Source: Pseudomonadota bacterium
GTDB lineage: Bacteria > Pseudomonadota > Alphaproteobacteria > Caulobacterales > Hyphomonadaceae
Length of the DNA: 64,000 bases
Direction: 5' to 3'
NCBI GenBank assembly: GCA_041166025.1
Contig: JBEAMJ010000040.1
Location: 2,421-66,420 of the forward strand
Shown here: positions 1 through 64,000 of the stretch, in pieces
Layout of the letters: every line of letters begins with the position of its first letter
Position numbering within the stretch: the first letter of the stretch is position 1
Made by a program: the position numbers and the translations under genes
Notes under the pieces: generated by a model
What the model saw: the letters and a program-made list of their open reading frames with translations, nothing else
Told to the model about the DNA's origin: nothing
Database searches by the model: none

Positions 1-74
1 TGATCGAGCGGCCCGGCCGACGCCTGATCACGGCGCTGGCGACGCGCATTGGTGCGCCCGCCCGTAGCTGATCG

Positions 75-266
75 TCACGTGCAATCGTAGACGTCATCGC
101 TCACCGTGCAACGCCGGCAGTTCAGCGCCAGGCGCTTGTCGTCTGAGGAGATGCTGCCGTCATCGGCCACTGAGCGCGTGTGCTCGCGATACTCGGTGAC
201 GTCCCCCGGCTCGTACTCGATGAAGTTGACATACCACTGCTTGCGTCGGTCATGGAGGCGCAGCAT
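75..266 (-). CDS. small hypothetical protein (63 aa)
   Basis: ATG-to-TGA ORF starting 15 nt downstream of the stop of 282..629 on the same strand. Third codon positions are strongly G/C-enriched, like neighbouring real genes. No family recognised. Confidence 0.35.
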   Translation of the reverse strand: MLRLHDRRKQWYVNFIEYEPGDVTEYREHTRSVADDGSISSDDKRLALNCRRCTVSDDVYDCT

Positions 267-281
267 GCCGCGATTGGAAAT

Positions 282-629
282 TTAGGCGTCGAGCGGCACC
301 CATTCGGTGACGATGTTTTCAGGATAGCCCGTGTCGTTCTGCTGTTCGAGCGTGTCGCCATTCATGCGGAAGGTGGACTTGAACCCGCGCAGCGTCGGAT
401 AGCACCAGGAATCCAGCATCCACGCGATCTGCTCGGGCTTGGCTGGCCGCCACGTCTCGCCTTCATAGCTCGCCGCAAGCTCGACCGTGCCGATGTCTTC
501 GATACCCGCCATCGCGCCCTTGAACGCCGCCTCGATCTCGGTGCGAAAGGCCAGCGCGCCGGATATCGTCGCCAGAATCCCGGCCACGGCCCAGACACGG
601 CCGCCGAACGATTTCTTTGTCTGGCTCAT
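282..629 (-). CDS. hypothetical protein with one N-terminal hydrophobic helix (115 aa)
   Basis: Internal ATG (MSQTKKSFGGRVWAVAGILATISGALAF...) of track ORF 282..812. The 61-codon upstream extension starts at GTG and is Arg/Cys-rich junk-like sequence. Confidence 0.5.
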   Translation of the reverse strand: MSQTKKSFGGRVWAVAGILATISGALAFRTEIEAAFKGAMAGIEDIGTVELAASYEGETWRPAKPEQIAWMLDSWCYPTLRGFKSTFRMNGDTLEQQNDTGYPENIVTEWVPLDA

Positions 630-711
630 GCGTTGCCCCGCCTCCCACCAGAGACGATAGCACGCTCGCCGCAAGCGACAAGAATTGGAGCCGCGCGTCC
701 AGCCGATCCGG

Positions 712-1329
712 TCACGCTGGGCGCGCCGCGCCCCAGACATTGTATCCGGCAAAGCGCGGCGTCCCCGGCAGGTACATCCGCTCCGCCCCTTGGATGCGCC
801 AGCCTGCAGCACCGATCATCGCTTCGACATCGCGGGTGAGATGGCACCCCCCGGCCAGAGGCCGCCATACCGGCTCGAGCCGCCTCTGCCATTTTGTCAC
901 GTCGGCATCCGGCGCCACGCCGTGCTCGCAGAACAGCAGCTGCCCCTCCGGCTTCAGCGCGCGTTTCAACGCCGCCAGCGCACCGACTGCATCCGGGATC
1001 GTGCAGAGCGTGTAAGTCGTCACGATCGTGTCGATCGACCCGGGCGCAAGGCCTGCGTCTTCCGCTCCCCGCTGCAGCCAGTCCAGGGCAAGCCCCTCCG
1101 GCTGTCGCGCCCTTCCACGCTTCACCATGGCTGCGTCCGGCTCCAGCGCGATCACGCGTTCCACTTTTTCGCGGTCATACAGCGCGAAGTTTCGGCCGCC
1201 GCCGGCACCGATCTCGAGCACGACGCCCGTTGCACGCGGGATGATTTTGCGCCGCTGATAGGCGATCGGCTTCGTCCCGCAGGCGCAGTCGACCAGCCTT
1301 GGCGCGATGTAGCGTGAATAGAGACCCAT
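712..1329 (-). CDS. class I SAM-dependent methyltransferase
   Basis: 205 aa with SAM-binding motif I VLEIGAGGGRN, followed by a LKPEGQLLF-type motif. Rossmann-fold methyltransferase layout. Confidence 0.85.
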   Translation of the reverse strand: MGLYSRYIAPRLVDCACGTKPIAYQRRKIIPRATGVVLEIGAGGGRNFALYDREKVERVIALEPDAAMVKRGRARQPEGLALDWLQRGAEDAGLAPGSIDTIVTTYTLCTIPDAVGALAALKRALKPEGQLLFCEHGVAPDADVTKWQRRLEPVWRPLAGGCHLTRDVEAMIGAAGWRIQGAERMYLPGTPRFAGYNVWGAARPA

Positions 1330-1332
1330 CTG

Positions 1333-1833
1333 TCAGCCCCTCGCCCGTGCATAGACGATCATGTCGAGGGATGGCGGCTCCTGCTCCGTGATCAGTGAGA
1401 GAGCGGTATGCGCCTGGCCGCGATGATGCGTCTGATGATTGAAGAAATGCAGCAGGTCAGGCCACAGCTTTGACGTCACCTGCTCCGGCGTTGTCATCTT
1501 TCGGTAGGTGAAGATCTCGTCGAGCTTCGCTGCGTCCAGGCTGTCGACATAGTCGGCGATGCGCTGGTCCTCGGCCTGCCGTGCAGCCCACAAGGTCCGC
1601 AGATCATGATGCAGGATCGCGTTGAGCTTGTCGGGATGTTCACCGGCTCCCGTGAACCGCTTCATCCACACGCGATCGGTGACCAGGAGGTGATTGAGCG
1701 TTCCTCCGAGGCTGCCGAAGAACAGGCCCAGTTGGCGCCATTGCTGCGCGTCATCAAGCGCGAGGGCGGCCTCGTAGATCCGCGTATTGGCCCAAAGATT
1801 GTAGCCGGCAAGGTGCTTGAATTGCTCCAGCAT
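1333..1833 (-). CDS. DinB family protein
   Basis: 166 aa with N-terminal YNLWAN and C-terminal HxxHHRGQ (HFFNHQTHHRGQ), characteristic of the DinB/YfiT four-helix-bundle metalloenzyme family. Confidence 0.8.
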   Translation of the reverse strand: MLEQFKHLAGYNLWANTRIYEAALALDDAQQWRQLGLFFGSLGGTLNHLLVTDRVWMKRFTGAGEHPDKLNAILHHDLRTLWAARQAEDQRIADYVDSLDAAKLDEIFTYRKMTTPEQVTSKLWPDLLHFFNHQTHHRGQAHTALSLITEQEPPSLDMIVYARARG

Positions 1834-1839
1834 CGGTTG

Positions 1840-2229
1840 TCACCTTCCCGATGGTCCCATCGTCGCGACAACGTACGTCACGAACAGGCCGACCATGATG
1901 CTGTCCACCACCAGCGCCACCCAGGCCTGACGCTTCATCACGCCCGAGCCCAGCATCAGCGCTATGAAGGCGGTCTTCGTCACGATCGCAAGCGCGATGG
2001 CTGCGAGCCGTACGCCGGGTTCGAACGACGCCCAGATCAGCAGCGCACCAGCGGCGGCGATCAGCATGCCCCAGTTGCGCACGACGAGATCGAACTGAGG
2101 GCTGTCCGGCGCCTCGCCAAAATAGGTCCGCACCGTCGCGCGCGGCGCGATCGTCGCCTGGATCATGCTGAAGGTCAGCAACCCCGCGACCAGCAGCACC
2201 CACTGGATGTTGTCGACAAGAATTGTCAT
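1840..2229 (-). CDS. hypothetical integral membrane protein (about 4 TM)
   Basis: 129 aa made almost entirely of four hydrophobic segments. Stop lies 6 nt upstream of the DinB gene start, so likely same operon. Confidence 0.6.
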   Translation of the reverse strand: MTILVDNIQWVLLVAGLLTFSMIQATIAPRATVRTYFGEAPDSPQFDLVVRNWGMLIAAAGALLIWASFEPGVRLAAIALAIVTKTAFIALMLGSGVMKRQAWVALVVDSIMVGLFVTYVVATMGPSGR

Positions 2230-2310
2230 GGTTTCCTCCCCAGCGTCGGGGAAGCCTACACGTACACCCCAGGTCCGCCCATCCCTGTCGCGCTCAAGTT
2301 GACGGCTGGT

Positions 2311-2712
2311 CTACCTACGCAGCGGCAACAGCGCCCGTACACGACCATCGCGCAGCCAGAGCCCAAGCCACACCAGAACGCCGAGATACACGCCGAAAAG
2401 CTCATGGCTGAACAGCGGATTGTCGATACGCACCTGCGTCGCAACCGCTCCGCCAAGCAGCGCGGTTTCCAACACCGCCCCAAGCATTGCCGTCCGCGGG
2501 ATCAGGTAAAGCACCACGCACACTGACTCGACGATTCCGATCAGCAGCAGGTGATGGTCAGGCCACCCCAGCGTCCGCATCGTCTTCAGCGCCATGTCGG
2601 GGGTGAAGAACTTGAAGCTCGCCGACATAGCGAGAAACGCCCCCACCAGCCCCGTCACGATCCAGCCCGCAATCACCATCCTGCTGCGCGGCATCTTGGT
2701 GTCTTCCCTCAT
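2311..2712 (-). CDS. DoxX-like family membrane protein
   Basis: 133 aa, 4 TM. Pattern FFTPDMALKTMRTLGWPDHHLLLIGIVESVCVVLYLIPRT...GGAVATQVRI resembles DoxX_2-type small membrane proteins. Start could also be M7 or M12. Confidence 0.6.
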   Translation of the reverse strand: MREDTKMPRSRMVIAGWIVTGLVGAFLAMSASFKFFTPDMALKTMRTLGWPDHHLLLIGIVESVCVVLYLIPRTAMLGAVLETALLGGAVATQVRIDNPLFSHELFGVYLGVLVWLGLWLRDGRVRALLPLRR

Positions 2713-2808
2713 GCCTGCCTCCCATGTGTGTCCTAGGACGAACGCAGTCGATCCAATCCGACAGGGCAGGCCTCAAAAATTCAGGAAGTTAGCTGCTGGT
2801 GCGTCGGC

Positions 2809-3420
2809 TCAAGGACGCGTCGACTGGAAAGCCGGGAGCGAGTTCGCCTGCTGTGACAATGTGGCGAGGCGCGGATATCGGCTGCCGACCAGTTCTGGAA
2901 ACAGCTTCGCCGCAAAGTCATAGCCTGCCACGTACGACGCGACGACCCCGGCGGGCGGGCCGGCTGCGCCCGTGAACATGGTCTTTGGCGTGTGCGTGTC
3001 GGCTATCTCGAGCGCCTTGGCCAGCTGCATTTCGATGCGGTTGATCTCGTCTGCCCAGTGAAGGTCTGCCGGGCGACGCACCCGCTCGCCGGACAGCGCC
3101 ACTGCCTTCTCGGCGATGGTGTTGGCAAGCGCGACGCCCTGCAGGTGTCTGATGCGGTCTGCTCCCGTCGTAGGCAGCAGGCGGCTGCCTTCCGACGCGG
3201 TTTGTTCGAGCCAGTCGATGATCGCCCACGTCTCGATGAGCACTGTTCCGTCATCGAGCTTCAGCGCTGGAACGCGCATCATTGGGTTGATCTCTGCGAG
3301 CGCCTCCGAACCGGGCCCGCGTGGGGGAACGGGCGCATGCTCGAAAGCGCGACCCTGGAGGTTCATCCACACCGCAACGCGTCGAACGAATGGCGAGAGA
3401 AAGCGGCCATACAGGATCAT
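2809..3420 (-). CDS. glutathione S-transferase
   Basis: 203 aa. N-terminal thioredoxin-like domain (ILYGRFLSPFVRRV, RVPALKLDDGTVLIETWAIIDWL) followed by a helical C-terminal domain. Confidence 0.8.
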   Translation of the reverse strand: MILYGRFLSPFVRRVAVWMNLQGRAFEHAPVPPRGPGSEALAEINPMMRVPALKLDDGTVLIETWAIIDWLEQTASEGSRLLPTTGADRIRHLQGVALANTIAEKAVALSGERVRRPADLHWADEINRIEMQLAKALEIADTHTPKTMFTGAAGPPAGVVASYVAGYDFAAKLFPELVGSRYPRLATLSQQANSLPAFQSTRP

Positions 3421-3438
3421 GCGACCCTCCTGATGCGG

Positions 3439-4854
3439 TCAGAGCGACTTGACGATTTCCTCGCTCATCTTCTTGGCGTCGCCGAGAAGCATCATCGTGT
3501 TCTCGTTGAAGAACAGTGGGTTCTCCACGCCAGCATAGCCGGAGGCGAGCGAACGCTTGATGAAGAACACGGTCTTGGCGTTCCACACTTTCAGAACCGG
3601 CATGCCGTAGATTGGGCTCGCCGTATTGGTTTCGGCGTCCGGGTTCGTCACGTCGTTGGCGCCGATGACGAAGGCGACGTCCGCCTGGGCGAAGGAGGAG
3701 TTGATGTCCTCCAGTTCGTGCACCTCGTCGTAGGGCACCTGCGCTTCGGCCAGCAGAACGTTCATGTGCCCGGGCATTCGCCCGGCGACGGGGTGAATAG
3801 CGTAGGTGATCTCGACGCCTTCTGCCTTCAGTTTCTCGGCCATCTCCTTCAGCGCGTGCTGAGCTTGCGCCACCGCCATGCCATAGCCGGGGACAATGAT
3901 GACCTTGGATGCGTTCTTCATGATGAAGGCCGCGTCGTCCGCCGAACCGATCTTCACCGGCTTGGCTGGTCCGCCGCCGGCCGCGGCTGCCGCCGTCTCG
4001 CCGCCGAAGCCGCCGAGGATGACGGAGATGAAGCTGCGGTTCATCGCCTTGCACATGATGTAGGAGAGGATCGCGCCTGACGATCCCACCAGCGAGCCGG
4101 TGATGATCAGCGCGTTGTTCTCCAGCGTGAAGCCCAGCGCCGCCGCCGCCCAGCCGGAATAGGAGTTCAGCATCGAGACAACGACCGGCATGTCCGCCCC
4201 GCCGATCGGGATGATTAGCGTCACCCCAAGGATCAGAGCGATCAGCGTCAGAGCCAGGAACATCCAGGGTTGGGATCCCTGCGTCTGCACCATCATCACC
4301 ACCAGCACGATGATCGCGACTCCGAAGGCGATATTGATCGTATGCCGAGCGGGCAGGATGATCGGGGCGCCGGACATGTTGCCGTTGAGCTTGAGGAAGG
4401 CGATCACCGATCCCGTGAAGGTCAGGGCGCCGATGGCGGATCCCACGGAAAGTTCGATCAGCGAAATCGTGTTGATCGCGCCGGGAACGCCGATGCCATA
4501 GCTTTCCGGCGCGTAGAGCGCGGCCGCCGCGACGAGAACGGCGGCAAGCCCCACCAGCGAGTGGAAGAAAGCCACCAGCTGTGGCATCGCCGTCATCTTG
4601 ATGCGCTGGGCGACAATGCCGCCCGCAACGCCGCCTACTGCAATACCGCCCGCAATGATCAGGAGCGTTGCGGCATCCAGCCCGCCCGCACTATCCCACA
4701 GCATCCAGAGCGTCGTTCCCACAGCCAACACCATCCCGATGATGCCGTTGTTCGCGCCGGCGCGACTGGTCTCGGGGCTCGAAAGCCCACGGAGCGAAAG
4801 GATGAAGAGAACGCCTGAGGCTAGATAGAGCAGGGCAGCGATGTTGGCGTTCAT
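3439..4854 (-). CDS. pntB: NAD(P) transhydrogenase subunit beta
   Basis: 471 aa. Multi-TM N-terminal half plus C-terminal NADP(H)-binding domain (VPGYGMAVAQAQH, IGANDVTNP). Start overlaps the upstream stop (ATGA). Confidence 0.95.
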   Translation of the reverse strand: MNANIAALLYLASGVLFILSLRGLSSPETSRAGANNGIIGMVLAVGTTLWMLWDSAGGLDAATLLIIAGGIAVGGVAGGIVAQRIKMTAMPQLVAFFHSLVGLAAVLVAAAALYAPESYGIGVPGAINTISLIELSVGSAIGALTFTGSVIAFLKLNGNMSGAPIILPARHTINIAFGVAIIVLVVMMVQTQGSQPWMFLALTLIALILGVTLIIPIGGADMPVVVSMLNSYSGWAAAALGFTLENNALIITGSLVGSSGAILSYIMCKAMNRSFISVILGGFGGETAAAAAGGGPAKPVKIGSADDAAFIMKNASKVIIVPGYGMAVAQAQHALKEMAEKLKAEGVEITYAIHPVAGRMPGHMNVLLAEAQVPYDEVHELEDINSSFAQADVAFVIGANDVTNPDAETNTASPIYGMPVLKVWNAKTVFFIKRSLASGYAGVENPLFFNENTMMLLGDAKKMSEEIVKSL

Positions 4855-5807
4855 GTTCGGTCCGGCCTCGTTGTGGTCTGGCTACCCAGCCCGAAAGATG
4901 CCAGGGCGGCGCGTGCGATCGGCTCGCCCCACTCCTGGAGAAAGTGTCCGCCCTCGGCGATCAGCATCGGCTCCGGGCAGTTGCGGATCATGGCGTGCAG
5001 AGCGCGCATCACCGGCTCGCCGAGCACAGGGTCGGCCTGGCCGATCGCCATGAAGCTGTGTCCGGTCCAGCGTTCCCGGAAAAACTCTGCCGATGCGAGG
5101 CCGTGGTCGACGCCCTCCATTGCGGGGTCGACCGGGACCAGCTGAGGAAAGCGACGCACGCCGGCCTTGAACGTGCCGTCTGGAAATGGAGCGTTGTAGG
5201 CGTCCTTCTCAGCGTCGTTCAGCACCGGCGTCCCGCGCTTCATCAGCGCGCCGACATCCATGTCGGGATTGGCGGCAGCATAGTCTTTCCACGCGTTGAA
5301 GCCTCGCCCTGGAGAGGCGCCCGTGCCGATCCCTGTGTTCATAATCAGGAGCCGCGTGATTTCAGCGCGATCCTTTGGCAGAGTCAGGCCCAACAGGCCG
5401 CCCCAGTCCTGGACGACGATGCACACATTCTTCAGCATCATCCGGTCGAGGAAGGCCAGTATCGTGCCGCGATGGAAGTTGAACGTGTAGACCTCGTCCT
5501 TCACGGGCTTGTCCGATCGGCCGAAGCCGAACCAGTCCGGCGCCACGACGCGATGGCCAGCGCCGACGAACACAGGCAGCATCTTGCGGTAGAGATAGCT
5601 CCAACTCGGCTCGCCATGCAGGCAGAGGAACGTCACAGTCGCATCGCGCGGCCCCTCATCGACGTAGTGCAGGCGAAGCCCCTCATAGCCCTTGAGGTCG
5701 TCGAAATAGCGCGGCGGATAAGACCAGCCTGGCAGACTGGCGAATCGTTCGTCCGGCGTGCGGACGATCGAGCCAAACCGCGGATGATCGAAAGCGGCTG
5801 CCATCAC
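4851..5807 (-). CDS. haloalkane dehalogenase, HLD-I (DhlA-like) alpha/beta hydrolase
   Basis: 318 aa, collinear with my recollection of Xanthobacter DhlA: FLCLHGEPSWSYLYRKM, VVQDWGG, FNAWKDY, MAIGQADPVLG, EGGHFLQEWGE. All five pentad positions are present. Confidence 0.85.
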   Translation of the reverse strand: MMAAAFDHPRFGSIVRTPDERFASLPGWSYPPRYFDDLKGYEGLRLHYVDEGPRDATVTFLCLHGEPSWSYLYRKMLPVFVGAGHRVVAPDWFGFGRSDKPVKDEVYTFNFHRGTILAFLDRMMLKNVCIVVQDWGGLLGLTLPKDRAEITRLLIMNTGIGTGASPGRGFNAWKDYAAANPDMDVGALMKRGTPVLNDAEKDAYNAPFPDGTFKAGVRRFPQLVPVDPAMEGVDHGLASAEFFRERWTGHSFMAIGQADPVLGEPVMRALHAMIRNCPEPMLIAEGGHFLQEWGEPIARAALASFGLGSQTTTRPDRT

Positions 5808-5810
5808 GCT

Positions 5811-6221
5811 CTACTTCCCCGCCGGTTTTGCGGCCGGTTTCTCTTTCTTCTTGTACATCGCAAGCATGCGCTTGGTTACGAGGAAGCCGCCGAAGATGTT
5901 CACGGCCGCTAGCGCCACGGCGACGCCGCCCATGCCCTTCGATAGCCAGAGGTCTCCGGTCATCTCCTGGCCCGAGCCCGCAGCCGCGGCGATCAGCGCG
6001 CCGACGATGATCACCGAAGAGATCGCGTTGGTGACGGCCATGAGTGGCGTGTGCAGCGCCGGCGTGACCGACCAGACGACATAGTAGCCAACAAAAATCG
6101 ACAGCACGAAGATCGCGAGGCGGAAGATCAGGCCGTCGGATTGCTCTGCTCCAGTCGCCGCGAGCGCGGGCGAGGCAAGAGCGCATGCAAGAACCCCTAG
6201 GACGGCAAGACACTTTATCAT
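5811..6221 (-). CDS. pntAB: NAD(P) transhydrogenase subunit alpha part 2
   Basis: Internal ATG of track ORF 5811..6461. Core FRLAIFVLSIFVGYYVVWSVTPALHTPLMAVTNAISSVIIVGAL is the conserved PntAB membrane domain. Confidence 0.9.
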   Translation of the reverse strand: MIKCLAVLGVLACALASPALAATGAEQSDGLIFRLAIFVLSIFVGYYVVWSVTPALHTPLMAVTNAISSVIIVGALIAAAAGSGQEMTGDLWLSKGMGGVAVALAAVNIFGGFLVTKRMLAMYKKKEKPAAKPAGK

Positions 6222-6418
6222 GTGGGCGATCCTTGTTCGGGCTTCGCTGGCTTGCGTTTGAAAGTATACCGTATGCCGACGGATATCATCGCAACAGCCA
6301 TTGCCGCCACGACAAAACTCGGCAGGGGCGCCGGACCGGGCTGCATTGTCATCTGTACGAAATACCAGCCGAGCATCAGGCCGGTGATCGTCAGGATCAG
6401 GCCGATCGCCTTGGACAT
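6218..6418 (-). CDS. small 2-TM membrane protein inside the pnt operon (66 aa)
   Basis: Starts 5 nt after the pntAA stop, and its stop overlaps the pntAB start (ATGA). Two hydrophobic helices and a basic C-terminal tail. Codon bias is good in the first two thirds. Confidence 0.55.
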   Translation of the reverse strand: MSKAIGLILTITGLMLGWYFVQMTMQPGPAPLPSFVVAAMAVAMISVGIRYTFKRKPAKPEQGSPT

Positions 6419-6423
6419 GCCTG

Positions 6424-7551
6424 CTATCCGTCCTTAAGCGCGGGATGCACCACCTGCCCATCGCGCGTGAGGACCGATGCCTTCACGATCTCATCGTCCC
6501 ACTTCGGCGCGAACGCGGCATTCTCACCGGTGAGCAGCGGCAGCAGCGCCAGCAGGTTCTTGGCGTAGAGCGCGGAGGCGTCCGCCGCGATCCGTCCGGG
6601 CAGGTTGGTGAAGCCAGCGACTTTGACGCCGTTAACGACCACAACTTCATCCGGCTTCGACAAGGGGCAGTTGCCGCCCTGGCTCACGGCAAGGTCGACG
6701 ATCACCGAGCCTGGCCGCATCGTCCGCACCATGGCCTCCGTCACCAGCACGGGCGCGGGCCGGCCGGGGATCAGGGCGGTCGTCACGACAATGTCCTGCT
6801 TGGCGATGTGCGTCGCCACCAGTTCAGCCTGCAGCTTCTGGTATTCCGGCGACATCGCTTTCGCGTATCCCGCCGCCGTCTCCGCCGCCTTAAACTCCTC
6901 GTTCTCGACCGCGATGAACTTCGCGCCCAGCGAGGCGACCTGTTCTTTCGCTGCCGGACGGACGTCGGTCGCGGAGACAACGCCTCCCAAGCGCCGGGCC
7001 GTCGCGATCGCCTGCAGACCGGCAACACCGGCGCCCATAACGAAGACCTTTGCCGCCGCTACGGTGCCGGCGGCCGTCATCATCATCGGGAGCGCCCGGC
7101 CATAGAGCTGCGAGCCTTCGATAACGGCCCGATAGCCGGCGAGATTGGCCTGAGAGGACAGCACGTCCATGGACTGTGCGCGCGTGATACGGGGTACGAA
7201 CTCCATGGCGATCGCCGTGACCCCGGCCGCGGCATAGGCGACCGCTTCCGATTTCCCCGCATAAGGCTCCAACAGGCCCGCCAGCGCGACGCCCTTCGGA
7301 TAGGTCGCCAGTTCGGACGCATCCGGCGCGCGGACCTTGAGGACGATGTCAGCGCCCTTGAGAACGTCCGCGGCCGAATCGACAGTGGCGCCCGCTGCCG
7401 CATAATCCTCGTCTCGGATTCCTGCCGCTAGCCCGGCACAAGACTCCACAGCTACGGCATGTTTCAGGCCGATCAGCTTCTTGACTGTCTCCGGCGTCGC
7501 TGCGACGCGGGTTTCGTTGAACCGCTGTTCCTTCAGGACCGCGATCTTCAT
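6424..7551 (-). CDS. pntAA: NAD(P) transhydrogenase subunit alpha part 1
   Basis: 375 aa. Alanine-dehydrogenase/PNT fold with dinucleotide motif VFVMGAGVAGLQA, located directly upstream of pntAB and pntB. Confidence 0.95.
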   Translation of the reverse strand: MKIAVLKEQRFNETRVAATPETVKKLIGLKHAVAVESCAGLAAGIRDEDYAAAGATVDSAADVLKGADIVLKVRAPDASELATYPKGVALAGLLEPYAGKSEAVAYAAAGVTAIAMEFVPRITRAQSMDVLSSQANLAGYRAVIEGSQLYGRALPMMMTAAGTVAAAKVFVMGAGVAGLQAIATARRLGGVVSATDVRPAAKEQVASLGAKFIAVENEEFKAAETAAGYAKAMSPEYQKLQAELVATHIAKQDIVVTTALIPGRPAPVLVTEAMVRTMRPGSVIVDLAVSQGGNCPLSKPDEVVVVNGVKVAGFTNLPGRIAADASALYAKNLLALLPLLTGENAAFAPKWDDEIVKASVLTRDGQVVHPALKDG

Positions 7552-7576
7552 TCGTCCCCCTGTGGGTCGCCGGGAA

Positions 7577-7918
7577 TCAGCCCAGCAGCAGGCCGCCCAG
7601 CCAGATCAGAACTTGGACAAAAACGGCGAGCACGCAGAGCCCGATGACGGTGGCGATCCATGCCCCGCCCATCCGCATCAGCATGCCGGCGATTATTCCA
7701 AAAGCCGCAAAACCGATCAGCGCGCCGATCCAAGGCACGCCCATTGTCAGCGTGAAGGTTGCATAGCCGACCACAATGAGCACCAGCAGGCTGCCCCAGG
7801 CCGTCAGCGTGCCGAAGCCCCTCCACATGCCGCGCCGAGCAGCCATGTCCATATAGGCGTCGGTGTGGGCCGGCGGCGTCACAATCGGCGCCTGGTTGGC
7901 AGGTTCGGCGTGCGCCAT
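7577..7918 (-). CDS. membrane protein with aa3-type cytochrome oxidase subunit IV-like (COX4_pro_2-like) N-terminal segment
   Basis: Internal ATG (MAHAEPANQ...). MDMAARRGMWRGFGTLTAWGSLLVLIVVGYA aligns by eye with Paracoccus subunit IV ([32 protein letters not shown]). Two further TM helices follow. Ends 25 nt upstream of pntAA. Confidence 0.55.
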   Translation of the reverse strand: MAHAEPANQAPIVTPPAHTDAYMDMAARRGMWRGFGTLTAWGSLLVLIVVGYATFTLTMGVPWIGALIGFAAFGIIAGMLMRMGGAWIATVIGLCVLAVFVQVLIWLGGLLLG

Positions 7919-8140
7919 CGAGGGTCCTCTCCCAGTGGTTTGGAGATTGGCTCCAACATCTTGAGAACCCGCATGTAGCGGCAACGCGCTCGCGTGAAAA
8001 GCGCATAAAGGGCCGCAGCATCCGAAAAACGGCAAAAGAAGTAAGGTTATGGGTACGTGGAGGCGTCCCTACGATATCACACCGGGATATGATTTTTTTG
8101 GGATTACGGTAGTTTTGCGAAATCCGCATACACCTTTCCC

Positions 8141-8968
8141 ATGCAGCAAGACTTGAATGGCAGCGGTCCAGCTGCATCGACACCTCGTTTTCGGCGTGAT
8201 TGCCCGTCCTGCGCGGCGCAGGCTGAGGAGCCGGTGGAGCGCTACAGCCGCGACAGCTGGACGATGGTCCGCTGCACCAGGTGCCGGCAGGTCTATCTCA
8301 ACGAAGCCCCACATTACGAAACCCTGTCGAAGGACCTTGCCTGGACGCATCAGTTCGCGCGCGAGGCCGTTCGCCGGAAGACCAAGGCGCCTTTCATCCA
8401 GTGGCTCCTCCAAAAGACCCGCTGGCGCCTCCACATCAGGCGTGAAGATGAGTGGGCCTACATCGCTGAGCGTGTGAAGGCCGGAAATGTGCTGGATGTC
8501 GGGTGCGGCCCTATCAACCGCATCCCAGAGCAGTTCACCCCCTTCGGCATCGAGATCGAGGAGGCGACCGCCATCGTCGCCAACGAAAAGATGCGCGCAC
8601 GCGGCGGCTGGGCTGTTCACGCGCCTGCCCTCGAGGGGCTGCGCAAGTTCGACGATGGTTATTTCAACGGCGTCATCATGCGTTCCTTTCTCGAGCACGA
8701 ATCCCATCCTCGCGAGGTGCTGGAAACCTGCTTCCGGAAACTGACACCTGGCGGCACGATCTATGTGAAGGTTCCCAACTACGGCACGCTCAACCGCGTT
8801 CTCCGTGGTCCCGAATGGTGCGGGTTTCGCTATCCCGACCATCTCAACCTGTTTACGATCCCCAGCATGCGTCGACTGGCTGAGAGTGTCGGCTACAGGT
8901 TCGACCTCAAGAACCGGATCACGCAGTTCAGCAACGACAATCTGCATTGCTTCCTGACGCGCCCTTAG
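8141..8968 (+). CDS. class I SAM-dependent methyltransferase with N-terminal zinc-ribbon
   Basis: 275 aa. CPSC...CTRC four-Cys ribbon, then motif I VLDVGCGP and post-I/II motifs (LTPGGTIYV). Confidence 0.8.
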   Translation: MQQDLNGSGPAASTPRFRRDCPSCAAQAEEPVERYSRDSWTMVRCTRCRQVYLNEAPHYETLSKDLAWTHQFAREAVRRKTKAPFIQWLLQKTRWRLHIRREDEWAYIAERVKAGNVLDVGCGPINRIPEQFTPFGIEIEEATAIVANEKMRARGGWAVHAPALEGLRKFDDGYFNGVIMRSFLEHESHPREVLETCFRKLTPGGTIYVKVPNYGTLNRVLRGPEWCGFRYPDHLNLFTIPSMRRLAESVGYRFDLKNRITQFSNDNLHCFLTRP

Positions 8969-8980
8969 GCGCCCGGGTCG

Positions 8981-10015
8981 CTATTGCAGAGGGATGACCC
9001 GATCCGACGTTGAATAGCGCCATTCCTGCAGCAGCGTCCGCAGCGCCGCCACGAAGGCCAGCGGTTGGTCCAGCATCACGTGATGCCGCGCTTCGGGAAT
9101 CTCGATGAAGGGGGCCTGCCGGTTGAGGAGGTCGCGCATGTAGTCGCGAACGTCCGGATCCCACAGGATCGACTTCTCGCCCTTGAACAGCGCGATCCTG
9201 CATTGTGTGGCCTTCAGGAGATCGGGCGGCTCGCGCGAGGTCGAGAAGCGCTGCCAGATGGAAGGATCGAATTTCCATGCCCAGCCATCGCCCCTCAATT
9301 CTGCGTCGGGGGCGTTGTCCTGTGGCGCCTTCCTCAGGCTCCAGCGGGCGATGTAGTCCATGATGAAGTGGTTCTCGCAGGGCTGCGGCGGGGCGAGACG
9401 AAAGCGCGCCAACGCCGCTTCGAGTGTCGGATAGACCTTGTTCCCTCGCAGGTTACCCGGCGGCCCGCGCCGCGGTCGATCGGGCGGGTTGACTGGCGAG
9501 TCAACAATCACGATGCCGCCGAAGCGGTTGCCATACTCCGCTCCGGTGAGGATGGTCACGAAGCCGCCGAAGGAATGCGCGGCGATGATCGGCTTTTCCG
9601 CATGCGCAAACAGCCCGGCCGCCTCGCAGACGGCCAACTGCTCTTTCGCGAAGGTTTCCATCACATACTGGTCGCGCCAGCCGGAATCGCCCATCCCCGA
9701 AAAGGTCATGGCGACGACGTGATAGTCTTCCATCAGGTATGGCGCGATGAAGTCCCACCAGTGCGCGTGCGCGCCATTGCCGTGAACCAGCAGCAGGCCC
9801 GGCTTCGACCGGTCGCCCCAGCTCTGGTAGTGGATGCGCGCGCCTTCGCAGTCGACGAACGCCGTCTGGTAGGGCGTCGCGACTGCATCCTCGAACCATT
9901 TCGGCGCGGGTGGACGCGCGCCCTTGTAGATCGCGAGGGGACCCTGCTCGGTCGGAATCTCCGCCGGCTGGTCGCGAACAACCTTGTCGCTCTTGTCGGT
10001 CACGCGCGCCTCCAC
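8981..10015 (-). CDS. alpha/beta hydrolase
   Basis: 344 aa. Oxyanion HG (LLVHGNGAH), nucleophile elbow AAHSFGG and C-terminal His (EARHHVM). No signal peptide. Confidence 0.8.
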   Translation of the reverse strand: MEARVTDKSDKVVRDQPAEIPTEQGPLAIYKGARPPAPKWFEDAVATPYQTAFVDCEGARIHYQSWGDRSKPGLLLVHGNGAHAHWWDFIAPYLMEDYHVVAMTFSGMGDSGWRDQYVMETFAKEQLAVCEAAGLFAHAEKPIIAAHSFGGFVTILTGAEYGNRFGGIVIVDSPVNPPDRPRRGPPGNLRGNKVYPTLEAALARFRLAPPQPCENHFIMDYIARWSLRKAPQDNAPDAELRGDGWAWKFDPSIWQRFSTSREPPDLLKATQCRIALFKGEKSILWDPDVRDYMRDLLNRQAPFIEIPEARHHVMLDQPLAFVAALRTLLQEWRYSTSDRVIPLQ

Positions 10016-10063
10016 ACCAAGCGTGAGTAGGCGCGCGCGAAAGGCAGGGCAAGCTTTCCCGGA

Positions 10064-12016
10064 TCAGCTCTTCGGCTTGAACGCAATCATTACATTTCCC
10101 GGACCCTGGCCGAACAGCCCATAGCCGGAGTTCATGATCACCAGGCCGTTTGCGGCGATGATCGAGGCGTTGTCGACTGCCGCGCCATTGCCCTTGACTC
10201 CATTGATCGTGTCGAACTCGCGCGCCGTGCTGTACTGCCAGACCAGCTTACCGGTCTTGCGCTCCAGCATGTAGACGCGGCCGTCGAGACCGCCGGTGAT
10301 GACATGGTCGCCGATCACGGTCGGCGCGCCGGAGAGGCCATAAAGGCCGGCGCAGCGCGCGACAAACTTCTTCTCCTCCGCTGTGCAGCCGCTGCTGACG
10401 TGGAATGTCCAGTCAATGGAACCGTCATTGAGGTTCACGGCATAGAGGCCCGGTTTGATCGTGTCGTCGACCTCTTGTCCCGGGATCGAGCGACCGGCGT
10501 TGGAGATCGGCGCATAGACGTGCGTGTCGTCCGCGGCGAGGCCCCAGTGGACGCCGCCCATCGCGCCGCCCGTGCCGATGTCGCGCCTCCAGACCACCTT
10601 GCCCGTGTCGGGATCCATCGCCCACACCGTGCCGGATTTCTGTCCGGCCAGGACGAGGTCCTTGCCGTTGGGCGCCTTGGCGATGATGGTCGAGGCGCCG
10701 AAGTCGACGTCGCGATAGACGGTCTCTTCCGCCTTCGGGCAGTTGAGCGCGCCGCCGCGCGGGCCGCAGCCGACATTGTAGACGTCATTGGCTGTCGCCT
10801 GGTGCGACCACTTGATCGACCCGTCCTTCATGTCGAAGGCAATGATGGCGTTGGTGTTCTTGTGCGCCGGCGCCGAGTTGGCTTCGCCGGTGCCGACATA
10901 GAGCAGGTTGCGCTTGAGATCGATCGAGGGCGAGTTCCACACCGGAGCTCCGGATGGGCCCCAGATCATCTTGCCGTCGCCGCGATCGCGGAGCGGCGTG
11001 GCGTTCTCCATCGTGTGGCCTTCCCACATGCGCTTGCCGGTCATCGCGTCGAGGGCAACCACGCCGCCGTGGATCTTGCAGCACTCATGGCTGTCTTGCG
11101 CTGCCAGCATGATCTCGTACTGCGAGGAGGGTGCAATCACCTTGTCGCCGACCAGCACAGGCGTGCCAGTCGAGATCGAGGACGGGAACAGGCCCATGTG
11201 CGAAGCCCAGAGTTCCTTGCCGTTCATCGCGTCGATCATGTGCACGAAGCCGCCCATGTCGCCGACCATGACGACGCGCTTGCCATCTTTGCGCGTGCCG
11301 AAGCCCGCGCTGGTGCGCAGCGTCTGCTTGCCTTCGTAAATCCACTGAATGCATGGCTTGGCGTTATCCGAGATGTCGAACGCGAACAGCCGATTGTTGC
11401 TCTCGCCCACGGGCAGAAAAAGTGTATTGCCGACGACCGCCGCCTGGCTCCGCATCGTGATCGCGTTCGGGAACGCCACTGCCCAGGCCAGTTCGAGGGT
11501 CGTCAGATCCTTGCCCGCGAGGCCGACTTTCGCCGGATCGAGCGTGCGCGTGTTGTTGAGGTCGAAGCCGAAGGTCGCAACTGTTGGCGCCGCATCGAGC
11601 TTTGGGGTGGCGCGCGAGGCGGGGCAGCGCATCGCCGTCGTCCAGCTGTCGTCCTGTCCGCCGCCTTGCGCGAGATAGTTGGAAACGTCCGAGACATCTT
11701 TCGACGAGAGGCCGACGGCCTGCGGAATCATGATGCCCGTCATGAGTGCGTTCGTGATGTGGCCCGGCGTCAGCCGCGCCATCGTCTCACGCGAGGGCGC
11801 CTTGGTCGCTTCAGAATTATCGTGGCAGACCGCGCAGCGGGTGGTGTAGACCGCTTCGCCCGGGTGCGGCCCGGTGGCCGCCGTTTGCACCACCGTCGTC
11901 GGCGCCTGAGGCGTGTCGACTGGGACCTGCGCCATCTCGGTTGGCGTTGTGCAGGAAACCGCCAGCGCCATCGCCGAGACAGCGGCCGCCGAAGCAAGCA
12001 TACGAAGCATGGTCAT
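10064..12016 (-). CDS. lipoprotein quinohemoprotein dehydrogenase: N-terminal cytochrome c plus PQQ-type beta-propeller (polyvinyl-alcohol-dehydrogenase-like)
   Basis: Signal peptide with lipobox (MTMLRMLASAAAVSAMALAVSC), heme motif CAVCH, then repeated propeller blades (DPDTGKVVWR, GGVHWG, GKLVWQY). About 650 aa. Start chosen at the internal ATG of track ORF 10064..12070. Confidence 0.8.
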   Translation of the reverse strand: MTMLRMLASAAAVSAMALAVSCTTPTEMAQVPVDTPQAPTTVVQTAATGPHPGEAVYTTRCAVCHDNSEATKAPSRETMARLTPGHITNALMTGIMIPQAVGLSSKDVSDVSNYLAQGGGQDDSWTTAMRCPASRATPKLDAAPTVATFGFDLNNTRTLDPAKVGLAGKDLTTLELAWAVAFPNAITMRSQAAVVGNTLFLPVGESNNRLFAFDISDNAKPCIQWIYEGKQTLRTSAGFGTRKDGKRVVMVGDMGGFVHMIDAMNGKELWASHMGLFPSSISTGTPVLVGDKVIAPSSQYEIMLAAQDSHECCKIHGGVVALDAMTGKRMWEGHTMENATPLRDRGDGKMIWGPSGAPVWNSPSIDLKRNLLYVGTGEANSAPAHKNTNAIIAFDMKDGSIKWSHQATANDVYNVGCGPRGGALNCPKAEETVYRDVDFGASTIIAKAPNGKDLVLAGQKSGTVWAMDPDTGKVVWRRDIGTGGAMGGVHWGLAADDTHVYAPISNAGRSIPGQEVDDTIKPGLYAVNLNDGSIDWTFHVSSGCTAEEKKFVARCAGLYGLSGAPTVIGDHVITGGLDGRVYMLERKTGKLVWQYSTAREFDTINGVKGNGAAVDNASIIAANGLVIMNSGYGLFGQGPGNVMIAFKPKS

Positions 12017-12188
12017 TCCTCCCGCAGGCCCCGCCGCGTCTGTCGCGCGGCGTCGGGCAGCTTTCGGCACAATCCTCCCGCGATGACGCCCGCGTCAACT
12101 GGTGACGTTGGCCCATTGCGACCGGGGGAAAGCGGTCTTTAGGTGCGCAGGCCTCCGCGGGTGACTTCCCGAGCAGGACAAAAGGCCG

Positions 12189-12884
12189 CTAGGCGGGTGG
12201 CGCATAGGCGGCCACCAGGCGGGCGAGGATCACCTCCAGCATTTCGTCAACCGTGAACTGACCGTCGCCGTTGAGGTCGAGACTTGCGTAGTATTCGTTG
12301 AGAAGCTTGGCCTTCTCCATCTCCAAGGCCTCTCCTCCGGGGCCAGTCAGATAGTCAGGGTTGCTGCGACGATGTTCCTTCCGCAGGGCCATGAGGCGTT
12401 CAACTTCGCCCACGCTCACTGCTCCATGCTTGTCTGTGTCCAGACCCGCCAATTGTTCGGTAGCCCGGCCGCGCAGTTCATTTTCGAAGCGCTCGACTGT
12501 CATCGTCCGAAGTTCGGGGTTGCCGGCCAGCATCAGCCATGGGGCAAGCTGCACCCGCTCATCACGCAGAAACGTTCGCGCACGATCGTGCCTTCGCAGC
12601 TCAAGCAGCTCGTCCGACATCGAAACTTCGCGGATTCCGAAAGGCGAACGCCACAACTCCACGCCGACTCCGTCATCGGTCACGAAACTTTCGACGGGTC
12701 GCCCGTAGCGCGCCGCCTCGGCGCCTTCGTACCGAATTTCAAGGAATGACAACTGTCCGTCGTTGTTGGCGTCGAGCCGTTTGAATGCTCCCGCAAAATC
12801 AGGCTGCGCCATCGCCGGAGCGGTCAGCATGCTCGCGCCAGCATTCATTGCAGCCGCAGCACGAAGCCTCATGACGTTCACCAT
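12189..12884 (-). CDS. secreted EF-hand calcium-binding protein (three canonical loops)
   Basis: Signal peptide ending PAMA-QPD. Twelve-residue EF loops DANNDGQLSFLE, DTDKHGAVSVGE and DLNGDGQFTVDE. Start may be M5 (12872). Confidence 0.75.
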   Translation of the reverse strand: MVNVMRLRAAAAMNAGASMLTAPAMAQPDFAGAFKRLDANNDGQLSFLEIRYEGAEAARYGRPVESFVTDDGVGVELWRSPFGIREVSMSDELLELRRHDRARTFLRDERVQLAPWLMLAGNPELRTMTVERFENELRGRATEQLAGLDTDKHGAVSVGEVERLMALRKEHRRSNPDYLTGPGGEALEMEKAKLLNEYYASLDLNGDGQFTVDEMLEVILARLVAAYAPPA

Positions 12885-12943
12885 CGCTTGCGGCGAAAGA
12901 CAATCACGGTTTGGATCGGCGGACTAGGAGGTCATCGCGTGCT

Positions 12944-14944
12944 CTACGACTTCGGCCTGAACGCCAGCAGCATGTTGCCCCCCGTCTGGCCGAACATCGC
13001 GTAGCCCGAGTTGACCAGCAGCAGGCCGTTCATCGCCGTGATCGAGTTCGAGTCGATCGCACCGCCCTTGCCCTTGACGCCATTGATCCCCTCAAACTCG
13101 CGGTTGGTGTTGTAGGACCAGAGCAGCTTTCCGGTCTTCGCGTCGTTGACATAGACCGTGCCGTCGAGCGCCGCGGTCACCACAGCGCCGTCAATGACGG
13201 ACGGCGCTGTCGAGAAGACATTCCCGCGCCATCCGCCGCGCGTGCCCGGGGCGGGGGCAGGCGTACCCGGTGGCGGCTCCGGGTTGAACTGCCACTTTAT
13301 CTTGCCCGTCTTCGCATCGAGTGCGTAGAGGCCCGGCTTGATGTTGGGGTCGCCTTCCCATTCGCCGGGGATCGGCCGGCCGACATTGGCGATCGGCGCA
13401 TAGACCGTGTCGTTGTCGAACGCGATGCCCCAGTGCACGCCGCCCAGCGGCCCACCCGTGCCCAGCGCCGTGCGCCACACCACCTTGCCGGTGTCCGGCT
13501 CGAACGCCCACACCGAGCCTGACTTCTGGCCTGCATAGAGCAGCTCCCGACCGTCGCTGGTCTTGGCCAGGATCACCGACGCGCCGAAGTCGACATCGCG
13601 ATAGACGGTCTCGGGCGCCTTCACGCAGTTGAAGCGATCGGCTCGCGGATTGAGACCGCAGCCTGAATTGAAAATGTCGTCCGGCGTGGCATGGAAGCTC
13701 CACTTCTCCTTGCCGGTCCTGAGGTCGATGGCGATCACCGCGTTGGTGTTCTTGTGCGCTGGCGGTGAATTGCTTTCGCCGGTTGCGAAGTAGACCAGCC
13801 CGCGACCTTCATCGACGACAGGCGAGTTCCAGATCGGTGCGCCCGAGGGGCCCTTCAGCATCTTGCCGTCGCCGCGATCGCGGAGCGGCTTGGCGTCTTC
13901 CATCGTGTCGTAGCGCCATTGCTGGGCGCCGGTTTTCGGATCGAGCGACAGCACATAGCCGTGGTTTGTGCAGCAATCGTGATTGTTGTCGGCCGCCACC
14001 GAAATCTCGAACTGCGCGACGGGAACGATCACCCTGTCCTTGAGGATGCTCGGCGTGCCCGTCGTCATGGAGTGCGAATAGACGCCGACCGGCTTGGTCC
14101 ACAGCGCCTTGCCTGTGCGCGGGTCGACCGCATGCACCGTCGAGTCGATGCCCGAAAACACCAGCAAGGGCGTCCCATCCGCCAAAACGCCATAGGCCAC
14201 GCTGGTGCGCAGCGGCGCTTCGCCCGGCGTCGAGTAGACCCACTGCACGCAAGGCTTGGCCGGATCGGAGAGATCGAGCGCATACATCTTCCCGGCTTCC
14301 GCCACCGGATAGAACAGGTTCTTGCCGACGATCGCGCCCTGGCTGCGCATGATCGACGCGTCGGGGAAGGCGATGCCCCACGCCAGCTTCATGTCGCCCA
14401 TCTGCGAGGTGGTGAGCCCGGCCTGCTTCGCTGTCAGCTTGCGCGTGTTGCGCCAGTCATAACCGAAATGCGTCGACGTCGCCGCGTCCGGTCCTTCAAG
14501 ATCGACGGCGGCCCGCGCGCCCGTACATTTGAGGTTCGGCGTCCAGTCGACGGTCTTCGTCGTGTCGCGCCCAGTGACATAGCTCACCACCGCCGCGCGC
14601 TGCTCGGCGGAAAGGCCGGCCGCCATGTCCTTCATCTTGCCGTTGGTCAGCGCGTAGTTCACGAACTGGAAGCTCATCGCCTTCATGTTGTCGCGCGAGG
14701 GAGAGCGGGTCGCCTCTGCATTGTCGTGGCAGATCGCGCAGGTCTGCTTGTAGACAACCTCGCCCGGGTGGACGCCTGCCGCCGCAACCGGCTTAGGAGC
14801 GACAGGCGCAGCCGGTGGTGCGGGAGCGGCTGCAACAGGCGCGGCATCCGCGATGGGCGCGACTTCCGGCGTCACGCAGGAGGCCAGCGCAAACAGGGAC
14901 GCGCACCCAAGCAGCGTCGCAAGCACGGATGTCCGCATTGTCAT
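12944..14944 (-). CDS. lipoprotein quinohemoprotein dehydrogenase, paralogue of 10064..12016
   Basis: Lipobox signal (MTMRTSVLATLLGCASLFALASC), heme motif CAICH, and the same propeller blocks (DRGDGKMLKGPSGAPIWNSP, HKNTNAVIAID, GGVHWG). Start is M113 or M115 of the track ORF, and GGAG lies 6 nt before the 14938 ATG. Confidence 0.8.
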   Translation of the reverse strand: MTMRTSVLATLLGCASLFALASCVTPEVAPIADAAPVAAAPAPPAAPVAPKPVAAAGVHPGEVVYKQTCAICHDNAEATRSPSRDNMKAMSFQFVNYALTNGKMKDMAAGLSAEQRAAVVSYVTGRDTTKTVDWTPNLKCTGARAAVDLEGPDAATSTHFGYDWRNTRKLTAKQAGLTTSQMGDMKLAWGIAFPDASIMRSQGAIVGKNLFYPVAEAGKMYALDLSDPAKPCVQWVYSTPGEAPLRTSVAYGVLADGTPLLVFSGIDSTVHAVDPRTGKALWTKPVGVYSHSMTTGTPSILKDRVIVPVAQFEISVAADNNHDCCTNHGYVLSLDPKTGAQQWRYDTMEDAKPLRDRGDGKMLKGPSGAPIWNSPVVDEGRGLVYFATGESNSPPAHKNTNAVIAIDLRTGKEKWSFHATPDDIFNSGCGLNPRADRFNCVKAPETVYRDVDFGASVILAKTSDGRELLYAGQKSGSVWAFEPDTGKVVWRTALGTGGPLGGVHWGIAFDNDTVYAPIANVGRPIPGEWEGDPNIKPGLYALDAKTGKIKWQFNPEPPPGTPAPAPGTRGGWRGNVFSTAPSVIDGAVVTAALDGTVYVNDAKTGKLLWSYNTNREFEGINGVKGKGGAIDSNSITAMNGLLLVNSGYAMFGQTGGNMLLAFRPKS

Positions 14945-15118
14945 CTCCCCTGGCCCGCCCTGTGGTTCCGAACGGGTTGCCATCAGCGGCTGCAACCTGC
15001 CCCACAGGGAAAGCGTTGCAAAGCCGCCCCGCCGGCGCACTCGCGCGGTTGTGTTTGACCGCGTGCAATCAAGCGTCACAATGCCGCTGTCGCCCGTCCG
15101 GCGGCGGAGAAGCCAGAG

Positions 15119-16369
15119 ATGCAACGCAGACTTGCCTCCGCCTTTTCGATGGCGCTCGTCCTGGCCGCCTGCGGTCCGGACTCCCAACCGGCGCCCGCGG
15201 CCCCCGCGATCCCCTCGGACTCGGTGCTCGCTCCCGCAATCCCCGTGGTGGCGCCGCTCGACTACATGCAGCCCGCTCACTGGATCTGCCGTCCTGACGC
15301 AGTCGACGCGTGCGACGAAGTCGCGCCGGTCACACGCGTGATGGCGGACGGATCACTCGAGAAACTGGCGCCTGTCGCGGCAGGCGATCCGCCGGTGGAT
15401 TGCTTCTACATCTACCCGACAATCTCGCGCGACCCATCCGGCAATTCAGACGCCACGACAGGCCTCGAAGAAAGGGAAGTCGTCCGCCAGCAGCTCTCGC
15501 ATTTCGCGCCGGCCTGTCGTCTGTTTGCACCGGTCTACCGGCAGGTGACGCTGACCGCCCTGCGAAAGCTGCGCGCCGGCGAGGACATCGCGACAAATCG
15601 CGAAATGGCCTATGCCGATGTGAAGGCTGCCTGGCGCCACTACCTCGCCAATGACAGTCAGGGCCGAGGTGTCGTCCTCATCGGCCACGATCAGGGCGCC
15701 GGCCTCCTCACCCGTCTCATCGCCGCGGAGATCGACGGCAGGCCGGAGCAGGGCAGGCTGGTCTCCGCCATCCTTCCCGGCGCCGATGTTGAGGTTCCGC
15801 AAGATGCAAACGTTGGCGGCTCGTTCGTCTCCATCCCGCTCTGCACCGGACCTGAGAGCACCGGCTGCATCATCGCCTGGTCGGCATTCCGCGTCGAAAC
15901 GCCGCCGCCCGCCGACACCCTGTTCGGCCGCGCCGCCACCGCCGGCATGAAAGTGGCTTGCGTGAACCCAGCCGATCTCGACGGTTCGGGGCAGCTCATG
16001 CCCGTTCTGCCGACAACGCCTGTCCTGTTCGAGGAGGTTGCCGATCCTGCCCCCTGGACAACGCTGCCTGAGGCCCCGCCGATCGACACCCCCTTCGTCG
16101 CCTTGCCGGGACTTCTTTCCGCCCAGTGCATCAACCGCGAGGGGGCCAGCTACCTGGCCGTCTCCGTCAACGCCGATCCGGCCGACCCACGTACCGACAC
16201 GATAAATGGAGACATAACCGTGGACAATGCGGTGCGGCCCCAGTGGGGTCTCCATCTGTTCGACCTGCACCTCGTCACGGGCAACCTGCAGGCGATGGTC
16301 AGCCGGCAGTCAGCGAAGTGGCTTGAGCAACGCGCCGCAGCCGGGCAGCTGCCAACCGACCTTCAGTAG
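15119..16369 (+). CDS. DUF3089-like lipoprotein (alpha/beta-hydrolase fold) with Asp at the nucleophile-elbow position
   Basis: Lipobox MALVLAAC. DCFYIYPT and LFAPVYRQV blocks as I recall for DUF3089. The elbow reads GHDQG rather than G-H-S-x-G. Confidence 0.65.
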   Translation: MQRRLASAFSMALVLAACGPDSQPAPAAPAIPSDSVLAPAIPVVAPLDYMQPAHWICRPDAVDACDEVAPVTRVMADGSLEKLAPVAAGDPPVDCFYIYPTISRDPSGNSDATTGLEEREVVRQQLSHFAPACRLFAPVYRQVTLTALRKLRAGEDIATNREMAYADVKAAWRHYLANDSQGRGVVLIGHDQGAGLLTRLIAAEIDGRPEQGRLVSAILPGADVEVPQDANVGGSFVSIPLCTGPESTGCIIAWSAFRVETPPPADTLFGRAATAGMKVACVNPADLDGSGQLMPVLPTTPVLFEEVADPAPWTTLPEAPPIDTPFVALPGLLSAQCINREGASYLAVSVNADPADPRTDTINGDITVDNAVRPQWGLHLFDLHLVTGNLQAMVSRQSAKWLEQRAAAGQLPTDLQ

Positions 16370-16397
16370 GCTGGCCAATCACCCTATCTTCCCGTCC

Positions 16398-16982
16398 ATG
16401 ACCGGGTGGACCATCAACGCCGCTGAACTGCGTATCCCACGCCGGTCGCGCTTTGCCGCGCACCGGATGGTGGTCATTGCAGATCCCTCGGGCCGCGCCG
16501 TTCGCCAGCTCAATGGCCTTGCATCGTGGTTTGACAACGAACTCCACGCCTGGCGCCACAAGCCGATCGGCTACCTGCCGACCGACCGTTTGCGGGGTTA
16601 CGACACCAAGACCCACCCACGCACCTTCATGCCGATCAACGGCGCCGTGTTGCCGGACTGGAACATTGCGCCGGCCATCGCCACTGGCGCCGCCCGTGTG
16701 CTCGCCGATGACCTTGATCGCGAAGGGGTTGAAGCCCGTCTCGCGCCGGCGCTCGATGCGCTTCGCCGCATCAATGCCCTCAGCAAGGGACCCGAGGGCG
16801 GGGCAGGGCTGCCTTACCCCTTCATGGGCTTCGGCCCCAACTCCAACTCCTTCTTTGCGACGATGCTGCGCGCGATGGGGTTCGCCGTCCCGACCTTTGC
16901 CAACGCGGCGTGGCTCGTGCCGGGGGCGAAGGGGCTGCTGCTGCCGGAGGACATATTGCCAGTGGTCGGCGAACGAACCTGA
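16398..16982 (+). CDS. hypothetical protein (194 aa)
   Basis: Internal ATG of track ORF 16227..16982, the first start after the upstream stop at 16369. Good GC3. Contains FGPNSNSFFATMLRAMG. No family assigned. Confidence 0.5.
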   Translation: MTGWTINAAELRIPRRSRFAAHRMVVIADPSGRAVRQLNGLASWFDNELHAWRHKPIGYLPTDRLRGYDTKTHPRTFMPINGAVLPDWNIAPAIATGAARVLADDLDREGVEARLAPALDALRRINALSKGPEGGAGLPYPFMGFGPNSNSFFATMLRAMGFAVPTFANAAWLVPGAKGLLLPEDILPVVGERT

Positions 16983-16986
16983 TCTT

Positions 16987-17085
16987 GTCATCCCGGAAGC
17001 GCGCAGCGCTATCCGGGAACCATGCTGAGAGTGCGACGGTCTCGCGATGGGTCCCGGCTCTTCGCTTCGCTGCGGCCGGGATGAC
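16987..17085. repeat. pair of inverted palindromic units (REP/MITE-like intergenic element)
   Basis: Unit 1 is gtcatcccgg-N16-ccgggaac (16987..17020). Unit 2 (17049..17085) is the reverse complement of a near-identical unit, gtcatcccgg-N16-ccgggacc. Each unit is itself a hairpin (tcccgga/tccggga and tcccggc/gccggga). Confidence 0.7.
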
Positions 17086-17163
17086 AAGCGGATTGTCTTG
17101 CCTTTCGGCCTGCAATCCCGGCATCAACCGACCGCGCCCTCCCCATTGGCGCCGGAGCGCCTA

Positions 17164-17829
17164 GTGAATCCCGCCCTTATCCTCGACAAAGTCTACCTCA
17201 CGCTTCCCGCCGCTTCCGGCCCGGTGGAAATCCTGAAGGGCGTGAGTTTCCGCGCTATGCCGGGTGAGAGCGTCGCGGTTGTCGGGCCGTCCGGCTCGGG
17301 CAAGTCCTCGCTTATCGCTGTCTCCACCGGCATCGAGCTGACGACGTCGGGCAGGGTCGAACTCCTTGGCGAAACGCTCACCGGCAAGAGCGAGGATGCG
17401 CTCGCACGCCTGCGCCGCGGGCGCGTAAGCCTCGTCTTCCAGTCCTTCCATCTCCTTGGAACGATGAACGCTTTCGACAATGTTCGCGCTCCGCTGGAGA
17501 TCGCCGGCCTTGCCAATGTCGATGAACTCGCGCGCTCAGCGCTTGCTGCTGTCGGCCTCGCCACGCGCATGGGCCACTACCCGGGCCAGTTGTCGGGTGG
17601 GGAACGCCAGCGCGTGGCGGTCGCGCGCGCCCTAGCGAGCAATCCCGCCATCGTCTTCGCAGATGAACCGACCGGAAATCTGGACCGCGCCACCGGCGCC
17701 CTGGTCGCCGATATGCTCTTCGCCATAGCCCGCGATCGTGGCGCGACATTGGTGGTGGTGACCCACGACATGGAGATCGCAAGACGCGCGGACCGCGTAG
17801 TGGAGATGAACGACGGGAGGGTCGTCTGA
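17164..17829 (+). CDS. ybbA: ABC transporter ATP-binding protein (YbbA/LolD-like)
   Basis: GTG start at 17164. Walker A GPSGSGKSS, signature LSGGERQRV and Walker B IVFADEPT. Followed by an FtsX-type permease. Confidence 0.85.
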   Translation: MNPALILDKVYLTLPAASGPVEILKGVSFRAMPGESVAVVGPSGSGKSSLIAVSTGIELTTSGRVELLGETLTGKSEDALARLRRGRVSLVFQSFHLLGTMNAFDNVRAPLEIAGLANVDELARSALAAVGLATRMGHYPGQLSGGERQRVAVARALASNPAIVFADEPTGNLDRATGALVADMLFAIARDRGATLVVVTHDMEIARRADRVVEMNDGRVV

Positions 17830-17873
17830 GCGCGCCCTGGCTCCGCATCGCCCTGCGCGAGCTTGCCGGCGGC

Positions 17874-20345
17874 GTGGCGGGCTTCTGGATATACCTCGCC
17901 TGTCTCGCGCTCGGCGCGTGGGCCATCGCGTCGGCGGGCTCGATCACAGACGCGCTGCAGGCTGGGCTGACGCAGCAATCGCGCGCGCTTCTCGGCGGCG
18001 ACGCCGCAATCCAGATTTCGCAACGCGCTGCGACTGCGGACGAGCGCCGATGGCTCGACGAACGCGGAACCGTCAGCGAGGCGGCTCAGGTCGACCTCAT
18101 GGCCCGCAATGGCGACAAGGTCGCGCAGGTCGATGTGCGCGGCATCGACGAAAGGTTCCCGCTTGTCGGCACGTTCACTTTCGATCGCGCCATCACGACC
18201 GCAGAAACGATCGCGCGTGCCGGCGATGCTTGGGGGGTCGCCGGCAGCGAGACGCTGGCGCGCGATCTCGGTGTCGCCGTAGGTGACCGCTTCACGCTCT
18301 CGGGCATCCCGGTCGAATTGCGCGCCATCCTCAAGCGTGAGCCCGACCGCATTGGCGAGCCCGGCCTGTTCGAGCCGCGCGTGATCATCGACATTGAAGC
18401 CTTGCGCGAAGCCGGCCAGATGCAACCCGGCGGCCTCTTCCGCACCGCCTATCGTATCCTGATCGATCCCGAACACGCAGCCACATTCGAAGCCGACCTG
18501 AACGCGCGCTGGGCATCCGAAGGCCTGCGCCATCGCGGCCCGGACGACGCCATCGACGGCCTGCGCGGCCTCATCGGCATGCTGAACACCTTCATGACCG
18601 TGGTCGGCATCAGTTCGTTGATCGCCGGCGGCGTTGGCGTCAGCCAGGCGACATCCTCCTTCCTCGAAACCCGGCTCGATTCGATTGCGGTGCTGAAGGC
18701 GCTCGGCGCCGATGGCGGGACGATCCGCGCGGCCTACGCCGTGCAGCTCGGCGTGCTTGCCGGCATCGGCGCTGCTGTCGGGATCGTCCTTGGCTCGCTC
18801 TCGCCCTGGGTCGTCAACGCCATTGCGGGCAGCGACATCCCGCTGCCTATGGTCCTAGGCGTCTACCCGCTTGCTCTCCTCAAGGCGCTGGTCCTCACCC
18901 TTCTCGCCGCCACCATCTTCGCCGCACCGCCGCTCGGCCGCGCGCGCGCCACGCCGCCGGCGGCCCTGTTCCGCCGTGAAAGCGGCGATGCGTCCCAGCG
19001 CACGCCACTCATCGAGCGCCTCGTTGCACTCGCTGCGGCTCTCCTTCTGGTCGCAATCGCAATGGCAGGATCGCAGCGGCCGCTTGTGGTGCTTGGCCTG
19101 CTGGTCGGCGCCGCGCTCGCCTATGTGATCCTGATTGGTGCGGCCATGCTGGTGAAACGGCTCGCACGTCGCGCCGCCCGGCATGCCCGCGGCAAACTGC
19201 GGCTCATCCTGTCCAACCTCGGCGGCCCCGGCTCCCTAGCGCCCATTGTTGCGCCCGCGCTGGGCCTCGGCCTCGGGCTGCTAACGCTGATCGTCGCGAT
19301 CCAGTCCAACCTGCTTGGCCGGCTTACCGAAACCGCGCCGGCCGAGGCTCCGTCCGTCATCTTCCGCCAGATCGCCGAGCACGACGCGGCGGCCTTCGAC
19401 GCGCTCATGCGCGAGCAGGGCTTGGACACATCCGACCAGCTATCCTATCGCCGCGCGCCTGTCCTTCTCGGCCGCGTCACCACGATCGACGGCGCGCCAC
19501 TCGACGAGCAGTCCGTGCCGATTGAGGAGCGCTGGATCACACGCACCGAAACACCGATGACGATCCTTGCCAATCAGCCTGTGGAAGCGGTGTTGCTCCA
19601 GGGCCAGTGGTGGCCGACCGACCATACCGGCACGCCGCTTGTCTCGGTTGAGGAGGGCGTCGCCCAGGGTCTCGGGCTCAAGGTCGGCAGCCGCGTCGGC
19701 CTGCGCATCTTTCTCAAGGAGATCGAGGCGGAGGTCGCGTCCATCAGGAAAGTCGACTGGACCGGCTTCGGCGCCAACGTTGCCTTCATCCTGTCGCCCG
19801 GCGCCGTCACCGGCTTCAGCCCCGCCCACGCCGCGATTGTGCGCATTTCTCCCGACGTGGAGGAAGCGGTCGTGGCGGCAGTGGGCGAGCGGTTTCCGCG
19901 TGTGCTTGCCTTCCAGGTTCGCCGCACCCTCGAGACGGCCGTCGACCTGTTCGGACAGGTCTCGCTCGTCGTGACGTCGCTGGCGAGCGTTGTCCTTGCG
20001 GCCGGCGTGCTCGTCCTCTTTGGCGCCTTTGCAGCAGCTGCGCGGCGGCGTCGCCGCGAGTCGGCGCTGCTCAAGGTGTTTGGCGCGACGCGGCCAGCAA
20101 TCCTGCTCTTCTACGCGTTCGAGTTCGCGCTTGCGGCAATGCTTGCTGTGGCGCTCGGCATCGGCTTTGGCGTGCTCGCGGCTCACCCGATTGTGATTCT
20201 ACTGATCGAGACCGAGTGGCGTCTCGAATGGGCGCCGGTGCTCGCGATGGCTTTCATCACCGTGTTTGCCGCTGCGGCGGGAGGCGCGGCCGTGGGCTGG
20301 TCGACTTTGTCCCACCGCCCGGCGCGAGTATTGCGCTCGGCATGA
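17874..20345 (+). CDS. ybbP: FtsX-like ABC permease (YbbP-type, two FtsX domains, about 10 TM)
   Basis: 823 aa from the GTG at 17874. N-terminus ...GFWIYLACLALGAWAIASAGSITDALQAGLTQQSRALLGGDAAI is YbbP-like. The true start is probably upstream (see finding). Confidence 0.8.
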   Translation: MAGFWIYLACLALGAWAIASAGSITDALQAGLTQQSRALLGGDAAIQISQRAATADERRWLDERGTVSEAAQVDLMARNGDKVAQVDVRGIDERFPLVGTFTFDRAITTAETIARAGDAWGVAGSETLARDLGVAVGDRFTLSGIPVELRAILKREPDRIGEPGLFEPRVIIDIEALREAGQMQPGGLFRTAYRILIDPEHAATFEADLNARWASEGLRHRGPDDAIDGLRGLIGMLNTFMTVVGISSLIAGGVGVSQATSSFLETRLDSIAVLKALGADGGTIRAAYAVQLGVLAGIGAAVGIVLGSLSPWVVNAIAGSDIPLPMVLGVYPLALLKALVLTLLAATIFAAPPLGRARATPPAALFRRESGDASQRTPLIERLVALAAALLLVAIAMAGSQRPLVVLGLLVGAALAYVILIGAAMLVKRLARRAARHARGKLRLILSNLGGPGSLAPIVAPALGLGLGLLTLIVAIQSNLLGRLTETAPAEAPSVIFRQIAEHDAAAFDALMREQGLDTSDQLSYRRAPVLLGRVTTIDGAPLDEQSVPIEERWITRTETPMTILANQPVEAVLLQGQWWPTDHTGTPLVSVEEGVAQGLGLKVGSRVGLRIFLKEIEAEVASIRKVDWTGFGANVAFILSPGAVTGFSPAHAAIVRISPDVEEAVVAAVGERFPRVLAFQVRRTLETAVDLFGQVSLVVTSLASVVLAAGVLVLFGAFAAAARRRRRESALLKVFGATRPAILLFYAFEFALAAMLAVALGIGFGVLAAHPIVILLIETEWRLEWAPVLAMAFITVFAAAAGGAAVGWSTLSHRPARVLRSA

Positions 20346-20477
20346 AGGTGGGTATGTTCCCGGTGCGTCAGCCCGACGCGATGCCCTCGAAAAACCGCCC
20401 GCAGCTGTTTGTGGAGACGGTGACGGATACCCGTCATGTGGGCGTTGAGCAGATGGTTGGGCGAACGGGGAGGAGTC

Positions 20478-21425
20478 ATGAATAAGCTCGTGTCTGTAGT
20501 TGCGCTGTGTGCAGCGCTTGGCGCATGCCAGACGATGCCGATGGATGGGTCGAGCGCGTCCGCCGATTCATCGACTGCGACCGCGTGGAAAGCCAAGCGC
20601 GGACCCGACGGCGTCCATCCGGACCTTAATGGTGTCTGGCGCGTGATGAACACCGCCAACTACAACATCGAAGCGCACCCGGCCTCCGCCGCGCTGCAGC
20701 TTCGTCCCGGTCCGTACGTGCCTGTGCCGGATGCGTCCGTCGTTGCGCTTGGCGCCATCGGCGCCGTGCCCGCCGGTATCGGCATCGTCCAGGGCGACGG
20801 GAAAATCCCGTACACCGCCGATGCTCTCGCCGTTCGCGACGCCAACCGCGCCAAGGCCGTCGAGCTTGATCCGGAGGTGAAGTGCTACCTGCCGGGCGTG
20901 CCGCGCGCCAACTATATGGACAAGCCTTTCCAGATCTTCCACTCGGACAAGGCCGTGTTCATCGCGTATGAATTCGCGGGCGCCGTCCGTAACATCTTCC
21001 TCGAAGAGCCGGATCCGGCCCCGGCCCAGTCCTGGATGGGCCAGTCCTACGGCCGCTGGGAGGGCGACACGTTCGTTGTCGAGGTGACCGATATGCTGCC
21101 GACGACCTGGCTTGATCGGTCGGGCAACATCAAGGGCGAAGACACCAAGATCGTCGAGCGCTGGACGCCGACCTCCGACTACACCATGCGCTACGAGGCG
21201 GAGATCACCGATCCTTCCGTCTACACCAAGCCGTGGAAGATCGCTTTCAACCTCTACAAGGCCCAGGGCGAGGACGCCCAGCTCCAGCAGTTCAAGTGCG
21301 TCGAGTTCGTCGAGGAGCTGATGTACGGCCACCTGCGCAAAAACCCGCTGCCGGGTCCGGCACTGGAGCGTGCGAAGCGTGAAGCCGAAGAGCGCGCAGC
21401 CGAGGAGGCCGAGCTCGGCGAGTAA
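20478..21425 (+). CDS. secreted lipoprotein of unknown function, paralogue of 60322..61338
   Basis: Lipobox MNKLVSVVALCAALGAC. Blocks shared with the second copy: PDLNGVWR, GKIPYT, GRWEGDTFVVEV, ERW, DPSVYTKPW. RBS GGAGGAG lies 2-3 nt upstream of the ATG. Confidence 0.7.
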   Translation: MNKLVSVVALCAALGACQTMPMDGSSASADSSTATAWKAKRGPDGVHPDLNGVWRVMNTANYNIEAHPASAALQLRPGPYVPVPDASVVALGAIGAVPAGIGIVQGDGKIPYTADALAVRDANRAKAVELDPEVKCYLPGVPRANYMDKPFQIFHSDKAVFIAYEFAGAVRNIFLEEPDPAPAQSWMGQSYGRWEGDTFVVEVTDMLPTTWLDRSGNIKGEDTKIVERWTPTSDYTMRYEAEITDPSVYTKPWKIAFNLYKAQGEDAQLQQFKCVEFVEELMYGHLRKNPLPGPALERAKREAEERAAEEAELGE

Positions 21426-21459
21426 TGTGCGCCGCGGGGTGTTGAATATGTTGTGATAA

Positions 21460-21494
21460 CCGCGGCTGCCGGCGTCATTGGCAGGCAGCCGCGG
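21460..21494 (+). terminator. perfect 11-bp GC hairpin downstream of 20478..21425 (no U-tract)
   Basis: ccgcggctgcc - 13-nt loop - ggcagccgcgg, 35 nt after the stop codon. Not followed by a T run, so intrinsic-terminator function is uncertain. Confidence 0.35.
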
Positions 21495-21701
21495 CTCATA
21501 ACACAAGGGAATCCCGGTGGTTCGCGAGCGAACCCACGGGGGCGAGCCGGCCGGGGACCGGGCGCCGTGTGTGGGAAACCCTTGAGTACCGCGGCCTGCG
21601 GGATTAAAACGGGCGTAATTTCAGGGGCGCGGGCAGGACTGAGTCCCGCAGGCGCAGAGACAAGGTGGACGGCGGCATACCGTCGGTTCTGGAGGAAGTA
21701 G
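21495..21701 (+). promoter_or_regulatory. long structured 5' leader upstream of the DUF6152 gene
   Basis: Multi-stem region closed by caaggg...cccttg (about 21504..21585), with internal hairpin gtggttcgc-GAG-cgaacccac. Further hairpins follow, including gacgg-cggcata-ccgtc immediately 5' of the RBS ggaggaag. Confidence 0.45.
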
Positions 21702-22277
21702 ATGAAGAGCAAAGTTCGTCTGGTTGTCGCTGGGGCCGCTCTTGCCGCCCTGACCGCGGCAGGAGCAGGCACCGCCGCTTACGCACACCACGCGTTCGCA
21801 GCCGAGTTCGACGCCAACCGTCCCGTTCTGCTGAAGGGTGCGGTTGATTTCGTCGAGTGGACGAACCCGCACACCTGGATCCACATCACAGTCAACGACG
21901 TGAACAAGTTCGGCCAGCCGAAAGCGGGATCGACGCTGAACTGGGCGATCGAAGGCGGTACGCCCAACACCATCTTCCGCCTGCCTAACGCCGGCCAGGG
22001 CATGTCCGCCGCCGACCAAGCGAAGGCTCGTTCGGTCGCCATCCCGAAGGGCACGCAAGTTGTGGTCCGCGGCTACCAGTCGAAAGACACGGTCTGCTCG
22101 CGCAAGTGGGGCACGGGCGCCCAACTCAAGAACATCACCTGCAAGGCCAACGGTCGTGACGTGACCTTCCCGAACGGCTGCAAGCTGTTCGTCGGCGGCT
22201 CCTCGACGGGCGCTCCGAAGGACGGCGCAGACCAGGGCGCGCGGACGGATTGCACCGCCGCCTCGCCGCCGGCCTGA
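21702..22277 (+). CDS. DUF6152-like secreted protein with Cys-containing C-terminal extension
   Basis: Signal peptide ending AYA. Predicted mature N-terminus HHAFAAEFDANRPVLLKGAVDFVEWTNPHTWIHI matches my recollection of the DUF6152 signature. 191 aa. Confidence 0.65.
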   Translation: MKSKVRLVVAGAALAALTAAGAGTAAYAHHAFAAEFDANRPVLLKGAVDFVEWTNPHTWIHITVNDVNKFGQPKAGSTLNWAIEGGTPNTIFRLPNAGQGMSAADQAKARSVAIPKGTQVVVRGYQSKDTVCSRKWGTGAQLKNITCKANGRDVTFPNGCKLFVGGSSTGAPKDGADQGARTDCTAASPPA

Positions 22278-22300
22278 TCTGAAGCAGAGCTGAAACTAGC

Positions 22301-22332
22301 AAGCCCGCCGTCCCACCGACGGCGGGCTTTTT
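22301..22332 (+). terminator. rho-independent terminator
   Basis: Perfect 11-bp stem agcccgccgtc/gacggcgggct with 5-nt loop, followed by ttttt. Lies 24 nt after the stop at 22277. Confidence 0.85.
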
Positions 22333-22392
22333 GCTGTTCATCAAAGTCCGCTTTGGCTACCTAGGTCGCCGCGATCACACGGGGGCATTCCG

Positions 22393-23379
22393 ATGACAGC
22401 GCGCACGCTCCGCGAATTCCTGGCCGACCCTGTAGGCGATGGGAAAGCGGCGCCGCGCGATCTCGCCGTGCTTATCGAGGCCATCTCCGATTCGTGCCGC
22501 ACCATCTCCTATCTCGTCTCGCGCGGTTCGCTGGCCGGCGTGCTGGGCTCGGCAGGCACCGGCAACGTCCAGGGCGAAGAGCAGAAGCAGCTCGATGTCC
22601 TGGCCAATGATGAGATGATGGCGATGGCGAAAGCGACGGGCGTCGTCGCAGCGGCTGCTTCCGAGGAGGAGGATGAGGCGCGAGCCATGACGGCCGGTGC
22701 GCCCTATCTCCTCCTGTTCGATCCGCTCGACGGCTCGTCCAACATCGACGTCAATGTCTCGATCGGCACGATCTTCTCGGTTTTGCCGGCCACCGCTGGC
22801 GAGGGCGCCGAGCCGTTTCTCCAGCCTGGGCATAACCAGGCCGCCGCCGGGTATTGCGTCTATGGACCGCAAACCACGCTGGTGCTCACGCTCGGATGCG
22901 GCGTCGTAGCCTTTACCATGGATCCGCCGACCGGGCAGTTCGTGCAGACGGGCGCAAACATCCGCATCCCGGAGAAGACCAGGGAGTTCGCCATCAACAT
23001 GTCGAACATGCGCCACTGGGCCGAGCCTGTGCGCGCCTACATCGACGACTGTCTCGCCGGGGAGGCCGGCCCGCGGGGCAAGAACTTCAATATGCGCTGG
23101 ATCGCCTCCATGGTGGCCGACGTCCACCGCGTTCTCACGCGCGGCGGCGTCTTCATGTATCCTTGGGACAAGCGCGAACCGACCAAGCCCGGCAAGCTCC
23201 GCCTGATGTACGAAGCCAACCCGATGTCGCTGCTGGTCGAGCAGGCCGGCGGCAAGTCCTTCGACGGCAAGCAGCGCATTCTCGACATCAGGCCTACCGG
23301 CCTCCACCAGCGTGTGTCGGTCATGCTGGGCTCGAAGGAAGAGGTCGAGGTGCTGGAGCAGAAGCACGCGCGGTCATGA
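22393..23379 (+). CDS. fbp: class 1 fructose-1,6-bisphosphatase
   Basis: 328 aa with hallmark [34 protein letters not shown] and QRVSVMLGS blocks. Confidence 0.95.
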
Positions 23380-23921
23380 ACGAGGCCGTCGCGCGGCGCA
23401 GCGTCTGGCGCATGTTCGGCCGCGCGTTTGTTGTCGCGTGGTTCCTGCTCGGCGGCATCGGTCATTTCGTGCTGACCGACATGTTCACCTCGATCGTGCC
23501 GCCCTTCGTGCCTTACCCACGCGGGATGGTTCTGTTCACCGGCGCTTGCGAGATCGCGGGCGCGCTCGCGCTGCTCTACAAGCCGCTGCGGCACATCGGG
23601 GGTTGGTGCATCATCGCGCTCACCGTCTGCGTCACGCCGGTCCATATCCAGATGCTGGTCGAGGCGGACAAGTACCGCGCGATCGGCGCCGCCGCACTTT
23701 GGGCGCGGTTGCTGTTCCAGCCAGTGCTGATCTGGATCATCTGGGCGAGCACGAAACGTGCGGCGAATTGGGTCCTGCGAAATCCACTGCGCGGTCCCGG
23801 TTACGAACCCCGCGCAGCCCTTGCGAACCGTTCCAGGGCCGCCATCGCATCGTCATGCGTGGCGGCGCTCGGCTGCTTTCGCGGCATCCGGTTCCACGCA
23901 TCCAGCGCCGCGATCTTGTAG
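23376..23921 (+). CDS. DoxX-like small membrane protein (181 aa including a 3' tail antisense to sthA)
   Basis: ATG overlaps the fbp stop (ATGA). [47 protein letters not shown] is DoxX_2-like. About 4 TM, then roughly 57 residues running into the convergent gene. Confidence 0.6.
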
Positions 23922-25264
23922 GCTTCGGCCAGCGTTGGGTAGTTGAAGGTGTTCTCGACGAAATAATCCAGCGTGCCCTCGAGATTGAGCACGGCCTGGC
24001 CGATGTGGATCAGCTCGGTCGCGCCTTCGCCGACGATGTGGCAGCCGAGCAGCCGCCGCGTCTCGAGCGCGAAGATCATCTTCATGAAGCCCGCATTGAG
24101 CCCCATGATCTGGCCGCGCGCCGTCTCGCGGAAGCGCGCGATCCCGCACTCGTAGGGAATACTCTTCGCGCGGACCTGCTCCTCGGTCATGCCGATTGTC
24201 GACATTTCAGGCACGGAGTAGATGCCATAGGGAAAGAATTCCGGCGGCGCCTGCGATGGCGCATCGAAGGCGTGGCAGGCCGCGATGCGTCCCTGTTCCA
24301 TCGATGTCGAGGCGAGGCTTGGAAACCCGATCACGTCGCCCACGGCGTGGATGTGAGGCTGGCGCGTGCGGAACGTCTTCGGATCGACGGCGATTTTGCC
24401 GCGCTCGTCGGTGGAAAGCCCCGCATTCTCCAGCTCCAGCGCATTCGTGGCGCCCTTCCGGCCGGCGGCGAACAGCACCATCTCGCTCCAGATCTGGCGC
24501 GCATCCTCAAGTTCGATCAGGCAGGCGTCGGACGCTGGGCGGCTCACCCTCTTCACCTTGCTCTGCAGCCGCAGGCTCATCCCCCGGTCGCGCATCTCGT
24601 GCGTGAACTCGTCCACCAATTCGCGGTCGATGAAGGGAAAGATGTGGTCGCTGGGCTCGATCACCGTCACCTTGACGTCGAGCGCAGAAAAGATGGTCGC
24701 GTATTCGATGCCGATGACACCGCCGCCAATCACAGCGAGGGAGCGGGGCAGGCGCTTCAGTTCAAGGACTTCATCCGGATCGACGATGGCGTCGCCGTCA
24801 AACGGAATGTTATGCGGGCGATAGGGTTCGGTGCCGACGGCGAGGATGAAGCGCTGCGCCGTGAATCTCTGCTCGCCGGCCGGCGTCGTCACCTCGATAT
24901 GGAGCGGGTCGATGAAGCGCGCCTCGCCGGTGACCCACTGCACGCCATTGCGCGCAAACTGATGTTCGAGGATCTCCACCTCATGGTCGAGCGTGATGGC
25001 GAGTCTGCGCCGCAGGTCTTCCGCCGTGATGCTCTGCTTGTTCCGATGGGCGCGGCCATAGACCCCGCGCTCGCGCCAGCCGGAAAGGTTCAGCACAGTC
25101 TCGCGCAGCGTCTTGGAGGGAATGGTGCCGGTGTGCACGCACACGCCGCCAACGCGCCGACCCTTCTCGACGACCAGCACCGATTTCTTGAGCTTCGCCG
25201 CCTGCACAGCCGCGCGCCGCCCGGCGGGTCCGGACCCGATGACGATGAGATCGAACGCCTGCAT
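23801..25264 (-). CDS. sthA: soluble (Si-specific) pyridine nucleotide transhydrogenase
   Basis: Start at M12 (MQAFDLIVIGSGPAG). FAD motif, GGVCVHTGTIPSK, second dinucleotide fold LAVIGGGVIGIEYA, and C-terminal [13 protein letters not shown]. About 28 aa longer at the C-terminus than my recollection of E. coli SthA. Confidence 0.9.
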   Translation of the reverse strand: MQAFDLIVIGSGPAGRRAAVQAAKLKKSVLVVEKGRRVGGVCVHTGTIPSKTLRETVLNLSGWRERGVYGRAHRNKQSITAEDLRRRLAITLDHEVEILEHQFARNGVQWVTGEARFIDPLHIEVTTPAGEQRFTAQRFILAVGTEPYRPHNIPFDGDAIVDPDEVLELKRLPRSLAVIGGGVIGIEYATIFSALDVKVTVIEPSDHIFPFIDRELVDEFTHEMRDRGMSLRLQSKVKRVSRPASDACLIELEDARQIWSEMVLFAAGRKGATNALELENAGLSTDERGKIAVDPKTFRTRQPHIHAVGDVIGFPSLASTSMEQGRIAACHAFDAPSQAPPEFFPYGIYSVPEMSTIGMTEEQVRAKSIPYECGIARFRETARGQIMGLNAGFMKMIFALETRRLLGCHIVGEGATELIHIGQAVLNLEGTLDYFVENTFNYPTLAEAYKIAALDAWNRMPRKQPSAATHDDAMAALERFARAARGS

Positions 25265-25316
25265 GGCTGGCAGAGTCCTCCGCCGCCGAAATTGCAACGA
25301 ATCTGGTTAACGGGGG

Positions 25317-26906
25317 TTAACCGCCCGCCTGCCCGAGGATTATCGGCGCAAGCGTAAGCCCGGCTATCGTCAGCACCACGAGGGCAGACAGGTTCATGAT
25401 GACCCCGCGCCGGATCATGTCCACCTGCTTCACCTTGCCCGTGCCATAAGCGATGGCGTTGGCCGCAGACCCGACCGGCATGGCGAACCCCATCGATGCA
25501 GCCATCGCCGCCGGTACAATGAAGGAGGCCGCGCCCAGCGACGGATGGCTTGCCGCCACCGACAAAAGCACCGGCCCGATGAGCGAGATCGTGGCGATGT
25601 TGGAGGCAAATTCCGTGATCACGATTACCATCAGGCCGATCAGAAGGATCACAACGGCCGGGTGAACCTCGGTCAGTCCTTCGAGGCCGCGCGCGATGAA
25701 GGGCGAGAGCCCGGAGTGGTCCGCGGCCGCCGCCAGCGCGAGCCCGCCGCCGAACAACAGCAAGATGCCCCACGGGATCTTCTGCGCATCTGCCCAGGTG
25801 ATCAGCGGCCCCTTCCGGCCGCCGCCAGCCGGTACAATGAATAGCAGCAATGCGCCAATCGTCGCGATCATCGTGTCGACATGGCCGCTGTCGATACGCC
25901 CGCCACCGAGGAGAGCCGCCCCGATCCAGTCGGCAATCAGCGTCGAGATCATCCATAGTCCGGCGATCAGGAAAAAGATGATCGCCGTTCGCGCCTCAGG
26001 CGTCGACAGCGGGCCGAGTTTTGCCAGCTCCTCCCGCACGCGCGCCTGCGCGCCGGCTGCGCCCTTGGCGTCCACTGTCAGTCCGCGCGACAGGATGAAC
26101 CATGCCATCGGAAGCAGAAGGACCACGACTGGCACGCCAACCGCCATCCACTGCCCGAACGAGACCTCGATGCCTTCAAGCCGCATCTGGGTCAGCGCGA
26201 TGCCGTTGGGCGGCGTTCCAATCGGCGTGGCGAGGCCGCCGATGGTCGCCGCATAGGCCACGGCGAGCACGAGCGCGGAAGCGAATTTCGGGTCTTCGCG
26301 CCCATTGACGGCCGAGCCGGCGGCCACGGACAGCGCCAGCGGCGTCAGGATCAGCGAGGTCGACGTGTTGGAAATCCACATCGAGATGAAGCCCGCCGAG
26401 GCGATGAAGCCCGCGAGCATCAGGCCCGGACGCGCCCCGCCCCGGGCGACCAGACCATAGGCGATGCGGGTCGACAGCCCGCAGCGCTCGATCGCAATGC
26501 CCAGCAGGAACCCGCCAATATAGAGCAGCACCACCGGATTGGAGTAATAGGCGCCGAGGTCTCCAAGTCCGAGGGTGCGCACGAGTTCGGGCGGCGTCTG
26601 CAAGGCGCCAAGGCATACGCCCTCCGTTGCGCATGTCAGCTGCCCTCGATCATTCAGCGTTACGTCGATACCCATCAGCGGAATGGCGATGATGGGCAGC
26701 AGCGCGGTCGCCGCGAGCGGCAGGGCTTCTGTGACCCACCACGTCGCCATAAGCACGAGCAGGCCCAGCACCAGCCGCCCTTCCCATGCGAGACCCTGAA
26801 GCGGCAGCATCACCGCGCCAATCGCCAGCACTGGTCCCAGCCACAGGCCGATGCCTGCAGCGCCGGACTGTGGGCCTTCTTCGGTGGTCGGCTGTCTGTC
26901 GGTCAT
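25317..26906 (-). CDS. SLC13/DASS-family anion:cation symporter-like permease
   Basis: About 530 aa, polytopic. WWVTEALPLAATALLPII near the N-terminus and a repeated SNT-type hairpin motif (WISNTSTSL, FASNIATIS), typical of the DASS/ArsB-NhaD superfamily. Confidence 0.7.
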   Translation of the reverse strand: MTDRQPTTEEGPQSGAAGIGLWLGPVLAIGAVMLPLQGLAWEGRLVLGLLVLMATWWVTEALPLAATALLPIIAIPLMGIDVTLNDRGQLTCATEGVCLGALQTPPELVRTLGLGDLGAYYSNPVVLLYIGGFLLGIAIERCGLSTRIAYGLVARGGARPGLMLAGFIASAGFISMWISNTSTSLILTPLALSVAAGSAVNGREDPKFASALVLAVAYAATIGGLATPIGTPPNGIALTQMRLEGIEVSFGQWMAVGVPVVVLLLPMAWFILSRGLTVDAKGAAGAQARVREELAKLGPLSTPEARTAIIFFLIAGLWMISTLIADWIGAALLGGGRIDSGHVDTMIATIGALLLFIVPAGGGRKGPLITWADAQKIPWGILLLFGGGLALAAAADHSGLSPFIARGLEGLTEVHPAVVILLIGLMVIVITEFASNIATISLIGPVLLSVAASHPSLGAASFIVPAAMAASMGFAMPVGSAANAIAYGTGKVKQVDMIRRGVIMNLSALVVLTIAGLTLAPIILGQAGG

Positions 26907-27047
26907 CCCACCGCCTGCATGTGTATCCCGGTCGAACCGTAGCATGCGTTGCCGGCAGGGAAAGCCTTGCGGCGCGAGACGGGAATCTCAACTCGCCGCG
27001 AGGCGAATGCCCTCGCGCGGCAGGGGCGACTCTGACACAAGGCGCGA

Positions 27048-27968
27048 ATGCTCGATGTCGTCCTGTCGCTCGCGCCGGTCTTCTCGCTGATCGCGCTTGG
27101 CGGCGTGCTCCGGCGGCTCAAGCTGCTGGGGGAGGAGGGTTGGGCGGCGCTCGAACGGCTCACCTACTTTGTGCTGTTCCCGCCGATGATGTTCATGAGC
27201 ATCATCGAGGGGTCTTTCGCAGGCGCCGATGCGCTGGCGCTGGGGCAGGTGCTGGCCGGCACGGTCATCACGATGGCGGCATTAATGCTCCTGGCGCGGC
27301 CGTTGCTGGCGCAGGATGGACCGCAGTTTTCAAGCGTGTTCCAGGCCGGCATACGCTGGAACGGCTATGTGGCGCTGGGCGTGATCTCGGGGCTCAACGG
27401 CGCGCCGGGCGTCGGGCTCGCGGCAGTCGGATTCGCGGTGCTGGTGCCGATCAACAACGTGTTTAGCGTGCTGGTGCTAAGCCGCTATGCCGGCTCGACG
27501 CCGGCCAGCTTCGGACGCGTCGCGCGGTCCATCGCTGCAAACCCGCTCATCATCTCGACGCTCCTGGCGATTGTCCTGGTGCAAGCGGGGGTGCGGGTCA
27601 GCGAGCCCGTCGCGCAGACGCTCAATCTCTTGGGCGACGCCACCATTGCGCTTGGCCTGATTTGCGTCGGCGCGGCGCTCGATATCGGTTCGATGCGGTC
27701 GGCGAAATGGCCGCTGGGGGCGGGAACGGCGCTGCGGCTGGTTGTAATGCCCGCAATCGCCTTCGGTCTCTGCAATGCGATCGGGCTGACCGGTATGCCA
27801 CTGCAGGTGGCCATGCTGTGCGTCGCCGCCCCGGTTGCGACCTCGTCCTACATTCTGGCGCGTCAGCTCGGGGGCGACGCGCGCCTGATGGCCAATATCG
27901 TGACGCTCACCACGCTCCTCAGCCTTGCCACCATCCCGCTGACGATCTGGCTTACCAGCACGTCCTAA
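27048..27968 (+). CDS. AEC (auxin efflux carrier) family transporter
   Basis: 306 aa, about 10 TM. N-terminal VLSLAPVFSLIALGGVLRRLKLL and a two-repeat architecture typical of the family. Confidence 0.75.
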   Translation: MLDVVLSLAPVFSLIALGGVLRRLKLLGEEGWAALERLTYFVLFPPMMFMSIIEGSFAGADALALGQVLAGTVITMAALMLLARPLLAQDGPQFSSVFQAGIRWNGYVALGVISGLNGAPGVGLAAVGFAVLVPINNVFSVLVLSRYAGSTPASFGRVARSIAANPLIISTLLAIVLVQAGVRVSEPVAQTLNLLGDATIALGLICVGAALDIGSMRSAKWPLGAGTALRLVVMPAIAFGLCNAIGLTGMPLQVAMLCVAAPVATSSYILARQLGGDARLMANIVTLTTLLSLATIPLTIWLTSTS

Positions 27969-28468
27969 AGCTGCTTGACCATGAAGACGAGGTCGAGGCG
28001 CCGGCCGAACTTCCGGCCGACGCCTTTCAGCTGACCCTGGATCTCGAAGCCGGCCTGTTCATGCAGCCGGATGGAGGCCGCGTTGCTGCTGTCGACCCCG
28101 CCGACCATCGCCTCCATGCCCTTGCCCCGGGCGCGCACGACCAGTTCAGCGAGCAACATGCCCCCGATGCCGCGTCTCTGCATGTTGGCCGCCACATAGA
28201 CCGAGTGCTCGACGGTGCGCGCATAGCCGGGAAAGTCCCGGAAAGTGCCGAAACTGCCATAGCCCAGCACGTCCAGCGGCGCTGCGGGATCGACAGCGAC
28301 CACGACTGGAAAGCCTGCCGCAAGCCGCGCGTCCATCCACTGCCGGCGGAGGTCGACCGTCGTCTCCGCTTCGGACCAGATCGAAAAGGTCTCGCGGACT
28401 GCATGATTGAAGATGGCCGCAATGCCCGGAAGATGGGCGTCCTCCGCGTCCAGAATCCCGACCGGCAT
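27965..28468 (-). CDS. GNAT family N-acetyltransferase (phosphinothricin/MnaT-like)
   Basis: 167 aa. IFNHAVRETFSIW..., acetyl-CoA motif QRRGIGGMLL and C-terminal IRLHEQAGFE. Confidence 0.85.
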   Translation of the reverse strand: MPVGILDAEDAHLPGIAAIFNHAVRETFSIWSEAETTVDLRRQWMDARLAAGFPVVVAVDPAAPLDVLGYGSFGTFRDFPGYARTVEHSVYVAANMQRRGIGGMLLAELVVRARGKGMEAMVGGVDSSNAASIRLHEQAGFEIQGQLKGVGRKFGRRLDLVFMVKQL

Positions 28469-28613
28469 CTGTCCTCCAGCCTTCGCCGCAACGTTCTCAC
28501 GCGAACACGAATGCGTCTACACGAATACGTCGACAGGGGCCCCGGCTCTAGCCCGCAAGCGCGGCCTGTGCGATTTCCGGCGTCAACGACAAGAAACGCC
28601 CAGGGAGCCCCCC

Positions 28614-30359
28614 ATGACCGAAGCCGCAGCGCCCTTCCCGGTAATGTCCATCGCCCAGTGCAATGCCCTTATGACGGCGCCGGGCGCCAAGTTCGAGATG
28701 GAAGAAAAAGTCATCAACGGGATCGCGCTGCGCACCTACAAGCATGCGCCGCAGACCTTGCGCGATGTCGTGCTGAATTCGAAGCAGTGGGATTTCCGCG
28801 AGTATCTCGTCTACCACGACGAACGCGTCACCTATGCGGCGCACTACAAGGCGGTTGCCCACCTGGCCCGCGCCCTGCGCGAGACGTTTGGCGTCCGTAA
28901 GGGCGACCGGGTAGCCGTTGTCATGCGCAACTATCCGCAGTGGGCGGTCGGGTTCTGGGCGGCGCTTGCCATCGGCGCCATCGCCACGCCGCTCAACTCC
29001 TGGTGGACGGGGGAGGAGCTGGAGTACGGCCTTGCCGATTCCGGCGCAAAGGTCGCCATCGTCGACCAGGAAAAGCTGGAGCGCATCCGCGAGCACCTGC
29101 CGAAGCTCACGCAGCTGAAGACGATCATCGTCGCCCGTGGGGGGGAAGAGGAAGCCGACCCGCGCATTGTCTCGCTGGAGAAGCTGATCGGCGCGGCGAA
29201 AGCCTGGGCAGACCTGCCCGACATCGACATGCCGGCTGCAGACATCGGACCCGATGACGACGCGACGATCATGTACACCTCCGGCACCACCGGAAAGCCG
29301 AAGGGCGCGCTGGCGACGCACCGGGGGATCGTCTCGAACGTGTTCAACGGTATGGCTTGCCAGGCGCGCCACTTCCTGAGGCAGGGTCAGCCGCCGCCCG
29401 TGCGCGATCCACTGAACGACCCGCCACGCATTCCACTGCTCGCCATCCCCTTCTTCCATGCGACCGGCGCGTTCTCCAATCTCGTTCCGGCGATCATCAA
29501 CGCCGACAAGATTGTGACCATGTACAAGTGGGATCCCGGCGAGGCGCTGGAAATCATCGAGCGCGAGAAGATCACCATGATCGGCGGTGTGCCAGCGATC
29601 GCCTGGCAGGTGCTGGAGCATCCCGATCGCGACAAGTACGATCTGTCATCGATCCAGTTCGTTGCCTATGGCGGTGCGCCTTCAGCGCCAGAACTCGTGG
29701 CTACCATCAAGCGCCGCTTCCCGAATGGGCTTGCTTCCAACGGCTGGGGCATGACGGAAACCTGCGCCGCCTCCTGCGTCAATTTCGGCAAGGACTACGA
29801 GGTAAGGCCCGACAGCTGTGGCGCGCCCGCGCCAGCGATGGATTTCAGGATCGTCGGGTCGAACGGAGAGACGCTTGGCCCCAACCAGGTGGGCGAGCTG
29901 TGGGTCAAGGGTCCCAACAACTGCAAGGCCTACTGGAACAAGCCGGAGGCCACGGCCAAGACCTTCATAGACGGGTGGGTGGTCACCGGCGACATCGGCC
30001 GTATGGACGAGGAAGGTTTTGTCTTCCTGCTCGATCGGGCCAAGGACATGCTGATACGCGGCGGGGAGAACATTTACTGCATCGAGGTCGAAAGCGCCCT
30101 CTACGATCACCCTGCCATCATGGACGCAGCGGTGGTCGGCATTCCGCACAAGGTGCTGGGCGAAGAAGTGGGCGCCGTGGTTCAGGTGAAGCCTGACATG
30201 GATGTGACCGCTGACGAGCTGCGCCGCTTCACCGCCCAGAAGATCGCGGCCTTCAAGGTGCCTGTGGACATCCAGATCCAGCGCGATCCACTGCCGCGCA
30301 ACGCCAATGGCAAGATCATGAAGAGCGAGTTGCGCACGCGGTTTGCGCCGCGCGGCTGA
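28614..30359 (+). CDS. AMP-dependent acyl-CoA synthetase/ligase (class I adenylate-forming enzyme)
   Basis: Start at the internal ATG preceded by GGGAG. AMP-binding motifs YTSGTTGKPKG, GWGMTE, TGDIGRMDEEGF and the terminal Lys region NANGKIMK. Confidence 0.9.
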   Translation: MTEAAAPFPVMSIAQCNALMTAPGAKFEMEEKVINGIALRTYKHAPQTLRDVVLNSKQWDFREYLVYHDERVTYAAHYKAVAHLARALRETFGVRKGDRVAVVMRNYPQWAVGFWAALAIGAIATPLNSWWTGEELEYGLADSGAKVAIVDQEKLERIREHLPKLTQLKTIIVARGGEEEADPRIVSLEKLIGAAKAWADLPDIDMPAADIGPDDDATIMYTSGTTGKPKGALATHRGIVSNVFNGMACQARHFLRQGQPPPVRDPLNDPPRIPLLAIPFFHATGAFSNLVPAIINADKIVTMYKWDPGEALEIIEREKITMIGGVPAIAWQVLEHPDRDKYDLSSIQFVAYGGAPSAPELVATIKRRFPNGLASNGWGMTETCAASCVNFGKDYEVRPDSCGAPAPAMDFRIVGSNGETLGPNQVGELWVKGPNNCKAYWNKPEATAKTFIDGWVVTGDIGRMDEEGFVFLLDRAKDMLIRGGENIYCIEVESALYDHPAIMDAAVVGIPHKVLGEEVGAVVQVKPDMDVTADELRRFTAQKIAAFKVPVDIQIQRDPLPRNANGKIMKSELRTRFAPRG

Positions 30360-30386
30360 TCGCCCTCGGCCTGGGCTGGCAACGAC

Positions 30387-31418
30387 CTAAATCCAGCGCC
30401 GCCATTTCAGGAAGGCAAGCACGCCGACGCCGAGCGCGCAGGTCGTGGCGACGACCGCGATGAATGACCACGGTTCATCCGCCCACGGAATGCCGGCGAG
30501 ATTCATGCCGAGTAGACCGGTCACATAGGACAGAGGCAGGAAGATCGCCGACACGACGGAGAGCGCCAGCAGCCTCTGGTTGAGTTGTTCCTGCCGCTGG
30601 CCGACAACCTGGTCCTGAAGCACCGCCGCGCGATCGCGGATTGAATCCAGTTCTTCGGCGATGCGGATGATGTGGTCGGATGTGTCGCGCAGGATCACCT
30701 GGTCGTCATCGTCGAAGGCCGGCGCGCCGGCGCGGCGCATGCGCGCCTCGCGCTGCAGCTGGCTCATCGCGTCGGTCTGTGGCTGGACGTAACGGCGCAA
30801 CAGCAGGATGGTGCGGCGGAATTCGGCGAGATCACGCGGCGACAGGCGACCGCGCGAATTCAGCATCGTTTCCTCGAACTCATCCGCCTCGTCCTTGAGC
30901 TGCTCGACAACCGGGTCGATGTAGTCGATCAGCTTGGCGGAAATTCGGGCCAGCAGGTGAGCCGGCGAGGTCGGTGCATCGCGACCGATTTCCTCGCGCA
31001 CCTCGTGGATGGCCTTGACCGGGTAGGATCGCATCGAGATTACGAGATTGCTGGTCGCCCATATACGAACGGAAATCATGTCCTCCGGTTCGGCCCCGGG
31101 ATTGTGGTTGATGCCGCGCAGGTTGAGCAGCAGCCCATCCTCGTAGGGCGCGCAGCGCGGCCGGGTCTCCGTTTGCAGCAGGGCCGCGATCACCGCTTCA
31201 TCGAGATTGCTTGACTCTTCCAGCCATTCGCGTGTCTCGGGCGCCAACCGGTTGAAGTGCAGCCAGCGCCAGCCCAGCGTGGGGCAGGCCGCCGTTGGCT
31301 TCATCTCTGACCAGTCGATGCGGGAGACCCCGCCCTCCGGTTCGAAGTCGAAGCCGAAGATGAACGCCTCTGCGTTCGGCTCGGCGTGATCGTTACGTTC
31401 GACGGGGGCGATGGGCAT
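30387..31418 (-). CDS. CorA/ZntB-family divalent metal transporter
   Basis: Large cytoplasmic N-domain, then two C-terminal TM helices with the GMN motif (YVTGLLGMNLAGIP). The track ORF begins at a TTG 15 codons upstream, so the start is uncertain. Confidence 0.8.
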   Translation of the reverse strand: MPIAPVERNDHAEPNAEAFIFGFDFEPEGGVSRIDWSEMKPTAACPTLGWRWLHFNRLAPETREWLEESSNLDEAVIAALLQTETRPRCAPYEDGLLLNLRGINHNPGAEPEDMISVRIWATSNLVISMRSYPVKAIHEVREEIGRDAPTSPAHLLARISAKLIDYIDPVVEQLKDEADEFEETMLNSRGRLSPRDLAEFRRTILLLRRYVQPQTDAMSQLQREARMRRAGAPAFDDDDQVILRDTSDHIIRIAEELDSIRDRAAVLQDQVVGQRQEQLNQRLLALSVVSAIFLPLSYVTGLLGMNLAGIPWADEPWSFIAVVATTCALGVGVLAFLKWRRWI

Positions 31419-31580
31419 GGGTGGAACCCGAAAAGGATGGCCCGCTTCTAGACCGGTTTTCAATTGACCGGCTAGGCCTGCTCCGAACCTGCAAATTCAC
31501 CGTGGTGCGGTTGGCCTTGCAGGCCGGGCGTGGCTGACCCTAAGGGACGCCTGACGCGCGGTGGCGTGACGAAGGACCTC

Positions 31581-32336
31581 ATGGCGGGTGACAAGGAGTC
31601 GAAAGGGCGTCGGGAGCGGCTCGACATCGAGCTGGTCCGGCGTGGCCTTGCGCCAACTCGGGCGCGAGCGCGCGAAGCTATCGAAGCAGGCAAGGTGCAG
31701 GTCGAGGGTGTGGTTGCGACGAAGCCCGGGCAGCTCGTCGACCACGCGAACCGGATCGAGGCCGAAATGGCCCATCCCTGGGTCTCGCGCGGCGGGTTGA
31801 AGCTTGATCATGCCCTCCGTGCGTTCGGGGTCGATCCCGCAGGCAGGCACTGTCTGGACCTTGGCTCCTCGACAGGCGGCTTCACCGAAGTCCTGCTGGC
31901 GCGTGGAGCGAGGCGCGTTGTTGCGGTCGACGTCGGGGTTGGCCAGCTGCACCCGCGGCTACGCTCCGATCCACGCGTGATCAGCCTCGAATCGACAGAC
32001 GCGCGCAATCTTGACGCGGCCCTCCTGATCGACCCGCCGGAGCTGGTCGTCTGCGACGCCAGCTTCATCGGCCTCGCCAAGCTGCTGGCCCGGCCGCTGC
32101 AGCTTGCAGCAAGGACCGCGATTCTTGTGGCGCTGTTCAAGCCGCAGTTTGAAGTGGGACCGGCCCATGTCGGCAAGGGCGGGATCGTGTCCGATGTCGC
32201 TGCCGTCGATGCGGCCGCAGTCGCGCTGGAATCCTGGCTTGCCACAGCAGGCTGGCCGGTCCGGGCGTGGATCGACAGCCCGATCACCGGCGGCGATGGC
32301 AATCGCGAGCGGCTGTTCCTCGCGCGGAATCAGTGA
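31581..32336 (+). CDS. tlyA: TlyA family rRNA (cytidine-2'-O)-methyltransferase
   Basis: S4-like N-terminus (RLDIELVRRGLAPTRARAREAIEAGKVQVEG) and FtsJ-type SAM domain (CLDLGSSTGGFTEVLL). ATG start chosen over the upstream GTG. Confidence 0.85.
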   Translation: MAGDKESKGRRERLDIELVRRGLAPTRARAREAIEAGKVQVEGVVATKPGQLVDHANRIEAEMAHPWVSRGGLKLDHALRAFGVDPAGRHCLDLGSSTGGFTEVLLARGARRVVAVDVGVGQLHPRLRSDPRVISLESTDARNLDAALLIDPPELVVCDASFIGLAKLLARPLQLAARTAILVALFKPQFEVGPAHVGKGGIVSDVAAVDAAAVALESWLATAGWPVRAWIDSPITGGDGNRERLFLARNQ

Positions 32337-32358
32337 AAACGCCTAGGCTGGAATCAGA

Positions 32359-32421
32359 CGAGCCGCACTGCTTGCGCAATGCGGCTCGCCCTCACAGGCC
32401 CTGGGTTGGGGGGACGGGCCT
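32359..32421. terminator. two hairpins between convergent genes (possible bidirectional terminator region)
   Basis: gagccgca-N12-tgcggctc (32359..32386) and caggccc-N14-gggcctg (32394..32421), the latter followed by tcttc. U-tracts are weak. Confidence 0.4.
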
Positions 32422-32464
32422 GTCTTCAAAGACTGACCTCGATGCCCTCGGCAGTGCGATCAGC

Positions 32465-33016
32465 CTAATCTCTCACTTGCCAGTCGCCGTAGTAGGCGTC
32501 GCGGCACACTTCCACGGGACGGCGAATTTCGGATCCATCCGGCAGGCGCGTGACCTGTACCGACTCCGTGCAATCCGACCCCGCGTAAGCGTCGCGCTTA
32601 TAGGCAGAGCGGTCGCTCCGGTAAAGATCATCGTAGCGCCGGCCGCCATCGAGATAGGGATCGTCCTCATAGCGCAAGTAGCCGTAGTTTGGCTGGCCGT
32701 AGGGCTGCTGGCCATAGGACTGACCGCCATAATTCGGACTGTAGCCGTAGCCTTGGACAGGAGGGGCGCACCGCACGTTGCCGCCCGCGCCGGCGCCAAT
32801 CATGCCGCCGACAACTGCGCCCAGCGCTGTCCCGTCATGCTTGTGACCCTTCGCCGCAACATTGCTCCCCAGGACGCCGCCGAGGATGCTGCCGACGATC
32901 GCGCCGCCGACCTGGTTGTTCTGCCGGATCTCCGCGCATGAGCGAGTCTGGGCGAATGCGCCGGGCGCCGCCATGGCAACAACAGCGGAGATCATCAGCA
33001 AGGCCTTGATACGCAT
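32465..33016 (-). CDS. secreted glycine-zipper protein (17-kDa-antigen-like) with Tyr/Gly/Gln-rich linker
   Basis: Signal peptide MRIKALLMISAVVAMAAPGAFA. Glycine zippers GGAIVGSILGGVLGSNVAA and GAVVGGMIGAGAGG. Low-complexity region GYGYSPNYGGQSYGQQPYGQPNYGY. Confidence 0.7.
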   Translation of the reverse strand: MRIKALLMISAVVAMAAPGAFAQTRSCAEIRQNNQVGGAIVGSILGGVLGSNVAAKGHKHDGTALGAVVGGMIGAGAGGNVRCAPPVQGYGYSPNYGGQSYGQQPYGQPNYGYLRYEDDPYLDGGRRYDDLYRSDRSAYKRDAYAGSDCTESVQVTRLPDGSEIRRPVEVCRDAYYGDWQVRD

Positions 33017-33091
33017 CGGGGAAACCCTCCGGACAAACATTGTCACGGTGCAGCCTGCTGCAGCCGACCTGAACGGGACCTGAAGGGACGG

Positions 33092-34183
33092 TTAGCGGCC
33101 GGTCTGGCCGCGATGCCGCAGCCTGTGGTCGGCCAGAACGCAGGCCATCATCGCTTCCGCGACCGGAACGGCGCGGATGCCGACGCAGGGATCGTGGCGC
33201 CCCCTGGTGCGGATGTCGGTGTCCTCCCCCTGCCGGTTGATGGTCTGGCGCGGTGTGAGGATCGAGGAGGTCGGCTTGACCGCGATCCGCGCAACAACCG
33301 GTTGGCCGGAGGAGATGCCGCCCAGCACGCCGCCATTGTTGTTCGACAGGAACTCCACCCCATTTCCCGCACGGCGCATCTGGTCGGCATTGTCCTCACC
33401 CGACAGTGCGGCGGAGGGGAAGCCTGCGCCGATCTCGACGCCCTTGACGGCGTTGATGCTCATCAGGGCGCCGGCGAGGTCTGCGTCGAGCTTGCCATAG
33501 ACCGGCGCGCCCCAGCCGGGCGGCACGCCCTCGGCGACGACCTCGACAATGGCGCCGCAGGAGGAACCGGCCTTCCGCGTCTCGTCGAGGAAGGTCTCCC
33601 ACTTGAGCGCCATGTCGGCGTCGGGACACCAGAACGGGTTCTGCTCGACGACATCCCAGTTCCAGTTCGCGCGGTCGATCGCGTGCGGGCCGATCTGCAC
33701 GACGGCGCCACGAATGGCGACGCCTGATCCCAGCACCATCCGCGCCACCGCACCGGCGGCCACGCGCGAGGCCGTCTCGCGTGCCGACGAGCGCCCGCCG
33801 CCGCGATAGTCGCGCAGGCCATACTTCTGGTCGTAGGCATAGTCGGCATGGCCCGGGCGATAGCTGTCCCGGATCTCGCTGTAATCTTTCGAGCGCTGGT
33901 CAGTATTCTCGATTATCAGGGAGATCGGCGTGCCCGTGGTGACCGGGCCTCCGGTGCGATCGTCCTCGAAGACGCCGGAGAGAATTCGGACCTTGTCCTC
34001 CTCCTGGCGCTGGGTGACGAAGCGCGAGGTGCCGGGCCGGCGCTTGTCGAGGTATTGCTGGATGAACTCCGGGGTCAGAGCGAGGCCGGGCGGGCAGCCA
34101 TCGACCACGCAACCGATGGCCGGCCCATGGCTCTCGCCCCAGGTCGTCACGCGGAAGAGATGGCCGAAGCTGTTGTGCGACAT
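33092..34183 (-). CDS. aroC: chorismate synthase
   Basis: Start at M20 ([20 protein letters not shown]). Further conserved blocks [17 protein letters not shown] and GRHDPCVG. Confidence 0.95.
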
Positions 34184-34285
34184 GGGGCCAGCTTGAAGCG
34201 CAAAACGACGGCTTTGGATAGGGCGCCCGTGTTGGCTCACCGGCTCCCCGGGCTATAGCATCCCTGCCAGCCCGCGAGGTTCCGG

Positions 34286-34756
34286 ATGAGCAAGCAGCAC
34301 GACTATACCAGCACCATCCGCTGGACCGGCGATCGCGGGCAGGGAACAAGGACCTACAAGGGATATGACCGGACCTGGCGCATCGAAACGCCGGGCAAGA
34401 GACCTGTCGAATGCTCCAACGATCCGTTGCTTGGCGGCGATCCGGCGAAGCACAATCCGGAGGACCTGCTTCTGTCTGCGCTCTCCGCCTGCCACATGCT
34501 CTGGTATCTGCATCTGGCCAGCAACGCTGGCATCGTCGTGCGCGCCTATGCAGACAATCCGGTCGGTGTTGGCGAAACCTCGGCCGGAGGCGCGGGGCGA
34601 TTCCTCCGCGCCACGCTGCGCCCGGTGATCCACGTGGAAAAGGGCGCTGACCTCGCCAAGGCCGATGCGATCCACCGTGAGATCCATCAGTATTGCTTCA
34701 TCGCTCGCTCGGTGAACTTTCCGATCAGCTATGACTTGACATTCGTGGAGGTGTAG
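34286..34756 (+). CDS. OsmC family protein
   Basis: 156 aa. NPEDLLLSALSACHML and a C-terminal Cys region (HQYCFIARS), typical of OsmC/Ohr-fold peroxiredoxin-like proteins. Confidence 0.8.
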   Translation: MSKQHDYTSTIRWTGDRGQGTRTYKGYDRTWRIETPGKRPVECSNDPLLGGDPAKHNPEDLLLSALSACHMLWYLHLASNAGIVVRAYADNPVGVGETSAGGAGRFLRATLRPVIHVEKGADLAKADAIHREIHQYCFIARSVNFPISYDLTFVEV

Positions 34757-34832
34757 GTGGCCGGACGGTGTGGGCCTGCTGGCGCTTTCAGGGTCCGCCC
34801 GCTAGTCTTCCGCCGCACAAGAGGAAACGCAC

Positions 34833-35588
34833 ATGACCTACAACTTCACCGGCAAGACCGCGGTCGTTACCGGCGCCAGCCGCGGGATCGGCGCGGCCAT
34901 TGCGCGGACGCTTGCGGCCGACGGCGCGCGCGTAGCGCTGGTGGCGCGGACAGGCGATGCAATCCGCAAGCTGGCGGCGGAGATCGGCAAGGGCGCTGTC
35001 GCCATCGAGGCGGACATGGCCTCGGCGGACGGCTGGCGCAAGGCGGCCGACGGCGCGCTGGCGGCGCTGGGTGAGATCGACATCCTCGTAAACAATGCCG
35101 GGGTCAGCGCGGCGCAGGCGATGGGCAAGGTGACGCCCGAAGGTCTCGACGAGACGCTCAACGTCAATGTACGCAACCTGATCCTGCTGACGGACGCCCT
35201 GTCGGCCTCGCTGATCCGGCGCAAGGGCAACGTGGTGAATATCTCCTCGGTCTCGTCTTTCTCCGGCGCGCTCGGGCAGATCGCCTATTCGACGTCGAAG
35301 GGCGCAGTGAACTCCTTCACGCGCAACGCCTCGATCGACCTCGGCCGCGCGGGCGTGCGCGTGAACGCCATCGCGCCGGGCGTGATCGACGAGGGCATGT
35401 GGTCGACAGCTTTTTCCAAGGGCCTCGACCGCGAGAAGACGCTGGAGCGGATGGGCCGGCTTGTGCCGCTCGAGAAGCGCTGGGGCACGGCGCAGGAGAT
35501 TGCCGATGCGGTGGCGTTCCTCGCCTCCGACAAGGCTGCCTACATCACCGGTCAGGTGCTGCGTGTGGATGGCGGGATGATTGTGTGA
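34833..35588 (+). CDS. SDR family oxidoreductase
   Basis: 251 aa. TGASRGIGAAIA cofactor motif, NNAG, and catalytic YSTSK. Confidence 0.9.
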   Translation: MTYNFTGKTAVVTGASRGIGAAIARTLAADGARVALVARTGDAIRKLAAEIGKGAVAIEADMASADGWRKAADGALAALGEIDILVNNAGVSAAQAMGKVTPEGLDETLNVNVRNLILLTDALSASLIRRKGNVVNISSVSSFSGALGQIAYSTSKGAVNSFTRNASIDLGRAGVRVNAIAPGVIDEGMWSTAFSKGLDREKTLERMGRLVPLEKRWGTAQEIADAVAFLASDKAAYITGQVLRVDGGMIV

Positions 35589-35669
35589 CTCAGCACAGGC
35601 GATTCGCACGCGCCGTCATTCGCATTAGGAACCATCCTGTCTGCACAGGCGAAGAGTGCTCCTCTCGAG

Positions 35670-36617
35670 CTAGGTAGCGGGCACCCCGCCATGCGGTACG
35701 CCATCGCCGATGATGAAGTCATTGATGTGTCCGCGATAGCTGCGGCCGCCCAGCTCTACGTTCACCATATGGCCCCGCCAGGTCGTGCCCACGATGGGAA
35801 TTGTGTAGGCTTGAACGACCACGGCCTCGCCAGCCAATGCACGCCCGTCCGCCAGCGTCACTTTCAGTTTCCGCTGCATCGCCGGCGGATCGATGATCAC
35901 ATCGGTCACTTCCGACGATCCATTGCCTTCCAGTAGGTACCCGTCGCGCCGTCTCGCCGTGATCAGCATGGTGGAAGCGGCGCCATCGCCCCAGAGGGTC
36001 ATGTAGCAGAACGGCGCGGTGAAGCGGGGATTTGTCTGCCCTTGCTCATGGAACTGCGCTGGCCCCTCGATCTCTGTTCGCCTGCCATCAATGGTTACCA
36101 CGGCCCTCGCGCGTCCGAACACCTCCGTCCGCCCGGCGTTCAGGCCAGAGTATGATCGCTCCGGAGAGAATTCGACCGAGAGGTTTACCCGGTGCTCGCC
36201 TTTGCCGAACATGGACGTCGGGGATTTCCGCGCCAAACATGATCCGGTGATCGTCGCTCCTCTGGGACGCTCCTTCTCGCCCATTCTCGTGAATTCGAGC
36301 GTTCGCGCGTTGTCGCGATACGTCCTGCCGAAGGCCTGGTCAGAAACGAGCTGGGCTGGCGAAACATGGTCGACATAGGAGAAGAAGCCCTCGGGCGTCC
36401 GGGCATGGATCCAGACCCACGCCAACCCCAGCTCGGGGTAATGGCACAACCGCACGGTCAGCCTTTTCGATCCATCCTCGGACGAAACGCCCGAATGCAC
36501 GGAATCGCTCTGTGTCTCGAGATTGCCAAACCGGGCATCCATCGGTGCGCCGCCGCGGGGGGTCACACACGCCCCCGCCGCGAGCGTTGAGAGCAGGGCT
36601 GCGCGACGTGTCAGCAT
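35670..36617 (-). CDS. hypothetical Tat-type lipoprotein (315 aa)
   Basis: N-terminus MLTRRAALLSTLAAGAC combines a twin-Arg motif with a lipobox. No recognisable domain. Lies 102 nt downstream of the CoA-transferase gene on the same strand. Confidence 0.6.
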   Translation of the reverse strand: MLTRRAALLSTLAAGACVTPRGGAPMDARFGNLETQSDSVHSGVSSEDGSKRLTVRLCHYPELGLAWVWIHARTPEGFFSYVDHVSPAQLVSDQAFGRTYRDNARTLEFTRMGEKERPRGATITGSCLARKSPTSMFGKGEHRVNLSVEFSPERSYSGLNAGRTEVFGRARAVVTIDGRRTEIEGPAQFHEQGQTNPRFTAPFCYMTLWGDGAASTMLITARRRDGYLLEGNGSSEVTDVIIDPPAMQRKLKVTLADGRALAGEAVVVQAYTIPIVGTTWRGHMVNVELGGRSYRGHINDFIIGDGVPHGGVPAT

Positions 36618-36719
36618 GCGGTCTTCCTAGCCGGATCAGCATCTTAAGCAGGTGTGCGCCGGTCGTTCAATGGTGACCCCTCGCCAGTGTTGTTTGGGAG
36701 CGCCAGCTCAGGGGTAACT

Positions 36720-37934
36720 TCAACCACGTGCAAGCAACCGGCGGTGCTGCGGCGCCGCAACGGCAGTTATCGCTTCTGCCCGCGCCTCGAACGAAAGCCC
36801 TTTCAACCGCGCAACACCGAACTCGGTCACGACGGTGTCAACCATCTCTCCCGGAATCGACGGGGAGGCCAGTCTCGGCACGATGCGCGAGGCGCCGCCA
36901 GCTGTCGCGGGCATCGCGATGATCGACAGGCCGCCGACCGACGCACGGGCCGCGCGCATGAAGTCGGGCGCGCCGCCGACACTGCTCACCCGCCGCCCCC
37001 TTCGCCACTCGAGGTTGAGATTTCCGGCAAGATCGACCTCGATCGCCGATCCGATCGACACGAAGCCAGGCAGCGCGGCCAGCGTCGCGTGATCGTGCGT
37101 CACCTTCGCGGACCGGAAGGCAAAGCCGGATCGCGGCAGCCAGGCATGGAATGAGGCATCGCCCCAGGCCACGCCGGCCACATGTTCGGCGGCGGGATCG
37201 AGTGCGCCAGCCTCCGCCAGCTGTATGTACTCCGGGGTTATGATCCCCGAATGCACGCGCAATCCGCGATGCAGCTTCAAGCCAGCGATGACGGCGCCGG
37301 GGGCCTCGCCGATTCCAGACTGAATCGTGGCCCCGTCGGGTATCAGCCCAGCGCACAGGCGGACGATCTCGCCGACCGCAGCGTTGGCCGCACCCGATGA
37401 GCTCGCTGGCGCCAGCAGCGGTTCGCTGATCGGCACGGCGAGATCGATCCTGTCTGCCGGAATGAAGTCGGCGTGGGGCAAGGCGGGCATTCGATCGTTG
37501 ACGAAGGCCACGCGCCGGCCCGCGCTTTGCCACACCAGTCCAGGCATGTCGCACGCAAGTCCGAACGAGCATCGCCCCGCGCTGTCCGGCGGCGCGACAT
37601 GCAGCGCGGCGACGTCGAACTCCGTCCGGGCCATCAGGTCGGCGATCTCGGAATACGGCATGGCCATGAGCCGCGTCCGCCCCGACGCGATGGAGGTTTC
37701 CAGCGCAGGCGAAGCCATGAACGTCACGAGCTGAGCCGTGCTCGGCAGCGCGCCATAGTCGCGCGTGTTGATCCCCGGTATCAGGCATGACCACAGCTCG
37801 ACGCCGTTCGACAGTCCGGGATGAGCCAGCAGCGCCGCGTGGAAGGCCGCACATTCGCCTGGTCCCCCCTGGAAGTAGACGCGCTGGCCCGGGCGCAGGC
37901 TGCGCACGACATCGCCGGGATAGCCGGTGATCAC
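36720..37934 (-). CDS. acetyl-CoA hydrolase/transferase family protein (4-hydroxybutyrate-CoA-transferase-like)
   Basis: 404 aa. Overall layout and blocks such as GIGEAPGAV, SGFAFRSAKVTHD and GGAPDFMRAA resemble family I CoA transferases. Start overlaps the upstream stop. Confidence 0.65.
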   Translation of the reverse strand: MITGYPGDVVRSLRPGQRVYFQGGPGECAAFHAALLAHPGLSNGVELWSCLIPGINTRDYGALPSTAQLVTFMASPALETSIASGRTRLMAMPYSEIADLMARTEFDVAALHVAPPDSAGRCSFGLACDMPGLVWQSAGRRVAFVNDRMPALPHADFIPADRIDLAVPISEPLLAPASSSGAANAAVGEIVRLCAGLIPDGATIQSGIGEAPGAVIAGLKLHRGLRVHSGIITPEYIQLAEAGALDPAAEHVAGVAWGDASFHAWLPRSGFAFRSAKVTHDHATLAALPGFVSIGSAIEVDLAGNLNLEWRRGRRVSSVGGAPDFMRAARASVGGLSIIAMPATAGGASRIVPRLASPSIPGEMVDTVVTEFGVARLKGLSFEARAEAITAVAAPQHRRLLARG

Positions 37935-38779
37935 GCGAGACCCGCGGACGCGAGCAGGCGGCGCGCTCGCTCCGCCACCGGCTGGTCGATCATGCGACCC
38001 TTATGGCTGACGACACCGTCGACGCGCTGCTCCCACGCCGCAAGGATGGCCTGCGCCTCAGCAACCTCGGCTGCACTCGCGCCAAAACTCTCGTTGAGTA
38101 CGCCGACCTGGTTAGGGTGGATGCACATCGCACCGGTCAAGCCCATCGCATGGGCCCGGCGTGCATCGGCGGCGAAGGCGTCAAGGTCGGTGAAGTTGGC
38201 GATCCCCGTCGCCATGCCGATGCCCATGATCCTGCGCGCCGCCGCGGCGTAGGCAATCCCCTGGGCTGCGAAGTCCAGCGACAAGGGTCCTGGCGGGCGT
38301 CCGAGCGAAAGCGAGAAGTCCTCGCTCCCGAGCGCAAGCCCGATCAGGCGTGGCCCATCGGCGATCTGGCTCAGGCGTTCCAGTGCCGCGGGACTCTCGA
38401 TGACGGCGACAACCCCGATCGCATAGCGCTCCAGCCCTGCCTCGTATTCCAGCGCATCGATCATGGCTGAGAGGCTCGTGAGCTCGGCTGCCTGCTCCAC
38501 CTTGGGCAACACCACGGCCGCAAGGCCGGGCCGCACGACCGCTTCAAGATCGTCGGCGAGATAGGCCTCGTCATTGTTGACGCGCACCGTGGCCACCGCG
38601 CCCTGCGCTGCGAGGAAGGAGATCGCCTCCGTCGCAAGTGCGCGTGCGGCAGGCTTGGCGGCAGGTTCTGTCGAATCCTCAAGATCAACGATCAGAGCAT
38701 CCGCCCCGCGCGTGTGCGCCTTCTGCCAGCGCTGCGGCGCGGCTGCGGGCACGAAGAGCATCGAACGCCAGTTCATCAT
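37931..38779 (-). CDS. HpcH/HpaI aldolase / CitE-like acyl-CoA lyase
   Basis: Start at ATGATG overlapping the upstream stop. SMLFVPAAAP...ADALIVDLEDS and ESPAAL...LGSEDF are CitE/citramalyl- or malyl-CoA lyase signatures. Confidence 0.8.
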   Translation of the reverse strand: MMNWRSMLFVPAAAPQRWQKAHTRGADALIVDLEDSTEPAAKPAARALATEAISFLAAQGAVATVRVNNDEAYLADDLEAVVRPGLAAVVLPKVEQAAELTSLSAMIDALEYEAGLERYAIGVVAVIESPAALERLSQIADGPRLIGLALGSEDFSLSLGRPPGPLSLDFAAQGIAYAAAARRIMGIGMATGIANFTDLDAFAADARRAHAMGLTGAMCIHPNQVGVLNESFGASAAEVAEAQAILAAWEQRVDGVVSHKGRMIDQPVAERARRLLASAGLA

Positions 38780-39597
38780 CGCACGCCAATCTTGCCAGCC
38801 ATGGCGACATAGCCATCGCCATCCGCCGCCCACACATCGGCGCCGGTCTCAGTATCGATCAGATTCACAGTGAAGGGGGCAAGATCGAAAACCGGTCGCT
38901 GGGCGCGGAATGAGAATGTGGTGATTGTCTCATCCGGCCGATGCCTGCGGAAATGATCCACCAGCAGCGTCGCCAGCAAAGGTCCGTGCACCACCAGCCC
39001 CGGATACCCTTCCGCCTTCATCGCATAGTCGCGGTCGTAGTGGATACGATGCGCATTGTAGGTGAGCGCGGAAAAGCGGAACAGCAATGCCGCCGTTGGC
39101 GCGATCGTCCGCGATACCTGCGCCTCGCGTCGCTCGCCTGGTGGCAGGGGCCGCGCATTCCCGTTCCGTTCGCGAAACACGAGGTCGGCCTCGTCGGTGA
39201 CGCAGAGGGTTTCGCCGGTGTACACCTCGTGCCGGATCGTCAGGAATGCGAGCCTTCCGGTGCGTCCGGATTTTTCCGAAAGATCGGCAATCATCGACAC
39301 GCGCTTCACCTCAGTGCCGAGCGGAATGGGCGCATGAAACGTCACGCGGCTCCCCGCCGCCATGCGCATCGGCAGCCCGATCGGCGGCGCTAGCCCTCCG
39401 CCGCGCTTTGGATGCCCGTCCTCGCTGATCTCAGCTTGCGCCGCCGCGGGAAGGAAGCACAACAGATGTCCCATCGGCGGCACGACAGCCTCGTGCGGCC
39501 GATCCAGCAACGCCGCGAGCCTATCAAACGGTCCACGCCCTGTGACGTCGACGGTCGTCTCGCTCCGCCCGATCCACTGCGCTGCATCGATGCTCAT
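38776..39597 (-). CDS. MaoC-family (double hot-dog) acyl-CoA hydratase
   Basis: Start at internal ATG (MSIDAAQW). N-terminal FAS1-dehydratase-like half and a C-terminal hydratase motif YNAHRIHYDRDYAMKAEGYPGLVVHG. Confidence 0.8.
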   Translation of the reverse strand: MSIDAAQWIGRSETTVDVTGRGPFDRLAALLDRPHEAVVPPMGHLLCFLPAAAQAEISEDGHPKRGGGLAPPIGLPMRMAAGSRVTFHAPIPLGTEVKRVSMIADLSEKSGRTGRLAFLTIRHEVYTGETLCVTDEADLVFRERNGNARPLPPGERREAQVSRTIAPTAALLFRFSALTYNAHRIHYDRDYAMKAEGYPGLVVHGPLLATLLVDHFRRHRPDETITTFSFRAQRPVFDLAPFTVNLIDTETGADVWAADGDGYVAMAGKIGVR

Positions 39598-39607
39598 CGT
39601 CGAGCTC

Positions 39608-40765
39608 TCAAAACGACTTCGGCAGGCCCAGAACATGCGTCGCCACATGGCTGAGAATAAGGTTGGTCGAGATCGGCGCTACCTGATAGAGCCGCGTTTC
39701 CCGGAACTTGCGCTCGATATCGTACTCCTCGGCAAAGCCGAAGCCACCATGCGTCTGGATGCAGACATCTGCTGCATACCAGCTGGCCTCCGACGCCGTC
39801 ATCTTCGCCATGTTGGCTTCAGATCCGCAAGGTTCCCCAGCCTCGAAGAGCCGCGCTGCGTGATCGACCATGAGTGAGGCTGCCGTTACCTGCACGTGCG
39901 CCCGCGCAATCGGAAACTGGACGCCCTGGTTCTCTCCGATCGGCGCTCCGAACACGCTGCGGTCCTTCGCGTAGGCCGACGCCCGATCGACAAAGAACTT
40001 CCCGTCCCCGATGCACTCTGCCGCAATCAGAACGCGCTCCGCATTCATCCCGTCGATGATGTGCCTGAACCCCGCGCCCTCGCGCCCAATCAGGTTCTCA
40101 GCTGGAACTTCCATGTTGTCGAAGAACAGTTCCGTGGTCGCATGGTTCAGCATCGTCCGAACCGGCTTGATCGTGAGGCCCTTGCCCCTGGCTTCCCGCA
40201 TGTCGACCAGCAGAACGCTCATGCCTTCCGAAGTCTTGCCCGCATCATCGCGCGGCGACGTCCGGCACAGCAGCACCATCAGGTCCGAATGTTCCGCCCG
40301 GCTGATCCAGATCTTCGAACCGTTGACGACATACCTGTCGCCAACCCGCTTCGCGAACGTCTGTATCCGCGTCGTGTCTGTCCCGCTTGTCGGCTCGGTC
40401 ACGCCGAAGGCTTGTAGCCGCAGCTCCCCGCTCGCAATCTTCGGCAGCCAGTGCTCTTTCTGCGCCTCCGAGCCGTGCCGCAGCAGCGTGCCCATGGTGT
40501 ACATCTGCGCATGGCACGCCGCGCCATTCGCGCCCGACCGGTGGATCTCCTCCAGCACCGCGCAAGCCGCCGAAATGCCAAGCCCCGCGCCACCATATTC
40601 TTCGGGGATGAGTACCGACAGCCATCCCGCTTCCGTCAGCGCATTTACGAATTCCGTCGGATAAGCCCGCTCGCGATCCAGCGCGCGCCAGTACGCCCCC
40701 GGAAACCGGGCGCACAGCTTGCGCACGGCCTCGCGGATTTCTGCATGTGTCTCGGCCTTGGTCAT
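39608..40765 (-). CDS. acyl-CoA dehydrogenase
   Basis: 385 aa from MTKAETHAEIREAV. Blocks GVTEPTSGTD, YVVNGSKIWIS and C-terminal QTHGGFGFAEEYDIERKFRETRLYQVAP. Confidence 0.9.
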   Translation of the reverse strand: MTKAETHAEIREAVRKLCARFPGAYWRALDRERAYPTEFVNALTEAGWLSVLIPEEYGGAGLGISAACAVLEEIHRSGANGAACHAQMYTMGTLLRHGSEAQKEHWLPKIASGELRLQAFGVTEPTSGTDTTRIQTFAKRVGDRYVVNGSKIWISRAEHSDLMVLLCRTSPRDDAGKTSEGMSVLLVDMREARGKGLTIKPVRTMLNHATTELFFDNMEVPAENLIGREGAGFRHIIDGMNAERVLIAAECIGDGKFFVDRASAYAKDRSVFGAPIGENQGVQFPIARAHVQVTAASLMVDHAARLFEAGEPCGSEANMAKMTASEASWYAADVCIQTHGGFGFAEEYDIERKFRETRLYQVAPISTNLILSHVATHVLGLPKSF

Positions 40766-40856
40766 GGGGACAGCATGCAACGCGGTTGCTTCTACGTCAC
40801 GTCTTTGCTGGCTGCGAAATTCCGGACAAGGTGTTTGTGCCGGGGAGGGCAAATCC

Positions 40857-41324
40857 ATGATCGATTTCAATCTGCAAAATCCTGTGTTTGCGACCTATGT
40901 TGTTGCGGCCTGCTTGATGATTCTCAAGGTCGTGGCCATGTCCTGGCTCACGGTCATTCGGATGATGCAGGAGAAGGCCGGTTACCGCTCGCCCGAGGAT
41001 GCAAAGAAATCGCCTGTAAACCTTGCCCCGCGCGAGGGGCAGGTGGGTCCTAACGAGCGGGTCGACCGCATCCGTCGCATCCAGCTCAACGATCTTGAGA
41101 ACATTCCCTTCTTCCTGGCCGCCGGCCTCCTCTACGTGACCACGCAGCCGGACCTCATCGTCGCGCAGTGGCTGTTCTACGGTTACGTCGTCTCCCGCCT
41201 GCTACACTTCCTCGCCTACCTTACGGCGCAGCTTCACGACGTGAGGGCCACCTTCTGGACCATCGGTTCGGTGATCATCATCTACATGGTGGTGGCCACG
41301 CTGACCAAAGCGCTCGGCTACTGA
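40857..41324 (+). CDS. MAPEG family membrane protein (microsomal GST-like)
   Basis: 155 aa, 4 [19 protein letters not shown] and [10 protein letters not shown] blocks. RBS GGGGAGGG upstream. Confidence 0.8.
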
Positions 41325-42319
41325 AGCGCCGCCCGGCAGCCCGTCTGTTCCAGCAGGGGATTAATGTCCGCCTTCGCATCCGCCGGCAGGTCCGCATACA
41401 TAAGGCGCAGCGTTTCGAGGCATTTCGCCTGATACTTGAAGGCGCCCTGCTCGTAAGTCATGCCCAGCGCGGTGAAGCCGAACATCTCCCGGCCCTCGGC
41501 CACGGCCTTCGCGTTGGCCAGCAGGAAGGGAAGATACACCTCTCCGGCCAGCGCCAGCATCGCCTCGACAATGCCGGCGCGCGCCTCGCCTGGCTTGCGC
41601 CACTCGCCCTCTGCGCCGGAGAGATCGTCCATCTGAGCAAGCCAGCGGAAGGTCAGCGGCGCAATCTTCCGCATCAGCCGCTCCGGTGTCGGGTCGGAGG
41701 CCAGCTGCGAGAACTGTCCCATCCACCCGAACTCGGCCAGCGACGGTCGCGTCCCGAACCAGAACTGCGACTGGGCACACTGTGCTTCAAGGATCGCGCA
41801 CAGCCGCCGCATCGTCTCCTCGATCAGCGGCGCGTTCTGCGGCGTGCAGCCGACCAGCGCCATCCTCCCCATCTGGCGCGACCGGAAATAGTCCGCGAAC
41901 GTCTGGATCTGCTCCATGCCGCCGCCCCGATGCCGGTCGTAGGACAGCCAGCGCGACACAGCTTCCTGATCCTCGGCATAGAACCAGCGATAGTGGAACA
42001 TCAGCTTTGTACCCCACTCATCCGCCATGTCCTCGATCAGACAGGCGAGAAAGCGATCCGCCGGATCGGGCGGCACGATCCCGCGTTCGCCATGGCGCTG
42101 TTCCAGCTCCAGGATCATCGGCGTCGAGTCATTGCGCCATTCCCCGCCAGGATACTGGATCACCGGAATCACCGGCGCCTTCACGTTCCGCAAGGCGGCT
42201 TCAGTGTCCGGTCCGATCGGCTGCCAGACATGGGGCAGGCGGCGATAGCGCATGATGGCCCGCATCTTCATGGAGTAGGGCGAGCCCAACCCGCCGATCA
42301 CCCTGTAATGCTCAGCCAT
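41318..42319 (-). CDS. glutathione S-transferase family protein
   Basis: 333 aa. N-terminal thioredoxin-like [19 protein letters not shown]...[12 protein letters not shown]. Helical C-domain. 3' end overlaps the MAPEG 3' end by 7 nt (convergent). Confidence 0.65.
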
Positions 42320-42408
42320 TGTTGGTCCCCTTCAGGCTGGACGAAGACCCGACTCTGCTACAGACTGTACTGAACGGTAACAAGAACACGACAGGGCGGG
42401 AGACAATC

Positions 42409-44286
42409 ATGGTACGGTTGGCGTTCAGCGTATGCGCTGTGGCTCTGCTATCGGCTTGCGGCGCCCCGCAGCAGGCCGGCGCCCCGGAACAGCCGCCAGT
42501 CGCAGGAGATCGGCCGGCGCCGAACCCTCTCAATAACGCCTACTTCGGCGACCTGCATCTCCACACGCGCAATTCCTTCGACGCCTACATCTTCAACGTC
42601 CGCGCTTCCCCCGACGAGGCCTACGCCTACGCCAAAGGCGGAACGATCAAGCACGCCACCGGCCTCGACATGAAGATGAAGTCAGGCGCGCTCGACTTTC
42701 TCGCGATCACAGACCACGCAGAGTATCTTGGCGTGTTGCCTGCCATCGACACACCGGGTGATCCCTACGCCAGCGTACCCTATGCAAAGGACCTGTTCTC
42801 GACCGATCCGGTCCAGGTCAATACTGCCTTCCGCCGTTTTGGCGATGCGCTGCGCACGGGCAAGCGCATGGAAGAGTACGCCGACCTCCGCACGGTGAAG
42901 TCGGCCTGGCGCGACATCATCGAATCGGCGCGCAAGAACTACGAGCCGGGAAAGTTCACGACGCTGATCGGCTACGAGTTCACCTCGGCCCCCGAGGGCC
43001 GCAACCTGCACCGCAACGTTATCTTCGCAGGCGACACCGCCCCCGAACTTCCCTTCACCGCACTTGAATCCCAGAACCCGGAAGAACTCTGGAAATGGAT
43101 GGACCAGCAGCGCGCCGCCGGCGTCGAGGCGTTGTCCATCACGCACAACGCCAACGGCTCGAACGGCACGATGTACGAGCGCACCAAGTGGGATGGCTCG
43201 CCGGTCGATCGCGCCTGGTCCGAACTCCGCGCGCGCAACGAGCCGCTGGCGGAGATCACGCAGGTGAAGGGCACGTCCGAAACGCACCCGCTGCTCTCGC
43301 CGAACGATGAATTCGCCGGGTTCGAGATCATGGAGTGGTATATCGGCTCCTCAACGCCCGTCACGAAATTCGACGGCGGCTATGTCCGCAAGGCGCTGAA
43401 AGATGGCCTTGAACTCGAGAAGCAGAGCGGCGCCAACCCCTACAAGTTCGGCCTCGTCGGCGCCTCCGACACCCACAACGCGGCCGGCTCCTACGAGGAA
43501 GACAGCTACCTTTCCAAGGTCGGCATCCAGGACGCCACGCCGCAGCGCCGCGGGTCAGCCCCGCCAGATGGCAAGACGTGGGACAACTACAAACCCGCCG
43601 ACAATACGCTGCGTTTCTCCACCTGGGGCGCCTCCGGCCTCACCGGCGTCTGGGCGAAGGAAAACACCCGCGAGGAAATCTATGGCGCGCTCAAGCGCAA
43701 GGAAACGTTCGCAACCTCGGGCCCGCGCATCCGCGTCCGCTTCTTCGCCGGCTACGGCATCGGCGCCTCGCCACTGACCAGCGACGCCGGCGTGAAGAAT
43801 GCCTACGACAGGGGCGTGCCGATGGGGGGTGACCTGGTCGGGCAGGCAACAGGCAAGCCTGACTTCCTCGTCATGGCCATGCGCGATGCCCAATCCGCCC
43901 CGCTCCAACGTGTGCAGATCGTCAAGGGATGGCTCGATGCGTCGGGCAAGGCGCAGGAGAAAGTCTTCGACGTTGGGTGCTCCGACGGTGGCGCAATAAA
44001 CCCCGCAACGCACCGTTGCGCTGACAATGGCGCTACAGTGGACGTCAAGTCTTGCGCCTGGAGCGAGGACAAGGGCGATGCAGAGATCAGCGCTGCCTGG
44101 TCGGACCCCGAATTCGATCCGAAGCTGAACGCGTTCTACTATGTCCGCGTACTCGAGAATCCGACCTGCCGCTGGTCAACCTGGGACGCCAACCGCCTCG
44201 GCATCGAGCCCAACCCCGCGCTGCCCAAGACGATCCAGGAGCGCGCCTACACCTCGCCGATCTGGTTCGTTCCGACCAAGAGCTAG
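42409..44286 (+). CDS. DUF3604 domain lipoprotein (PHP-like metal-dependent hydrolase fold)
   Basis: Lipobox MVRLAFSVCAVALLSAC. Signature YFGDLHLHTRNSFDAY, ITDHAEY, HRNVIF, ITHNANGSNG and SDTHNA blocks as recalled for DUF3604. Confidence 0.75.
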   Translation: MVRLAFSVCAVALLSACGAPQQAGAPEQPPVAGDRPAPNPLNNAYFGDLHLHTRNSFDAYIFNVRASPDEAYAYAKGGTIKHATGLDMKMKSGALDFLAITDHAEYLGVLPAIDTPGDPYASVPYAKDLFSTDPVQVNTAFRRFGDALRTGKRMEEYADLRTVKSAWRDIIESARKNYEPGKFTTLIGYEFTSAPEGRNLHRNVIFAGDTAPELPFTALESQNPEELWKWMDQQRAAGVEALSITHNANGSNGTMYERTKWDGSPVDRAWSELRARNEPLAEITQVKGTSETHPLLSPNDEFAGFEIMEWYIGSSTPVTKFDGGYVRKALKDGLELEKQSGANPYKFGLVGASDTHNAAGSYEEDSYLSKVGIQDATPQRRGSAPPDGKTWDNYKPADNTLRFSTWGASGLTGVWAKENTREEIYGALKRKETFATSGPRIRVRFFAGYGIGASPLTSDAGVKNAYDRGVPMGGDLVGQATGKPDFLVMAMRDAQSAPLQRVQIVKGWLDASGKAQEKVFDVGCSDGGAINPATHRCADNGATVDVKSCAWSEDKGDAEISAAWSDPEFDPKLNAFYYVRVLENPTCRWSTWDANRLGIEPNPALPKTIQERAYTSPIWFVPTKS

Positions 44287-44295
44287 GCGCGAATC

Positions 44296-45216
44296 GTGGC
44301 CAGCGTGACGGACTTCCTGAGGCGCGTCATCCGCGAGCCCTTGGCGCACTTCCTCGCCATCGGTCTTGTGCTCTTCCTCGCGAATGCCCTCATCAATGGC
44401 GATGATGCTGGTCCCGCCAGCGAGACGATCGCCATCTCCGAAGGCCGAGTGAACCAGATCGCCGAGAGTTTTCTGCTGCTTTCCGGTCGCCTGCCGACCC
44501 GTGAGGAGCTTTCATCCCTGGTTGATGACTTCGTGAGCGAGGAAGTCGGCTATCGCGAGGCCGTCGCTATGGGGCTGGACGCGGACGACACCATCGTCCG
44601 TCGCCGCATGCGCCAGAAGCTCGAATTCCTGATTGAGGATGACGCCGCCGCGCAGACACCCACCGACGCCGACCTGCAGGCCTGGCTCGACGCCCACCCT
44701 GACGACTACCGCCTGCCGGAGCGCCGCGCGTTGCGCCAGGTCCTGGCCAGCACCGACAAGCGTGGCGCCGCCGCCTCAGCTGACGCGCAGGCCTGGCTCG
44801 CAAAGCTTGCGACTGGCGCCGATCCCTCCAGCCTAGGCGACGGCTCCATGCTCCCGGCCGCCCTGCCACTCACCACCCAGGAAGGCGTCGCCTCCCTGTT
44901 CGGTGCGGACTTTGCCGCCGCTGCCTTCACGCATGCGGGCGAAGGCTGGTTCGGCCCCGTCGCCTCGCCCTTTGGTCAACACCTGATCCGCGTCATCGAC
45001 AGCGAACCCGGCCGCGCCGTGCTGCTCGCGGAGATCCGTGACAGCGTCCACGCCGACTGGACCGAGCATCGCCGCAACATCGCGCGCGACGAATTCCATG
45101 CCCGCATGCGCCAGCGCTACAATATCCGGATCGATTGGCCAGCGCCCTGGCAGGATCTCTCCACCACCCCTGATCCCAATCCCAAGACCAGACCCGTCCC
45201 GGAGGTCGGCGAGTGA
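44296..45216 (+). CDS. membrane-anchored parvulin-type peptidyl-prolyl isomerase-like protein
   Basis: GTG start 9 nt after the DUF3604 stop. One TM helix (LAHFLAIGLVLFLANALI). SurA-N-like helical region and a C-terminal PpiC-like segment (GWFGPVASPFGQHLIRV). Confidence 0.65.
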   Translation: MASVTDFLRRVIREPLAHFLAIGLVLFLANALINGDDAGPASETIAISEGRVNQIAESFLLLSGRLPTREELSSLVDDFVSEEVGYREAVAMGLDADDTIVRRRMRQKLEFLIEDDAAAQTPTDADLQAWLDAHPDDYRLPERRALRQVLASTDKRGAAASADAQAWLAKLATGADPSSLGDGSMLPAALPLTTQEGVASLFGADFAAAAFTHAGEGWFGPVASPFGQHLIRVIDSEPGRAVLLAEIRDSVHADWTEHRRNIARDEFHARMRQRYNIRIDWPAPWQDLSTTPDPNPKTRPVPEVGE

Positions 45217-46223
45217 TCCGCCTCCTCGCCCTGATCTTCGCCGTATTGATCAACGGGCCAGCCGCGCTCGCCCACGAAATTCGCCCCGCCTACCTCCAGA
45301 TCCGCGAGATCGAGCTGGGTGTGTACGACGTCCTCTGGAAGACGCCGGCGCGCGGGGAGATGCGTCTCGCCCTCAACGTCATCCAGCCCGCCGAATGCGC
45401 CTCCGCCGGCGCGCCGCGCGCTGCCCTGGTGGACGGCGCAGTAATCGAGCGCTGGCGCGCCGCGTGCCCGGGCGGCCTCGTTGGCAAGACCATCGCGGTG
45501 GAGAACCTATCGCGCACGCTTACGGATGCCATTTTCCGCTTCGAGCCTCTCGATGGTGCGCCCAAGACCTTCCGCCTCACGCCCGACCAGCCCAGCCTGA
45601 CCATTCCCGATCGCCAGATCTGGACAGACATCGCGACCACCTATTTTGGCCTCGGTGTCGAGCACATCCTGCTTGGCTTCGACCATCTGCTGTTCGTGCT
45701 CGCGCTCCTGCTGCTGGTGCGTGACGCAAAGCGGCTTGTGGGTGCGATCACCGCGTTCACTATCGCGCATTCGCTCACGCTCGCAGGCACGACGTTCGGC
45801 TGGGTGAGGCTCGCCAGCGCGCCGCTCGAGGCCGTAATCGCGCTCTCCATAATGTTCATCGCCGTGGAAATAATGCGCGTGAGGGCGGGGCGCGACAGCC
45901 TCACGGCAAAGCTCCCATGGCTCGCCTCCTTTGCCTTCGGGCTGCTTCACGGCTTCGGATTCGCCGGGGCCCTTCGTGAGATTGGCATGCCTGAAGATGC
46001 AGCGCCGTTGGCGCTCCTGTTCTTCAATCTCGGCGTCGAGGCAGGTCAGCTCGCCTTCATCTCCGCTGTCCTGGCCGCGATGTTTGCCTGGCGCCGCTTC
46101 GTTCCCGCCAGCCTCAATTCGCCACGAGTCACGATGCTACTTGCCCGCGGGCCGGTCTACCTGATCGGATCTGCCGCGGCCTTCTGGTTCATCGAACGCA
46201 CAGCCGCCATCGCCGGACTCTAG
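45213..46223 (+). CDS. HupE/UreJ family protein (HupE_UreJ_2 type)
   Basis: GTG overlaps the upstream stop (GTGA). Signal peptide then HEIRPAYL. About 150-aa periplasmic domain, then a 5-6 TM core with GVEHILLGFDHLLFVLALLL, FTIAHSLTL, GLLHGFGFAG and FNLGVEAGQL. Confidence 0.8.
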   Translation: MIRLLALIFAVLINGPAALAHEIRPAYLQIREIELGVYDVLWKTPARGEMRLALNVIQPAECASAGAPRAALVDGAVIERWRAACPGGLVGKTIAVENLSRTLTDAIFRFEPLDGAPKTFRLTPDQPSLTIPDRQIWTDIATTYFGLGVEHILLGFDHLLFVLALLLLVRDAKRLVGAITAFTIAHSLTLAGTTFGWVRLASAPLEAVIALSIMFIAVEIMRVRAGRDSLTAKLPWLASFAFGLLHGFGFAGALREIGMPEDAAPLALLFFNLGVEAGQLAFISAVLAAMFAWRRFVPASLNSPRVTMLLARGPVYLIGSAAAFWFIERTAAIAGL

Positions 46224-46288
46224 CGGCCTTGCGGTTGCCGCCGCGTACAGGGTCGCTATTGTGCCCGCGCTCTTGAAAGGACGCCCAA

Positions 46289-47497
46289 ATGACCCGACTC
46301 CGCCGCGCCGCAATCGTGAGCCCCATCCGCACGGCAGTCGGCAAGTTCCAGGGCGCGCTTGCCCCCCTTCAAGCCGGCGATCTTGGCGCAGTGATCCTCA
46401 AGGCGCTGGTCGAGCGTACAAAATTGGATCCTGAACGCATTGACGATGTCATCTTCGCACAAGGCTATGCCTCGGGTGAAGCGCCCGCTATCGGCCGCTG
46501 GGCCGCGCTCGCCGCCGGCTACCCCATCAGCGTGCCCGGCTACCAGCTGGATCGCCGCTGCGGCTCCGGTCTCCAGGCTGTGGTCGAGGCCGCCATGTTT
46601 GTTCAGACGGGTGCGGCCGATGTGGTCGTGGCCGGCGGCGCCGAGAGCATGACCAACGTCGAATACTATTCGACTGACATGCGCTCCGGCGCTCGCGCCG
46701 GCTCCGTCACAATGCATGATCGCCTGCAGCGCGGGCGCGTAATGTCCCAGCCGATCGCGCGCTTCGGCGTTATCACTGGCATGATCGAGACCGCCGAAAA
46801 TCTCGCGCGCGACTACCAGATCCCGCGTGAAGCCTGCGACGAATACGCCGCCCGCAGCCACCAGCGCGCCGCGGCCGCCTGGAAGGATGGAAAGTTCGAC
46901 GACGAACTTGTCCCCGTCGCCGTACCGCAGAAGAAGGGCGACCCCATTGTCTTCAGGACGGACGAAGGCGTCCGCGCCGACGCGACCGCGGCTTCGCTCT
47001 CCCAACTAAAGCCGCTCGAAAAGGGCGGCGTAGTCACTGCTGGTAACGCATCGCAACAGAACGATGCAGCCGCGGCCTGCCTCGTCGTTGCCGAAGACAA
47101 GCTTGAAGAATTCGGGCTTGAGCCGATCGGGTGGTTCACCGGATGGGCCGCGGCCGGTGTGGAGCCCTCACGCATGGGGATCGGCCCTGTCCCGGCCGTG
47201 GAGCGCTTGTTTGCCCGCACCGGCCTTGGCTGGAAGGACATCGATCTCGTCGAGCTCAACGAAGCCTTCGCACCTCAGGTGCTCGCAGTGCTGAAGGGTT
47301 GGAACTGGAATGACGCTGACAAGCTGAACGTCAACGGCTCGGGCATTTCGCTTGGCCATCCCATCGGCGCCACGGGCGGCCGCATCCTCGCCAATCTCAT
47401 GAACGAGCTGCAGCGGCGCAAGGCTCGCTATGGTCTCGAAACCATGTGCATCGGCGGCGGGCAGGGCATCGCCGCCGTCTTCGAGCGGGCGGCATAA
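46289..47497 (+). CDS. acetyl-CoA C-acyltransferase (thiolase)
   Basis: 402 aa. Active-site Cys block LDRRCGSGLQAV, NEAFA, GHPIGATG and CIGGGQG. Confidence 0.95.
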   Translation: MTRLRRAAIVSPIRTAVGKFQGALAPLQAGDLGAVILKALVERTKLDPERIDDVIFAQGYASGEAPAIGRWAALAAGYPISVPGYQLDRRCGSGLQAVVEAAMFVQTGAADVVVAGGAESMTNVEYYSTDMRSGARAGSVTMHDRLQRGRVMSQPIARFGVITGMIETAENLARDYQIPREACDEYAARSHQRAAAAWKDGKFDDELVPVAVPQKKGDPIVFRTDEGVRADATAASLSQLKPLEKGGVVTAGNASQQNDAAAACLVVAEDKLEEFGLEPIGWFTGWAAAGVEPSRMGIGPVPAVERLFARTGLGWKDIDLVELNEAFAPQVLAVLKGWNWNDADKLNVNGSGISLGHPIGATGGRILANLMNELQRRKARYGLETMCIGGGQGIAAVFERAA

Positions 47498-47529
47498 CCT
47501 TGAGAGGTTCTCATGACCTCGAAAGGTTC

Positions 47530-48519
47530 TCATTCTTTCCGTAGCCGGTCTCCATCCACCGGCGCCACGGGATAGCCAGCCGCCTTCTTGAATCCGTCAA
47601 CGCGATCGCGCGCCTGCTTTACCGCCGGCGCTTCGGTCCAGTTGTTGGGTGGATTGAGTACCCTCCCAAAGAATTCCAGCGCATCGAGGAACCTTGGCGT
47701 GATCGATGGCCCGACATGCTCCGCGCCCTTCACCAGGCGGTATTCATGGCTGATGCCCTCGTCGAACAGGATGCGGTGCGCGAATTCTGTACCGTGATGC
47801 AGGAAGAACATGTCCTGGTCCCCCGCTTCCAGATAGATTCCCAGCCCGACCAACTTCTCCGGATGTGTGTTGGCGATCGTCGCCGGGTTGTTGGCTGCCC
47901 AATACGCCTCGTCCACGGGCTTGCCGTAGATCGACTCCATAAGCGCATCGTCACGCCAGAACCGGTCGCGCAGCTTTACATCCTTGAATGCCAGCGCAGG
48001 CTCGATGCCAGGCTCCATGCTGGCCACGGCCTGAAACTTGTCCGGATGCTTGAATGCAATGCGCAGGCTTCCCATGCCGCCCATCGATATCCCTGTGATA
48101 AGCGTCCCTTCGCGGCCTTTCGGTACGTTGTATCCCTTGCGCATCCACGCCAGCAGGTCCTCGACGACAAACGTCTCCCACTTCTGCGAGCCGTCACGGT
48201 AGTTCATATAGAAGGAACGGCCTGCCGAGGGCATCACCGAGACGGAAGGCGGCACAAGTCCGCGCTTGATCCCGTCTTCCAGCGTCTGCGCCATGGCTGT
48301 CATGTTGGCGCTCGATCCGCCCCCGCCATGCAGCTGGATGATCAGCGGATATGCCTCTGCCCGCTTCGCGTCGTATCCAGCGGGAAGGTAAATCGCCACA
48401 TCGACGGGTCCTGGAACATTGGTGGTCTCGACCCTCAGGTTGACCAGCTTGCCTTCCAGCGCCTGCGCAGCAGGCGCGATCAGCGCGGCAATTGCCAGCG
48501 CGAGAATCCGCAACATCAT
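47530..48519 (-). CDS. secreted esterase family protein (esterase D/PF00756-like)
   Basis: Signal peptide MMLRILALAIAALIAPAAQA. LHGGGGS, nucleophile elbow GISMGG and C-terminal His region. Confidence 0.75.
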   Translation of the reverse strand: MMLRILALAIAALIAPAAQALEGKLVNLRVETTNVPGPVDVAIYLPAGYDAKRAEAYPLIIQLHGGGGSSANMTAMAQTLEDGIKRGLVPPSVSVMPSAGRSFYMNYRDGSQKWETFVVEDLLAWMRKGYNVPKGREGTLITGISMGGMGSLRIAFKHPDKFQAVASMEPGIEPALAFKDVKLRDRFWRDDALMESIYGKPVDEAYWAANNPATIANTHPEKLVGLGIYLEAGDQDMFFLHHGTEFAHRILFDEGISHEYRLVKGAEHVGPSITPRFLDALEFFGRVLNPPNNWTEAPAVKQARDRVDGFKKAAGYPVAPVDGDRLRKE

Positions 48520-48581
48520 ACCGCTTCCTCCGGTCCACGCCTTCGCGATCGCGCGCCGCCGCGGGCGAACGCCCCACAAGT

Positions 48582-49886
48582 CTACTTCGCAGGATACCTC
48601 GCCGCGTTTGCGCGATCGCCCGACCAGATTCGGGCCCCGTCGAGCGGATAGGAGGCGATCACCTGCGCCTCCAGGTTCACATGCTTCTGGCCCTTCACCT
48701 CGAACAGCGCCTCGAAGTCGCCCGTTCCCGGTGTCTTCCTTTCCACGCGGGCGAGCCGGTCCAGTTGCGTCACCGCTTCCGCAACGCCCATCACAGCCGT
48801 GTCGCGTGACCCGGAAAGAATGGCGATCCGGTTCCCCGTTGGTCCCGCAAACGATGAGAAGAAACCATAGTCGCGATACATCTGGTCGCCCGGCGCCGCG
48901 AGAAACGCCTCGCTGGTGTAGGTGCGGCCGGACTTGCGATCGACGATCTGGTCGTAACTCTCGCCCAGGGCAAATCGCGACGACGAGAACACGGCATCCC
49001 GCAGCGGCCCAAGCCCGCTGAGGAGGCCGACATAGATGATGTCGTTAGTCTTCATCCGGTCCGGTGTCAGCTCCGAGGCCAGCGTAACCTGCACATCACG
49101 CCCCTCGCGCAGCAGCGGCGCGAGGTCCGCGAGCGCGAACGCCGCGGACGCAGGCAGATATTGCAGGGCCACATCGGAATAGCGCTCGACCGAAGCCGGA
49201 TCACCGCGCTGGGATGCAACAAGGTCTTCCTTGTTGTTGATCGCAAAGTCGCGGATGAGGCGCTTCAGCTGGACGCGATCCTCGTACTCTCCAAACATGT
49301 AGTAGTCGCCCACGACGATCAGCAGTGGTCGCTCGCTCCCGGCGATCTCGCTCCAGATGTTGCTATCTGCCAGCCGCCCCTCGCTGACGGCCGGCCGCGC
49401 CGCCAACATGCTCCATGCGAGAATGTTGCCGCCGATCGCGACGATCGCTACGCAGGCCGCGACCAATCCCCAGGCGATCTTGCGCCCGCCTGCCGCAACT
49501 ACCCTTTCGGGCGGAGCTTCAGTCTCCAGTGTCGCTTCTCCGGCCACGTAGACGAACCGATAGTCCCCCTTCGGAATGTCGAGCCGCAGCCCGGTCGGCA
49601 TCCCGTTGCGCAGGTAGTACTCATCCAGCCGTTTGCGCAGCCTGTGGATATAGACGCGCGCAACGGGATCATCGCGGACAGCATCGGCGTCGGTCTTGCC
49701 GAACACCGTAAGCGCGATCTCAGCCTCCTTTGGCGGCCGGCCATCGGCCGAGCGCTGCGCCAGGAAATCGAAAAGTTCAAGCAGCCGCCCCGCCTGACCC
49801 AGCACGCCGGACTCACGAACGCGTGCGATCTCCGCGAGAGCCGCAAGATCGAGTCGAGTTGTCGGGTCTGTCGTCGCAACGCTCAT
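48582..49886 (-). CDS. membrane-anchored winged-helix (ToxR/CadC-type) transcriptional regulator with large periplasmic domain
   Basis: Start at internal ATG (MSVATTDP). OmpR/PhoB-type wHTH (EIALTVFGK...VRVYIHRLRKRLDEYY), a single TM helix (IAWGLVAACVAIVAIGGNILAW), then about 270 periplasmic residues of unknown fold. Confidence 0.65.
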   Translation of the reverse strand: MSVATTDPTTRLDLAALAEIARVRESGVLGQAGRLLELFDFLAQRSADGRPPKEAEIALTVFGKTDADAVRDDPVARVYIHRLRKRLDEYYLRNGMPTGLRLDIPKGDYRFVYVAGEATLETEAPPERVVAAGGRKIAWGLVAACVAIVAIGGNILAWSMLAARPAVSEGRLADSNIWSEIAGSERPLLIVVGDYYMFGEYEDRVQLKRLIRDFAINNKEDLVASQRGDPASVERYSDVALQYLPASAAFALADLAPLLREGRDVQVTLASELTPDRMKTNDIIYVGLLSGLGPLRDAVFSSSRFALGESYDQIVDRKSGRTYTSEAFLAAPGDQMYRDYGFFSSFAGPTGNRIAILSGSRDTAVMGVAEAVTQLDRLARVERKTPGTGDFEALFEVKGQKHVNLEAQVIASYPLDGARIWSGDRANAARYPAK

Positions 49887-50470
49887 CTGATCGTCCGGAC
49901 CTGCGGTGCCTATTCTACCGCCCCGGACCGGGCCGAGTCTCTCCCATGAGACTTCACGATATCGGTATGGCTGCCTTTTGCCGAGGATGCAGCACGCTTC
50001 CCACATCCGGCTTCACCTCGTCAACCGGAGGCTGCTCAGCCGGCGACTGCCTCGCGCGTCTCCAGCTACAGCTTCATTTCGGCGCAGACCTCATCTAACC
50101 TTTGCGGCAGGATGTCGAACCCTAGGGTCGCATCGACGAGCCGCCCTTGCTCGCTATCTCGGCTCCAGCGCAGCGGCGGGCAGGCTGAACGGGGCCAGAT
50201 GACAACTCGGTCGACTCGAGCAAGTGCGCCTGCCAAGCGATCTCCCGACCGTCGGTTCCCGCCGCGAGCGTCTCAAGCCTGAAGGCCGCGTCAGGTGCGG
50301 TCCGAGCGGCGTAGGCCATCTCAGCCCCCTGACAGCCGGCTCGCCGACACTTGGCCCTGTAACGCTTCCGCATCTTCAACAACAGCCACAGCGAGGGGAG
50401 GAACTCGTTACCCTGGATTGCGCACGTTCGCAGCCGCGCTAAGTCTGTCCCGAACCGACAAGGAGTCTCC

Positions 50471-51694
50471 ATGGGCGCTATCCCGCAGGTCGATCCGGCC
50501 GAAGCCGGTCTCAGTGCCGAGCGCCTGAAGCGCATTCCAGCCTATTTCGACGCCTACATAGAAAGGCGGAAGCTGCCCTGTGTCGCGGCGCTCGTGGCGC
50601 GCGGCGGTCAGGTCGCGCACCTGTCATTCCAGGGATCGACCGAAATGGGCGGTGGCCGACCGATCAACGCACATACGATTTATCGGATCTACTCCATGAC
50701 TAAACCGGTGACCTCGGTCGCAGCGATGATGCTGTTCGAGGAGGGGCTACTGCGCCTCGATCACGAGGTCTCTCGGTACATCCCCGAGTTCCAAGACGTG
50801 ATGGTGATGGGCGAGGATGGCCAGCTTTATCGCCCCGAGCGCCCGATGATGGTTCGGGATCTTTTCCTCCATACCTCGGGGCTCACATATTCCTTCATCG
50901 TGCAGACGCCGGTCGATGCGATCTATCGACAGCGCAAGCTGGAGTACTCAACCTGGAAGGGCGATCTCAAATCTTTCTGCGAAGCGCTTGCCGAGGCGCC
51001 GCTGGTGTTCTCGCCCGGGGAAAAGTGGAACTACTCCAATTCGACAGATGTGCTTGGCCGCGTGATCGAGGTCGCCTCCGGCACTAGCCTCGATCGCTTC
51101 TTCCAGACCCGCATCTTCGGGCCACTCGGCATGAAGGACACCGGATTCCATGTACCCCCCGAAAGTATTGATCGCCTCATGGCGTGCTATGCGCGAAATC
51201 CCGACACTGGCGTCATCACCATGAATGACGCTGCGGGCGCCGCAAGCCGCTATGCGTCTACGCCAAACGTCTTCTCGGGCGGGGGAGGACTCGCATCCAC
51301 AATCGGAGACTACTTCCGTTTCTGCCTGATGCTCGCCGGCGGTGGCGAACTCGACGGTGTTCGCCTGCTCTCGCCCAAGACGCTCGAATACATGACGATG
51401 AACCATCTGCCGGGGAACCGGACGTTGAAAGAGATGGGCGACAAGACATTCTCGGAATCGCGCATGGACGGCTCGGGCTTCGGTCTGGGCTGGGCAGTCA
51501 CGACGGACGTGGTTGCAACCATGCAGCCAGGCTCCCCAGGGACATTTTCGTGGGGTGGAATGGCATCGACCTTCTTTTGGATCGATCCGGTGGAAGACCT
51601 GATCGCGATTCAGATGACACAGTTGATGCCCTCCGGCGCTTATCCCATTCGACCGCAATTGCAGCAGCTGGTCTACGCCGCGATCGAGGAGTAG
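50471..51694 (+). CDS. serine hydrolase (class C beta-lactamase/transpeptidase-like)
   Basis: 407 aa. S-x-x-K (YSMTKP), Y-x-N (NYSNS) and a late GG/W.G block. RBS AAGGAG upstream. Confidence 0.85.
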   Translation: MGAIPQVDPAEAGLSAERLKRIPAYFDAYIERRKLPCVAALVARGGQVAHLSFQGSTEMGGGRPINAHTIYRIYSMTKPVTSVAAMMLFEEGLLRLDHEVSRYIPEFQDVMVMGEDGQLYRPERPMMVRDLFLHTSGLTYSFIVQTPVDAIYRQRKLEYSTWKGDLKSFCEALAEAPLVFSPGEKWNYSNSTDVLGRVIEVASGTSLDRFFQTRIFGPLGMKDTGFHVPPESIDRLMACYARNPDTGVITMNDAAGAASRYASTPNVFSGGGGLASTIGDYFRFCLMLAGGGELDGVRLLSPKTLEYMTMNHLPGNRTLKEMGDKTFSESRMDGSGFGLGWAVTTDVVATMQPGSPGTFSWGGMASTFFWIDPVEDLIAIQMTQLMPSGAYPIRPQLQQLVYAAIEE

Positions 51695-51697
51695 GGC

Positions 51698-52924
51698 TTA
51701 GGTCACCGCCGCGCGGACACGATACTCAGGTCGGTCCCAGGCGCGCGTCGCCAAAACGTCGGCCAGCCCATCCATGGCGTCCCATACATCGACGAACCGC
51801 ACATACAGTGGCGCCACGCCGAACCGCATCGCATCAGGCGCGCGGAAATCCGGGATGATCCCACGTGCGATGAGGGCTTGCACCACTGCATAGCCATCGG
51901 AATGTCGAATGCCCACATGTCCGCCGCGCCGCGCCGCCTCGACCGGCGAGATCAGCTCGAGACCCATGTCCTCGGCGCGCGAAACGATAAGCTGTCCCAG
52001 CAGGCGCGCCTTGTTCTCGACCAACGAGAGATCGACGCCTTCGAATGCGTCGAGCGCCGCATCGAGCGACGAGAGCGACAGGATCGGTGGCGTTCCGGCG
52101 GCAAATCGAGCGGCGCCGTCCATAGGTGTATAGTCGGCCGAGAAATCGAATTGATCCTTCTGTCCGAACCAGCCCCGGATTGGTGACGACATTCTGGTCG
52201 CCATGTCGCTGCGCGCATAAACGAAAGCTGGAGCACCAGGTCCGCCATTTAGGAACTTGTACGTGCATCCGGCGGCAAGCTTCACGCCCCACTTGTCCAG
52301 CCTCAAATCCAGCACCCCTGCTGCATGGCTCAAATCCCAAACGATCAGCGTTCCGGTGTCCTTCGCGGCCCGCTCCCATGCCGCGATCTCCGCGATTTCG
52401 CTTGTGCGGTAGTTGACGGCGCTCTTGATCAGCACGCCGGGCCTGACGGCCCGTATGTCGACGCGCTCATGCGGTTGCAGCACCACCAGTTCGCCTAGGC
52501 CAGCGGCCGCCAGCCCCGCTGTGATGCTGCGGTCAGTCGGAAACTCGTCCGCTTGCACCATCACCGTCCGCTCGCCGGTCACCTGCAACGCCGCCGCCGC
52601 CAGCTTGAACAGGTTCACCGAAACGCTGTCCGTGACAATCACATCGCGATCCGCGACGCCGATCAATCGCGCCAGTTTTGCGCCCGCTCGCGCCGGCAGA
52701 TCGAACCAGCCGGCATCATTCCACGACCGTATCAGCCCGCGCCGCCATTCTTCGGCAGCTACATGCGCAACCCGCTCCAGCGCTGCATGTGTCGCTGGCC
52801 CAAGCGAGTGCCCGTCGAGATAGATGAGGCCGTCGGGTAGGGCGAAGCGCTGCCGCACGGTCGCCAGGGCGTCGCCGCGGTCAAGTGCTTCGCAATCCTT
52901 TCGCGTGCGAGGTGGAGTGTTCAT
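51698..52924 (-). CDS. kynU: kynureninase
   Basis: 408 aa. LDGHSLGP, SVNLFKL, WDLSHAAG, PLP-lysine region CTYKFLNGGPGAP, and PDFRAPDAMRFGVAPLY. Confidence 0.9.
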   Translation of the reverse strand: MNTPPRTRKDCEALDRGDALATVRQRFALPDGLIYLDGHSLGPATHAALERVAHVAAEEWRRGLIRSWNDAGWFDLPARAGAKLARLIGVADRDVIVTDSVSVNLFKLAAAALQVTGERTVMVQADEFPTDRSITAGLAAAGLGELVVLQPHERVDIRAVRPGVLIKSAVNYRTSEIAEIAAWERAAKDTGTLIVWDLSHAAGVLDLRLDKWGVKLAAGCTYKFLNGGPGAPAFVYARSDMATRMSSPIRGWFGQKDQFDFSADYTPMDGAARFAAGTPPILSLSSLDAALDAFEGVDLSLVENKARLLGQLIVSRAEDMGLELISPVEAARRGGHVGIRHSDGYAVVQALIARGIIPDFRAPDAMRFGVAPLYVRFVDVWDAMDGLADVLATRAWDRPEYRVRAAVT

Positions 52925-52986
52925 GCCGTATCTGCGACGATGGCGCGCCGGCTTGCAATGCCTGCAATCCCTTGCGAGGGAAGGGC

Positions 52987-53928
52987 ATGCGCTTTCTCGC
53001 CCTGATTTTTTTCACCGCCGTTACGGCCTGTTCCGGCCCGGCCGCAACGCCTGGCCAACCGGCGGCCGATCAGCCGCGCTATGCTCCTCCTGCACGGATC
53101 ATGACGTGGGAGGACCTCCAGTCTCGTCCAAAGCTTATGCCGACCCAGACGGTTGTATGGGGGGAGGGGGCGACCGATGTGGCCGACCTTTGGTTACCCG
53201 ACCGCGCCGGTCCTCATCCCGTCGTGCTGATGGTCCATGGCGGCTGCTGGCAGAAGGCCATCGCCGATCGTTCCCTAATGAACTGGGCGGCGGACGATCT
53301 CCGAAAACGAGGCATGGCTGTCTGGAACATCGAGTATCGTGGCGTCGACGAGACAGGTGGCGGCTATCCCGGCACCTTCAGCGATGTTGCTCGCGCCACC
53401 GACGCTCTGCGTGCTCACGCTGCGACCTACAACCTCGACCTCGGCCGTGTTGCTGCCTTCGGCCACTCAGCAGGAGGCCATTTGGCGCTCTGGCTCGCGG
53501 GCCGCGCCCGTTTGCCTGCGACGAGCCCGTTGCGCATTGACACTCCTCTCCCGATAGTTGGCGTTGTCAACTCCGGAGGTCTGGCCGACCTTGCAGACTC
53601 GCTCGGCGTCACGGACCGCTCCTGCCTTGCCGACATATACAACAAGCTTGTCGGCGAAATCAGTCCGATCCGCGCCGATGTACTATCGGATACCTCGCCG
53701 GCCAAATTGCTCCCACTGCGCGTGCCCCAGGTCAGCGTGAACGGCCATCGCGACCGTATTGCGCCGCCCGTCCTGGGAGAAACGTGGGCGCGGAAGGCGC
53801 GCGCCGCGGGCGATGATGCGAGCGTGGAAGTGGTTCTTGACACCGGTCATGTCGAGCTGATCGCCCCGGGATCGAAGGCGTGGGAATTCCAGGCGGCCGC
53901 TCTGGCGCGCATGCTCGGTCTTTCTTGA
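52987..53928 (+). CDS. lipoprotein alpha/beta hydrolase (HGGxW / GHSAGG esterase-arylformamidase-like)
   Basis: Lipobox MRFLALIFFTAVTAC. Oxyanion motif VHGGCW, nucleophile elbow GHSAGG and late His (TGHVEL). Confidence 0.75.
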   Translation: MRFLALIFFTAVTACSGPAATPGQPAADQPRYAPPARIMTWEDLQSRPKLMPTQTVVWGEGATDVADLWLPDRAGPHPVVLMVHGGCWQKAIADRSLMNWAADDLRKRGMAVWNIEYRGVDETGGGYPGTFSDVARATDALRAHAATYNLDLGRVAAFGHSAGGHLALWLAGRARLPATSPLRIDTPLPIVGVVNSGGLADLADSLGVTDRSCLADIYNKLVGEISPIRADVLSDTSPAKLLPLRVPQVSVNGHRDRIAPPVLGETWARKARAAGDDASVEVVLDTGHVELIAPGSKAWEFQAAALARMLGLS

Positions 53929-54092
53929 GCGCCAGCCAGGCGTCCAGCCCCTTGGGCGCATCCTCGCCGAAAGCTGGGTTGTTGCGTTCATAGAAATCGC
54001 GCAGCGCGTCCGCGAGACGGCCCAGCGCTTCGAGATCTTGGATTATGGTCCGCTGGTTACGAGAGGTCGCGACGCCGTTGTCGCGGCGCGCC

Positions 54093-54494
54093 TCAGGGCT
54101 TTGCGTTGCTCATCCGCACGATCACCTCAACAGTCCGAATCTTCGCGCCTGCCGGCGCAGCGGGCAGGCCCTCGACCCGGATTGAGTCTCCGGGGATGTC
54201 ATGCAGGGCGCCGTTCTCTTCAAAGAAGAGGTGGTGGTGATCGCTGACATTGGTGTCGAAATAGGTGCGGTCCGTGTCAAGCGTGATGCGCTTCATTAGG
54301 CCCGCAGCGACGAACTGGTTGAGCGTATTGTACACCGTGGCAAGAGAAACGCGCACACCTGCCTTGCGCGCCATGGCCGCCACATCATCGGCCGTGACGT
54401 GCCGGTCCATCCCGTCGAACAGAAGAGCGCCGATCGCGATCCGCTTCGGGGTCGCGCGCAGGCCGGCTGTTTGGAGTCGCGTTTCTGCATTCAT
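54093..54494 (-). CDS. irr: Fur-family iron response regulator Irr
   Basis: 133 aa. Fur wHTH (TPKRIAIGALLF...SLATVYNTLNQF). HHH motif (SDHHHLFFE) and absence of the C-terminal CxxC pairs, as in rhizobial Irr. Confidence 0.8.
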   Translation of the reverse strand: MNAETRLQTAGLRATPKRIAIGALLFDGMDRHVTADDVAAMARKAGVRVSLATVYNTLNQFVAAGLMKRITLDTDRTYFDTNVSDHHHLFFEENGALHDIPGDSIRVEGLPAAPAGAKIRTVEVIVRMSNAKP

Positions 54495-54499
54495 CGTCC

Positions 54500-54518
54500 A
54501 ACTAGAATGGTTCTAGTT
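54500..54518. promoter_or_regulatory. ICE-like (Irr-box) perfect palindrome
   Basis: AACTAGAA-TGG-TTCTAGTT, an 8-3-8 inverted repeat. It lies 5 nt upstream of the irr start codon and about 155 nt upstream of the divergent CoA-transferase start. The core TAGAA-N3-TTCTA matches the published ICE consensus TTTAGAA-N3-TTCTAAA. Confidence 0.6.
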
Positions 54519-54674
54519 TGATGCCATTGCAAGTGCCTTGGCGTCACAGGCGAAATCCAAAACACGCTGTCGCCCGTTACCGAGAATCAACCCGTCGTGA
54601 CCGCTCCCGGGCTGCCCCTTGCGCCCTTTGGGGCGGGGCCCGATAGCAGGCCACGACGACAAGGAGTGCAGCCC

Positions 54675-55883
54675 GTGACGACCATTTCGACCGGCCCGCT
54701 GGCAGGCGTTAGGATTTTGGACCTCTCCACCGTTGTCCTTGGTCCCTACGCCACGCAGCTCATGGGCGACATGGGCGCTGACGTCATAAAGGTCGAGAAC
54801 GGAAACGGCGATATCATGCGCCACGCGGGTCCATCGCCCGCGCCGGGCATGGGTGCCATTTACATGGGCTGCAACCGCAACAAGCGTGCCATCCTGCTTG
54901 ACCTCAAGACCCCGGATGGCCTCGAAGCATTGCGCCGACTCGTGAAGCAGTCGGACGTCTTCTTTACCAATGTTCGCATGGATGGCCTCAAGCGTCTCGG
55001 CCTTGGCTATGACGACCTCACCAAGATTCGCGCTGACATCATCTACGTTCATTGCGCAGGTTACGGCGCGGATGGGCCCTATGCCGGCAAGCCTGCCTAT
55101 GACGACCTTATCCAGGCAGGCTCCGGTATCGCCGACCTCTTCCACGTCCGCGATGGCGGCCCGCCGCGCTACATGCCGGCGCTGATGGCGGACAAGGTCT
55201 CGGGTCTCCACGCCGCCTATGCGACAATTGCCGGCCTCTATGCGCGCGCCACGACGGGGCAGGGCCAGTTCATCGAGGCGCCGATGCTCGAAAGCTTCAC
55301 CGCCTTCAACCTGGTCGAGAATCTCTACGGCCACACCTTCGTTCCGCCGATGGCGCAGATGGCCTACACGCGCTCATCCAGCATCAACCGCATGCCGTAT
55401 CCGACGAAGGACGGCTATATCGGCATCATGCCCTACAGCGACAAGCAGTGGATGACCTTCTTCGAGCTTGGCGGCCGCCCCGAAGTAATGACGCAGGATC
55501 CGCGCTTCTCCACCTACAACGCGCGCACGGCGAACATCGGCGCACTCTACCAGCTCGTCGGCGAGGTCGCCGCAACCAAGACAACTGATGAATGGCTTGA
55601 TCTGCTTGGCAAAGCCGACATTCCCGCCGCGCGCTGCGCCACGCTTCAGGAAGTTCTCGAAGACCCCCACCTGCGCGCAACGGGGTTCATCCACGAGCGT
55701 CAGCACCCGGCCGGCTTCCCCTACCTCGCGATGCAGCATCCGGTGAAGTTTGCAGGCACTCCGGCCGACATCCGTCGCGAGCCTCCATCGCTGGGCGAAC
55801 ACACGGTCGATGTGCTGCTTGAGCTTGGCTTCTCACAGGCCGATGCTGAGCGGATTGCAACGGACGCGGCCAAGGCGAAGTAG
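54675..55883 (+). CDS. family III CoA-transferase (CaiB/BaiF)
   Basis: GTG start 8 nt after AAGGAG. LAGVRILDLSTVVLGPYATQLMGDMGADVIKVE is the family signature. About 402 aa. Confidence 0.85.
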   Translation: MTTISTGPLAGVRILDLSTVVLGPYATQLMGDMGADVIKVENGNGDIMRHAGPSPAPGMGAIYMGCNRNKRAILLDLKTPDGLEALRRLVKQSDVFFTNVRMDGLKRLGLGYDDLTKIRADIIYVHCAGYGADGPYAGKPAYDDLIQAGSGIADLFHVRDGGPPRYMPALMADKVSGLHAAYATIAGLYARATTGQGQFIEAPMLESFTAFNLVENLYGHTFVPPMAQMAYTRSSSINRMPYPTKDGYIGIMPYSDKQWMTFFELGGRPEVMTQDPRFSTYNARTANIGALYQLVGEVAATKTTDEWLDLLGKADIPAARCATLQEVLEDPHLRATGFIHERQHPAGFPYLAMQHPVKFAGTPADIRREPPSLGEHTVDVLLELGFSQADAERIATDAAKAK

Positions 55884-55891
55884 CCGCCGCT

Positions 55892-56257
55892 TCAGCGCCG
55901 AATCGGGATATCGGCGCCGACAGGTTCAAGCTCCGGCTCCAGGCCAACCTGATAGAACGGTCGAACGTTTCGCTTGGCGGCACGTTCAATCGCCATGCTG
56001 GACAGCTGCCCAGCAAGTGCGATGAATTCCCGCACGTTCTGGCCGGGGACAAAGTCGCGCGAAAGCGCGATGCTTGGCTCTGTTCCTCCCGGCTCCGCCC
56101 CTTCGGGTTCATGGAAGCACAGGCACTCAGATTACCGAATCTCCTAACCGGCGCTCGTTGCGCGGTTCAGAGACTGCACCAGCGACCGTGCTGGCAAGCA
56201 AAGACTTCCGCTGTTGATGAGCGCGCCAAGTTCCTTTGCATGTGTCAGCAGGCTCAT
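55892..56257 (-). pseudogene. decayed ORF: 122 in-frame codons interrupted by TAG and TAA
   Basis: ATG at 56257 preceded by GGGAGA. In-frame TAG (56144..56146) and TAA (56132..56134). The 80 codons after them still look coding (…DFVPGQNVREFIALAGQLSSMAIERAAKRNVRPFYQVGLEPELEPVGADIPIRR) but have no start codon. Confidence 0.4.
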
Positions 56258-56276
56258 TGGCAGGTCTCCCGGCCGC

Positions 56277-56675
56277 CTACCTCAACGCATCCACCACAGC
56301 ATTCACCAGCGCGTCCTTGCGGCGCTCGAACTCCGGCAGGTCCCTGTAGGGCACCATCATCGGATGCGTCTTCTTCTTCGCGTCCTTCACCCGCCCGAAT
56401 TTCCAGCCATCGGCCTTCTTCTGTGCAAGCCACTGATCGTGCTGGGCTGAAGCCGACGCCTTGGGATTGGCGATGCGCCAGGCGACGGAAGCAGCGGATG
56501 ACTGCTTCATCCATTTCGGCGCGCGCGACCAGGGCGGAGCCGGGGCCTGCCCATTGGCCTTCTGCCACGCGCGCATCGCCTCGTGTATCACCTGCGCGAT
56601 CCGTTCGTTTGCTTTTGTATCGGTCGTCGAGACTTTCGTCTTCATCGCCTGCAAAGATCCCCGCCAGTATTTCAT
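56277..56675 (-). CDS. small RyR (ryanodine-receptor repeat) domain protein
   Basis: 122-132 aa (alternative start M11 at 56645). HDQWLAQKKADGWKFGRVKDAKKKTHPMMVPYRDLPEFERRKDALVNAV matches the bacterial RyR-domain pattern (H..W...GW.yG...k.hp.lvpy.eLpe..k.kD). Confidence 0.7.
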   Translation of the reverse strand: MKYWRGSLQAMKTKVSTTDTKANERIAQVIHEAMRAWQKANGQAPAPPWSRAPKWMKQSSAASVAWRIANPKASASAQHDQWLAQKKADGWKFGRVKDAKKKTHPMMVPYRDLPEFERRKDALVNAVVDALR

Positions 56676-56794
56676 CGCTCAACGATAGTATTGCTTTGGT
56701 AGCAAGCGAATTCTTGGCACAGTAGTCTTTGCAGAAGTCGCAGTTTATCCGTAACTTCAGTCGCCCTCATGCGGGGGACACGGGGAATTCGCGT

Positions 56795-58663
56795 ATGGCC
56801 GACGCTCATGCCGAGGTGAATGCACGCCCTGTTGGCGGTCGCGGGCAGGTTTTCCTGCGGGCATGGTGGGCGCTGGCTGTGCTGTCCGGCCTTGCTGCAC
56901 TCGTACTTGCCGGCATGGGGTGGTTTCTGGAATTCGGTTCCCCCAAAGACGCGTCCGACGTCCTCGACATCGCCATTCGAACGATCAAAGTGCTCCTGCT
57001 TTCGGACATCTATTACGACCCCGTTACGAATCCCGACGCGGGAATCCTGCTTGAGTACGCACGCGCCCTCGGCGTCGTCGCATCTCTGCTCGTTGGCCTC
57101 CGGCTCCTTGCGCTCGCGATCGGCTCTCGCATGTCCGATGTTCTCTACGCGCTGTTCCTCAACCGCCATCATATCATCATCGGCTCGGGCGCCGCCGCGC
57201 AGGAATACGCATCCAATCACAATCGCATTTTCAAGGGCCGGGCGATCCATCTTGCGGATGCGCGCCTGCCGACGGCTCACCGGCTAGCGACCTGGCAGCG
57301 CCGCGGCCAGCTGCACAACCAACTGCGCCATGCCAAGGCGCGCTCCGCCCGCCGCATCGTGGTGGACGAGGGGGACGACGCCGATACCTGGCAGACGGCG
57401 CAGCTGGCGGCCCGGGCCTGTCCCAAGGCGGACGTCCTCGCCCACATCGCCGATCCCTGGATCCGCGATCGTCTAAGCCGCGACCGGTCCAGCGATCAGC
57501 GGCCCACTCCACGCCTCACGCCCTTCTCCTATGCCGGCGGCGTGGCGCGGCAGGTCATGCTGGCCCATCCGCCTTACCTGTTGACGCAGGCGCTCGGCGC
57601 ATCGACGCCGCATATCCTCATTGTCGGCTTTGGCCAGGTTGGCGAGTCCATCGCCCGCGAGTTCATCGTTACGTCCGTGATCCCCGGCGACCAGAAGCTG
57701 ATGGTCACTGTCGTGGACCCGTCGACCGCGTCGATCGAGCCCGATTTCCGGGGCCGCCACGAGGAGCTGGTCAAGCATGTCGATTTTGACTTCATCGCAG
57801 GCGACTTTCGGCTCGCCGACACCCGGCCTGACGGCTTGATCGACCGCGTGACAAAGCGGACTGCCAAGGCCCCGATCAGCGCCGTCTATGTTGCGATCGA
57901 TCTCGAGCACCAGCCGCTAGGCCTGGCATTCGCCATCCGAGCGTTGGCGCTGCGCCGGGGGCTCTTCCTCGCGCCGATCTTCGTGTGCGCACAGCACGGC
58001 GCCGGCTTGCCACCGGTCCGCCATGGCGTCGGGCTCGTCGGTGGGCCAGCAGACGTGCAGGAGGAGCGCGAGAAGCAGGCTGTCGCCGAAGGCAAGCTCT
58101 GTAACCTGCGCGTCGTTTCTTTTGGCTCGTGGCCCGCAGCGTTCGACGGCGCTGGCATGCTTGAGCATCCCTACGACTCACAGGCGCGGCGCTATCATGA
58201 GGAGTATTCGCGTCAGTTCGCCAACCACGAGCGCCACAGCGCCACCATCGTTACAAGCACGATCAAGTCGTGGGACGAACTGCCCGACCAGCTACGAATC
58301 TCCAACCGGCGCGCTGCGGCGCACATGCGGACGAAGGCATTCGTGATGGGCTACGATCTTGGTCGCTGGCTCGCTGCCGAGCCCGGCTATCGCCATTGCC
58401 ACGAGCTTCCGCCCGCCGCCGGCGTGTTCCCGACGAGTGAAGAACCGGACATGCTGATGGCCAAGCTGGAGCACCAGCGCTGGATGCTGGACCGCTTCCT
58501 CGATGGCTGGCGGCCCGGCGGCCGCAGCGACTACTACCGGACACGCAAAACACTGGTCCCCTTCGAACAGCTTGGGGCAGACGAGGTGGCCAAGGACAAT
58601 GCGGTGGTGGAGACAACGCGCGCGCTTATGCGGGAGGCGGCCGCGAAGAAGCGTAAATCGTGA
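56795..58663 (+). CDS. membrane protein: 2 TM, two Rossmann (TrkA-N-like) domains and a C-terminal RyR domain
   Basis: ATG at 56795 (the track ORF starts at an upstream TTG). TM helices AWWALAVLSGLAALVLAGMGWFL and ALGVVASLLVGLRLLALAI. Dinucleotide motifs IIIGSGAAAQ and ILIVGFGQVGESIA. RyR halves ...WDELPDQLRISNRRAAAHMRTK and LEHQRWMLDRFLDGWRPGG...KTLVPFEQLGADEVAKDN. Confidence 0.7.
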   Translation: MADAHAEVNARPVGGRGQVFLRAWWALAVLSGLAALVLAGMGWFLEFGSPKDASDVLDIAIRTIKVLLLSDIYYDPVTNPDAGILLEYARALGVVASLLVGLRLLALAIGSRMSDVLYALFLNRHHIIIGSGAAAQEYASNHNRIFKGRAIHLADARLPTAHRLATWQRRGQLHNQLRHAKARSARRIVVDEGDDADTWQTAQLAARACPKADVLAHIADPWIRDRLSRDRSSDQRPTPRLTPFSYAGGVARQVMLAHPPYLLTQALGASTPHILIVGFGQVGESIAREFIVTSVIPGDQKLMVTVVDPSTASIEPDFRGRHEELVKHVDFDFIAGDFRLADTRPDGLIDRVTKRTAKAPISAVYVAIDLEHQPLGLAFAIRALALRRGLFLAPIFVCAQHGAGLPPVRHGVGLVGGPADVQEEREKQAVAEGKLCNLRVVSFGSWPAAFDGAGMLEHPYDSQARRYHEEYSRQFANHERHSATIVTSTIKSWDELPDQLRISNRRAAAHMRTKAFVMGYDLGRWLAAEPGYRHCHELPPAAGVFPTSEEPDMLMAKLEHQRWMLDRFLDGWRPGGRSDYYRTRKTLVPFEQLGADEVAKDNAVVETTRALMREAAAKKRKS

Positions 58664-58673
58664 ACGCTACAGA

Positions 58674-58901
58674 TCAGGCGACGCGGCGAATGAAGAAGCC
58701 CTTGGGCTTTGGCGACTCTGTCGTTTCGGCAATTTCGTGAAAGGTTGTTCGTGTATCGAGGCCGAAGGTGTCGAGCGCGTTCATCGCCGCTTCGAGGTCG
58801 GCCATGGCGATCCGCCAGACGGGCACGCCGTCGATCCGGTCATCGGCGTCCTCGCCTATTAGGGCGCAGTAGCGACGTGCGAGCTGCTCATAGGCAGTCA
58901 T
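58674..58901 (-). CDS. small hypothetical protein (75 aa)
   Basis: Internal ATG (MTAYEQLARRY...) preceded by AGGGA. Acidic, no TM helix. Convergent with the large RyR gene (10-nt gap) and divergent from the TetR gene. Confidence 0.4.
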   Translation of the reverse strand: MTAYEQLARRYCALIGEDADDRIDGVPVWRIAMADLEAAMNALDTFGLDTRTTFHEIAETTESPKPKGFFIRRVA

Positions 58902-58916
58902 GGGGGTCCATCCCTG

Positions 58917-58933
58917 ATGGTTCCTCGAACCAT
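58917..58933. promoter_or_regulatory. 17-bp perfect palindrome (candidate TetR operator)
   Basis: ATGGTTC-CTC-GAACCAT, 15 nt upstream of the 58901 start, within the divergent region shared with the tandem-TetR gene. Confidence 0.4.
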
Positions 58934-58961
58934 GCAGCAAGGCTCAGGCCAACAAGCTGAC

Positions 58962-58993
58962 TTTTTCGTTAATCCCGAGTTCATCACGAAAAA
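58962..58993. promoter_or_regulatory. AT-rich inverted repeat (candidate operator/promoter element)
   Basis: TTTTTCGT-N16-ACGAAAAA, about 50 nt upstream of the TetR-gene ATG. It is the most AT-rich stretch of this intergenic region. Confidence 0.35.
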
Positions 58994-59042
58994 TCACGGC
59001 CGCCAGCGGATTGCCGCGCCGCACAATCCGGGCTTCTGTTGC

Positions 59043-60317
59043 ATGAATCAGACTTCGCGTGTCACGGGAAGCGGCAGCGCCTTGAGCCAGCAAGCCCAGG
59101 ATGGGACAGCAAAGCCGGACGCTAACCCGGTCGGCCACCGATTCGATCAGCGCCGTGCCGACCTAGTTGCTGGTGCAATTCCGATCCTCAACAGCAAAGG
59201 GTTCAAGGGGATGCGGCTGACTGCGGTCGCCGAAGCGATTGGGCTGCGGGCGACCGGCGTCACCTATTATTTCCCACGCAAGGAAGATCTGGCGGTGGCG
59301 TGTCTGGAGACTGGCTTCGACATCTTCCACAGGATGCTGGACCAAGCTGAAGTCGGCAAAAATGCTGCCGAACGGCTTACCCGCCTGATCTCCGTGTTCA
59401 TTGAGCGCGACGCCGCTGTGCGCAGAAGGGAGGCGCAACCGCTTGCATCCTTCGCTGCGATCCGCGCGCTCGAAGGCGAACAGCGTCAACGTGTGGCCGA
59501 AGGGTACAAACACGTGTTTCGCCGTGTACAAAATCTCCTCAAGTCCTCGGAGTTAACTCACCTTGATGCTCCTGAGCGTAACCTACGCACGATCATCCTT
59601 CTGGAGCAGCTTTTCTGGACCAGCGGATGGCTGGACGGGTACGACCTCGATCTTTTTCCGCGCTTCGCCGCGAGGATGAGTGACATCGTTGTTGGCGGGC
59701 TTGCACCTCTGGGGACACAGGACGGGACGGCCACGATCGACCTCGATGCGGCGGTCGAGACGCCGAACGAGAGCTTCCTGGTCGCTGCCACACGTGAGAT
59801 CAACGCGCGTAGCTATCGCGGCGCATCGGTTGATCGCATTGCGGCAGGTCTCAACCGCACCAAGGGCGCATTCTACCACTACAACAAGGCCAAGGACGAT
59901 CTTGTCGCCGCGTGTTTCCGCCGCTCGTTCGATCTCGCCTGCGAGGCCCAGCGCAGGGCGCTTGCATCACATGGACCCGAACGTGATCGGTTGGCAGCCG
60001 CCGTTGCCGGGCTTGTCCGCTTCCAGCTCGGGCCACGCGGGCCGATGCTGTGTGCGGCCGTCATGTCCTCGATGCCCTCGGAGCATCAGGCCGAGATCAT
60101 AGCGCAGTCCAACACGATCAGCCGCCAATTCGGCGCGATGGTCGCCGATGGTGTGGCCGACGGCTCGGTTCGCCGGGTCGATCCCGCCATCGCTGGCGCC
60201 TTGCTTCATGCAGCCATCAACGCCGCCGCCGAAGTACGCGAACTCAGCCTTGCAGCCGAGCCTGACTTGGTCGCGCGCTTCGTAGGTGCGCTGTTCGGCG
60301 GGCTGGCGTCCGCATGA
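59043..60317 (+). CDS. tandem-duplicated TetR/AcrR family regulator (two HTH plus ligand-domain modules in one chain)
   Basis: 424 aa from MNQTSRV. First TetR HTH MRLTAVAEAIGLRATGVTYYFPRKEDL, second ASVDRIAAGLNRTKGAFYHYNKAKDDL about 215 residues later. Confidence 0.75.
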   Translation: MNQTSRVTGSGSALSQQAQDGTAKPDANPVGHRFDQRRADLVAGAIPILNSKGFKGMRLTAVAEAIGLRATGVTYYFPRKEDLAVACLETGFDIFHRMLDQAEVGKNAAERLTRLISVFIERDAAVRRREAQPLASFAAIRALEGEQRQRVAEGYKHVFRRVQNLLKSSELTHLDAPERNLRTIILLEQLFWTSGWLDGYDLDLFPRFAARMSDIVVGGLAPLGTQDGTATIDLDAAVETPNESFLVAATREINARSYRGASVDRIAAGLNRTKGAFYHYNKAKDDLVAACFRRSFDLACEAQRRALASHGPERDRLAAAVAGLVRFQLGPRGPMLCAAVMSSMPSEHQAEIIAQSNTISRQFGAMVADGVADGSVRRVDPAIAGALLHAAINAAAEVRELSLAAEPDLVARFVGALFGGLASA

Positions 60318-60321
60318 GCCC

Positions 60322-61338
60322 CTATTCGGAATCTCCGACAATGCCCGTCACGCGACCCTCCCGCTCATCCATGCGCGCGCCACCCAGGATGCCGGGCAGG
60401 GCGTAGTTCCCTTCATGGCAGGCGTACTCGTAGATCGGCTCCTTGCTGGCCGTTAGCGTCATCTCTCCGCGCCAGGGCCGGCTGAATGCGTCCGGATCCT
60501 CGACCACGAACTCATAATGTATCGCCTCTGCGCCCACGCGCGAGAAGCGCTCGGTCACCACCGGGTTCTCGCCGACATAGTAACTATCGCCCATGTTTGG
60601 CCTCACGCGGATGTCGTGATGGAAATTCCGCGTCTGCACCACCAGAACGTCACCTTCCCACCACCCAACAGAATTTCCGAGCCAGGTGTTGAAGCCGCCC
60701 GCCTCGCGCTTTTCGCCGATCGGGATGATGCGTGCGTCATGAATCATTTCGACCGTGATGGTCACATGCGTCGGTGTCTGCACGATCTGATAGTGATTGT
60801 TGTAAAGCACATTGATCATCGGCGGACCGGCGGTCGAGCCGAATCCGACGATGCAGCGTTCACCCTGCGGTCTGATTTCCGGGCCGTCCCATGTGCCCCG
60901 CACTTTCGCCAGCCTGTCCTCGAGATGCTTTTTCGCTGCGGGCGTGTAGGGGATGCGGCCGTCCGGCGGATCGATGATCCAGGACGAACGGGTCTCACCT
61001 TTCACCACGCCGTATTGGGTGCCCGGGTCGATCCAGAAGGCGTTGTAACCAGCGTTGGCGTTGCGATCGGTCGGGGCGCCCTCGTTTGGATTCGACGGTG
61101 CATTTGCTTGCTGCATCATACGCGCCCGCGCCTGTTCCATCTGCTGCGCGCGGTCTGCCGGGATTGTCTGGCCCTTGAACTGCGCCGGCCGCTCAAGCGT
61201 GGTGAGGCTCGCATTGGTCCATACGCCCTGCAGGTCCGGCTTGCCGTCCGGCGTGCGCGGCGCCTGCCAGGTCTCCTGCGCAACGGCATGGCCAGATGCG
61301 GCCGCCATCAGTGCAATGCTGAACAGAGCTCTGCGCAT
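60322..61338 (-). CDS. secreted protein of unknown function, paralogue of 20478..21425
   Basis: Start at internal ATG preceded by AGGAGA. Signal peptide MRRALFSIALMAAASGHAVA. Shared blocks PDLQGVWT, GRIPYT, GWWEGDVLVVQT, ERF and DPDAFSRPW. Confidence 0.7.
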   Translation of the reverse strand: MRRALFSIALMAAASGHAVAQETWQAPRTPDGKPDLQGVWTNASLTTLERPAQFKGQTIPADRAQQMEQARARMMQQANAPSNPNEGAPTDRNANAGYNAFWIDPGTQYGVVKGETRSSWIIDPPDGRIPYTPAAKKHLEDRLAKVRGTWDGPEIRPQGERCIVGFGSTAGPPMINVLYNNHYQIVQTPTHVTITVEMIHDARIIPIGEKREAGGFNTWLGNSVGWWEGDVLVVQTRNFHHDIRVRPNMGDSYYVGENPVVTERFSRVGAEAIHYEFVVEDPDAFSRPWRGEMTLTASKEPIYEYACHEGNYALPGILGGARMDEREGRVTGIVGDSE

Positions 61339-61605
61339 CAACGTTCTCCTGACGTGTTTCGTGAACGACCTGCCACCATTCGCGCGCGGACAGGCCCGAC
61401 GGTCAACACATAGTGACGCCCAAATCCGCGACGTCACATTGTAACTTCGAGGAGAGTTCAGGAGGAAATCGCGGCGGCCGGTCAGGTCGCCCTTTCTCTC
61501 GATCAAGGTCGAATGGGAAGGCGTGGATGGCTAGTCTATCAACACAAACTCGGCCGGCACGCAGAAGCGCAAGCGCGTCGTTCGCATGCCAGACTGAGCA
61601 TCCCC

Positions 61606-61640
61606 AAACGAAAAGCGCCGGCCCCGTGAGGGACCGGCGC
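61606..61640 (-). terminator. rho-independent terminator downstream of the TonB-dependent receptor
   Basis: On the minus strand GCGCCGGTCCC-TCAC-GGGGCCGGCGC (11-bp stem with one G-U pair) followed by TTTTCGTTT. Lies about 45 nt after the receptor stop. Confidence 0.8.
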
Positions 61641-61684
61641 AAGTCCGGGAGGCCCGGGCTAGCGCGCGTTTCCGCGCGTTCGCC

Positions 61685-64000
61685 CTAGTAGTTGATCAGC
61701 AGGTCGACGCCCCACGTCCGCGGTAGCGTGAACGAGTAGGTCTGGTACCGGCCGAGGTCTTCGTTGCGGAAGCCGTTGGCCGAAATGCTGGTCGTCTGCT
61801 CCTCGTCGGTGAGGTTGCGAACCCAGAAGGTCAGGCCCAGCGTCTCGTCCGAAGACCGCCAGTTGAGGCGGGCGTCGAGGTTGTCATAGGCCGGCGACAG
61901 CTCGTTGTCATTGTTGAAGAACGAGTCATAGAACTCGTCGCGCCACGAATAGCTCACGGTTGGCAGGAAGTAGGAGCCATCCTCCATGTCGAAGCGATAG
62001 GACGCGTTGAGCGCGACCTTGTGCTCCGGCGATTGAGAGAGCGTGTTGCCTTCGACCGAGCGACGGGCGGTTGGGTCCACCGGCGTCGTGAACGTGGCGC
62101 TGCAGGTCACGCGAGCAGCGGGCGTAGCGCCCACGCAACGCGAGTCACGCGTCGGATCAAGATAGACGTCTGATTCGGTAATTTCGGCCTTCAGGTAGGC
62201 ATAGGTGAAGCCGATGTTCAGCGGGTCGATCGGATTCCAGTTACCCTCGAGTTCAAAGCCGGTGGTCTCGACTTCCGGAAGGTTGACAAACTGTGTCGAA
62301 GCCGTCTGCTGACCGGTGGTCGCGTTGGTCGTTACAACGCTTAGCGGAGCCTGCGCGTCCGTGTACGAGTAGAGGAACACAGCCGCATTGGTCGTCAGGC
62401 CAAGGTCAACCCATTCCTGCTTCCAGCCCGCCTCGTAGGAGTCCACGAACTCGGAGTCGGTATAGGGGTTGAGGCCAAAGCCGAGGTTGTTGAATCCGCC
62501 GGCCTTGTAACCGCGCGAGTACTTGCCGAAGACAAGCGTGTCGTCGAACGGACGATACTCGACGCCTGCAGTGCCCGTCACCGCTTCCCACTCATCCTTG
62601 AGACGGCGCACGGCGAAGCCACGGCTATCGAGGACGGCGTCATAACCGAAGACCGCCGGGTCAGCCGCGATCACGGCGCCATACTGACTGGCGGTGATGT
62701 TGGTATATGCGGGCAGGAAGAATGTTCCCGGGCCAGGATCTCCGTCTATCGTTGTGCAGAGGATGTAGCAGGCGAGGAAGGCTTCTTCTTCCGACTCCTT
62801 GATATCCTTCGAGTAGCGCAGACCGAGCGTGAACTTCAGATGGTCGTTGAACTCGTAGTCTGCCTGTCCATAAATTCCGTAAGCGTTGAACAGGCTTGTA
62901 TTCGAGAAGTGTTGAAGCGTGCGGTTGGGGTTTGCGATGAAGCTCAATGTCGAGGGATTAAAGTACGCGTTGGCCAGCGGCTCATTGGGGAGGGTCTGTA
63001 CCTGGCCCGGCTGCTTCGAGTTTTCCTGGTACTGGTAAGCGCCGACGATCCATTGCAGCGGCCCGTCCATCGTCGAGATCAGGTTGATCTCGTTGGAGAA
63101 GAGCGAGCGGCTTTCCTTGTAGGTGTTAATCACGTCCGGGAAGATTGTGCGCTGGGCGGCCGTGTAGCACACACCCGCAGGCACAGTTCCGGGGAAAGTC
63201 GAAGTGGGGAAACCAACGACGTTTGGTAGGCTGCCGAATCCCCCCGTGCAAAGCGGGCTCGGATTTACCGTCGTGATCGAATTGTATGTGATCGAATCTA
63301 TCGGCGTACCGTCGCCATCGCTGGTCAGCTTGTAGTCGTAGAATGTGTAGCCGCCGATGTACTTGATGTCGAACCAATCGGTCGCATAGACGCCCTCGAA
63401 GATCGCCTCGTCATACTGGTCGAGCGTGGCTTCGGTCGCGTAGTTCGAGTTGTAGGCGTGCTCGCCATTGGTCGCGAACGGGTTGTCGGTGCGGTTGCCG
63501 GTCTGGGTGAAGCTGATCACCGACGGGTTGGAGTAGGCGAATGCCGGGTTCGGGGTCACGCTACCTGAGGGCGCGAAGGTCGACAGGAAAGGCGCTGTCG
63601 AGAATGTCGCCGTCCGACCACCCGGAGGGCCGGCCTTGTCATATCCGGCGTCGGCAACCTTCAGCCACCAGCTGAACCGATCGCCGATCTCGCCTTCGAG
63701 TTGCCCTTCATAGTAGTAGTCGTCAATTTCCCAGCCTTCCTTTTCGTTAGTGCCGTAGTTGAAATCGACGCCTTCACGCTTCTCGCGCTGGCCAGCCACG
63801 CGGTAACGCAGCGAGTCCGCGATCGGACCGGAGACCGCGCCGAGCACGTTGTTGTAGCCGAAATTGCCGAGGCCGAGTTTGAAGTCGACCGACAGCTCAT
63901 CGGTTGGCCGCTTGGAGATCGTGTTGATTGCGCCGCCGATTGCGTTGCGGCCATAAAGCGTGCCTTGCGGGCCGCGCAGGACCTCGACGCGCTGGATGAG
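61685..64000 (-). CDS. TonB-dependent receptor (5' end outside the window)
   Basis: The frame stays open to the window edge. It reads ...VEVLRGPQGTLYGRNAIGGAINT (plug/barrel junction), then a long beta-barrel with a terminal aromatic residue (…LLINY). The track start at 63847 is only an internal GTG. Confidence 0.9.
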   Translation of the reverse strand, partial: LIQRVEVLRGPQGTLYGRNAIGGAINTISKRPTDELSVDFKLGLGNFGYNNVLGAVSGPIADSLRYRVAGQREKREGVDFNYGTNEKEGWEIDDYYYEGQLEGEIGDRFSWWLKVADAGYDKAGPPGGRTATFSTAPFLSTFAPSGSVTPNPAFAYSNPSVISFTQTGNRTDNPFATNGEHAYNSNYATEATLDQYDEAIFEGVYATDWFDIKYIGGYTFYDYKLTSDGDGTPIDSITYNSITTVNPSPLCTGGFGSLPNVVGFPTSTFPGTVPAGVCYTAAQRTIFPDVINTYKESRSLFSNEINLISTMDGPLQWIVGAYQYQENSKQPGQVQTLPNEPLANAYFNPSTLSFIANPNRTLQHFSNTSLFNAYGIYGQADYEFNDHLKFTLGLRYSKDIKESEEEAFLACYILCTTIDGDPGPGTFFLPAYTNITASQYGAVIAADPAVFGYDAVLDSRGFAVRRLKDEWEAVTGTAGVEYRPFDDTLVFGKYSRGYKAGGFNNLGFGLNPYTDSEFVDSYEAGWKQEWVDLGLTTNAAVFLYSYTDAQAPLSVVTTNATTGQQTASTQFVNLPEVETTGFELEGNWNPIDPLNIGFTYAYLKAEITESDVYLDPTRDSRCVGATPAARVTCSATFTTPVDPTARRSVEGNTLSQSPEHKVALNASYRFDMEDGSYFLPTVSYSWRDEFYDSFFNNDNELSPAYDNLDARLNWRSSDETLGLTFWVRNLTDEEQTTSISANGFRNEDLGRYQTYSFTLPRTWGVDLLINY

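Follow-up and report, generated by a model that had tools for sequence, protein, structure and literature searches.

In one family of aquatic bacteria, a conserved set of genes includes a gene for a small RyR-domain protein and, facing it, one for a 622-aa membrane protein predicted to combine a pore-loop channel, tandem RCK domains and a C-terminal RyR domain. The pairing suggests that a channel gated by a signal is encoded together with a sink for that signal. In our preferred reading, to which we give a probability of about 45%, the large protein would be a channel gated by an ADP-ribose-derived nucleotide and built like a Thoeris effector, and the small protein a host-encoded sink for the ligand. 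The locus was analysed in a window of 64,000 nt from a Hyphomonadaceae contig (JBEAMJ010000040.1), and its features are listed in Table 1.

Table 1 Features at the RyR-channel locus, in positions of the window
Feature	Position	Strand	Details and evidence
Pseudogene	55889..56263	−	Two in-frame stops; blastn/tblastx match to locus L013 only; no Pfam match
Small RyR gene	56277..56675	−	ORF of 132 aa; probable start M11 at 56645, giving 122 aa
Divergent intergenic region	56676..56794	none (.)	119 nt, or 149 nt with the small-gene start at 56645; 51% GC
Large gene, predicted pore-loop channel with tandem RCK and RyR domains	56795..58663	+	622 aa; homologues, AF2, Foldseek
Membrane module, residues 16–120	56840..57154	+	TM1, pore-helix-like helix, conserved loop, TM2; alignment A1 and AF2
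RCK/TrkA_N-type Rossmann domain 1, residues 125–270	57167..57604	+	Motif IIIGSGAAA; hhalign, Pfam, Foldseek
RCK-type Rossmann domain 2, residues 273–445	57611..58129	+	ILIVGFGQVGESIA; AF2 secondary structure, Foldseek against GsuK, TrkA and CASTOR
C-terminal four-helix RyR (Repeat12 / RyR Tad-like) domain, residues 455–622	58157..58660	+	Pfam, PDB, Foldseek, alignment
Third conserved gene, 74 aa	58674..58898	−	MTAYEQLARRYC...RRVA; convergent with the channel gene; conservation

Layout and composition of the locus

ORF calling placed the small gene at 56277..56675 (−), encoding 132 aa, and the large gene at 56729..58663 (+). Because the orthologues measure 122 aa and 622–625 aa, respectively, starts at 56645 and 56795 are likely; the TTG at 56729 was rejected as the start of the large gene, as homologue lengths favour 56795 (111 homologues have 600–640 aa). 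An AT-rich region between the divergent genes, claimed in an original prediction made from the letters alone, was confirmed as a spacer of 119–149 nt with 51% GC, compared with 64% for the window. Alignment of the intergenic regions of 18 loci revealed a conserved block at 56700–56727 (TAGCAAGCGAATTCTTGGCACAGTAGTC). Both promoters presumably lie within the spacer, where a simple scan detected no sigma-70 promoters. An Rfam scan gave no match, and neither tRNAs nor signs of mobile elements were found at the locus.

The two genes have GC contents of 0.61 and 0.65 and GC3 values of 0.79 and 0.78, within or marginally above the range of their neighbours (GC3 0.69–0.78). A GC profile, proposed along with the claim that the locus is lower in GC than its surroundings, gave no support to that claim: a single 1-kb bin is lowered to 0.60 GC, by the spacer and the pseudogene only. 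A compositional island was rejected on these values, and the argument for an accessory, low-GC module fails with it, the locus being normal in composition, syntenic and vertically inherited. The decayed ORF noted beside the locus is real. Its intact homologue, of 121 aa, was found by blastn/tblastx only at L013:6990–7352, and the pseudogene probably lies outside the module.

The small protein is related to phage RyR proteins

The small product had been described as a stand-alone RyR repeat, and it matched Pfam RyR (PF02026) with 46.3 bits against a cut-off of 27.4. Further matches were obtained to PHROG 5154, 11782 and 18865 (E 5e-35 to 6e-25), to RyR repeats in the PDB, including those of RyR1–3 (E 1e-16 to 1e-18), and to a 139-aa RyR-domain protein (35tm_A, E 1.5e-11); the N-terminal half gave no match in the PDB. 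Full-length homologues with 36–46% identity are present in 295 phage records, among them gp68 of vB_PatP_CB1, which is 38% identical across 97% of the length. The statement that RyR domains have no assigned function is outdated, as 2026 preprints report that the phage RyR proteins RyDEP (DyoEdafos; a glycosidase) and RyR Tad (a sponge) hydrolyse or bind 2'/3'cADPR (PMC13232231; bioRxiv 10.64898/2026.06.04.730250). RyR Tad is the gp68 protein itself; its KD for 1''-3' gcADPR is 43 nM, with H129/W132, K147/H154 and K170/D171 making the contacts (bioRxiv 10.64898/2026.06.04.730250).

All six gp68 ligand-contact residues are identical in the small protein (alignment A6), where the predicted ligand residues are H79, W82, K97, H104, K120 and D121 in 132-aa numbering, and they are invariant across 15 small-protein orthologues. 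The RyDEP residues H75, W78, H100 and D117 have the same spacing as in the proteins studied here. By alignment, the small protein is homologous to RyDEP and RyR Tad over its full length, with their predicted four-helix RyR fold and the same H/W/K/H/K/D pocket and spacing. Since non-catalytic homologues also keep the pocket residues, these do not separate sponges from hydrolases. Unlike the phage proteins, the small protein is encoded at a syntenic locus on a bacterial chromosome, and its partner is a membrane protein in which the same domain recurs. An origin of the small gene from a duplicated channel C-terminus was rejected, since the protein is much closer to the phage stand-alone proteins (36–46% identity over the full length) than to the channel RyR domain (~30–40% over ~50 aa).

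The large protein is predicted to be a pore-loop channel with tandem RCK domains

The AF2 model of the large protein (pLDDT 87, pTM 0.81) consists of TM1 (16–47), a short helix (53–68), a loop (69–79) and TM2 (80–120), followed by two Rossmann domains and, at the C-terminus, a four-helix domain. All parts of the original description, two TM helices, a double Rossmann fold and an RyR unit, are present in the model, but that description was too general: the predicted build, a pore-loop channel that carries RCK domains in tandem, is closest to GsuK, TrkA and MthK. In a Foldseek search with the full model, the best PDB matches were GsuK (E 1e-9, full-length chains), followed by TrkA, CASTOR, MthK, Slo1 and Bt-hRyR12.

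The membrane domain was also modelled alone (pLDDT 83), and about 48 of its top 50 PDB matches in Foldseek were pore-loop channels (KcsA, MthK, NMDA-receptor pore, KvAP, SthK). KcsA matched with TM 0.5–0.66, and with probabilities of 0.9–0.98 for matches of TM 0.6–0.66; the membrane-domain matches are not significant taken alone, because their E-values are 0.2–2. At the fold level, the predicted monomers place a re-entrant pore helix and loop between two TM helices. For a relative, P0373, tblastn aligned the N-terminal part (6–205) to proteins annotated as K+ channels, Kch among them. In alignment A1, the most conserved stretch of the membrane module is the loop between the short helix and TM2, LSDIYYDP, in which D71 is invariant and S70 and Y73 nearly so; in TM2, R103 is invariant and G93 nearly invariant.

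The order of TM1, pore helix, loop, TM2 and RCK domain is common to GsuK, MthK and Kch, and two RCK domains in one chain is a GsuK-like arrangement. The large protein differs from these channels in its extra C-terminal RyR domain, in giving no match to Pfam Ion_trans_2, and in its filter region: the K+ selectivity filter TVGYG is absent, and its place is taken by LSDIYYDP in this clade and by [SG]-D-x-Y in relatives. The models point to a pore module that resembles those of KcsA and GsuK but has the non-canonical filter LSDIYYD.

An RCK/TrkA_N domain follows directly after TM2. With hhalign, residues 121–248 of alignment A1 matched residues 114–236 of the MthK RCK domain (E 7e-5), and in Foldseek the full model matched GsuK and TrkA (E 1e-9 to 1e-6). 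Pfam searches, clear for the small protein, fell just below the cut-offs for the large one (RyR, 24.5 bits against 27.4, E 3e-5; TrkA_N, 22.6 against 23.8). Precomputed annotation of its homologues contains both domains, with PF02026 assigned to most of them, and more distant relatives exceed both cut-offs. RCK domains bind NAD/ADP. The modelled architecture supports the earlier idea of a nucleotide-sensing membrane protein, of channel type.

The C-terminal RyR unit that had been read from the sequence was recovered by the Pfam match, by PDB entry 6uhi (E 1e-4; Foldseek TMt 0.51) and by an alignment with gp68 that runs helix by helix, with ~40 aa inserted between helices 2 and 3. In this alignment, the gp68 pocket residues H/W/K/H/K/D fall on H, W, R, R/K, K and D of the channel domain, giving H560, W563, R578, R584/K585, K600 and D601 as the predicted ligand residues; alignment A1 shows no variation at H560, W563 and D601 and almost none at K600. 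The six ligand-contact residues thus appear to be kept or conservatively replaced. In this subfamily R replaces the phosphate-binding H, which counts against the preferred reading. Among distant RyR-channel relatives, the H-W-H-D set varies little or not at all.

The two genes and a third gene form a conserved module

Of the 37 orthologous loci that were informative, all from Hyphomonadaceae/Caulobacterales, 35 have the small gene upstream of the channel gene and in the opposite orientation (one copy has a frameshift and one is truncated at a contig end). The 74-aa gene directly downstream of the channel gene is very strongly conserved and was found at 34 of 35 informative loci, including those with other flanks; its only domain signal is a weak match to PF21627 (BTH_I2711-like, E 7e-4 to 8e-3). 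The trio is kept in the Hirschia group (L031–L036), where both flanks differ, and retention of the pair (35/37) exceeds that of the flanking genes (22–29 of 39, comprising 38 loci and the window). Since the linkage outlasts changes of the flanking genes, the data support the small and large genes as a functional pair, as originally proposed.

At about 15 orthologous loci, a cassette of TPR-S/protease and GH108 genes is inserted into the module, and the small gene there remains in an operon facing the channel gene. In 38 bacterial genomes the locus has a chromosomal position and conserved synteny, with metabolic and regulatory flanks: Pfam identified a CoA-transferase and a TetR regulator among the neighbours in the window, and kynureninase and beta-lactamase-like genes at orthologous locus L001; the window ORF at 54093–54494 is Fur-like as read from its sequence only. 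No phage genes were found among the scanned neighbours. A word-indexed protein search, repeated with alignments A1 and A2, retrieved the same close clade only, and no plasmid homologue of the large protein was found. The three-gene module is vertically inherited in Hyphomonadaceae.

Some distant RyR channels are found beside TIR genes

The flanks of distant TrkA_N-RyR channels were scanned at the 26 loci where they were usable, with an 11-member subfamily alignment, a 41-relative alignment being too diverse. A small RyR partner was present at none of the 26, so the conserved neighbourhood of the pair is clade-specific. Six of the 26 loci, five of them independent, contain a gene in which a TIR_2/ThsB_TIR domain is fused to WD40, TPR or another C-terminal part (L048, L051, L052/55, L056 and L083); in most of them this gene directly adjoins the channel gene and has its orientation. 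A split version is carried by an Arcobacter plasmid, where its neighbours are a DUF4062-TPR gene, a type I restriction-modification system and an integrase.

A phmmer search, low in sensitivity, of the window and of 8 kb around the channel gene at the 38 orthologous loci detected neither a TIR gene nor another gene that might generate a signal. PADLOC models gave no match at the locus, an NCBIfam scan returned nothing useful, and the flanks do not form a defence island. A syntenic locus of normal composition, without tRNA or mobile-element signs, is atypical for defence systems. The earlier suggestion of a possibly conflict-related module thus loses its compositional argument, and is now prompted only by the TIR partners of distant relatives and the optional TPR-S/protease and GH108 cassette.

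Judged from the sequences, the effector logic would be common to Thoeris-type systems and the RyR channels, namely an ADPR-derived signal received in the cytoplasmic pocket of a membrane protein, and some of the distant channels are in two-gene operons with TIR-domain proteins. These partners are large TIR-WD40 or TIR-TPR proteins, not the small ThsB. Type X Thoeris has an "ion channel" effector, ThsK, and neither an RyR nor a TrkA domain is named in the text and tables of that paper (bioRxiv 10.64898/2025.12.03.692087). A search for this effector through homologues of its TIR, in plasmids and viral contigs, yielded only Macro-domain or short TM-protein neighbours.

Proposed mechanism and alternatives

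In the proposed mechanism, the large protein would be a cation channel, probably tetrameric, whose non-K+-type pore would be controlled by a ring of tandem RCK domains. Its RyR domain, keeping the pocket that phage RyR proteins use for 2'/3'cADPR, would bind an ADP-ribose-derived nucleotide, perhaps a TIR-made cADPR isomer; binding would shift the state of the RCK ring and open the pore, and the resulting ion flux and membrane depolarisation would lead to growth arrest or abortive infection. The small protein would act as a host-encoded signal sink that sets the activation threshold or ends the response, because the same pocket in soluble form would bind, or possibly hydrolyse, the same ligand. 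The original proposal of a sensor/effector or channel-regulator pair comes close to this model in its second version, with a corrected domain make-up.

A role in housekeeping ion homeostasis, with ATP/ADP or NAD(H) gating the channel through the RCK and RyR domains, the small protein serving as a nucleotide-binding accessory and no link to immunity, is the strongest alternative and in our view unlikely. By analogy, a purely metabolic ligand is possible, since RyR Repeat12 also binds ATP/ADP and RCK domains bind NAD/ADP, and GsuK, which gave the best structural match, has NAD+/ADP and Ca2+ as its gating ligands. The Repeat12 domain of RyR3 binds adenine nucleotides (PMC13232231). The family-wide position between CoA-transferase, Fur-like and TetR genes, the normal composition and the negative phmmer search for a neighbouring TIR gene fit such a role as well. 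Against it stand the non-K+-type filter, the phage anti-Thoeris proteins as nearest relatives of the small partner, the TIR operons or defence-island settings of distant family members, and the cassette insertions.

Alternatively, the small protein could be an auxiliary subunit that pairs back-to-back with the channel RyR domain and locks or primes the gating ring, with no competition for ligand. RyDEP and RyR Tad are obligate dimers, homodimerising through helices 1 and 4 (PMC13232231; bioRxiv 10.64898/2026.06.04.730250), and here the four helices, N-terminal pair included, are arranged alike in the two proteins, whose genes are strictly linked. We consider this quite unlikely as the whole explanation: the invariance of the ligand residues in the small protein favours binding over a scaffold-only role. 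The subunit and ligand-sink models are compatible, not mutually exclusive. That the small gene was domesticated from a phage, where it served anti-defence, and now has a role of its own, beside the channel only by inherited synteny, would agree with its closeness to the phage proteins and with the synteny of many flanking genes, but is very improbable given the intact trio in L031–L036, the higher retention of the pair than of the flanks, and the position of the small gene opposite the channel gene even where the cassette has been inserted.

Relation to ryanodine receptors and to signal removal

Eukaryotic ryanodine receptors likewise combine a pore-loop cation channel with a cytoplasmic RyR-repeat domain that has the same predicted ligand-contact residues. 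They are Ca2+ release channels with four RyR repeats, ~5000 aa and six TM helices, compared with 622 aa and two TM helices here, and the bacterial protein has RCK domains instead of SPRY, RIH and MIR domains. The large protein is not orthologous to them, and the RyR-repeat domain alone matches.

The literature searched contained no description of a host-encoded remover of Thoeris-type signals. As a chromosomal RyDEP homologue that would share its ligand with the receptor beside it, the small protein would be the first candidate, and would parallel the ring nucleases of type III CRISPR systems; the module also hints at where the phage RyR sponges came from, or went to. A broader proposal, which we regard as doubtful, is that the module embodies a minimal bacterial "ryanodine-receptor logic", a pore-loop cation channel on which a TIR-type cADPR isomer would act directly, via the Repeat12-like domain, with a host-encoded RyDEP-type off-switch or threshold setter. 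A prokaryotic immune channel module would then be the ancestor of the animal cADPR-RyR axis as well as of the phage anti-Thoeris sponges, and RyR channels would be an undescribed class of Thoeris-like effectors, possibly including that of type X.

It has long been asked whether cADPR acts directly on ryanodine receptors, and what purpose the RyR Repeat12 domain serves. With a bacterial channel of only 622 aa that has this domain and pocket, direct gating could be tested in liposomes, and relatives of the channel even have a TIR enzyme as operon partner. These operons of TIR and RyR-channel genes are candidate new immune systems and are directly clonable.

Organization of the gene pair

The two RyR-domain genes are divergently transcribed from a spacer of 119–149 nt with 51% GC, compared with 64% for the window, in agreement with the original observation of a divergent pair sharing a short, AT-rich spacer. 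Homologues (622–625 aa) place the start of the large protein at the ATG at 56795, and most small-protein orthologues have 122 aa, corresponding to the second Met, at 56645. The decayed ORF proposed beside the pair was recovered as a pseudogene; its intact 121-aa counterpart is found only at L013:6990-7352, an orthologous locus. The low GC content also proposed was not borne out, GC and GC3 of both genes being in line with those of their neighbours.

Coordinates of features in the RyR-channel module and related loci
Feature	Position	Strand	Basis or remark
Small-protein ORF	window 56277..56675	-	ORF call
Large-protein ORF	window 56729..58663	+	ORF call
TM1, large protein	residues 16-47		AlphaFold2
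Short helix, large protein	residues 53-68		AlphaFold2
Loop, large protein	residues 69-79		AlphaFold2
TM2, large protein	residues 80-120		AlphaFold2
Two Rossmann domains, then four-helix C-terminal domain, large protein			AlphaFold2
74-aa ORF (MTAYEQLARRYC...RRVA)	window 58674-58898	-	convergent with channel gene
Pseudogene	window 55889-56263	-	two in-frame stops; no Pfam family
Two-gene cassette	L004:3306-7998	-	between small and large RyR genes, on small gene's strand
TIR + another C-terminal part	L048:6127-7701
TIR-WD40	L051:5164-7977
TIR-WD40	L052:548-3070 (=L055:5485-8007)
TIR-WD40	L056:9781-13821
TIR-TPR	L083:4408-6729

Architecture of the large protein

Pfam analysis placed the small protein over the RyR cut-off (46.3 bits). 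The large protein, for which RyR and TrkA_N domains had been predicted, scored slightly under each cut-off (24.5 and 22.6 bits, respectively), although both domains are annotated in its homologues and both thresholds are exceeded in more distant relatives. An AlphaFold2 model built from 31 homologues (pLDDT 87, pTM 0.81) reproduced the expected layout of two TM helices, two Rossmann domains and a C-terminal RyR domain, and added a short helix and a loop between the two TM helices. Foldseek comparison of this model with the PDB gave the multi-ligand-gated K+ channel GsuK as the top match (E 1e-9, full-length chains included), followed by TrkA, CASTOR, MthK, Slo1 and a Bacteroides/human RyR Repeat12 chimera, and profile comparison aligned the MthK RCK domain with residues 121-248 (E 7e-5).

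The membrane domain was also modelled on its own (pLDDT 83). About 48 of its 50 best PDB matches were pore-loop channels (KcsA with a TM-score of 0.6-0.66, MthK, the NMDA-receptor pore, KvAP and SthK), the evidence lying in the uniformity of these matches, whose E-values of 0.2-2 are singly not significant. Residues 6-205 of a distant family member, P0373, aligned by tblastn with annotated potassium-channel proteins including E. coli Kch. The best-conserved membrane element is the loop LSDIYYD, with D71 invariant and S70 and Y73 nearly invariant; this sequence differs from a TVGYG filter. As modelled, the large protein combines a pore-loop channel, two RCK domains in tandem and an RyR domain.

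RyR modules and putative ligand pocket

Bacterial RyR domains had been described as lacking an assigned function, a view overtaken by two 2026 preprints (PMC13232231; bioRxiv 10.64898/2026.06.04.730250). Mycobacteriophage RyDEP is a glycosidase opening 2'/3'cADPR, with key residues H75, W78, H100 and D117, and other phage homologues are nanomolar sponges (PMC13232231). RyR Tad, gp68 of Pectobacterium phage vB_PatP_CB1, binds 1''-3' gcADPR (KD 43 nM) with contacts from H129/W132, K147/H154 and K170/D171 (bioRxiv 10.64898/2026.06.04.730250).

Three phage protein families (PHROGs; E 6e-25 to 5e-35) are matched by the small protein, which also has homologues in 295 phage genomes at 36-46% identity across most of its length; gp68 is one of them (38% identity, 97% coverage). 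When the sequences were aligned together, the small protein carried each of the six gp68 contact residues unchanged (H79, W82, K97, H104, K120 and D121), and their counterparts in the channel C-terminal domain are H560, W563, R578, R584/K585, K600 and D601, with a His at the R584 position in more distant channels. The N-terminal helix pair of this domain also aligns with gp68 and the small protein. Because non-catalytic homologues keep the same pocket residues (PMC13232231), these residues cannot tell a sponge from a hydrolase.

In the wider family, P0305 (1298 aa) has a channel-type N-terminus (TM and TrkA_N) followed by five RyR domains in a single chain. P0319, P0322, P0334, P0338 and P0343 carry an additional C-terminal region of ~130-250 aa with no Pfam match, whose sequence hints at a SLOG-like nucleotide-binding domain.

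Linkage in orthologous loci

With each species represented by a single genome, a scan yielded 38 loci; those with family-level names belong to Hyphomonadaceae or Caulobacterales, including Hirschia and Hyphomonas, and several metagenome bins carry broader or different database labels. Linkage of the pair recurs across genomes: 35 of 37 informative loci have the small gene upstream of the channel gene and in the opposite orientation (frameshifted in one, truncated at a contig end in another). The exceptions are L011, which has the channel gene inverted, and L030, both of which lack the small gene. The pair is arranged as in the window in 21 loci, and 14 have a two-gene insertion between its members on the small gene's strand. 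Next after the channel gene, in 34/35 informative loci, is a 74-aa gene whose conservation is extreme, far above that of the channel; the sole domain signal of its product is a weak match to PF21627 (BTH_I2711-like).

In most loci the flanks are syntenic (Fur-like, CoA-transferase, double TetR, likely TonB-dependent receptor), indicating vertical inheritance. The Hirschia group has other flanks (DUF3299, ABC ATPase) yet retains the small RyR, channel and 74-aa genes, so that linkage among the three exceeds what background synteny would give.

The inserted cassette occurs in 14-15 orthologous loci (L004, L005, L007-L009, L012, L016, L020, L022-L026, L029, L030) and is missing from the window. 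It encodes a ~600-aa protein, with an N-terminal part of no known kind followed by Glyco_hydro_108 and PG_binding_3, and a ~980-aa protein combining TPR-S with a pair of trypsin-like protease domains. The scattered distribution of the cassette within the clade suggests that it was ancestral and has been lost repeatedly. A distant RyR channel, P0349 (920 aa), is fused C-terminally to the same Glyco_hydro_108 and PG_binding_3 domains, hinting at a functional link between the channel and this gene.

TIR genes beside distant RyR channels

The channel belongs to a large superfamily: an exhaustive profile search returned 747 cluster representatives at E<=1e-30, and the full-length layout recurs in many of them. 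When a distant subfamily was used as query against metagenomes, 56 loci were obtained, 26 of them usable (full-length channel with flanks of 2 kb or more). None of the 26 contains a stand-alone small RyR gene, 74-aa gene or GH108 gene, and the small-gene pairing is thus restricted to a single clade. A gene with a TIR_2/ThsB_TIR domain over the Pfam cut-off is present in six of these loci, five of which are independent; in most of the six it immediately adjoins the channel gene and has the same orientation. TIR genes are uncommon, and Thoeris systems are present in about 8% of genomes (bioRxiv 10.64898/2025.12.03.692087). By a rough estimate, five independent TIR adjacencies across 284 kb of flanking sequence greatly exceed chance expectation, and these loci look like undescribed Thoeris-like two-gene systems.

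A split version on Arcobacter plasmid CP146529 (L098:3970-7693) consists of a TrkA_N protein and a separate 166-aa RyR protein, and adjoins a DUF4062-TPR gene, a type I restriction-modification system, an integrase and recombinases; DUF4062 is presumably TIR-like. On a Sinorhizobium plasmid, the neighbour of an RyR-channel relative is an NB-ARC/TPR STAND protein. In another subfamily, a 669-704-aa protein matched weakly by SLATT_3 alone (E 2e-3) is encoded directly upstream of the channel (L057:5923-7932, L058:4917-7031, L060:3865-5979).

Proposed function

TIR enzymes make cADPR isomers, RyR domains bind them and RyR channels recur beside TIR sensors; on the simplest interpretation, ADPR-derived signals would gate the RyR channels, which would act as effectors. 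The soluble copy of the sensor domain in the Hyphomonadaceae module would then serve as a ligand sink or off-switch. For the window itself, this reading is opposed by the lack of a TIR gene within reach of the locus, its core-genome-like character and the lack of a match to defence-system models there. A homeostatic channel gated by metabolic nucleotides is a serious rival, as is docking of the small protein on the channel RyR domain as a subunit. The channel-regulator pair first proposed gains from the linkage beyond synteny and the channel architecture. A conflict role, also proposed, is suggested only indirectly, through the TIR partners of distant relatives and the inserted cassette.

Bacterial RyR channels and host-encoded partners are not mentioned in either RyR preprint (PMC13232231; bioRxiv 10.64898/2026.06.04.730250). 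A systematic Thoeris survey describes a type X whose effector is an 'ion channel' and whose signal is unknown, and does not name an RyR or TrkA domain (bioRxiv 10.64898/2025.12.03.692087); a full-text literature search for RyR with TIR domains in bacteria returned nothing further. The RyR-channel module is therefore best viewed as a variation on RCK-gated channels and on Thoeris-like signalling, with a mechanism that is plausible but hypothetical. No model for the channel is included in PADLOC 2023.

Candidate regulatory elements

The divergent spacer and the matching spacer in L001-L038 share a conserved block, TAGCA(A/C)GCGAATTCTT..CAC(A/T)GTAG (window 56700-56727), and the channel gene of relatives is preceded by a TTGC...GC(A/T)TAGCG-like pair; these elements may be promoters or an operator. 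A simple sigma-70 scan found no match in the spacer. A neighbouring 466-aa regulator with two TetR_N/TetR_C units in tandem (window 58917-60317(+)), syntenic with the module in most loci, could control it.
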